This document shows positions 1 to 37,378 of a DNA stretch of 37,378 bases, in pieces (within the stretch, counting starts at the first letter, position 1; every line of letters begins with the position of its first letter). The DNA lies in IMG/VR virus record IMGVR_UViG_3300030207_001617, positions 1 to 37,378 of that record; one strand, written 5' to 3'. The position numbers and the translations under genes were made by a program. Below the pieces are notes generated by a model. That model worked only from the letters and a program-made list of their open reading frames with translations. It had not been told where the DNA came from and did no database searches. Source of the stretch: a virus (taxonomy: Duplodnaviria; Caudoviricetes).

Positions 1-265
1 CGTAGAAAGCGTTAGCTCTGTTCTCGTATCCAAACCTAGCGATTTTACGAACACCCATAGATAAGCTATAGTCAAACGGAGTTGCTATAGTTTCTTGAGT
101 TAATCCATCAGTAACAGAATATATAGTTTGATCTGACACTGAGTTACCTCCATTAACAGCCGCGTAGAATGTAGAAAACTTAAACGCTTTCTTTAACTCT
201 TGAGCTTGCAGTGTTATGCAACTAAATAGTAAGGTTAGTAATAAACTTAATCGTGGTAATAACAT
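1..265 (-). CDS. Partial (runs off left edge) secreted or outer-membrane-like protein with Sec signal peptide
   Basis: Manual translation from ATG at 265: MLLPRLSLLLTLLFSCITLQA|QELKKAFKFSTFYAAVNGGNSVSDQTIYSVTDGLTQETIATPFDYSLSMGVRKIARFGYENRANAFY, open to the window edge. Overlaps the giant gene's 3' end by 19 nt. Not in the ORF track. Confidence 0.8.
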   Translation of the reverse strand, partial: MLLPRLSLLLTLLFSCITLQAQELKKAFKFSTFYAAVNGGNSVSDQTIYSVTDGLTQETIATPFDYSLSMGVRKIARFGYENRANAFY

Positions 266-3200
266 TTTCCTGATTTATTTGTTGTTTGCATTTTACACCT
301 AACGCCACTTGCTTTGACGTGTGTGCATTGTGTTTTCTTTCCATCCGGTCGTTGTTCAACTTTTTCGTGAATAGTACAATAACTTTGACCTGGTAAAACT
401 TTTTTACCGCAGCGCTTACCAGACTTGTTTATAGCAGCACATGTAATACTCTTTTCATCTACGCCGTCTTCACGCTGTAAGTTTTGCTCTTCTATATGTT
501 CCTGTATTATAGCTTCGTTTTGAGCGTCGATTTCGGCTTGCTTCTCTATTTTCTTTTGCTCTCGCCTTTCTTCTGCTTCAACAGCTTTAATTTCTTTTAC
601 CTCATCACGAGCAGTCATAACATCTTGGTTTCGTATGCCAAAATTATATCTACTCCAACCTAAGAATATAGCTATACGTTGCCATGTTTCATTATCAGAG
701 TTTAAAGCTTCTTGTATGTTTTGATACTTATTATACATCCTGTGAAGCGGTAAATTAGTAGTAGCCTCAACAATGTTAAATAAAGCATCGTACATAGGAT
801 TATCAAGATCTGTTTTATCCATATGTTTTATAACATCTCTATTAAACTCCCACGTTTGAAGAGCACTATACATTTTTCTAGCTTTAATTCCAATTGGTGG
901 AGATAAATTAAGACCTTCTAGTAGAGTATACGCGTGGTCTGGTTCTGTATAAAACTTACCATCATCAGCTTTCTTTTCTTGCTCCATAAATTCCAGTATA
1001 GTATTCTTCACTGTTGATACAACTGCTCCGGCTATACCAGCTCCACGAAGTACACTATCCATCATACCGTTTAACAATCTAACTTTCTTGTCTTCTGTTA
1101 ATTCATCTTCCTCGTCGTCACCAAATAATGCTGCAAATAATCCTTGTTGTAACCCGTAGAATATAAGACTCTGAACCATACCATAGTATAAAATCTTTGA
1201 CCCGTGTTCCTTAGGGTCGCCTCTACCGTTAATCCAGTCTTGCGCTGCTCGCTTCATCAATCTATTATACTGCATAGGTGTATTTTGGAAAGCAAGTATC
1301 AGCTTACCAAGTGGAGAAGCTTGTTGCTGAGATATTTTATCTTCTCTAGTAGACTGCTGAGTTTCCTCAGCGATCTCTTGCATATCTAAGAACGCTTGAC
1401 TCTCTGCCTCAGCACGAGACATTCCTTTTTTCATATAAGATTTAACTCTATTTCTATAGAACATCGCTCCACCAGTAGCAATAGCCGCGCTGTCACCAAT
1501 TTGAGTTGGTGTAAAACCAACTCTAAGTAGATACGCTATAAGAGATTTCATAGGATTTTTAGAACCCTGCATTTCTTTCAATAGCTCAGCGGCGTTTAAG
1601 TCTGTACCAATACCGCCGCGTCTTTGTTTTAACCATGGTGAATTAAATATCATAGCTATATCTGCTACAAATTGAGGTAAATTTGCAACCGCACCAGCAG
1701 CTTTTAACGGGTTATTATCGTGCCAGTTAATAAAGTTCAAAATAGATAACTGCTGAAGTAATGCAGATCTTGCGTTGAAGAACATTGTTGCACCTATAGA
1801 CCCATGAACCCAATTTACGAAATTGTTCATCATCTTATTGCTACCGAAGTTTCTAGTACTTCCTGTGCGCATTCGATATAACATATCTTCTAAAGCTTCT
1901 CTAAACCTAGTACCATATACAGCTTCAATCTTGTTTAAGTTTTCTTCGTTAAATACAATATCAGAATTCTCAATAAATTCTCTTAGATATATTTCACGTG
2001 CATTTGCTAAAGCATCTGATATATCAGATTCTATAGTACCTGCTAGCCAGCTGTTATCAGGGGTTATATCTTGTTGAACTGATTGTTGCATAATACTGTT
2101 TAATCCATCAGCAAACGCTCTCAATCCTTCATCTTTTTTAACGACATCTAACAAACTATCTAAATCAGTTTGAGATAGACCTGGAACTTCTATGCCCATG
2201 CGATTCCAGTTGTATACCCTTATAGCATCTTGATATGTAAATTCCATACCAGGTATAGTTTTTCTTAGCTTTCTTTTTACTTCAGGCAAAGCGTTCTTAA
2301 GTTGCTTAACATCATTTGCCACAGCTTGTTTAACAGCGTTTAAATGACGTATTCCTTTAGAAAACGGATCAAACAAGTTTTTCTTAAACCACTCGTGATG
2401 TTGTTCTCCTATCTTGCCTTTACCAAGGAACGAATATATTAATCCCTTAAAATCTTCTGCTGAAGGCGGTAAGAAGAATTGAAACTTACCTTTATCTCTA
2501 CCTCGTTTATTAGCCTTAGCTGGAGAAAATCTTTTTTGTCTTCCTACACCCTTAGTCTCTTCTAATATAGTATTGAAGTCTCTACTTAAATCTAATTCTC
2601 CTTGCTCTAGAATTTTGCTTAATCGGTTCGCGCCTTTTCTACTAAACTCTATTTTAGCTTGTTGCGTAACACCTTTAACATCAAATCTATTTAATACATC
2701 TTGAACAGCTTCTACATTTTGCATAGCATCATCTGCAAAGTATATATCATTATATCCTTTACCAATTATATTTTCAGTGATCCAATCAGCTTTAGCTTTA
2801 CCTGTAGAATTCCCTAAACCAACTATATTTTCCGAAGGTATTCTTAAACCTATAGAATCTAAAAACTGTTTAATAGCAGGCTGTGATTCTGGAGCTCTTG
2901 CTGTTAAAATAAATGTATCTTTTGTTCCAAACTTTTTAGCTCGCTCTAAAGCTTTATCAAATAAAGGACCTGGTTTACCACCTTGAACTTTATTGAATTC
3001 AGAGAAATCAAACACATGTCCTTGATCTAGCAAGTCTTTACCTCGTTTAGCAAACTCTTCTGCGGTTAATCTACCTGTTGTACCGTCGGCAGCAGTAAAT
3101 AGTACATCAGATTCTGTTCTAGCTAATGTATCATCAAAATCCCATACACTAACACCTTTTCTACCATCAGAAGGTTTTCTTGAAAACTCTAAAGCTACAT

Positions 3201-6200
3201 TGGCAATACGGGTTTGTTCGATAGCTTCTATTTTTGGCTGTAGTATTTCAGCAACTCTAGCTCTTAAATCTGCGACATCTGATCTTTGAGCTTGCTTATC
3301 TAACTTAATAAAACCTACATTCCATTCTGGATCCTTAAGGGTTAACTCGTTAAAGTATCTAACGAAGGCATCGTCATCTAGGTTTTGTAATTCATATAAC
3401 GCTGTCTGAAGACCCCTTGCTTTCAAGACATCATCCATACGCTTAGATATTATAGACACCTTGAAGTTATTTAACATACTTGTGCTAGCTCCTTCTCCAA
3501 ATAGTTCAGCATGTACTAATCCTAGCCCAATAGCAACACGTTGCTGCATGTGTTCATATACCGCTTCGCCTGGATGAGATTTACCGTTTATTTTGTTGAA
3601 CGTGTTATTATCCTTATGCCACTGCTGTATTTTTTCAATACCTAATCCCTGCCAATTAGGTGGCAGTAAATCTTCTGATATACCTTCTAACATAGCGGCT
3701 CTACCAAGAACTGGTTGCATATTAGAAAGTAGGTTAGATACAAGCATTTGCATGTGTTTAGCACCTATTTTTTCGTTATTATATAACTCGCTATAGTGTT
3801 TTATTTGATCTACTAATATCTCACCAGCATACTCTGCGTTGGCATTACGCCTGCTTAACTCGTCAGTATTATTGAAGTAATCATGCAGCCATGCGTCTAC
3901 AGCAGATTTAGACGTTTGAGGGCTTATAAAGTCTTTAGGTTCTGCTGGTCTATAAACAACTTCACCAGCTTTATTTGTCTTTGTTCTATACTTATTTTTA
4001 CCACTAGTATATCTATCTGGTACAAGTATTTGCTCGTTGTTATATGTTATAGATGAGTAATCTATAATACCTTTGTCCGTTAGATTGAACTCAAGACCTG
4101 GTATTGATCGCCAAACTTGTTCAATATATAAAGGTCCAGTAAAATATTGATTTCTATTACCACCGATTTTAGCAGCGGTATGTAGTTGCTGACCTATAGT
4201 AACTATAAACCGCATAATCTCATAGCCCTGCTTTTGAGGATCTTTATGCTTTGTTTTTATTTTATTAACACGCTGTTGTATATAAGCAATAGCTTGAGCT
4301 TGCATCTCTGCTACATACGTACCTTTAGGATCTTTCATCTCCCACGTCATTTGACCAGTACCAAAGAAGGTTCCTAGCTTCGTGCTCTCATCTAAACTTT
4401 GTTTATAAAGCCCATCAACAATTTGTTGCTCTACTACTGGAGCTCGATCTTCTGTAATTCTACTCTGCGCCTTTACGGTATTACCCATGGCAACTTTCAT
4501 AGCAGCGTTTGCAATAATACTTATCTCCTCTTGGGTTAACGCATCTTTGTATACTTTATTAACAGCGGACTCTATAGCTGGCTTAGTAAATTTCTTTTCT
4601 TTATTTATTTTCTTACCATCTTCTATAGCTATAGCGTTTGATACTATTGCTTGAGCTAAAAGAGGCATTCTTGTATAAAAAATATTCTGAGACTCTGTAC
4701 CTAGTTTACTTATAGCTTGAGGGATAGCTGCAAAACCTGCACCAGCTGTTCTACTTCTATTTGGTTTCCTAGAAAACATCAACGCTCCTTTACCATCTCC
4801 AAGTAAAGCTATATCACGAGTTGGATTTGTTGAGTTATCAATAGCTACTTGTCTCAATGTTTGATTGGCTGTGATTACAGCTGCTTGCGTAGCAAGTGCT
4901 CTTAATGCTCCATCAAACTTTTTATTGTTTTCAAATGTACCGTCAGTGTTAATACCAAACGCAGCGTTAAACTCTTCTATGGTAATATCACCTCTCTTAT
5001 TTTGAGCATATTTTTGACCTCCTTTTGGAGCAGCGCCTTTTTTAACTTCAACCCTTGGGCCTTTTTCATAAAACTTATTAAGTAAAACTCTAGGCAAACC
5101 AACAGCCATACCACTTTGGTTTTGACCTTCAGGTAACATGTCTAATAACGCTTGCGCGTTATCCACAACAAACTGTTGAGCAGCCGTTCTTTGAGTACCA
5201 TCAAGATCTTTATTTTCAACTATCTTTTTAGTAGGTATACCAAATTCATTTGCTACTAAGTCTATAACACCTTTAAGAGGAGCATTAGGTCCTACTAAAA
5301 GTTTCTTAACACCCTTGTAAGTTAGACCAGCTATATCTATTCCAGATGTTTCTACTATAGCTCTGATCTTATTTGCTAAAGCAGGCGCTGTGTTTAGACT
5401 TGCCAAGAATATAGTTAGTCCATCAGCCCCTTCGTTCATTGATATGCCCTCATCAGGAGTAGCGTCGGTATCTGCAAGACCTTCAGCATATGTTGTACCA
5501 GTATCATCCATCGGCGCGTCAAAAGAAACGGTAGATACTGTAGTAGCGAATTCCTTTTTCACGTCTCTTATCGCGTATCTTATAGCAGCGTTTTCCATGC
5601 CAAAAGTACCAGCCAACCAACCGAATAAACTCTCGTTTTTAGCAGGATTAAATTGAGTTAGATATCTCATGCTAAGATTATCTTTAACTTTATTCATAAA
5701 CACCTGAAGCTTTCCATCCGACAAATCCAAACCTTCTTGAATAGCAACGCCTCTTATAAGGCCGTCTAACTTTGTGGTGTTTCTGATAAGCTTATATGCT
5801 TCATCCATCAAGTTAGGGTGTTGTAACAACTCTTCTTTAGTAGTTATTCTAGTACCATCAGGTTTCATTATGGTATTATCAAACTCCATTAATAAAGATG
5901 GATCTGATCTTAATAAATTATCAACAGCTCTTGAGAAAGAAACGGCTCCTTCAGTTTCACGAATATCCTTTTGAAGTTCTTTAAGAGTTACAACCTTATC
6001 TTCAGTAAGAGTTTCGCCCTTCCAGTTTGTACCGGCAGGTATTGTCAAAGATAACTCACCAGTGATACCATCTTTCTTTACAGCTGATTTTAACAAAGTT
6101 CTATTTACGTAATTCTTTTTTACGGAATCAGAATAGTTAATAAGAAATCTTTTTAAGTTCTCTTGAGTACCAAAAGAATAACCTGCACCTGTACCAGCCA

Positions 6201-9200
6201 TGCCAAGAATACGATCAACCATACCTCCAATTCTACCTAAACCTTTGCGTTTAATTTTGACGTGACCGTTTATCATAGCTTCACTGAGATTAGTCATCAT
6301 CTCCTCGCCATTTAACATACCGTCTTCATAAGATAGTATTTTACCCCAAAAGTTCATCATAGCATTTTGGTTTGTCCATTGGACATCACCGCTTTGCAAT
6401 AACTCAATCATGTTCTTAGCAAACAACTGTCTAACTACAGGGTCTTGGTGGATTGAATTATGTAATACGCTATGTAAAAACTCGTGGGCAGCGGTAGTAA
6501 AGTTACCATCTTTAAGAGCCGTATCTTTATTAATGAACAATTCGTAACCAACAACTTTGTTACCCTCTATAATAGGGAAGAATGTGCCATATTGGCCTGA
6601 TCCCTCTTGAGCTGCTGTTTCTCGTAAAATAGGAAGAATAGCATTTATATTATCTATATGACGCTGCGCATCCGCTTTCTCTTGTTCTGTTGTATCCTCA
6701 TTTTCTACTATTTCTCGATAGTATTTTATTGTGTCGCTTACAGTTTTAGGATCTAAAGCTCCTTGCTCCGCTTTTTCTCGTAAATACGTTAATAGTTTTT
6801 CTGAATCTCCTTCAAGAGTTGTTATCGCAGTTTTATTTCCAAACGCTCTCTTACTAAAGTGTTTAGCTTGCCTCTTAATATTACGCATAATCTTGTCGTA
6901 ATTATTAATAACAATGTTTGGGGTATATTGATCAAGTAACTTCTGTCGCTTGTTTTCAATTTTATTAATTTCATTCTGAAGATCTTGAAGTCGTTTTAAT
7001 TGTTCGTCATTAGGTGTTTTTCCTTTTCCAACTTCTTTCCATATTTCAGCAATCTTAAACCTTAGGTTTGATTGTTTTTTAAACCATCTGTTTAATCTCT
7101 TTTTCTCAGCAGGCTTGAAAAGTGCCATTCTTTGGGTATCGACTTCTTGAAGTTTGGCGAGTTCAACTTCCAGATCTGCTAGTTCTTGACTTATCTCATC
7201 TAGCAATTGCTTTTTCATTCTACCTTCTGGTAATGTTAAAGCATCAGCTTTTCTTTCCTCTAGTTTCTTTCTACGCGCGGCAACCGAGTCAAGCATACTC
7301 TTTGTATCAGGATGCATAAATGGAGCTATCGCGTGAGAAAACATAGGTCCTGATTTTATAGTACCAGCAACAAGTAGACCGGTTACAAAAGCCTCATCAA
7401 CACCATCAAATAAACCTACGTCTTTACCTGTTAGTATATCAAACCAATTCTCTCCAGTTCTAGCTAATGCTTCTGAAGCGCCCTCTGAAAGAAACTGGCC
7501 AGTATGCAAACCCGCGTGCTTTAAACCACTTGTACTAAAAACATTCTTAGCCATATATTTCTTAAAGCCCAATGATTTCATTTCACCCCAAGCAGCAGCT
7601 CTACCCGCGCGAGTCATACCCTTTGTTGCGTCCGCTATTATACCGTATGTAACTCTTTCTGATAAACCTTCAACTACACCGGTTCCTATAGAGGCGACGA
7701 ACATCTCGGCCATACTGTAATTGTGACCATACAAACCATCTGTTTCTCTATACAGCTCGTTTTCTTCACGCATACGCTTGTATTTAGAACCCATTGCGTT
7801 TGCACTTAAAGTACCTAAAGAAAAGTATTGAACTCCTTGCTTCGCAGTAAGTCTACCACCCATTGTTAATAGAGCTCTTGTAGTTAGTTTTCTTGAAGCC
7901 ATCCCAGCAAGCGCTGCGCTACTTATACCAGACGTAGCTAACATAAGAGCTAGCTGAGGTAATTGCTGGCCAACTGCCGTTGCTGCGAACTCACCAAAAT
8001 CACCCCAAGAATCTACCTCACTCATTCTTATAGGAGCTTGTATGTATTTATCTTTATCTTGCTTATAAGTTTCAATAGCATCTATAACTCGCCTATCGCC
8101 CCACATAGTGGTTTGGTACCAGTCCCAAATTTCTTCTTTTTCCTCTCCTTCTTCGTCTTTTTCTAACCAACCAGCCTCTTCAAAATCTGGTTCCGCTAAT
8201 TCTTCCCAACCTTTACTCATCCCTGCCATTACAAGATCTCCAACCATTCCGCCAATTTCTATAAAACCAGTAGCTAAATCAATAGCCCCGTTATAAACAG
8301 CGTTAGCGAACTTAACACCTTGTCCGACTTTATCTCCAATGACTTCTTTATACCAACCTATATCTTCAAACTCAATAGTTACGTCATCAAGTTGTTTTTC
8401 AAAGTTTTGTGCTATACCGGTATAGACCTTATGAGCATCTAAATGCGTTTTTATTTTGTCTCTAGCGGCATTATATGTGTTTCGTATACGATCCAATTCT
8501 TTGTTAGCAGCATCGACCTCTTCTTGAGTAGTGTATTTCTTACTCATGATTTCATCGATAGCATCTTCGGCTGTTTTACCGTTAAAACGTAATCTATCAA
8601 AACTAAGTATAGCTTTGTCTAAAGCTTCTCTATTACGTTCTATTTGTCTGTTTATACCTTTTACAGCTCTAACCTTTTCTTTTTGATCAGCGTCAAGTTG
8701 ATTGTATCGTACTTTAGCCTCGTCGTCTAGCTCTTGTTGAAACTCTTCTTCTGCCCACCACGCAGAACTAGAAGCGTTTAAAGTTTCCATTATATTCGCT
8801 TGACCGTCTTCTATATCTAGTTGTCTCTTTTTTGAACGAATTATAGTCTCTCTAACAGTTGGATCACTAGCATTAACGCCTTGTTTAATATCGTTAAACG
8901 ACGGTAAGTTTTCTAACAAATCAGCATACTCTGGATACTTAGAGGCAATTAAAGCACTTGGGTTATCAGACTTCATTATTTCGCGTATCATCTCTGACGA
9001 TACTCCAGGACCTAGTATACCTAATCTATCCGCCTCGGCCTGTGAACCTCTACCAGATTCTGGCGCTGCTTCTTTTATAGCTTTATCAAGTTGATCTATA
9101 AATAAGTCTTTAGACACCACGTCTATTTGCCTATCACTTATTTTATTATATTCAGCGTTTTCGCCGTTGTTGAAAAAGTATTCAGTTATTTCGTAACCTT

Positions 9201-10878
9201 TGTGCAATTTATATGTTTCCACAAAAGTATCACCTATAACAGAACTCATAGCGGCTGCAGAGTAACGATACGTGTCAGATTCAATATTTATCTCAAAACC
9301 TAGTTCTTTAGCTTGTGGAAATCTTTCATCTATATTATTAGCTATCCAAGTAAAGACTTCTTTTCGTAGTCCATCAAGATACGGGCCTGCTGGGTATTTT
9401 TCTTCGATTTGAGCCCAAGATGTAATTGGAACTCCTCTATCTGTAATGTTTAATTCTTGTACTGCTGTATTTACTATAAGATCATAGAGCTCATCTTCCT
9501 TTGCTCTATCTTCATTTATCAGTAAGTTTTTGCGCTTTTCAAACTCAGTGTGGTATTCAACGGCTTGAATTTTATTTTCATCTTGTTGATCTTGAGTAGC
9601 AACACTCATATCTATAGAACCTTTTAAAGCTGTATCATGGTCATACGCAGAGTCTTTTAACCACTGATTAAGATTATCAATTGTTTCTTGCGAGTTGCCT
9701 GCAAATAAACCAGCGTCTATCTTAAATAGTCTATTCTCCTCTCCTTCTGTTAAATTTGTATTTACAAAAGTTAGTTCTCCTACGCCAGCTTCCCAATCTC
9801 TATCTTCAATAACGATACCCATTCTAAGAAATTCATCTTTACGATTCATTAAATCTCTTAGCGCGGTGTTTTCTTTTTTCGTAAAATCTTCTTTTGTAAC
9901 TTGACCTACATTCTCAGCTCCAGATGCTTTAGCTCTATTATCTTGCTCTAGCTTTATACTTTCTCTTTCACTTAATACATTAATTAAATCACCCAGCCTT
10001 ACATCTCTTGCTATAGCTTCAGTTTTTGTCATAATGATATCAGGACCTACGTAATCTTCACCGTCTCTTTTAACTAATCGCAAGCTTTGAGCACTACCAC
10101 CTATGTATGTCCATTCCTCATTACCTATAGTAAAGTTCATGTCTTTACCCTCTACCTCTTCTATAGGTTCAGCGACATTACGGTTTTCGCTATAAAAATT
10201 TGTTTGATCTCTAGTGTTCTCGTAAATTCTCTTTTCAAGAGGATCTTGTTCTACTTCTTCTAAGCTTTGCGCTCCTGTTCTGGCAAGCTGTAGTTGGTTA
10301 TTTTGATTCTTAACCTGATCGTGTAGCGCGTTAATTTCGTCTTGAGTAGGTACGTAATCCTGGGTTGGATCACCTGAATCTAAACGATGTCTCCATTTAC
10401 TTGTAGCGTCGGGATTTTCTTTAGAAGGATCATATATTTTTTGACCTGTTTCTTCATCTATACTCCAGGCGTCTGGGTTATACCCTTGCTCTTCAAACCA
10501 CATGACCACATCTCCGTCACTATCAACATAGTTGCCCTCCGCATCTCTCGTATAGTCGCTTATATCACCAGCCCAATGATTGTTATCCCAATACTCTTGG
10601 TTTTCAGAATTAACGCCAGCTACAGCCATCTCTTCTCTAGATAACGTAGGTTCATCGTCTACCTGAATATTACCTTCTTGATCTTGTATACCGAGCGTAT
10701 TTTTCTTCCATGTCGCAAAATCACTTGAAGTAGCCCCTGTTTTAGCTAAAAATCTATATACATTTTCCTGGATACTTGGATCATTAGATATATTCGTTTT
10801 CCAAGTTGTAAACGTGCTTGAGGTTAAATCAAGCGACGTAAGATAATTCCAGATATTTTTTAGAATTTGTTCGTTCAT
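247..10878 (-). CDS. Giant (3543 aa) polyvalent virion/ejection protein: zincin peptidase, sigma-like, His-Me-finger-like, HAD phosphatase and C-terminal zinc-finger modules
   Basis: Uninterrupted ORF following the ejection-type genes. Motifs: HEFLH (aa 1465-1469), WDFDDTL/ILTAR/K/FADD (HAD motifs I-IV, aa ~2580-2720), two C-x9-C-x10-C-x2-H fingers at the C-terminus, Gly/Ala-rich hydrophobic helices at aa ~850-1180. Confidence 0.8.
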   Translation of the reverse strand: MNEQILKNIWNYLTSLDLTSSTFTTWKTNISNDPSIQENVYRFLAKTGATSSDFATWKKNTLGIQDQEGNIQVDDEPTLSREEMAVAGVNSENQEYWDNNHWAGDISDYTRDAEGNYVDSDGDVVMWFEEQGYNPDAWSIDEETGQKIYDPSKENPDATSKWRHRLDSGDPTQDYVPTQDEINALHDQVKNQNNQLQLARTGAQSLEEVEQDPLEKRIYENTRDQTNFYSENRNVAEPIEEVEGKDMNFTIGNEEWTYIGGSAQSLRLVKRDGEDYVGPDIIMTKTEAIARDVRLGDLINVLSERESIKLEQDNRAKASGAENVGQVTKEDFTKKENTALRDLMNRKDEFLRMGIVIEDRDWEAGVGELTFVNTNLTEGEENRLFKIDAGLFAGNSQETIDNLNQWLKDSAYDHDTALKGSIDMSVATQDQQDENKIQAVEYHTEFEKRKNLLINEDRAKEDELYDLIVNTAVQELNITDRGVPITSWAQIEEKYPAGPYLDGLRKEVFTWIANNIDERFPQAKELGFEINIESDTYRYSAAAMSSVIGDTFVETYKLHKGYEITEYFFNNGENAEYNKISDRQIDVVSKDLFIDQLDKAIKEAAPESGRGSQAEADRLGILGPGVSSEMIREIMKSDNPSALIASKYPEYADLLENLPSFNDIKQGVNASDPTVRETIIRSKKRQLDIEDGQANIMETLNASSSAWWAEEEFQQELDDEAKVRYNQLDADQKEKVRAVKGINRQIERNREALDKAILSFDRLRFNGKTAEDAIDEIMSKKYTTQEEVDAANKELDRIRNTYNAARDKIKTHLDAHKVYTGIAQNFEKQLDDVTIEFEDIGWYKEVIGDKVGQGVKFANAVYNGAIDLATGFIEIGGMVGDLVMAGMSKGWEELAEPDFEEAGWLEKDEEGEEKEEIWDWYQTTMWGDRRVIDAIETYKQDKDKYIQAPIRMSEVDSWGDFGEFAATAVGQQLPQLALMLATSGISSAALAGMASRKLTTRALLTMGGRLTAKQGVQYFSLGTLSANAMGSKYKRMREENELYRETDGLYGHNYSMAEMFVASIGTGVVEGLSERVTYGIIADATKGMTRAGRAAAWGEMKSLGFKKYMAKNVFSTSGLKHAGLHTGQFLSEGASEALARTGENWFDILTGKDVGLFDGVDEAFVTGLLVAGTIKSGPMFSHAIAPFMHPDTKSMLDSVAARRKKLEERKADALTLPEGRMKKQLLDEISQELADLEVELAKLQEVDTQRMALFKPAEKKRLNRWFKKQSNLRFKIAEIWKEVGKGKTPNDEQLKRLQDLQNEINKIENKRQKLLDQYTPNIVINNYDKIMRNIKRQAKHFSKRAFGNKTAITTLEGDSEKLLTYLREKAEQGALDPKTVSDTIKYYREIVENEDTTEQEKADAQRHIDNINAILPILRETAAQEGSGQYGTFFPIIEGNKVVGYELFINKDTALKDGNFTTAAHEFLHSVLHNSIHQDPVVRQLFAKNMIELLQSGDVQWTNQNAMMNFWGKILSYEDGMLNGEEMMTNLSEAMINGHVKIKRKGLGRIGGMVDRILGMAGTGAGYSFGTQENLKRFLINYSDSVKKNYVNRTLLKSAVKKDGITGELSLTIPAGTNWKGETLTEDKVVTLKELQKDIRETEGAVSFSRAVDNLLRSDPSLLMEFDNTIMKPDGTRITTKEELLQHPNLMDEAYKLIRNTTKLDGLIRGVAIQEGLDLSDGKLQVFMNKVKDNLSMRYLTQFNPAKNESLFGWLAGTFGMENAAIRYAIRDVKKEFATTVSTVSFDAPMDDTGTTYAEGLADTDATPDEGISMNEGADGLTIFLASLNTAPALANKIRAIVETSGIDIAGLTYKGVKKLLVGPNAPLKGVIDLVANEFGIPTKKIVENKDLDGTQRTAAQQFVVDNAQALLDMLPEGQNQSGMAVGLPRVLLNKFYEKGPRVEVKKGAAPKGGQKYAQNKRGDITIEEFNAAFGINTDGTFENNKKFDGALRALATQAAVITANQTLRQVAIDNSTNPTRDIALLGDGKGALMFSRKPNRSRTAGAGFAAIPQAISKLGTESQNIFYTRMPLLAQAIVSNAIAIEDGKKINKEKKFTKPAIESAVNKVYKDALTQEEISIIANAAMKVAMGNTVKAQSRITEDRAPVVEQQIVDGLYKQSLDESTKLGTFFGTGQMTWEMKDPKGTYVAEMQAQAIAYIQQRVNKIKTKHKDPQKQGYEIMRFIVTIGQQLHTAAKIGGNRNQYFTGPLYIEQVWRSIPGLEFNLTDKGIIDYSSITYNNEQILVPDRYTSGKNKYRTKTNKAGEVVYRPAEPKDFISPQTSKSAVDAWLHDYFNNTDELSRRNANAEYAGEILVDQIKHYSELYNNEKIGAKHMQMLVSNLLSNMQPVLGRAAMLEGISEDLLPPNWQGLGIEKIQQWHKDNNTFNKINGKSHPGEAVYEHMQQRVAIGLGLVHAELFGEGASTSMLNNFKVSIISKRMDDVLKARGLQTALYELQNLDDDAFVRYFNELTLKDPEWNVGFIKLDKQAQRSDVADLRARVAEILQPKIEAIEQTRIANVALEFSRKPSDGRKGVSVWDFDDTLARTESDVLFTAADGTTGRLTAEEFAKRGKDLLDQGHVFDFSEFNKVQGGKPGPLFDKALERAKKFGTKDTFILTARAPESQPAIKQFLDSIGLRIPSENIVGLGNSTGKAKADWITENIIGKGYNDIYFADDAMQNVEAVQDVLNRFDVKGVTQQAKIEFSRKGANRLSKILEQGELDLSRDFNTILEETKGVGRQKRFSPAKANKRGRDKGKFQFFLPPSAEDFKGLIYSFLGKGKIGEQHHEWFKKNLFDPFSKGIRHLNAVKQAVANDVKQLKNALPEVKRKLRKTIPGMEFTYQDAIRVYNWNRMGIEVPGLSQTDLDSLLDVVKKDEGLRAFADGLNSIMQQSVQQDITPDNSWLAGTIESDISDALANAREIYLREFIENSDIVFNEENLNKIEAVYGTRFREALEDMLYRMRTGSTRNFGSNKMMNNFVNWVHGSIGATMFFNARSALLQQLSILNFINWHDNNPLKAAGAVANLPQFVADIAMIFNSPWLKQRRGGIGTDLNAAELLKEMQGSKNPMKSLIAYLLRVGFTPTQIGDSAAIATGGAMFYRNRVKSYMKKGMSRAEAESQAFLDMQEIAEETQQSTREDKISQQQASPLGKLILAFQNTPMQYNRLMKRAAQDWINGRGDPKEHGSKILYYGMVQSLIFYGLQQGLFAALFGDDEEDELTEDKKVRLLNGMMDSVLRGAGIAGAVVSTVKNTILEFMEQEKKADDGKFYTEPDHAYTLLEGLNLSPPIGIKARKMYSALQTWEFNRDVIKHMDKTDLDNPMYDALFNIVEATTNLPLHRMYNKYQNIQEALNSDNETWQRIAIFLGWSRYNFGIRNQDVMTARDEVKEIKAVEAEERREQKKIEKQAEIDAQNEAIIQEHIEEQNLQREDGVDEKSITCAAINKSGKRCGKKVLPGQSYCTIHEKVEQRPDGKKTQCTHVKASGVRCKMQTTNKSGKCYYHD

Positions 10879-10888
10879 TTAATTAGCT

Positions 10889-12217
10889 TTAGCCCATGTT
10901 GTTGCCACCCTCTTTATCGGCAGCAAGTCCTCTCCTATTATCTCGACCTTGTTGTGTAGCATCTTCCCAGTTTTGTTTCTCAATACCAGCTATCCACTCG
11001 CTTAAATATTTTCTAGCTATCTTTGGATGGTTCTTCATTTCATTAGCTATTAAGCGCCTAGTTTCCATTATCTTATAGGTAGCCTCTTGCTGTTCTTCTA
11101 AAGACTTATATGTGCCAGTTGGTGGTTCTTTTACCAATAAACTCCATTCGTCTTCAGTTATTTGACCGTCACTAGGTTGATTAGGATCTAAAGCCTCAAG
11201 ATCTGGATTTCCTTTAATTGGTATAGGATCACCCTGCCAAACTGGATTTTCGTCAGACATAAAGTCATCTACAAATGTATTACTCTTGTGATATATTGGG
11301 TCTAAAAAATAAGTTTCAATATCACCTTCATCCATGTCAGCAGCGATATCTAACGCTCTATCATCCCAATTTGGTTCACGTACATTACCGGCAAAAGCGT
11401 TATCTCGAACTTTGTTTAAGCTTTCTTTTGAACTGGTTCTTAATTCAGATGGAGCTATACCGTCTGCAACTATTTTATCTATTTCAGCTTTTCTATATTT
11501 CTTTATATACTTACCCTCCTCGTTTTTTTCATAACCCGCAGCTTCAGCAGCTGCGTCATCTTCAAACCTACCATCTTCTGCTGTTATAGTTAAAACCATT
11601 TCTTTACCATCATCCCATTCTATACTAGGATTACCTGGCTCCATTTTAGATAAAATACCAAGATCTGTTTGGAGGTTTTTATCGTGTTTTATTTTATTAC
11701 TCCAACCTCCGCCATTACCGCCATGAACTCCAGCCGCAGTTTCCATGCTACCCTTTATAGCATTAAGTTCTGAAGCTCTAGTTTGTTGGTTTCTCAATAG
11801 CTCTGCAGCTTCTCTTTTTTTACCTTCTTTAACAAGATCTATATACTCTTGTCTATATCCTTCCTCTAAATCAATAAACTGATCATACATCTCAGGTGTA
11901 GTCCAAGTTTGTCGTTGTGCTACAGAAGTCATTCCTTCATCAAATGCTATCTCCGCTTCTTCAGTTAAGTCAGCTATCCTTTTCTCTTCCGCTTCTCTCT
12001 CTTCTTTTTTAGCCTCCTCTCTAGCGTCTTTTACAGCTAATCCTGTAGCTACGCCCATACCTACGGTAGCAGCGGCATCTCCAACCGCACCAAGAGTTTG
12101 CGCTTGATTTAATAATCGTTGAGCTTCACCTGGTCTAGGTCCAGCTTCTCTTACAGCTCTTCTAGTTGCATCTGATAATCCGTAACTTGGGGTTGTTGTT
12201 GTTGTTGTTGTAGCCAT
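10889..12217 (-). CDS. Putative internal virion/ejection protein (442 aa)
   Basis: Lies between a pilot-like gene and the giant protein. Gly/Ala hydrophobic patch (GAVGDAAATVGMGVATGLAV) followed by a charged coiled coil; N-terminal poly-Thr. Confidence 0.5.
   Translation of the reverse strand: MATTTTTTTPSYGLSDATRRAVREAGPRPGEAQRLLNQAQTLGAVGDAAATVGMGVATGLAVKDAREEAKKEEREAEEKRIADLTEEAEIAFDEGMTSVAQRQTWTTPEMYDQFIDLEEGYRQEYIDLVKEGKKREAAELLRNQQTRASELNAIKGSMETAAGVHGGNGGGWSNKIKHDKNLQTDLGILSKMEPGNPSIEWDDGKEMVLTITAEDGRFEDDAAAEAAGYEKNEEGKYIKKYRKAEIDKIVADGIAPSELRTSSKESLNKVRDNAFAGNVREPNWDDRALDIAADMDEGDIETYFLDPIYHKSNTFVDDFMSDENPVWQGDPIPIKGNPDLEALDPNQPSDGQITEDEWSLLVKEPPTGTYKSLEEQQEATYKIMETRRLIANEMKNHPKIARKYLSEWIAGIEKQNWEDATQQGRDNRRGLAADKEGGNNMG
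12190..12211. repeat. Trinucleotide (ACA)n microsatellite encoding poly-Thr at the N-terminus of the 442-aa ORF
   Basis: Plus strand reads ggttgttgttgttgttgttgt; protein begins MATTTTTTTP. Confidence 0.75.
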
Positions 12218-12226
12218 AATTATTTA

Positions 12227-12910
12227 TTAAGAAGTTTCTCGTGCTGCGTAAGCTCCTGCTGCGCTACCTAGGCCACTAGCTATATCACCCATAGCATCCA
12301 TGCTAGACTGTTGAGCTGATGCAACTAGCGCATTCGCTGCCGATACGTCACCTGCAGCTAGACCCATTAGAGCATCGACTTTATCAGCCTCCATTTGTCT
12401 AGATTTAAGTTCACCTTCGATTTCAAGATCCATAAGCCTCTGATCTTCACCAAGCTGAGTTTCTTGTATTTTAGCCGCTTCTTCTGCTGCTGCTTTTTGG
12501 TTAGCCGCTTCTTGTTCGCCAATAGTCGCCGATGCTTTCTGAGCATCTAACGCGCCTTGATTAGCCAGCGATTGAGCTAATGCTGCAATACCAGAAGATC
12601 CTGCAGCACCTTGCATTGATTGCATAATGTTAGCCTGATTCTGCATTGACTGTTGTTTTTGAAACTCTGCTTCCTGCTGGTTTACAGTGAGATCCTCCAT
12701 GGTGTTCTCCATGTTCTCGTACACATTTTGCATACCCTTATATGGATTACTTGTATCGAGTTGTTCAAAAGCAGCTTTCTGCTTATCCATCTCAACACGC
12801 GCTTTTTCAGCTTCCTTAGCAGCTTCTTTAGCGGCTTTATTGGATTTAATCATTTTAGCCACGCCTATACCGGCGCTTATAACGCCTGTTGCAACCGCTA
12901 CAAAACTCAT
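12227..12910 (-). CDS. Putative DNA ejection/pilot protein (227 aa)
   Basis: Hydrophobic Gly/Ala N-terminus (MSFVAVATGVISAGIGVAKMI), Q/A/E-rich coiled coil and Gly/Ala C-terminus, typical of podovirus ejection proteins; position after the tail genes. Confidence 0.6.
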   Translation of the reverse strand: MSFVAVATGVISAGIGVAKMIKSNKAAKEAAKEAEKARVEMDKQKAAFEQLDTSNPYKGMQNVYENMENTMEDLTVNQQEAEFQKQQSMQNQANIMQSMQGAAGSSGIAALAQSLANQGALDAQKASATIGEQEAANQKAAAEEAAKIQETQLGEDQRLMDLEIEGELKSRQMEADKVDALMGLAAGDVSAANALVASAQQSSMDAMGDIASGLGSAAGAYAARETS

Positions 12911-12913
12911 AAT

Positions 12914-13411
12914 TTATTTATTTTTAATATATTCTTCATACTCTTCGTAAGTTAAAGCAACTATGTCTTTTTCTAATTGATCGATATCTTCAGTGTTGCT
13001 TGGGTTTTTATGTGTGTTGTACCACACTGAATCTTCATGAGCATACAATACTCGTTTAATACCTGGCGTAGATACAATAAAACATGGCGCTATATGATCT
13101 ACAGTTTCTTCTTCGTTACTAACAGTAATTTTACCTTTAAGCAAAAAGCACATGTGTAAGTGTTTGTGTATAGCGCCAATAACTATAGTGTCCTTAAACA
13201 TCGTCATCTCTCTCACATAGACCCCATCCATAAAAAAATGTCTGATAGGTACTAGTTTACTGTCGTTTACTATTGGCTTTTCTTTAGTACCAGCCACGAT
13301 ATTAACGCCGTCTGCTAATTCTTTTAGATTATTTTCTAAAGAAACTACAGCAGTTCTAAAGTCTTTGGATAACTCAGATTTAGATTTTTTTTGTAACTTG
13401 TTATCAGTCAT
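12914..13411 (-). CDS. Cupin-fold protein (165 aa)
   Basis: HFFMDGVYVREM...GAIHKHLHMCFLLKGKITV...PGIKRVLYAHEDSVWYNTH matches the double-stranded beta-helix pattern with an HxH metal site. Confidence 0.65.
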   Translation of the reverse strand: MTDNKLQKKSKSELSKDFRTAVVSLENNLKELADGVNIVAGTKEKPIVNDSKLVPIRHFFMDGVYVREMTMFKDTIVIGAIHKHLHMCFLLKGKITVSNEEETVDHIAPCFIVSTPGIKRVLYAHEDSVWYNTHKNPSNTEDIDQLEKDIVALTYEEYEEYIKNK

Positions 13412-13429
13412 TTAATTTAATTAAAGTAT

Positions 13430-13452
13430 ACTGATATATAGTTACACTTTTT
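13430..13452 (-). promoter_or_regulatory. Candidate phage promoter-like element upstream of the cupin/ejection gene block
   Basis: Minus strand AAAAAGTGTAACTATATATCAG in one of the few intergenic gaps; resembles GTGTGATATAGATATTAG at 37221-37238. Confidence 0.3.
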
Positions 13453-13470
13453 AGTGTTTTTTTACTAATT

Positions 13471-13836
13471 TTACACGCTACTTTGGAACATGTCCATGGT
13501 GACTGCATATAACTCAGCTTCGGCAGTTGAGTCATTGGTCATTTTAACTTCTGCGTAATATCCAAGAGGTGAACTTAAATTAGCTTTATTATTTTTAGAA
13601 AATAATATAAACTGTTCGCCAGATTTTTCACCTGCCCAACCCGCTATAGTAGAATATACTTTAACAGTAGGTGTAGCCTCTCTATCAGCTATTTCTACTA
13701 TTGTGCCTATCTCTGTTACATTTGTGTTATTGACTTTAAATCCTCCGTCAGTAGCTGTGTCCACGTAATACGCGGTATCACCCACTTGACATGATACATT
13801 TAAAGGTTGTGTGAATTCTAAAGTTACTATTGCCAT
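13471..13836 (-). CDS. Small beta-rich tail-associated protein (121 aa)
   Basis: Translationally coupled (TAATG overlap at 13836) to the 764-aa gene; beta-strand-like composition; tail module position. Confidence 0.5.
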   Translation of the reverse strand: MAIVTLEFTQPLNVSCQVGDTAYYVDTATDGGFKVNNTNVTEIGTIVEIADREATPTVKVYSTIAGWAGEKSGEQFILFSKNNKANLSSPLGYYAEVKMTNDSTAEAELYAVTMDMFQSSV

Positions 13837-16130
13837 TATGATACTTCTGTTGCTTTTAATACGCTTTCTATATGCACTGGTAGAGATACACTATTGTTAA
13901 TATTATCTACGTTTAAATATCCAGATATAGTCCCTACCTCTTGACTTCCAGCAGGTGAACCGTGACTAGTAGTAATATCACCCTGAACGTGTAGAATTGT
14001 TACCCCAGCTGTTGATAGATTATCACTTGTGCTAGGATCTTCCCCAACAATAAGTTGAGTTCCAGCACTCATTGTTACTGCTTCAGATAAGTTTATTGCT
14101 TGAGGACTAGATATCGTGCTAATACTAGTTATTTTTACATAAGCATCGCCACTGAGTGAAGATATTCCAGAAGCTCGAGCAACCATACCAGGCACTACAT
14201 TATAGACATCTTCCCTTATAGGTATTAATGTAGCGGCACTTACGTTTGAGTCTACTGTTAATACAATAGAAGAACCTCCTTGCGTACCACCAATAGCGCT
14301 TTGAGGCTTATAATCATTACCGGTTTGCACGCTTAAATCCTGATAATCTGAATCAGCACCTTGTCCAGCTGGAATAGCTAAAGCAAATGGAAAAATTCTA
14401 GCTCCAGGTTCTTCAAATTTAACTACGCTTCCAGAAGCTATAGTAGATGCTGCGCTAAGAGTTATATTAGTCTCATTAACTCTTGCGACTGTTGTAAGAT
14501 GTGGAACACCGTTAGTGTTGAATGGAGTCATAACATACATACCTTCCCTAATTGCGGGATTAGGCGTCTTAATCTGTAATACAGTTCCACTTGATAACGT
14601 CGCCCCGCACGTAGCACTTGTTGACTGATTTGTTTTAGAACCTGTTGTTGAAGTTATCTGTTGCCCAGGCCTACGCGTAAATGATGCTGTAACTGCTGGA
14701 GATAAATCCCAGTTATTAGCCGTACCAGCCGTTGCTGTTAATGTTATTGTATGAGTACCTTCTTGAACAATTGGATTGTCACCCGGCATAGTTGGTATTG
14801 TTGAAGAAAACTCTGTATTAGCTATAGGTTCTAAATACAATTCATACCTTGTTTCTGCTGAAGCGCTTGGCATAAGTACAGAGTGTGTTATTTGAGCTGG
14901 TTGTCCATTTGAACTTGGTATTTCATAGTTATCATCCGTAGGTTTATTTGTCTGAAAACTGTTAGTTTGAAAGTTATAGTAAGCTAGAGTAGAAGCAGGT
15001 TGAGTAGTTGTTGTGCTACTGGTTTTGTATAAAACTGGAGTGTATTTAGCTCTTCTAGTACCTCTAACTATAATATCGTGATACCCAGCAGCAGACCCAA
15101 ACGAACTAGGTATTTGAATACTTTTGATTACCGGATTTATTAAATCTACTACTTCAGGTGGGTCAAATATTTCTAAGTCCCATACTATAGTATGTCCAAG
15201 AGAACACACGTCGCCAGCTTCGTTGTCTAGTGCAAAATCTGAATCCACAGGATTTAAATTTATATCTAAATACTCAGCGTAAGATAGATTGTCGCTATTA
15301 TTAATACTCGCGTTATTGAGTATGTATGCGTATGCGTATGCGAAGTTTGCCCACGATTGCCCTTGATCTGGAATATCTAATTGCGGTGTCGATCCAGTAA
15401 AATAGAAATCATGAGTCGTAAATACCGGATCTCCTGCTCCAGGTAGCGGATCAATTTCCGCTCCTAAATGTTTTCTTCTAGCTAAAACTCTTACAAATGG
15501 ATATGAACTGCCTTCATTATAATTAGTTATAGATCCCTCAAATTTATATTTATAATAACCATCGGCTTCAGCTGTGGTAGAATTTACAAGTGTTCTAGTT
15601 ATATCTCCACCACTTGCCGCTAGCTCTGTCCAAGTAGTCGTGTTTGTAGTAGGAATATAAAAACCATAAGTTATATTTGCGTGATAAGTAACTTTTAAAA
15701 AGAAACAAATGCTTCTAGATGGGTTATTTGAAATTGCATCACCAGTACTACCATCAGGAAGCGTGACTGTTTTTTCATCAATATCTATATAATAAGTAGC
15801 GTCAGCAGAAGGCGTCGTTGATCCAAAAGTAACTCGAGCTCTAACCGTGTTGTTTATATTCCCAGCTATACCTAAATCCGTAAATTGCACCTTAGATATA
15901 CCCGTATCGACATTACCGCCTTCCCATATACCAGTGTCTGAGGTGGCGCTACCGCTACCATCTGTTTCTGTAGCACCACCAATTTTAAAATCTGCAGCTT
16001 TCATATTAAAGCCTGAATGCACGCCCGTATCAGGATTAACTGGAGTAATAGTAACATCTATTGTATCACCACTAAGGTTATCCCCTCCAGTACTTGATCC
16101 TGTTCCAGCTATTGTATACCAAATTGCCAT
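13836..16130 (-). CDS. Tail-associated structural protein (764 aa), Thr/Ser/Gly-rich, possible fibre/appendage
   Basis: Directly downstream of the muzzle gene; T/S/G-rich beta composition; two internal repeats of a small beta module. Confidence 0.55.
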   Translation of the reverse strand: MAIWYTIAGTGSSTGGDNLSGDTIDVTITPVNPDTGVHSGFNMKAADFKIGGATETDGSGSATSDTGIWEGGNVDTGISKVQFTDLGIAGNINNTVRARVTFGSTTPSADATYYIDIDEKTVTLPDGSTGDAISNNPSRSICFFLKVTYHANITYGFYIPTTNTTTWTELAASGGDITRTLVNSTTAEADGYYKYKFEGSITNYNEGSSYPFVRVLARRKHLGAEIDPLPGAGDPVFTTHDFYFTGSTPQLDIPDQGQSWANFAYAYAYILNNASINNSDNLSYAEYLDINLNPVDSDFALDNEAGDVCSLGHTIVWDLEIFDPPEVVDLINPVIKSIQIPSSFGSAAGYHDIIVRGTRRAKYTPVLYKTSSTTTTQPASTLAYYNFQTNSFQTNKPTDDNYEIPSSNGQPAQITHSVLMPSASAETRYELYLEPIANTEFSSTIPTMPGDNPIVQEGTHTITLTATAGTANNWDLSPAVTASFTRRPGQQITSTTGSKTNQSTSATCGATLSSGTVLQIKTPNPAIREGMYVMTPFNTNGVPHLTTVARVNETNITLSAASTIASGSVVKFEEPGARIFPFALAIPAGQGADSDYQDLSVQTGNDYKPQSAIGGTQGGSSIVLTVDSNVSAATLIPIREDVYNVVPGMVARASGISSLSGDAYVKITSISTISSPQAINLSEAVTMSAGTQLIVGEDPSTSDNLSTAGVTILHVQGDITTSHGSPAGSQEVGTISGYLNVDNINNSVSLPVHIESVLKATEVS

Positions 16131-16140
16131 GCTATTATCT

Positions 16141-19100
16141 TTAATCCCAAGAAGCGCCTCCGCTGCTTGTGCTGTTATTATTTACTGTTATTGTGATTGG
16201 TCCTCCAAGGCTAGAGTCGCTATGCGTCATAGTAGCTACTCCTAAACCTTGAACTGAAAACTCTTTTTCATCTAAATTACTTAACGTTGTAGTTTCACCT
16301 GTTGGATATCCAAACCACTTACCCTCTTTATCTTTAAATTCTAAACTTCCACATGTCTGCAGGTCAGTTGTTATACTTTCTGCATACCACCCATTTATTG
16401 TAGCGCCTAAATTAAAATACTCATTATCACTAACGTTACTAACTAATGTGGTACCGGTTGTAGTTCCGCTACCAGTAGACGAATCGTTGTTATAGAATCC
16501 TACGTTATCAACACCTGCGGTAGCGTCATCCCAATTAGATATTTTAGCTTGAGATCCTTCGTAGCCTATAGTTGTAAAGCTCTTTACTTGTTCCTTTACA
16601 TCGTTGAATAACACAGTAAAATCAGACGTATGCTGTTGACCGTAAAAGTTATTTCTCGTTTCGTTTGAATGGTGTTTCCATATATGACCATCAAAGAAAG
16701 TATAGTAATTGTTATTTTGACTAATACCGTGTTCTAAACCTTGAACTGAGGCGGGCGACGTGCTTTGCGTCTTGTAAAAACTTTTAAAACTTGCCCAGCC
16801 CTTAGATCCTTCGTTATACGAAACTGTAATTTGTTCGGTTGGAAGGTATTGATTATTCTCGCTATATGCCTTATTTAAAGTAACATTGTACTCATTTTTT
16901 CTTTCATCATAAGTACCAATAGCTTTAACAACGTAAGAACCCATGGCATCCGCAAAGTAATCTTTCATACCTATTTCAGATATAGGTCTTACACCTTCTC
17001 CAGATAAAGCAAGAACTTTACCTCTATTTACATCTACAAAATAGTGGTTGTATGGTGTCTTTACTAAAGATTCAGGATTTTTAGATATCCCAAAGTCACC
17101 TTGATAAGCTGTAACATCACCTACCGTAGCGTTACTAGCTACAACATTTGTTTTTCCATCAGCGTTATATAAAGCATCTCTATTTGTATACGCTTTAAGA
17201 ACTTTATCCTCACAGAATATTCTCAATAAAGTATCACCTGTTTTTAACGCCTGTATACTACCATGAGATGGGTTTATATCTTTGGTGATTTTTTCGCCAG
17301 CAATAAATTGATTAGTCTCATTAACCTTCGCGTTTGCATTGTATAATCCAGACCAGATCATACCGTATTTTTTATGCTCTTCTTTAACTCTTTCGTTACC
17401 TATAGTAGCAGAGGCCTTAACTCCGTTGTCCATTTGTGGAGCGTTAAAGTCATCACGTATTCTATCTGACTCTGCTCCATTTCCAAAACTCCAACAATTA
17501 CTCCAACCTAAAGAATGACTGAATTGAGTTGTGTTAGTAGTGTTTATTTTTACAGTAGTATCACCTGTAACAAGATCCTCTACTACTTCCGCAAATAAGA
17601 AAGTACCGTTTGGTAGTTCTATTTCTATCGTATCCCCAGTCTCATAACCCACCTGATCTGGATTGCTAACATCAATTTCAGCAGTTGTCTCTGCTGAAGT
17701 TGGTGTGAGGAAACCAACGTCACTACCAAGGGCATCTAATATACCGCTTTCAAATCCTAATGTCCCATCACCGTTTACAGAGGTTATAGTGTATTTTTTG
17801 TTAACATATAGATTATTAGTAGCCATCGGACTTCCAAGGTCAGCTTGAGATTGCTGCGCCCAAGTTGTCCTCCAACCACTTTTGTAGAAACAAGATCCTA
17901 CTGGTATGTATTCTTCACAAGTTCTATCATTAACGTGCAAAGGTATTAATCTACTAGCTTGATAATATATATCTAATTCTGCCGCCTCTTTAGGCTCTGT
18001 CTCCCATATTGCGGGATTAGAAGAATATGAATCGCTATTCATCGAATAAGATGATAGTATTTCGATATAATCAGGATCTCCCATGCCATCATGGTGCAAG
18101 GCTCTTCTCCAATTTGCATCTGTAACACTAGTAACTACAGAAGGATCTGTACCGTGAATAGGGTTATAACCTAATGGTCCGCTACCAATAGGTGGATCTA
18201 CAACTACCGTCCATCTTTGCCTTATATTACACCCAGCCCACATCTGACGATCATCCTCTTGTTCACCCATATTTATGTTCCTGATGCCAAACGCTCCTGT
18301 ATATATATTAGCATCGTTTTTATATAATCCACAATCATATCCTTGCGTTGTATAAGGTTCTGTGAATGGTAAAGAAGTGTATACGACTTTATCTGGATCT
18401 CTTTTGAATCTCCACTTGGTTCCAGGTTTAACAAGTTCTTCTATAAATTCTCTAGCAGCGGTACTAGTTGCTGCGTCGTCTGGTTCTTGGTCAAGTCTTA
18501 CAGGGATATGATCCGCGTTGTTTTCCATATATTCCTCAACCTTCCATGGATAACCATCTGCTTGCCACCCTACCCAAGACAAATCCATAGCGCAATATCC
18601 GTTATCTGTAGTCCATATACCTCTACTAGGTACGCCGTTTTTCTTAGTTAGTATCCACTCAATATACTCATCCACTTCTTCTTCAGTTCCATTACCATCT
18701 GCCCAATCGTAATAACCGTTAGCAAATGCGTCGTTGTTACTTCCACCCATCCACTCTGCACTAGTGTTCATATCTCCAGGATTGAAAGTCTCTTTTAAGC
18801 TGTAAGCCCCATCATTACCCGAAGACCAATAATTATGTGGTCCATCGGAGAAGTAGTTAAGCTTATAGTGCCAACCACTAAAGTTCGCTACAGGAGCTGA
18901 ATTAGCAGCATTTATCGCCGGGTTAACATTAAGTCTAGCTCCAGTGAATTTATTGCCAGGATAGTCTTGTGCGTAACTTGTCCAAGTAAACGCTGTACAT
19001 CCATCGATAAAGAATCTCCTTTTTTCAAGTTGATATACCCAGTAGGCTCTTGCACCATTAGCGAAAGGAGTATCCATTCTCCAATGGTGAGGCTCTGGAT

Positions 19101-22100
19101 CATCTTCACCGCCACAAATACCCCTGATACTATCTATATCCATATGTTCTTTGATACTATAGCCTATAGGATCTATATCCATGAATTTATATGCCTTGCC
19201 AAGCGGTATATGATCTTCATCGTAGCCAGTTAAACCACTCCAATCGTGCTCTGTAGGGTGAACTCTAGCATAAGGATACTTCCAGTTCGAGTAATGTCTA
19301 GCAAAACCTACTATATCCCAATCATTATCACCATATTGATCCCAATCAATGTCTCTATCACCTTGCAAAAACCCACCAGTGGTATTGCCGTCTACTATAT
19401 CCTCATTATACGTTAAGTCATAACCATTTATAGGATATACAGGTTTACGAGGAATTACTCCTAAAAAACCTCCAGGAGCTCCTGAGTATCCAGAACCACC
19501 AGGAGGAGATATCGGATGGTGTACACGTGTTCCAGCGTTAAGATACCCATTGTTATTAATATAATCTATTCCCCATTGGTGTGTAACATACCAGTCATCA
19601 TCACTTCTTCTAGCTACATAATCAGATAAAGCTTGATCTTTAAATATTTTAACAAAGAATCTGCCTTCAAACTCTGGGCGCTGCTGTACTTCTTCTTCTA
19701 ATAGTTCTATAGCTAATCCATCTACCCTGGTTTCATACGTTTCATCAGTAGATGTAAATGATACATCTGGTCCAAAAACTTTCTCTAAAGTTAATTGATA
19801 ATCACCAGGTATATCTACACCATCACTTGTACCTATATTAATACCAGCTAGTTTAGATACTCTATAAAATCTAGATCCCTCGCCACCACCTTTCCATATA
19901 CGCATGAAAAGCCTATCTGGCATTTCTTCTTCCATGTGTTTACCAAAAGCTGATCTAAAGGCCGACCCTGATACAGTAACTTTAGTACGACCAGGTAAAG
20001 GAAATCCAAATCCTGGACTACCTATAATTTCATTGTTTGTGTTGTATACTTTACCTAAAGTTACTTTTCTAGTTTTTATAAACCTAGGGGCTTCACTTTC
20101 AATAGCTAAGACCTTGTACTTAGCTTTTTCTTCGACAATAGTATTGCTACTATGAGCCTTTTTAAGTATTAAAAATGTTCCATCATCAATTTTATTTCTC
20201 TCAGATGAAGGAAATGAGATCCATATATTCCCATCAGCAGCATCATACCATCTGTCCATAGATATTGTATAATACTCGACAGATGTTTCCTTTATATAAT
20301 ATGAATAATACTCAGCCCAACTTGGAATAGGGATACTAGTATCTAAGCTTACCTTTATTCTATTTACGTATTTAGAATTTTGTTTTGGTAATCTTACAGA
20401 AGAATTTTCATTAGTTAAAACAGGTGTTTCTCTTCCATATCTATCACTAAATACAACGCCTACTTGATAATCTCGCATAGACTTTACTGATGGTTCAGGA
20501 TATGTAGGTGTAGTGTATTTCCCAAGTTCCCTAGAATCAAAGCTAGATATTATCTTAGGATATTGTATGACATCATAGTTTTGTAGATAGTTACCAAATA
20601 TAACCCTGTTAGCGCTTACGTCTTGAGCTAAAGCTTTTCTTGGTACATTGTCCCATGGTCTAATCAACTGGTTAGATGGAACAATACTATGGATCATATC
20701 TGTTGTTAGTTCAAAAACTCCTCTAGCATTATAATCTACAGACAAGTCCGGCCATAACGGATGGCCATCAGAAGGGCGTATTGTTTTAACAGTATATACC
20801 GTAGGATTATTAGTTTCTTTGTATAATATATCTATTTCTACTACGTCTCTAGGAATGTTATTCTCTTGAGCATGGTATCCTTTAATTTTTAATCCACGCA
20901 ATCTATTCATCATACCTAAATTATGACCTTTTTTAGGTTCATAATCAAAGCTATCGGGTAAAAAAGCAATTTCAGACCAAGGGGCAAATGTAGAATACTC
21001 GCCATCTTGGTACTTATATCTATACGAAAATCTTGGAAATTTAAAGTTAAAAAGTGGATCTCTATCTTCTAGTTTTAGAGCCCACTCCGTGTCCGACGAA
21101 CTTATACCCTGCTTTATTGACAAAACTTCTAAGACAAAAGGACCTGTGTAAATAGTTTCTGGAGCTGCAGTTTCGTCAGGAACAGAGACAACTTTAGCTC
21201 TAATATCTCTAATATCATCACTGTAAGAAGACGTATCGTTAGCTAAAAACCCTGAGGTAGCAGCTAAGTTTACGTAATCATTAACTCTTATGTCAATAGC
21301 TTCTTCACTTTCTATAGTAACATGCTCTCCTATTTCCACTGGATTTGGCTCTCCGGCCGCATCAATTACTGTAAAGCTACCAGTAACAATTGATGATGTT
21401 AAGTTTTCTTCACCATTCGCCTTAATTCTAGAGACAGATGTTCTGTACATATCTAGATCAAGTGGCGTATTAGGTGATGTTCTAATTAATGTGATATTAG
21501 ATTCATTTACATATACAGCTTTTTTACCTGTAGCGTCTGTAGCAACTTTTAATTGCCCTACCTCATTGTCTACAACAAGTCTAGTGTGGAAATAAGCGCT
21601 TTCACCATTGAATACAGCGTTAGTAGCCGCATTAGTAGTAGCAGCTATACCACCGTTGCCAGCATTTTTGAGATATTCAGTACCACCTGTACCCAGCATG
21701 CATCTCTTTATATTTATTTTTTTAGGTTCATGTTCGTTGTCTGTCCAGAAAAGAAAATCATCTAAAACATTTATACCTGTAATTAAATTATTTCTTTGAA
21801 AATTAAGAACCCTAGGAGCTCTAAATGTAACAGCCGCACTAGCGCTTGTAGATATTGCTTCGCTTACAGTTATCTTCCACTTGTTTGTACCGCCTTCAGT
21901 ATCATAAGATATATCTGTAACTCTTATATTATCTGAATCCGTATAATCACCAACCGCAACGCGCATTCCCAAACGAATGCCTGTTTGGTTTGCGGTAGTT
22001 CCCGCACCAAGAGCTATGTGAAACGTAGTGCTGTCAGTCGTAGTCGTAGCAATTGTTGTTTTTACTCTATGTATATCTACAAAAACATACTTGTGTGTTT

Positions 22101-22461
22101 CACTGACCGTATCATATTCCATAATATAATCCTTCGCTACGTCTAACTCAGCACCTGTAATAGTGTTTAAGTTACTAGTTACAAAGTAGTATATTTTGTT
22201 TTCATCTGGAGCTGACACGCAAGCTACACAAGTGCCACTCGCCGTGTTTGGTATATCATAAACACCAGTAATATTGTCTATACTTGCAATGGTGCTATGT
22301 TTAGTATTACCCTTAAGAGTTTGTACTACTCCAGCGTTAGAACCTTCAGATGTGGTTATTTCTATATTATTTGCATCTCTGTAATCGCCTTCATTAACTA
22401 ATCTTTCATCAAGATCTTTGTTCATTCGGCCATTACCTAGCGTGTGCTTTAATATTGGCAT
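16141..22461 (-). CDS. Tail muzzle/stabilisation protein (2106 aa; functional analogue of P22 gp10 / T7 gp12)
   Basis: N-terminal GRMNKDLDERLV..GDYRDANNI; internal ITGINVLDDFLFWTDN.EPKKINI, FPRFSYRYKY.DGEYS, FGISKNPES and C-terminal KEGKWF, which I recognise from crAss-like and flavobacterial podovirus tail proteins; follows the ring genes. Confidence 0.7.
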   Translation of the reverse strand: MPILKHTLGNGRMNKDLDERLVNEGDYRDANNIEITTSEGSNAGVVQTLKGNTKHSTIASIDNITGVYDIPNTASGTCVACVSAPDENKIYYFVTSNLNTITGAELDVAKDYIMEYDTVSETHKYVFVDIHRVKTTIATTTTDSTTFHIALGAGTTANQTGIRLGMRVAVGDYTDSDNIRVTDISYDTEGGTNKWKITVSEAISTSASAAVTFRAPRVLNFQRNNLITGINVLDDFLFWTDNEHEPKKINIKRCMLGTGGTEYLKNAGNGGIAATTNAATNAVFNGESAYFHTRLVVDNEVGQLKVATDATGKKAVYVNESNITLIRTSPNTPLDLDMYRTSVSRIKANGEENLTSSIVTGSFTVIDAAGEPNPVEIGEHVTIESEEAIDIRVNDYVNLAATSGFLANDTSSYSDDIRDIRAKVVSVPDETAAPETIYTGPFVLEVLSIKQGISSSDTEWALKLEDRDPLFNFKFPRFSYRYKYQDGEYSTFAPWSEIAFLPDSFDYEPKKGHNLGMMNRLRGLKIKGYHAQENNIPRDVVEIDILYKETNNPTVYTVKTIRPSDGHPLWPDLSVDYNARGVFELTTDMIHSIVPSNQLIRPWDNVPRKALAQDVSANRVIFGNYLQNYDVIQYPKIISSFDSRELGKYTTPTYPEPSVKSMRDYQVGVVFSDRYGRETPVLTNENSSVRLPKQNSKYVNRIKVSLDTSIPIPSWAEYYSYYIKETSVEYYTISMDRWYDAADGNIWISFPSSERNKIDDGTFLILKKAHSSNTIVEEKAKYKVLAIESEAPRFIKTRKVTLGKVYNTNNEIIGSPGFGFPLPGRTKVTVSGSAFRSAFGKHMEEEMPDRLFMRIWKGGGEGSRFYRVSKLAGINIGTSDGVDIPGDYQLTLEKVFGPDVSFTSTDETYETRVDGLAIELLEEEVQQRPEFEGRFFVKIFKDQALSDYVARRSDDDWYVTHQWGIDYINNNGYLNAGTRVHHPISPPGGSGYSGAPGGFLGVIPRKPVYPINGYDLTYNEDIVDGNTTGGFLQGDRDIDWDQYGDNDWDIVGFARHYSNWKYPYARVHPTEHDWSGLTGYDEDHIPLGKAYKFMDIDPIGYSIKEHMDIDSIRGICGGEDDPEPHHWRMDTPFANGARAYWVYQLEKRRFFIDGCTAFTWTSYAQDYPGNKFTGARLNVNPAINAANSAPVANFSGWHYKLNYFSDGPHNYWSSGNDGAYSLKETFNPGDMNTSAEWMGGSNNDAFANGYYDWADGNGTEEEVDEYIEWILTKKNGVPSRGIWTTDNGYCAMDLSWVGWQADGYPWKVEEYMENNADHIPVRLDQEPDDAATSTAAREFIEELVKPGTKWRFKRDPDKVVYTSLPFTEPYTTQGYDCGLYKNDANIYTGAFGIRNINMGEQEDDRQMWAGCNIRQRWTVVVDPPIGSGPLGYNPIHGTDPSVVTSVTDANWRRALHHDGMGDPDYIEILSSYSMNSDSYSSNPAIWETEPKEAAELDIYYQASRLIPLHVNDRTCEEYIPVGSCFYKSGWRTTWAQQSQADLGSPMATNNLYVNKKYTITSVNGDGTLGFESGILDALGSDVGFLTPTSAETTAEIDVSNPDQVGYETGDTIEIELPNGTFLFAEVVEDLVTGDTTVKINTTNTTQFSHSLGWSNCWSFGNGAESDRIRDDFNAPQMDNGVKASATIGNERVKEEHKKYGMIWSGLYNANAKVNETNQFIAGEKITKDINPSHGSIQALKTGDTLLRIFCEDKVLKAYTNRDALYNADGKTNVVASNATVGDVTAYQGDFGISKNPESLVKTPYNHYFVDVNRGKVLALSGEGVRPISEIGMKDYFADAMGSYVVKAIGTYDERKNEYNVTLNKAYSENNQYLPTEQITVSYNEGSKGWASFKSFYKTQSTSPASVQGLEHGISQNNNYYTFFDGHIWKHHSNETRNNFYGQQHTSDFTVLFNDVKEQVKSFTTIGYEGSQAKISNWDDATAGVDNVGFYNNDSSTGSGTTTGTTLVSNVSDNEYFNLGATINGWYAESITTDLQTCGSLEFKDKEGKWFGYPTGETTTLSNLDEKEFSVQGLGVATMTHSDSSLGGPITITVNNNSTSSGGASWD

Positions 22462-22463
22462 GC

Positions 22464-23405
22464 TTAGTGTTTAATTATTTTAGAGCTTCCTCTAAGTATT
22501 TGAGTTAATTCTTCTAATTTAATATTTGAAAGCCTAAGCTTGGCTTTTCTTGTTTCAGCAAATCGTTCTTTTTTGATAGAACTTAACGATCCTCCAGGAG
22601 TATCTTTTCTTGCAGATAATACTCCATATAGTATATGCTTATATATAGCTTCTTCCGCTAATTTAGGGACTAAACTATTTGTGAGATCAATACCGTTGTT
22701 GCTTGTAGAAGATATACCATCACTTATATACCTTAACACAACTGTTTTACCGCTAATGTTAGAACTAAAATGGAATTTGCCTTGTGCTTCATCGATAAAG
22801 AAACTGCCATTTCCTTGAGTATACTGAGGATCAATACCGTATCTTCCACCCACTAATTCTCCGTACTCGTCGTCAACATCGTCTGCGTCTGTAGATCCTA
22901 TATCATTTGAAGCTGCGCTTGGATCAGAACTGTAACTAGTCCAAGTATCTGAGTTATGATTGCCATCGCTATCCGCAGCTGTTCTCGCTAAATCTGTATT
23001 AGCGCCTCCAGTAGCGAAGCCTCCATGGTTTTGTATAGCTTGATTTACGTTAAATGGATTTGACGTTTTAGATGTGGGGTATATAATTCTTTCAATTCCA
23101 TCTCCATCACTCCAAGATAACTTAACGTAATTAATGTAATCTAACGGCATTACTAGCACTAGCGTAGATGGTATTTCTACCTCTAAATCTTTAGTACATC
23201 TAAAAGTGTCGTAACTTAATTCTTGTAAAGCTCTAATAGCATGAAATGTTACGTCACTCAAAAGAACTTTTTCACATAATTTTCCTTGACCAACATATGT
23301 AGCCACGAAAGAATCTATGACATCGCTTAAAGATATATATCTATAATCACCGTGCGTTCCACCGCTGGCGTAATAAGCTTGAGGTTCTGATCTTAATATA
23401 CCCAT
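22464..23405 (-). CDS. Tail ring / tubular protein (313 aa)
   Basis: FHAIRALQELSYD, MPLDYINYVKLSW, VVLRYISDG, VPKLAEEAIY, AKLRLSN resemble the adaptor/ring fold; lies between the capsid and muzzle genes. Confidence 0.6.
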   Translation of the reverse strand: MGILRSEPQAYYASGGTHGDYRYISLSDVIDSFVATYVGQGKLCEKVLLSDVTFHAIRALQELSYDTFRCTKDLEVEIPSTLVLVMPLDYINYVKLSWSDGDGIERIIYPTSKTSNPFNVNQAIQNHGGFATGGANTDLARTAADSDGNHNSDTWTSYSSDPSAASNDIGSTDADDVDDEYGELVGGRYGIDPQYTQGNGSFFIDEAQGKFHFSSNISGKTVVLRYISDGISSTSNNGIDLTNSLVPKLAEEAIYKHILYGVLSARKDTPGGSLSSIKKERFAETRKAKLRLSNIKLEELTQILRGSSKIIKH

Positions 23406-23409
23406 TTAA

Positions 23410-24144
23410 TTATGCGTTTTGAATTGTTTCTGCGTCTGCTTTTAAGTTACCTGCAGTACCTGATAAACCTGTTTTATTCATAACAATACCTGCTAACTCT
23501 AATATTCTATATACTAGAGTATCTTCCTCTGAAATATGAAATTCAAAATCCGTGGTCGCGTATGAATTATATAAAGCTTTGCTATTAACTACTACATATG
23601 CCCATTCTACTGGCTTAGGAATCCTAAAGCACTCAACTGTTACACCTGAAGTTTCTTCATTTGTGTCTCCTGCATAAACAACAATGTCTCTACCGCTTAC
23701 TCTATTGTCTGTGTAAAATGGAGCTTGGTTGTCTATTGTTGCCATATGGCGTGATGATTTTTTTAATCTTTGAGCGTCTGCTATTGACACTTTTTGACAG
23801 GGCTCGTCACCTAAGAAAACCAAGCCAGTTTGAAAAACATCATACGCGACACTGTCAACCGTAACGGTAGCTGGAAACGTATGTCCGCTAGTTACAGCTT
23901 CATACGATTGGAAAGGGGCTAGCTTTCTATCTAGTAGTTCTATTATATCTGTCTCATCTACTAGACTTTCTCTATCTGTCTCTATTTTTACTTTTCCACT
24001 TTTTATGTGGAAATATGACTCAAATATAGTCATTTGAGCCTGATTGGCAAGCAAGTTAAACTCTTGTGGAGTGACATAACCTCGCTGCTCTTTATTAGCA
24101 AGAGCTAATACTCTTTGATAAACCGTGTCTATACTTACTGCCAT
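23410..24144 (-). CDS. Head-tail adaptor / ring protein (about 244 aa; start corrected to MAVSIDTVYQ)
   Basis: ANKEQRGYVTPQEFNLLANQAQ and C-terminal PKPVEWAY...FEFHISEE..LVYRILELAG. The ORF-track start at 24192 runs through a hairpin, so the ATG at 24144 is preferred. Confidence 0.65.
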   Translation of the reverse strand: MAVSIDTVYQRVLALANKEQRGYVTPQEFNLLANQAQMTIFESYFHIKSGKVKIETDRESLVDETDIIELLDRKLAPFQSYEAVTSGHTFPATVTVDSVAYDVFQTGLVFLGDEPCQKVSIADAQRLKKSSRHMATIDNQAPFYTDNRVSGRDIVVYAGDTNEETSGVTVECFRIPKPVEWAYVVVNSKALYNSYATTDFEFHISEEDTLVYRILELAGIVMNKTGLSGTAGNLKADAETIQNA

Positions 24145-24157
24145 AATTCGTTTTTTA

Positions 24158-24196
24158 TAGTTTAGTGACCACCCCGAAGGGTGGCCACCCAACTAA
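24158..24196 (-). promoter_or_regulatory. Stable C(UUCG)G hairpin between the 281-aa gene and the ring gene; no downstream U-tract
   Basis: Minus strand GTGGCCACCC-TTCG-GGGTGGTCAC (10-bp stem with one G:U), extendable by TAGTT/AACTA; followed by A-rich sequence. Confidence 0.65.
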
Positions 24197-24203
24197 GTGA
24201 TTA

Positions 24204-25049
24204 TTATTTTAATCGTTTTTCTATATTGTTATATATTTCCATGCCTTCATCAGTTTTAAACCAAGCTGCTAAAGCATTATACGGGTGCTCATCAAAAGGA
24301 ACCGTCATTAACTTCCTATCGTTGGAAGCCCACATAAAGTAGCGTTGATCATGTGAAAGCTTAATGATATTTGCCTCAACAGCTTTAATACCAAAGTTTC
24401 TTAACATAACATTATCGTCTTTAACAAGATCTATGAACAATTTAGGATTTTTCCTAACATATAGTAGTAAATCCCTTCTAAGTTCCTTAGAGCTCATGCT
24501 AGATACCTCAGAACCAATCTCTACTCTCATGATAGCCTCTACCATATCTATCTCTAGATCTTTAGCTATTGATAGGGCTTCTACTTCAAATTCTAACCAA
24601 TCTAATTGCGATTCAGCTATTTCAACTGGTTTATGTTCATAGTATAATTGATCTCTGTGAGGGTGATATAAAGATAAAAGTTTTTGTAAAACTGTTTTTT
24701 CTTTAGGAACGTATAAACTTCCTGATCTAAAGATAATATGTTCTAAACGCTGATCACCTTGCATTTCATCAACAAATGGTGTTTTTTGGTTTTGACAATA
24801 CTTAAGTTCTCTTTCATAGCCTTTTTCTTCGTCAAACCAATATATATTAGCAGACTTAATCATACGAGATAAAGGCTTCTTCATCCCTTTTAAGTAATAT
24901 ATTCTATCTTTTATTTCCCAAGTGTTTTTCTTGGGTTCTTCTTTTTTAACTACTGGTTGTGGTTTTGGCTCCGGCTTTGGAGCTTCAACTACAACTGTTT
25001 CTTCTACTAGAGGTTCTTCTATAACCTCTGCTGTTTTCTTTTTTGCCAT
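24204..25049 (-). CDS. Phage protein downstream of MCP (281 aa), function unknown
   Basis: Intact ORF with an A/T-rich leader; low-complexity E/P/K N-terminus followed by a globular region. Confidence 0.6.
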   Translation of the reverse strand: MAKKKTAEVIEEPLVEETVVVEAPKPEPKPQPVVKKEEPKKNTWEIKDRIYYLKGMKKPLSRMIKSANIYWFDEEKGYERELKYCQNQKTPFVDEMQGDQRLEHIIFRSGSLYVPKEKTVLQKLLSLYHPHRDQLYYEHKPVEIAESQLDWLEFEVEALSIAKDLEIDMVEAIMRVEIGSEVSSMSSKELRRDLLLYVRKNPKLFIDLVKDDNVMLRNFGIKAVEANIIKLSHDQRYFMWASNDRKLMTVPFDEHPYNALAAWFKTDEGMEIYNNIEKRLK

Positions 25050-25074
25050 AATATAATATAATAAAAGTTAATAT

Positions 25075-25104
25075 AAACTACCCCTCCCGAAGGAGAGGTA
25101 GTTT
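25075..25104 (-). terminator. Intrinsic terminator after the major capsid gene
   Basis: Minus strand AAACTACCTCTCC-TTCG-GGAGGGGTAGTTT followed by ATATTAACTTTT; 13 nt after the MCP stop. Confidence 0.75.
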
Positions 25105-25117
25105 CATCAAATATAGT

Positions 25118-26638
25118 TTAGTTCATCAACATGAAGTTGTTTGCACCTTGTACTACTAAGCAACGCTCAGTAAGCATGTGGATTTGCATCGCGTCAAGAG
25201 CTGATGTAGTAGCTCCAACCGAACCAGTAACCCAAGTCTTAAGCTTACGGTTATCAGTTTGTGAAGCTCTGTAACGAACGTGTAGGAAAGGACGCTTAAG
25301 ATTCTTACCTAGTGATTGATCATATACAGTTGAAGTACCAGCTGGAATAATAACTCCACGGATAGCGCTTGCAGAGTTAGCAGCGTTAATACTTCCACGA
25401 GTAGCTTTATCGTTTAAGTAGCGGAAGTCAGACTTGTAGAAGTCGTAAGATCCACGACGGAAACCAGAGAAGCCAAGATTTAGAGCCATGTCTTCGTCAT
25501 TTTCAAACACTCCGTAAGAAGTACCACCAGCACCGTAAGAATTCATAGATGCAAGCATATCGTCGATAGCTAGGCTAGTCGCACGGTTAACAAACATCAT
25601 GTTTTCTTCAATAGCACCTTGGTTGTCAAACTCAGCAAGAATAGCGTCAAACTCTGCTAGGTCAGTAGCAGCGTTAACACCAGTAACACCAGAAGTCATG
25701 TTTCCACGAGCTTCAATAGCTGCAAATAAACCTTCAGTACCTACATTTCCTGCACCAGCAGAAGATCCAGCAAGGTTGTTACTTCCATCAGCAAGTGATG
25801 CAGCTGCGTTCTTTTCAGCTTCAATTAGAGCCATCTCTAAGTAATCAGTGAAACGAGAACGAGTATCTGCCTCAGCCTTTAAGTACCATAAGTAACCTGA
25901 TTGTCCTGATTCAGCAGCAACTTCTACCCAACCAATACGAGCTGTATCTGATCCAGATACTTCGTAGTAGTCCTTCATAATGATAGGACGGTTAGCAAAA
26001 GTCTTGAAGTCTGGCTCGTTTGCACGACGTCCATCTTCAAAAGTTGTTGTAGCACCACCTGTTGGGTAGCTAACACCTTTACTAAACTCAGAACCGTATA
26101 CTAGAATAGTACAAGATAAAGAATCGTTGCTATCTGCGATAAGTCCAGAACCTGAACCTGCGCTATAAGCAGCAACATCAATAGTAGCTGTACCTGCGGC
26201 AGCTGTAACAACTAGACACTTGTGTACTCCAGCTGCGTTAGCTACAATAACGGTATCGTTAACACGAATACCATGAGTAGTTGTAATTGCGTTACCATCG
26301 ATATCTTGCTCAATTGTAACTCTAGTTGTAGCACCTGTGCCAGCGTTAGCACCTGCGTTAGTATCACCTGTAGCGATTTTACCTTTGTATGAAAGGTGTA
26401 GTCTACCCTGTTCAGACCAAATAACTTGATCAGATTGCATAGACTCTTCAGCACCAACTTTTGAAAGGAAACCTGAGATAGTACGTGGTCCGAATACCTC
26501 TGCCTCTTTCTCCATTAGTTCTGGTAAGTATTGTTGAGCCCAACCCATATCTTGGTTGAAGTCAATGTAGTTTGATGATAGTGTTTGCTGTTGTGGAGCT
26601 GGTACACTATTCAAACTATCTCCTGCAGTAATTGCCAT
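25118..26638 (-). CDS. Major capsid protein (506 aa, HK97 fold with insertion domain)
   Basis: Position after portal and scaffold; followed by a terminator; QQYLPEL.EKEAEVFG.RTISGFL, IWSEQGRLH, GTEGLFAAIE.RG, LNLGFSGFRRGSYDFYK and TERCLVVQGANNF resemble Bacteroidota-phage MCPs. Confidence 0.85.
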   Translation of the reverse strand: MAITAGDSLNSVPAPQQQTLSSNYIDFNQDMGWAQQYLPELMEKEAEVFGPRTISGFLSKVGAEESMQSDQVIWSEQGRLHLSYKGKIATGDTNAGANAGTGATTRVTIEQDIDGNAITTTHGIRVNDTVIVANAAGVHKCLVVTAAAGTATIDVAAYSAGSGSGLIADSNDSLSCTILVYGSEFSKGVSYPTGGATTTFEDGRRANEPDFKTFANRPIIMKDYYEVSGSDTARIGWVEVAAESGQSGYLWYLKAEADTRSRFTDYLEMALIEAEKNAAASLADGSNNLAGSSAGAGNVGTEGLFAAIEARGNMTSGVTGVNAATDLAEFDAILAEFDNQGAIEENMMFVNRATSLAIDDMLASMNSYGAGGTSYGVFENDEDMALNLGFSGFRRGSYDFYKSDFRYLNDKATRGSINAANSASAIRGVIIPAGTSTVYDQSLGKNLKRPFLHVRYRASQTDNRKLKTWVTGSVGATTSALDAMQIHMLTERCLVVQGANNFMLMN

Positions 26639-26650
26639 TTTTTCTTAATT

Positions 26651-27859
26651 TTAATTTTTGTTTTTACTTTTAATTTTGAATTTAAAAGAATCAGCATTAT
26701 CACCTAACACTCTAACTTTATAACCACTGTTATCCATTGGTTCGTTATGAGAACTTCTAGACATCGTGTTTATATTTTTAGCTTTTGCTACACCATCCTT
26801 TATGGCATCAGCTTTACCTTGTTCATAGAAGTGTTGAGCGATTGCATCAGCATGCATTGCGGTATATAAGCTTTTGTGGTAACCCGCAGCGTCTTCTAAC
26901 GTATTTTCTTCGTTCAAAAACTTTTTGACGAAATTGTTAATATCGCTTTGCGATTCCTTTACTTGATCTGCATTATTAACATTAAACCTATATCTCTTAT
27001 CACCGACATTGTATTCAAAACCTTTGAACTCGTCGTTGAAAACATCGTTAGTTTTCTTGTTGAATCTTGATACTTGTTTTTCTGTAATCTCCTGCCTCTG
27101 CTTCTGATCTTTATTATATCTATTGAAGAAATCTACAGCTTTCTGTTGATCTTCTGTCAACTTACTTCCAGCCTTGATATCTTCGTAGTATTTAGACTTT
27201 TGCCCGTCTAAGTAGGCTTTAGCCTCAGCAACTTGCTCTTTTCGGGCTAATTTTCTTCTTTTAATATCTCTTTCATTATCTGCATCTTCATCGTACGCAA
27301 ATTGATCTTCCATCAAAAAATCTACTTCTTCTGCAGATAAATGAGGTTTAGTTTCTTTATAGTATTCACGAAGAGCATCTTGATCATCGAGTTGTGAAAT
27401 ATCTCTATTTAACTTCACATAATCTTCTAGATCTCCGCCAGTATCGTTTATGAAGTCTACTAGTTTCTGTACATTTTCAGGTAAATCTTGACCTGTTTGT
27501 TCAGCTTGCGAAATAGCTTCTTCTGCACGTTCAGCTAGCGCTTGCGCCTCTTCAGTTATTTCTTCTAATACTGGTACTTCTCCTTGTGCTTCTCCTTGCG
27601 GTTGTACTTCTTCTTGTTCTTGTGCGGGCTTGGCACTTTCATCGACTCCAACCACTCCTGTGTCGTTAGAGTTACTTTCTTCAGTTTCATTGGTTGTTGG
27701 TGTATCTAAATCTACTTTAATGATATCAGGATTATCCTTACTATCAAATTTTTCTAAATCAAGTTCAGGTTGCTCTTGAGCAACTTCTTCAACTTGTGGT
27801 GTTTCGTTTTCGACCTCGTTGATTACTTCTTCAAGATCTGTTTGATTTTCATTTTCCAT
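26651..27859 (-). CDS. Putative capsid scaffold/assembly protein (402 aa)
   Basis: Very acidic, disordered N-terminus and helical C-terminus; located between portal and MCP. Confidence 0.6.
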   Translation of the reverse strand: MENENQTDLEEVINEVENETPQVEEVAQEQPELDLEKFDSKDNPDIIKVDLDTPTTNETEESNSNDTGVVGVDESAKPAQEQEEVQPQGEAQGEVPVLEEITEEAQALAERAEEAISQAEQTGQDLPENVQKLVDFINDTGGDLEDYVKLNRDISQLDDQDALREYYKETKPHLSAEEVDFLMEDQFAYDEDADNERDIKRRKLARKEQVAEAKAYLDGQKSKYYEDIKAGSKLTEDQQKAVDFFNRYNKDQKQRQEITEKQVSRFNKKTNDVFNDEFKGFEYNVGDKRYRFNVNNADQVKESQSDINNFVKKFLNEENTLEDAAGYHKSLYTAMHADAIAQHFYEQGKADAIKDGVAKAKNINTMSRSSHNEPMDNSGYKVRVLGDNADSFKFKIKSKNKN

Positions 27860-27880
27860 GATAAAATATTATATAATTAA

Positions 27881-30265
27881 TTAATTTCCGATTTGTGGAG
27901 TAAACTTATCTAAACCCATTCCGCCTCCTAGTATATCATTACCTGAAGACTCAAATCTTTTAGCAGTTTTTCCGCCATCTTTAATAGCTTCTCTTCTATC
28001 CTTCCCATCTTCTCTCATCTTTTCTAAGTTCATGTTGTCACTTCGTTCTTGACCACGTAATTGCTGGTTTAAATCAAATTCAAACTGCATCAACTCTTTT
28101 TTCAATTTAACCTCTTCTTGCAAGTGCTTTAATTTTGCGCCAGATTTTTGAACTTCTAAATCTATATCGTGTTTCGCTTTTTCTTGATTTTTCTGCATCT
28201 CAGCTTGAGCAATGGCTTGTTGAGCTTGCGCATTCGCTTGTGCTTCCGCTTCGGCTTGTTGTTGTTGGATTTGCTGGTCACGCTCTTGCTTTTTCTTTCT
28301 TTTTATTTTTAATAACTGATTTGCTAACTTAACATTCTTTACTTCTCTAATATCTATTGCATCATCTAAATCTATTAATTGCTGAGCTAAGGCAGTTTGT
28401 ATATTGTTTTCAAGAAGTTGCTTTTCTTCTTCGTCTGGTTCTAATTCTAGGAATATACCGAAATCATACAAATGTAACTCCGACATCTCCTTTAACGTCG
28501 CAACATTGTGAGAACCTATCGCCTGCACAAACGCATCCGCTGTAGGAGAATACTCTAATATATCAGATATTCTAAGAGATAAAGCTTCACATACTTCGGC
28601 AGTTAGGTACATTGAGCTTAACAATATATGCCTAGTAGCTACATTTGAATTTGCAGCAGCTAGTTTCTGTACTCCAACTAATGACTTTGGATCTGGCACG
28701 CTAGCGTCTCTAGCTTCATTAAGACCCGTTACATCACGAATCATTTGTAGATAATAATTGTAATTACCTATAAGCGCCTGTAGTTTATTACCAGCCCCTG
28801 CGCCATTAGATATCTCTTTAATAGGTACAGCGCCAGCATTTGGATCGCCATCAGCCGTAACACTTCTACCAATTACGCTACCAGTTTGAAAGAACATATT
28901 AAGTGCTTCTTGTGGATTGTAATTAGTGCCATTTCCTAAATCGACTTCAGCAAGACCATCTGCGTCAAGGTATACTCCATCAGGTACCATACGCGACATG
29001 ACTTGCTGTAGTTTTAAGTGTGTAAGCTGAATCATATCAGCGAACCCAGTAATTCTTCCAACTAGAGATTCAATACGACCTTCATACATACGTGGGGCAA
29101 CAAGCGCGTAATTCATTTTAACTTTATTAAAGTCCGATTTACTACGCATCATGTTTTCACATTTACACCACTTGAGCAACCTATCTGTACCTAGTATTAT
29201 AGCGCCTTCAAAAAGCACCTCTACAGCGCGTTGTATTCTAGCATATTTAACTTGCTTGTCATCTGGTGGATTAAATGTATCGGGCTTTTCAATAGCCTTA
29301 TAGCCTCCCGATGATGTTTCCTTTATTTTGTAAACATCGTTCATATATGTTTTATAATTAAAGTATAAAACTTGAACTTTATTTTTATCTACCTCGTGTA
29401 TTCTTCTATTACCAATATATCTTTTGCTAGATTTATCGTGGATTTCCTTTAAGTCATATTCTGTAAGATGTGGAAACTCTCTTACTAATTCATTAATAGG
29501 TATTGTTTTTACCTCACCTATATAGTATATATCATCAAAGTAAGGTGATTCGGTGTATGAATATACTACATTTGCTGGATCAACATACTCAACAGTAGCA
29601 CCTTCACTCCAATTAAAATTTGTTTTCACGCATCCAATACCAAGAACCGTTAAATCATATAGCATTCTACGACGAATAAGATCGTAATTACTTCCTTGCA
29701 AAAGCGTGTCTAAGGCTTGCTCTTCAGCTATTTCAACAGCTTGCTTATAATTAAGCTGCATATGTAAATCAAGTTCTTCCTTAGTATCTGGTAACTCTTC
29801 TTTAGGAGTTTCATAAAGATCTATATTAAATAACTGCGCGGCTTGATCGTTGTATACTTTAGAATCCATATCGCGTTGAATAGACTCCATGTATTCAGTT
29901 CGCTTACTAACTCCATATTGATCTTGAGCATATGCTCTAATATTAAACATACGCTCCGACATACCGTTAACAACAATATCAACAAACTTTGGAATAATAG
30001 GTACTGGTTTCCAGTCTAAATTAAGATAAGATAAATCTCCATTAATAGATAACTCATCTTTATATTTCTGTATAGACTGTTCTCCTCTGGCATACAATCT
30101 AAGTTGGTGAAATTTGTTTTGTGTACTACGATATCTATTATTGTGAGTATCTTTAAACCACTCTTGTTCTATCGCTTGCGCAACCTTAAGTCCATATTCC
30201 GCCCCGATCTTTTCTAAATCAGAAACCGCTTGAGAAGGAAAATTTACATATACTGATTGAGGCAT
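27881..30265 (-). CDS. Portal protein (794 aa)
   Basis: Immediately after TerL; LRLYARGEQS..KYK, LDWKPVPIIPKFVDIVVNG, IRDVTGLNEARD and a Q-rich C-terminal coiled-coil barrel typical of podovirus portals. Confidence 0.85.
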   Translation of the reverse strand: MPQSVYVNFPSQAVSDLEKIGAEYGLKVAQAIEQEWFKDTHNNRYRSTQNKFHQLRLYARGEQSIQKYKDELSINGDLSYLNLDWKPVPIIPKFVDIVVNGMSERMFNIRAYAQDQYGVSKRTEYMESIQRDMDSKVYNDQAAQLFNIDLYETPKEELPDTKEELDLHMQLNYKQAVEIAEEQALDTLLQGSNYDLIRRRMLYDLTVLGIGCVKTNFNWSEGATVEYVDPANVVYSYTESPYFDDIYYIGEVKTIPINELVREFPHLTEYDLKEIHDKSSKRYIGNRRIHEVDKNKVQVLYFNYKTYMNDVYKIKETSSGGYKAIEKPDTFNPPDDKQVKYARIQRAVEVLFEGAIILGTDRLLKWCKCENMMRSKSDFNKVKMNYALVAPRMYEGRIESLVGRITGFADMIQLTHLKLQQVMSRMVPDGVYLDADGLAEVDLGNGTNYNPQEALNMFFQTGSVIGRSVTADGDPNAGAVPIKEISNGAGAGNKLQALIGNYNYYLQMIRDVTGLNEARDASVPDPKSLVGVQKLAAANSNVATRHILLSSMYLTAEVCEALSLRISDILEYSPTADAFVQAIGSHNVATLKEMSELHLYDFGIFLELEPDEEEKQLLENNIQTALAQQLIDLDDAIDIREVKNVKLANQLLKIKRKKKQERDQQIQQQQAEAEAQANAQAQQAIAQAEMQKNQEKAKHDIDLEVQKSGAKLKHLQEEVKLKKELMQFEFDLNQQLRGQERSDNMNLEKMREDGKDRREAIKDGGKTAKRFESSGNDILGGGMGLDKFTPQIGN

Positions 30266-30267
30266 AT

Positions 30268-32484
30268 TTATTTAATTATTTGGGATGTAAACCCTTTATT
30301 ATCATATTTTGCTATATTCAAATTCAAAGGCTGTTTTTCTACTTTTGCATTTGGCGCATATAAGTGTCTGTTGCAAGCCATAATAGCTAAACCTGAACTT
30401 ATAGACGCATCATGCTTTGTTCTCTTATTTATATCGAACTTGGCCCAGTCGTTTAACAAATCGTTAAAATACAATGTACCATAGTTACCGTCACCAAGAT
30501 GTCCTACGTAATTTTGTATGTACATCTCAATAGCAGCAGCGTGAGCTTGTTTGATGTCTTCACTTGAGTTTGGTATACCACCTACCTCTTTTTCTGCCGC
30601 GGAAAGCTTACGCCAAGCTTTATCCGGTCTGTTCATACTATATCCTCTATAACCCCTACGACGCAAGTAGTATAGTAATCTTGGTTTATTGTTCTCCGCT
30701 AGTAATGGCATGCCATAAAATACTAATGCCATTAATACATCTTCAAAAAACATTTCAGCGGTTTGTGGTCTTGCTATGTATTCCAGGAAAAACGTACTTG
30801 ATGGTGCGTCTTCCATAGAGAATTTTGTTAATCCGTGTAATGCGCCTTTCGAACCGCGACCGTCAACAGTACCACTAATGTCATAGCTATCACAGCCAAA
30901 TGCTCCAATGTGCTCGTTGGCAGGGTATTTAATTCCATTTTTTATTATTTGTTTATTTTGCAAATGAGTTGGAGGAACCCAACTTACCTTAAATCTTCCA
31001 CTTGGATCTGGATGAAATACTACTTGAGTATCTTTTATACCATTCACCCAACCAAAGCTTCCAGTAGTAGTATGCGCCGCGTGCCTGCTACCTTCGTTAA
31101 AATCTATTTGTTCGTATATTTTAATTAGATTGAATATACTATTTTTAGTCTCGTCTCTGAATGCATGCTCCTCAGTTCTAGGAAATTGACGATAAAACTC
31201 ATTCAACGCGTCTTGATCATCTCTTAATCCTTCGGCCTCATTATCCCAACTAGTTATTACACCTACATCTATTAATTCACCGTCTGGTCCCAGTCGTTCA
31301 TCATCACTTGGATTATCAAATACTGGAAGTCCGTATTCGTCAATAAATCCTTCATAGTTCCATTCCATTGGGATAAAGAGAGAATAAAGCCCAGACTTCG
31401 TTTGTCCATTAGCATTTCGTCTTGATACGTCAGAATCATAGTATAGTTTTTTAAAGTTATCCCCACCTTTATCAAGCGCATTGCTAGTTGAACCCATCAT
31501 GCACTTACCAACGATTCTACTACCTAACCTTAAGCAGGTTTTAGTAACTCGCCAGTTGTTTAATATGTTATCAGGTCTTTCCCATTTACCACTCTCATCG
31601 TGAACTAATAGATTTAACTTTTCACCGTCATAACTATTATCACCCGTGTTCTTCCAATCAATCGTAGTGTCAAGACCTGCTATTTCTTCAAGCTGTTCGT
31701 TTACTTGTATTTTCTTACGGGTAAACTTACTAGCTGGAACTCTATATGCAAGTTCAGACTTTGGACGATCCATACCATCTTGTATAGGTTTAAAGAAGAA
31801 TGGGTAATTTATTGATATAGGTACAACTTTATCAGTAAACATCTTCTTTGCATCGGCACCAGACTTAGAAAGGATCCCATATCTACTATCACTTGAAATA
31901 GTGGCTAAGTTAACTGTTTCAGCCGACGACATAAACGAGAAACCTGAACGACGGTTTTTAAGGTAGCACATCCCATAGCATCTCTTGTCAGCTTTACAGG
32001 CTTCCCAAAATATAAAGAATAGTCTGTTAGCCTCTCTAAAGTCTGGAGCTCCAACGTCAATCTTGCTCCATTGCAGATACATATAGTGCGTACCTGTTAT
32101 GTATGTTGGCACTCCGTTATTAGTGAACCAGAATCCTTCTTCTCTACGTCTAAATTCTTCGTCAATATAATCGTGCCACTTTTCTTTTTGCTCGTCTGGA
32201 TAGTTTCTCCAATCGAATATGTTTTTAATACGAGATAATTCTTTAGGATATTCTGCTTTAACCCATTTATTCTTCTCGTGCTTAAATACATTCTTTGGCG
32301 CTTTAGGTAAAGCTATCTTAAAACCTTGTATTTCGTATATATCACCTATAACTCCGTTATGCGAAAGAACAACTACATCATGCTCTTTATTATAACCGTA
32401 CTTCCACTTTTTACCTCTGTTAAGTCTGGTAAGAGTGGTTTTCTTTATAGGTTCTATTATCTTATATAAAGTTTGTTCGTACAT
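30268..32484 (-). CDS. terL: Terminase large subunit (738 aa)
   Basis: Walker A-like LKNRRSGFS, Walker B LLVHDESGKW, coupling motif MGST, RNase H-like nuclease FGCDSYD...AENNK...HDASISSG. Confidence 0.92.
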   Translation of the reverse strand: MYEQTLYKIIEPIKKTTLTRLNRGKKWKYGYNKEHDVVVLSHNGVIGDIYEIQGFKIALPKAPKNVFKHEKNKWVKAEYPKELSRIKNIFDWRNYPDEQKEKWHDYIDEEFRRREEGFWFTNNGVPTYITGTHYMYLQWSKIDVGAPDFREANRLFFIFWEACKADKRCYGMCYLKNRRSGFSFMSSAETVNLATISSDSRYGILSKSGADAKKMFTDKVVPISINYPFFFKPIQDGMDRPKSELAYRVPASKFTRKKIQVNEQLEEIAGLDTTIDWKNTGDNSYDGEKLNLLVHDESGKWERPDNILNNWRVTKTCLRLGSRIVGKCMMGSTSNALDKGGDNFKKLYYDSDVSRRNANGQTKSGLYSLFIPMEWNYEGFIDEYGLPVFDNPSDDERLGPDGELIDVGVITSWDNEAEGLRDDQDALNEFYRQFPRTEEHAFRDETKNSIFNLIKIYEQIDFNEGSRHAAHTTTGSFGWVNGIKDTQVVFHPDPSGRFKVSWVPPTHLQNKQIIKNGIKYPANEHIGAFGCDSYDISGTVDGRGSKGALHGLTKFSMEDAPSSTFFLEYIARPQTAEMFFEDVLMALVFYGMPLLAENNKPRLLYYLRRRGYRGYSMNRPDKAWRKLSAAEKEVGGIPNSSEDIKQAHAAAIEMYIQNYVGHLGDGNYGTLYFNDLLNDWAKFDINKRTKHDASISSGLAIMACNRHLYAPNAKVEKQPLNLNIAKYDNKGFTSQIIK

Positions 32485-32759
32485 TATTTAGATCTACCCT
32501 CAGCAAAACCCTTGAATACTCTTTTCTTTTCTTCTTCCGGTGCTTTACCCTCTAAAAGATTTTCTTCTTCTTGGATTCTGTTTAATATCTCGAATGCGTC
32601 GAAGATAGCAAGCTTCTTTGTAGCAGCGGCATTTTTAAGTCTATCAGCCGATATATCGTCATCTGAATCAACAATAGCTTCTTTAGCCACCTTGATTAAT
32701 TCCTCAACCGCTCTGTGCCCAGCTTGGATTATACTCTTCTTCGTCTCCTTGATATTCAT
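32484..32759 (-). CDS. Small helical protein upstream of TerL, candidate terminase small subunit (about 91 aa; likely start MNIKETKK)
   Basis: Coupled to terL (TAATG overlap at 32484); helical and charged. The function call rests on position only. Confidence 0.45.
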   Translation of the reverse strand: MNIKETKKSIIQAGHRAVEELIKVAKEAIVDSDDDISADRLKNAAATKKLAIFDAFEILNRIQEEENLLEGKAPEEEKKRVFKGFAEGRSK

Positions 32760-33294
32760 ATTTAATTGTAATAAATTGAGATGGTATTCTATATAATCTT
32801 TTACCATCAATAACAAACTCACACTCTGTTTTAGGTCTAAAGCCTATAAGAGAGTTTAGCTCTGCTCTGCCATCAGTATGTTTAACAATACCAACTAAAG
32901 GTTTTTCTGTATCAACACTTAGTTTGCTATTGTCCTTAATAGGTTGTACAAAGCAATAACCCTTAGGACATATCCATGTATCGTCACGCTTGTACAAAAA
33001 TATCTGATCATCGTTTACAAAGTATTTATTTTCTTCGTAATATGATCTACTATTACGCTCTCTACCTTTTACATCATGCCAACGTCTAAATACGTTAAAG
33101 TGAACTATAACAGTATCACCGACTTGTATCTCTGTATCACTTATCCTTGGTACGGATATAACCTTAGCTAGTCGATTGACGTGATGATGGTTAAATACGT
33201 CTGTATTAAGTATTAACTCTTTATCACCTACTTTTGTTGTATTGTTGTATCTTGCACCTATAGGCTCTACAACAAAGTTGTAAAGCGATTGCAT
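32704..33294 (-). CDS. Tandem GroES-like (two Cpn10-fold repeats) protein (196 aa)
   Basis: Repeat 1: NFVVEP...LAKVISVP...IQVGDTVIVH. Repeat 2: YCFVQP...LVGIVKH...LIGF...EFVIDGKRLYRIPSQFI. Both follow the GroES strand pattern. Confidence 0.55.
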   Translation of the reverse strand: MQSLYNFVVEPIGARYNNTTKVGDKELILNTDVFNHHHVNRLAKVISVPRISDTEIQVGDTVIVHFNVFRRWHDVKGRERNSRSYYEENKYFVNDDQIFLYKRDDTWICPKGYCFVQPIKDNSKLSVDTEKPLVGIVKHTDGRAELNSLIGFRPKTECEFVIDGKRLYRIPSQFITIKYEYQGDEEEYNPSWAQSG

Positions 33295-33515
33295 TAATAC
33301 TCTAGATTATATTCTACAGATATAGCCATATTCTTGTTAAAATCTTTCCAAGGTATAACATTTTTCTCTTTGCGTATATAAATAGAGTACTTATCTTTCT
33401 CTTCTAATATATCACAAATAGTATGACCGCCATACACTTCTTGCCCAACGGCATAGTGCATAGCGTCATTCTTGTAGTCTTTACCTATCGTGATCTTACG
33501 AATCAGATGGCTCAT
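33294..33515 (-). CDS. Hypothetical protein (73 aa)
   Basis: Intact ORF coupled to both neighbours (IRKITIGKDYKNDAMHYAVGQEVYGGH). Confidence 0.65.
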   Translation of the reverse strand: MSHLIRKITIGKDYKNDAMHYAVGQEVYGGHTICDILEEKDKYSIYIRKEKNVIPWKDFNKNMAISVEYNLEY

Positions 33516-33777
33516 CTTCCTTATAGTTTATAACACCATCTTGAATATTAATATCATTAGTGCCATATTGCTCTTTGAAACCTTCCTGCATTTGATTTAG
33601 TCTATCATTACCCTGGAATAATGCGTGCATAGCGTTGTGTTTTTGCACCTCCATTTGACCAATATCAAATTGCAGTTTATTTATAGCCGTGACTACAGTT
33701 TGTAACTCTTTTAGTTGTTCTTCCGAAATCTTTTCTGGCTTTAGGTCGATGACCTTTTCTTTTTTCTTTTTTCCCAT
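33496..33777 (-). CDS. Small coiled-coil hypothetical protein (93 aa)
   Basis: Heptad pattern, C-terminal YGTNDINIQDG; AT-rich leader. Confidence 0.6.
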   Translation of the reverse strand: MGKKKKEKVIDLKPEKISEEQLKELQTVVTAINKLQFDIGQMEVQKHNAMHALFQGNDRLNQMQEGFKEQYGTNDINIQDGVINYKEDEPSDS

Positions 33778-33806
33778 AATTAAATTAAATTAAAATTGTT
33801 TATTGT

Positions 33807-34529
33807 TTATCCACCCCAAGACTCACACGATAGTACTAGTGTAATAGGGTTTGCGTTATATAAAACATCGTTATTAGCTATAGCATCAGTGTTTGGTGCT
33901 GTTAGCGTTATTTGAGTTGCAGAGTCTACGGTCTTGACCGTACCTAACACCGCATCATCAACAGCATGTACGAGATCTCCAGGCGCAAACGCTAACGTAG
34001 CGTCAAGTGTATCTAGTGTTATAACAGTTTGTGTCCCTGCATCAAAATTAGCTTCGTTAATCTGTATTGTGCTTCTAAAATCAAAAGTACCTTTTGCTAT
34101 AGCTGCAACGTATAAATCTCCATTAACAGGTATATCTAAACCTGACTTTGTCGCTATGTTTAAATACACAAGATCTCCATCGTTGAAATCACCAGCAGCT
34201 ATTTCTACAAGTCCACATAAATTATTAAACCAACCTGGAGTATCTACAGCAGCGCCAGTTGTTCCTAGTGTAACAGGAACCGCGTCTACTGATACGTTTA
34301 CACCATCATCTGGAGTAGGTATATGACTAGTGGCAAATAACAAATCGATACCAGCCATTGTTTGGTCAACACCATCTTTACCTCTAACAATACATTGAAC
34401 ACCGCTGATAGAAGATATTTTTCTAGCTTCTATCTTGTGCCAGTCAAATAGTATTTCAGTATCCGCGTAAGTTGCAGCTTGTATACTAGCTGGCATTAGC
34501 GGCTTCACTCTTTTGTATATTTTACTCAT
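33807..34529 (-). CDS. Putative structural/decoration protein (240 aa)
   Basis: D/T/A/G-rich beta composition; C-terminal small beta module shared with the tail proteins. Confidence 0.5.
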   Translation of the reverse strand: MSKIYKRVKPLMPASIQAATYADTEILFDWHKIEARKISSISGVQCIVRGKDGVDQTMAGIDLLFATSHIPTPDDGVNVSVDAVPVTLGTTGAAVDTPGWFNNLCGLVEIAAGDFNDGDLVYLNIATKSGLDIPVNGDLYVAAIAKGTFDFRSTIQINEANFDAGTQTVITLDTLDATLAFAPGDLVHAVDDAVLGTVKTVDSATQITLTAPNTDAIANNDVLYNANPITLVLSCESWGG

Positions 34530-34530
34530 T

Positions 34531-34923
34531 TTATTTTTTTACTTTTTCTAGTGATCTACCACCGAAGTATGCACCGATCACAGTTATTAATACTAATTGA
34601 AGGAGATCTACATATGAATCCTTCACATTGAAATTGATTGCACCAGCATCAATGAATATCAATAGCATCGTGCATACTATTAAGAATACAAGGGTTAATG
34701 GCCTTACGTTCTTTGAAAGCCATGAGTCAGACTTAAGGTCAGCCTCCCATCGAGATGTAATATTCTTCTCCATCTCAACTTCGTAGTTGGCCACTAATTC
34801 TTTTATCTTTTGCTCTGCTTCTAGCTTTTCTTCCTTAGAAGTAGTGAGGTTATCCAAAACCCCACCTACTCCTTTAACGAGCTCAGTTGCTCCTGTGGAA
34901 AATATTTTGCTTAAAACGTTCAT
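34531..34923 (-). CDS. Holin, 3TM (GTA-holin-like) family (about 130 aa; likely start MNVLSKIF)
   Basis: RWEADLKSDSWLSKNVRPLTLVFL...two TM helices...VIGAYFGGRSLEK is the characteristic pattern of this family. Confidence 0.8.
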   Translation of the reverse strand: MNVLSKIFSTGATELVKGVGGVLDNLTTSKEEKLEAEQKIKELVANYEVEMEKNITSRWEADLKSDSWLSKNVRPLTLVFLIVCTMLLIFIDAGAINFNVKDSYVDLLQLVLITVIGAYFGGRSLEKVKK

Positions 34924-34927
34924 TAAT

Positions 34928-35599
34928 TTACCTTGATATCGCCCTTTTGTCTTGACCAAATACACCTTTTCTACCGGATCCTTTTATAGACTTAACTCCT
35001 TTACCTTTATTCTCCGAACCACTAGAATCACCTCCTCTTTTTCTTGCTTCTAGCCTTGCTTCGCTTTCTGCTTTTTGTGCTCTTACTTGAGTTCTATAAG
35101 CTTTACCGTGTCCTTTACCTTCAGTTTCGGTTCTTTCTAATGCCTCGTCAGCTTTCTCTCTTTTTCTTGTGGCTTTATCTTCTAGTTTAGATTGTTTATC
35201 AGGATTCCAGCGATCTCCTCTCTTATCGCCTTTTTCTAAATCATCATCCAAGCGAGTTCTTTCCTTATCTTGATAATTCGCATCTTCCATGTGATTGCGA
35301 TTATGTTTTTGATACGGTGAGCCTTCACGACGATCCTCTCGGTCTTGTCGTTTGTCTCTTTTCATTTCTCGCCTCTGTTCTCTAATTTCATCCTTAGCTT
35401 GACGCTTTATATCTTTCTTATATGCTTTTGCGTCTTTTTTCATCTGTCGAGCTTCGTCTCTTCCAGCTCTATAATCTTCCATTATGTCTTCTCTAGTCCT
35501 TTGCTCTTCTCTTGGATGGGGTTTTACACCTTGCTTAACTGGGCTTTTTCCAATACCGAAGTTTCTTTGGAAAGGATTCCCTCTCATTTTAAATGCCAT
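34928..35599 (-). CDS. Highly charged, low-complexity protein (223 aa) with MAFKM N-terminus; possible internal head / DNA-condensing protein
   Basis: R/K/D/E-rich with almost no hydrophobic core; SPVKQ and SPYQK motifs. Confidence 0.5.
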   Translation of the reverse strand: MAFKMRGNPFQRNFGIGKSPVKQGVKPHPREEQRTREDIMEDYRAGRDEARQMKKDAKAYKKDIKRQAKDEIREQRREMKRDKRQDREDRREGSPYQKHNRNHMEDANYQDKERTRLDDDLEKGDKRGDRWNPDKQSKLEDKATRKREKADEALERTETEGKGHGKAYRTQVRAQKAESEARLEARKRGGDSSGSENKGKGVKSIKGSGRKGVFGQDKRAISR

Positions 35600-35602
35600 G
35601 TC

Positions 35603-35821
35603 TTATTTTTTTGCGAATTTTTCTACACCGCTAATACCGAATGATCCTAGAACCACCCATACAAAAGAGTTATATACAAATTCATTAATGATTAAATCTT
35701 TACCTATTGCTCCAGATACAGTATCCACAAGCATCACCATTACCATAAGGGCAAAGGCTACAAATCCAACTATTGCTTTTTCGTTCCATTCGTTGTTATC
35801 TTTAAATATCTCAAACATCAC
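35603..35821 (-). CDS. Small two-TM membrane protein (72 aa), holin/antiholin-like
   Basis: Two hydrophobic helices (AIVGFVAFALMVMVMLV; FVYNSFVWVVLGSFGI) and a basic C-terminus (EKFAKK). Confidence 0.6.
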   Translation of the reverse strand: MMFEIFKDNNEWNEKAIVGFVAFALMVMVMLVDTVSGAIGKDLIINEFVYNSFVWVVLGSFGISGVEKFAKK

Positions 35822-36168
35822 TCTGCTTTTTTAGCTCGTTTTTCCCAAGGAAATACATTACTCCCCTCAGGATACCACTTGCCGTTGTATTTTATTTTAC
35901 CATCTTTTCTATGGTAAGTTTTATTACCGTCTCTAACGTAATCATCTCCATATGATACTTTGCCCTCCTTCATTTCTTCAGCGTGCACTTTTTCGTGCCG
36001 TATGACTTTCTTTTCAAGTGCACTACCTTTTGGAACGCTTTTGTCTATATAAATACTACCGTCTTTATTGGCTTCACCTAAAATACCTTTATCTAGATTT
36101 TTTCTAAATATAGGTGTATCCTTAGGATCTCTAATACGTCTCTTTTCTTTACCAAGTTTAAAAGCCAT
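35818..36168 (-). CDS. Small zincin-like metallopeptidase (116 aa)
   Basis: GILGEANKDGSIYID...VIRHEKVH (HExxH)...FPWEKRA (downstream Glu ligand), a minimal zincin layout. Confidence 0.6.
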   Translation of the reverse strand: MAFKLGKEKRRIRDPKDTPIFRKNLDKGILGEANKDGSIYIDKSVPKGSALEKKVIRHEKVHAEEMKEGKVSYGDDYVRDGNKTYHRKDGKIKYNGKWYPEGSNVFPWEKRAKKAE

Positions 36169-36186
36169 TATTTCTTTATACGGCGT

Positions 36187-36438
36187 TTATACCTTACCTT
36201 TTTTAAATTTTTCAAACGAAGATTTCTTAATATCGTCATCAAGTTTTTCACCAGTTTTCTCCACCTCTTCAGCTATTCTACCAGTAGCTTCTGCTTTGGC
36301 AACCATGCCTCGTGCTTTGCTAGCAGGACCAGCGTCAGCCATAGCTTCTCTAGTATCTGCAGATAGTTTAAACGCTGAATTACCATACTTCTCGTTATAT
36401 AGTGAAGTGCCTATTACACAACCTTTTCTACTTTTCAT
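36187..36438 (-). CDS. Hypothetical protein (83 aa)
   Basis: Fills the gap on the coding strand; starts 2 nt after the upstream stop. Confidence 0.5.
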   Translation of the reverse strand: MKSRKGCVIGTSLYNEKYGNSAFKLSADTREAMADAGPASKARGMVAKAEATGRIAEEVEKTGEKLDDDIKKSSFEKFKKGKV

Positions 36439-36439
36439 T

Positions 36440-36768
36440 TTATCTATCTTTGTCTCGTATCATATCGTCTATAGCTTTGTTATAAACTTTATCTGTATAC
36501 GACTTGTTATTGTAAAAAATACTTCGCTCAGAAGTTGGCATATCTTCTTCACCTAGTAAGATACGGTATATCCTACTAACTAGCTGAGAACATTTGAATG
36601 AAGTTTTGAATACAGAGTACTTAATACTCGTTCTGTTTCTATGTCGCCAAACTTCTATCCACCCAGCTGATCGGAGTTTCTCCCACCTTTTCTTATCCCA
36701 AGAATATGTGTAAGCCTGTAGTACTTAAGGATATTCATATCACGCAGATCCTGCGCTGTTAATCTCAT
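36440..36768 (-). pseudogene. Frameshifted gene, apparent internal deletion; possible winged-helix DNA-binding protein
   Basis: Frame A from ATG 36768 gives MRLTAQDLRDMNILKYYRL and stops at 36655. Frame B from about 36712 gives YTYSWDKKRWEKLRSAGWIEVWRHRNRTSIKYSVFKTSFKCSQLVSRIYRILLGEEDMP...MIRDKDR* (TAA at 36440) and has no upstream start codon of its own. Total 329 nt, not a multiple of 3. Confidence 0.7.
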
Positions 36769-36777
36769 CTATTAAGA

Positions 36778-37152
36778 TTATGCAGCAGCAGTAACTGTAA
36801 TTGCTCCACAAGAAGAAATGTAAGAAGATACATAAGTGCTTGTAGCGTCATCAGCAATAGTAACGAAACCGTCACCATACTTTAAACCGTTAATAGCTGC
36901 TGTAATATCAGCTATAAGCAAGTGTTGCTTTGCAGCGGTACAGTTGATTACTACTTTATCTACAGCTGCAATATCAGCACCTGTACCAAGCATGCTGTCA
37001 AATTGCATTTCAATAGCGTCAGTATCAGCAATGAATCTAAAGCCTCTAAAGCTAGATAGAGGTGCAGCGTATCCTTCGTCTGCGCCGTCGTTAACTCCAT
37101 CTCCCGTTTGGAAGTAAAGCATAACTAATTTTGAATTTGCGAATGTTCCCAT
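36778..37152 (-). CDS. Hypothetical, possibly structural protein (124 aa)
   Basis: Intact ORF with a strongly A-rich leader; A/D/T-rich composition. Confidence 0.6.
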   Translation of the reverse strand: MGTFANSKLVMLYFQTGDGVNDGADEGYAAPLSSFRGFRFIADTDAIEMQFDSMLGTGADIAAVDKVVINCTAAKQHLLIADITAAINGLKYGDGFVTIADDATSTYVSSYISSCGAITVTAAA

Positions 37153-37162
37153 TGTAAAAATT

Positions 37163-37221
37163 TTTAATTGTTAATTGTTTATTGATTTACCGTTTGTAGT
37201 TTACGGTTTAAGGTTTAGGTC
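37163..37221 (-). repeat. Degenerate ~7-nt tandem repeat (NTAAACN-like) in the leader of the 124-aa gene
   Basis: Minus strand: CTAAACC TTAAACC GTAAACT ACAAACG GTAAATC AATAAAC AATTAAC AATTAAA. Confidence 0.55.
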
Positions 37222-37252
37222 TAATATCTATATCACACGTTTAGCGAAGTAG

Positions 37253-37378
37253 TTACTCCACTAACACTACATCTCTTGCTCGGATTACATGGTACATTGT
37301 ATCTGCCCAGGTTATACCATGCCCAGCGTGTTTGTCGAAATATATAATATCTTTATCTTTTAGGCCTTCAACTAAATT
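37253..37378 (-). CDS. groES: Co-chaperonin GroES (Cpn10)-like protein, 3' end only
   Basis: Manual translation NLVEGLKDKDIIYFDKHAGHGITWADTMYHVIRARDVVLVE* follows the GroES C-terminal pattern (vk.GD.V.f.kyaG.ei...geey.i.re.Dilav). Not in the ORF track. Confidence 0.7.
   Translation of the reverse strand, partial: NLVEGLKDKDIIYFDKHAGHGITWADTMYHVIRARDVVLVE

What the first reader, a model, noticed from the sequence alone, without database searches (positions are those of the whole stretch)
2638..6486. Candidate self-cleaving virion polyprotein: FSR(K) motifs at module boundaries downstream of a cis zincin protease
Seen: the tripeptide FSR occurs four times by my reading, all C-terminal to the HEFLH motif (aa 1465): AVSFSRAV (F1648, nt 5929-5937), ALMFSRKP (F2035, 4768-4776), ALEFSRKP (F2565, 3178-3186) and KIEFSRKG (F2745, 2638-2646). 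The codons differ (TTC TCA AGA; TTT TCT AGG; TTT TCA AGA; TTT AGT AGA), so this is a protein-level signal and not a DNA repeat. Sites 3 and 4 tightly bracket a 180-aa HAD domain. Sites 1-2 bracket a sigma-like module and sites 2-3 a nuclease-like module. Established: phage and plasmid polyvalent proteins often carry zincin-like metallopeptidases proposed to process them. Inference: this protein is packaged, injected, and cut at FSR into products of about 387, 530, 180 and 800 aa, giving a modular early-effector delivery cassette.
Basis: partly seen in the sequence, partly recalled or inferred. Interest (0 to 1): 0.9.

Follow-up and report, generated by a model that had tools for sequence, protein, structure and literature searches.

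The report
Co-evolving cut tags in phage polyprotein
A 3,543-residue protein of an uncultured phage carries the same short tag at all four joints between the modules that follow its zinc-protease-like domain, and relatives rewrite that tag at their joints together, so the tags are likely "cut here" signals that the built-in protease would read to free the modules after they enter the host cell.

Summary
Observation confirmed; FSR four times is only borderline alone, but relatives make it real. The ORF (247-10878, minus) ends the virion gene block of an Elemovirus/Pervagoviridae-like phage. In 120 homologues, [FY]S sits at the same four joints (52/59, 73/75, 57/96, 104/119; background 8%). All four sites fall at predicted inter-domain confidence minima. 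Modules inserted between domains are tagged (13/13); insertions inside the HAD domain are not (0/31). Divergent relatives switch tags in concert (FSE, FSQ, SQD, SENP, FKR, SNKS, LRSK), without DNA homogenisation. Tag similarity tracks the protease 1,100+ residues away more than the adjacent HAD domain (partial r 0.20 vs 0.02). Best reading: cis zincin recognition sites (0.65); no cut is shown and timing is unknown. Protease processing of polyvalent proteins was proposed in 2017; my searches found no paper naming the sites. This scan noted similar tags in at least seven other genomes. Cultured phage elemo gp18 has a homologous protease and candidate tags, so the idea can be tested.

The parts
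247..10878 (-). 3543-aa giant protein, last gene of the virion block; likely ejected cargo
   Evidence: same position as giant 'structural protein' genes of cultured elemo, phi38:1 and phi13:2
7309..7971 (-). Gly/Ala-rich hydrophobic segment (aa ~970-1190), candidate membrane/ejection part. No tags lie upstream of the protease
   Evidence: hydropathy peak at aa 976; a profile of the stretch 330-170 aa upstream of HExxH matches all four GenBank giants tested, E 5e-17 to 4e-7
6079..6591 (-). Zincin-like metallopeptidase domain (aa ~1430-1600): strands, HEFLH helix (6472-6486), Glu helix with E1526 (6301-6303)
   Evidence: H1465, E1466, H1469 and E1526 invariant in 26/26; secondary structure; ESM Atlas neighbours are LPD23/LPD1/ART-PolyVal/MuF_C clusters, top score 0.96
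5929..5937 (-). Tag J1, FSR (F1648)
   Evidence: end of pLDDT<50 stretch 271-311 of model 1; 52/59 homologues
4789..5928 (-). Module A (aa 1651-2030): sigma region-2-like helical domain plus an unassigned domain
   Evidence: VIA Z 6.5, rmsd 3.2, 90 aligned; most of the top 25 rows are sigma factors; Z under 8, so a lead only
4768..4776 (-). Tag J2, FSR (F2035)
   Evidence: inside pLDDT<50 coil 689-714; 73/75
3199..4767 (-). Module B (aa 2038-2560): fast-diverging, conserved EH(M) motif at 2442-2443; possibly a His-Me nuclease (motif recalled, not confirmed)
   Evidence: E2442/H2443 at least 90% conserved; no Pfam or Atlas match
3178..3186 (-). Tag J3, FSR (F2565)
   Evidence: local pLDDT minimum at the end of a helix; 57/96
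2653..3177 (-). HAD phosphatase, Pnkp 3'-phosphatase-like (D2580, D2582, T2659, K2696, D2716-D2717 invariant)
   Evidence: VIA Z 12.4, rmsd 2.6, 129 aligned to 5uj0; phrog_415 E 1e-4
2638..2646 (-). Tag J4, FSR (F2745)
   Evidence: inside pLDDT<50 coil 503-522; 104/119
619..2637 (-). Conserved helical C-terminal module (aa 2748-3420), no family match
   Evidence: 3661 homologues at E<=0.001 among 7981 candidates scored
250..453 (-). C-terminal Cys/His zinc-finger pair (aa ~3476-3543)
   Evidence: conserved Cys/His; sub-threshold zinc-finger Pfam hits
10889..12217 (-). 442-aa upstream ORF with hydrophobic N-terminal stretch; candidate ejection protein; no tag
   Evidence: role inferred from position
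12227..12910 (-). 227-aa upstream ORF with hydrophobic N-terminus; candidate ejection protein; no tag
   Evidence: role inferred from position

Best explanation
The four FSR sites are copies of one junction tag that marks the borders of the modules downstream of a zincin domain, and they are likely the recognition sites at which that built-in protease would cut the protein into separate pieces. Shown: the tags, their place at domain borders, their conservation, their concerted change and their absence elsewhere. Inferred steps: (1) the protein is packed in the head and ejected with the two upstream ORFs; (2) its N-terminal ~1650 aa (186 kDa, hydrophobic segment plus protease) stays whole at the membrane; (3) the protease, most likely once refolded in the cytoplasm, cuts at the tags and frees pieces of 387, 530, 180 and 798 aa (42, 60, 20, 91 kDa); (4) new modules enter by recombination that duplicates ~25 aa of junction, so they arrive with a tag; (5) when protease specificity drifts, selection retunes every tag. 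The scissile bond is unknown. F/S (Ser, the most persistent residue, as the new N-terminus) is my guess; x/F is the alternative.
For: Conservation at anchored joints. Motif-blind BLAST breakpoints lie within 10 aa of a tag in 24% of 974 clusters vs 5% at random. All four sites lie at pLDDT minima. 13/13 proteins with an insert between HAD and C module have a profile hit (score >=8) at both ends, four of them displaced by 17-35 aa; about 4 insert types by inspection. 0/31 inserts nested inside the HAD domain carry a hit (score >=9). Concerted change: a protein's own J4 probe fits its J1, J2 and J3 windows better than other proteins' probes (n=34 at <65% identity: z 4.8, 7.8, 8.9; against the nearest relative 28:6, 22:11, 25:8); three control windows are null. 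L020 and L048 carry nearly the same insert, flanked FSE/FSE in L020 and FSK/FSK in L048, matching each protein's other tags. Not DNA conversion: identical codons 359/655 vs 339.5 expected; Ser TCN/AGY block shared 85/176 vs 92.9. Tag similarity tracks protease similarity (81 proteins: partial r 0.20, p 0.0025; distant pairs only 0.16, p 0.01-0.015), not the adjacent HAD (0.02); a control 9-mer tracks HAD instead. With hand-picked patterns in 23 loci: 0 hits in 20,161 aa upstream of HExxH and 3 in 71,218 aa of other ORFs. phi38:1 gp101 and phi13:2 gp127 keep the N-terminal part but have no HExxH and no match to the protease, HAD or module A profiles.
Against: No cleavage data. The protease correlation is modest; the C-module start correlates about as well for J4 (partial 0.16-0.18); Mantel p-values ignore shared ancestry. 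P0057 and P0065 have 86% identical proteases but FSK vs FSQ; P0064 and P0071 have 19% identical proteases but the same J4. Some relatives with an intact HExxH lack a tag at one or more joints (P0097, P0110, L051, L076), and J3 was missed in 39/96, partly through anchor offset. No family model names the zincin. N4 vRNAP has a HExxH domain yet is packaged uncut (PMC5512222) and is modelled as staying tethered after ejection (PMC13434306).
Confidence: 0.65

Rival explanations
1. The tags are read by something other than the cis zincin: a separate phage or host protease, or a packaging/ejection factor that binds each linker without cutting. The zincin acts on a host target or on peptidoglycan.
For: Concerted change shows one reader, not which one. 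Uncut zincin-bearing N4 vRNAP. A peptidoglycan role was suggested for phi14:2 gp65 and phi24B gp47. Protease swaps without a tag change.
Against: Tags are almost absent from other ORFs nearby (3 in 71,218 aa) and absent upstream of the protease, unlike the sites of a general head protease (recalled). Covariation is with the protease and not with the upstream region or module A. A host reader would have to change between close phages. Only 72% of this genome is held.
Confidence: 0.17
2. The tags are footprints of recombination: modules are swapped through short homologous junction DNA, and the peptide is a by-product.
For: Inserts after the HAD duplicate ~25 aa of junction (L020, L048, P0078, P0018). 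Domains recombine freely (inter-domain r 0.06-0.42).
Against: No excess of identical codons, and Ser codons mix TCN and AGY. Inserts inside the HAD need no tag. The same insert has different tags in different proteins. This explains how tags spread, not why they are kept.
Confidence: 0.07
3. The tag is a structural element (helix cap, or linker docking on the protein's own body) of an uncut multidomain protein.
For: J1 and J3 abut helix ends in the models. The HAD is tightly linked to the C module in almost all relatives.
Against: Flanks are unrelated between joints, yet tags change together to chemically different words (FSE, FKR, SENP). The sites are predicted with low confidence.
Confidence: 0.11

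Closest known systems
Phage-type polyvalent proteins with zincin-like MPTase (Iyer et al. 2017, PMC5512222)
   Same: Giant multi-domain protein beside virion genes, embedded HExxH+E zincin, unrelated enzyme domains; autoproteolysis and the polyprotein analogy were proposed there.
   Different: No Pfam LPD/MPTase model matches this protein. The passages and two sections I read name no cleavage sites, tags or tag-protease covariation ('linker' 0, 'processing site' 0 occurrences). Its FTP supplements were not seen.
Crassvirales cargo proteins (phi14:2 gp65-67; crAss001 gp45-50)
   Same: Crass-like muzzle (PF25729, E 2e-5, below the curated cut-off), giant ejected cargo, zincin proposed to process a fused polyprotein.
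   Different: No RNA polymerase match here. Terminase and capsid are closer to Elemovirus, Pervagoviridae and Pachyviridae.
Elemovirus gp18 (YP_010108995), Callevirus phi38:1 gp101, Baltivirus phi13:2 gp127
   Same: Same gene position and homologous N-terminal part; elemo gp18 also has a homologous zincin (E 2e-10) and R[FQM]Q[AK] at +140, +536 and +759 from HExxH (68, 92).
   Different: Different cargo; C-terminal homology not detected; gp101 and gp127 lack the protease.
MARTX toxins (PMC2900308)
   Same: An embedded protease cuts at several inter-domain sites after translocation and frees the effectors (passages).
   Different: Cysteine protease, InsP6-activated, secreted bacterial toxin; no homology implied. 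A works-like analogy only.
Coliphage N4 vRNAP gp50 (PMC13434306)
   Same: ~3500-aa ejected protein with a HExxH domain, encoded with two smaller ejection proteins.
   Different: Reported packaged unprocessed; RNAP cargo; serves as the counter-example.

Membership tests
Phage-type polyvalent proteins (Iyer 2017) | Large protein joining several biochemically unrelated domains | tested here: met
   zincin, sigma2-like, HAD, zinc fingers; P-loop kinases and other inserts in relatives
Phage-type polyvalent proteins (Iyer 2017) | Encoded among late/virion genes of a terminase-portal phage | tested here: met
Phage-type polyvalent proteins (Iyer 2017) | Carries named LPD/PolyVal domains | tested here: inconclusive
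   no Pfam hit in the query; LPD14 E 0.003, below cut-off, in P0078; Atlas neighbours carry LPD23 in 18-20% of members
Phage-type polyvalent proteins (Iyer 2017) | Packaged and delivered at infection | not testable with these tools
   cultured positional homologues are annotated 'structural protein'
Zincin-like metallopeptidase (MPTase) | HExxH helix plus downstream Glu on a second helix | tested here: met
   invariant H1465, E1466, H1469, E1526 (29); helices 123-134 and 185-197 in model
Zincin-like metallopeptidase (MPTase) | Three-stranded sheet / zincin fold match | tested here: inconclusive
   two long strands precede the HExxH helix (43); not among the hits of the 747-aa model; the domain was not folded alone
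Zincin-like metallopeptidase (MPTase) | Zn-dependent proteolysis | not testable with these tools
   needs an assay
HAD superfamily, Pnkp-like phosphatase | DxD, T/S, K, DD motifs on a Rossmannoid fold | tested here: met
Crassvirales virion RNAP polyprotein | Multisubunit-type RNAP catalytic domain | tested here: inconclusive
   no Pfam/PHROG RNAP match; DFDDT here belongs to the HAD fold; N- and C-terminal regions were not folded

The most novel reading that the evidence does not exclude
These phages carry a large family of self-processing delivery proteins in which each lineage's zincin has its own short recognition word (FSR, FSE, FSQ, SQD, SENP, FKR, SNKS, LRSK...), all sites co-evolve with it, and new effector modules plug in by duplicating the junction: a protease-and-tag code readable from sequence alone, giving hundreds of natural site-specific proteases with predicted substrates and automatic borders for unknown phage effectors.
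Probability: 0.45. Interest if true: 0.85.

Novelty: new variant of a known kind. Interest (0 to 1): 0.68.

Why it matters
Self-processing of phage polyvalent proteins has stood as a prediction since 2017 with, as far as my searches reach, no sites named. Here the sites are given to the residue, with natural variants for swap tests and a cultured phage (elemo) that has a candidate version. If true, bacterial viruses use polyprotein processing for injected cargo, tags delimit the effectors in thousands of unannotated giant genes, and the proteases form a set of distinct specificities.

Tried and rejected
Complex prediction of the protease domain + Zn with the J2 linker: no answer, score 0.00; neither for nor against. 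Foldseek of both multi-domain models: no E<=0.001 match; the zincin and module B got no fold match, but were not folded alone. PDB profile search: only coiled-coil noise. Atlas search of module B: weak, not recognised. tblastn of the protease and C module against cultured phages: no match; the elemo link came from family profiles. Search for shorter, split or protease-less forms: none among 7993 candidates scored, uninformative. Single-sequence viral scans gave 0 and 1 loci. hhalign of the C module to four GenBank giants: no support. The protease tree (quick method, 30 of 78 inner branches open) was used only to view the spread of tags. The 68 elemo records are >=99% identical over the cargo stretch, so they offer no variation. 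Rejected: FSR as the family-wide motif; DNA repeat or gene conversion; tags as general head-maturation sites.
Full report
Observation. Alone this is weak: 117 of 200 shuffles contain some tripeptide as extreme, 11 of 200 some 4-mer as extreme as FSRK x3.

Context. The window is a 72%-complete linear virus record with terminase, portal, virion proteins, a crass-like muzzle and holin. Terminase and the 506-aa virion protein match Elemovirus (47%, 40%), Callevirus and Baltivirus phages of flavobacteria. All share the order muzzle, small ORFs, ~200 aa, ~450-550 aa, giant. A Bacteroidota host and a role as ejected cargo are inferred from this, by analogy with crAss001 and N4 (passages).

Data set. 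A C-module search found 3661 homologues among 7981 candidates scored; the best 120 were retrieved. IMG/VR gave 81 loci. Of 202 proteins, 183 had protease, HAD and anchors; 19 were dropped as fragments or for lacking an anchor. Tests used dereplicated sets of 81, 34 or 8 proteins, and 51 genes for codons.

The tag marks module borders. [FY]S occurs at anchor-predicted joints in 52/59, 73/75, 57/96 and 104/119 cases against 7.6% background; flanks differ between joints, while the core is F90/Y9, S, K51/R25/Q8 (S is fixed by the search). S2566 and S2746 are invariant and S1649 and S2036 at least 90% conserved in a 26-protein alignment. BLAST breakpoints, found without the motif, cluster at tags (24% vs 5% within 10 aa). 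AlphaFold2 on 25-row alignments puts J1, J2 and J4 in stretches below pLDDT 50 and J3 at a local minimum of 54. Thirteen of 13 proteins with an extra module between HAD and C module have tags on both sides; none of 31 inserts inside the HAD cap, 19 of them a P-loop kinase-length insert of ~200 aa, has one. Tags therefore mark units that can part, not every recombination point.

The tag changes in concert. Divergent relatives use other words at their joints: FSE (L020), FSQ (P0022, P0011), SQD (L003), S[EQ]NP (L050), FKR (L072), SNKS (L066), SKSI (L022), LRSK (L057), NSES (L062). A protein's own J4 fits its other joints better than foreign J4s, also against its nearest relative; three control windows show nothing. 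L020 and L048 share a near-identical insert, flanked by FSE twice in one and FSK twice in the other. Codons show no homogenisation (359/655 identical vs 339.5 expected, z 1.7; this gene 12/28 vs 12.3). One protein-level reader per phage is the simplest account.

Which reader. The domains recombine (inter-domain r 0.06-0.42), which allows a test. J4 similarity follows the protease, over 1,100 aa away (partial r 0.20, p 0.0025), and the adjacent C start (0.16), but not HAD, module A or the upstream region. J4-to-J3 similarity follows the protease best (0.20 vs 0.09). Both hold among distant pairs (0.16), and a control peptide follows HAD. The effect is modest and the p-values ignore ancestry. 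Tags are absent upstream of the protease and nearly absent from neighbouring ORFs (patterns were chosen from the tagged region, so only the absences count). Two cultured relatives without HExxH also show no match to the cargo profiles. Against: a near-identical protease pair with FSK vs FSQ, a very different pair with the same J4, and relatives that lost single tags.

Modules. HAD: Pnkp 3'-phosphatase-like with intact motifs (Z 12.4); a role in RNA or DNA end repair is inferred. Module A begins with a sigma region-2-like fold (Z 6.5), a lead for early transcription control. Module B and the C module are unassigned.

Mechanism. Likely: packaged whole, threaded out behind two smaller ejection proteins, N-terminal 1648 aa anchored, zincin refolds and cuts at the four tags, giving 387, 530, 180 and 798 aa pieces. 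Cutting inside the head is the main variant. New modules come with a duplicated ~25-aa junction. Confidence 0.65; rivals are another reader (0.17), a structural linker (0.11) and a recombination footprint (0.07).

Prior knowledge. PMC5512222 (passages; sections 33, 34) proposes MPTase processing, cites processed P1 DdrB and unprocessed N4 vRNAP, and names no sites in what I read; its supplements were not seen. Also read as passages: 10.1101/2020.03.07.982082, PMC10172136, PMC13434306, 10.64898/2026.04.10.717836, PMC8776804, PMC2900308. Searches (listings) found no paper describing such tags; the library lacks most subscription papers. Seven earlier notes of this scan describe similar tags in other genomes; they are unchecked, agree with my reading, and are not used as evidence.

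Verdict. A real, conserved, co-evolving junction code in a polyvalent-type virion protein; most likely self-cleavage sites; not shown. New variant of a known kind; interest 0.68.

Noticed in passing
L083:18719-29803 (elemo gp18, aa 1683, 2079, 2302): Cultured Flavobacterium phage elemo has a homologous zincin (E 2e-10) followed by R[FQM]Q[AK] three times at module-like spacing (0.24 expected; pattern hand-picked). A ready test system.
   Followed up: partly
P0018, P0047, P0071, L033, L064, L065, L075, L076 and others (HAD cap): A P-loop kinase (AAA_33/Zeta_toxin Pfam labels) is nested inside the HAD phosphatase, making a Pnkp-like kinase-phosphatase by insertion; other 65-135 aa inserts use the same spot (31 of 183 in all).
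   Followed up: partly
L020, L048, P0078, P0018, P0056: Modules inserted after the HAD are flanked by a duplicated ~25-aa junction, like a target-site duplication at protein level.
   Followed up: partly
P0064 vs P0071; P0060 vs P0065: HAD and C modules 92-98% identical while the proteases are ~20% identical: recent exchange of the N-terminal half.
   Followed up: partly
P0090, P0104, L079, L001: No HAD match; in P0090 and P0104 module A is followed by a ~120-130 aa piece bracketed by ENMYSQE and ENMFSEE/DIMLSEE.
   Followed up: no
L082:741-12320 (MW202828 giant, 3859 aa): Two HExxH motifs (1615, 2500) and no clear repeated tag; annotated 'reticulocyte binding/rhoptry protein', which looks spurious.
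   Followed up: no
window 12914-13411: 165-aa ORF matching PHROGs 'short tail fiber/adhesin' (E 7e-33) but with a His-rich cupin-like look (recalled, untested), between muzzle-side genes and the candidate ejection proteins.
   Followed up: no
window 32704-33294: GroES-like co-chaperonin (phrog_13932) upstream of the terminase, as in elemo.
   Followed up: no
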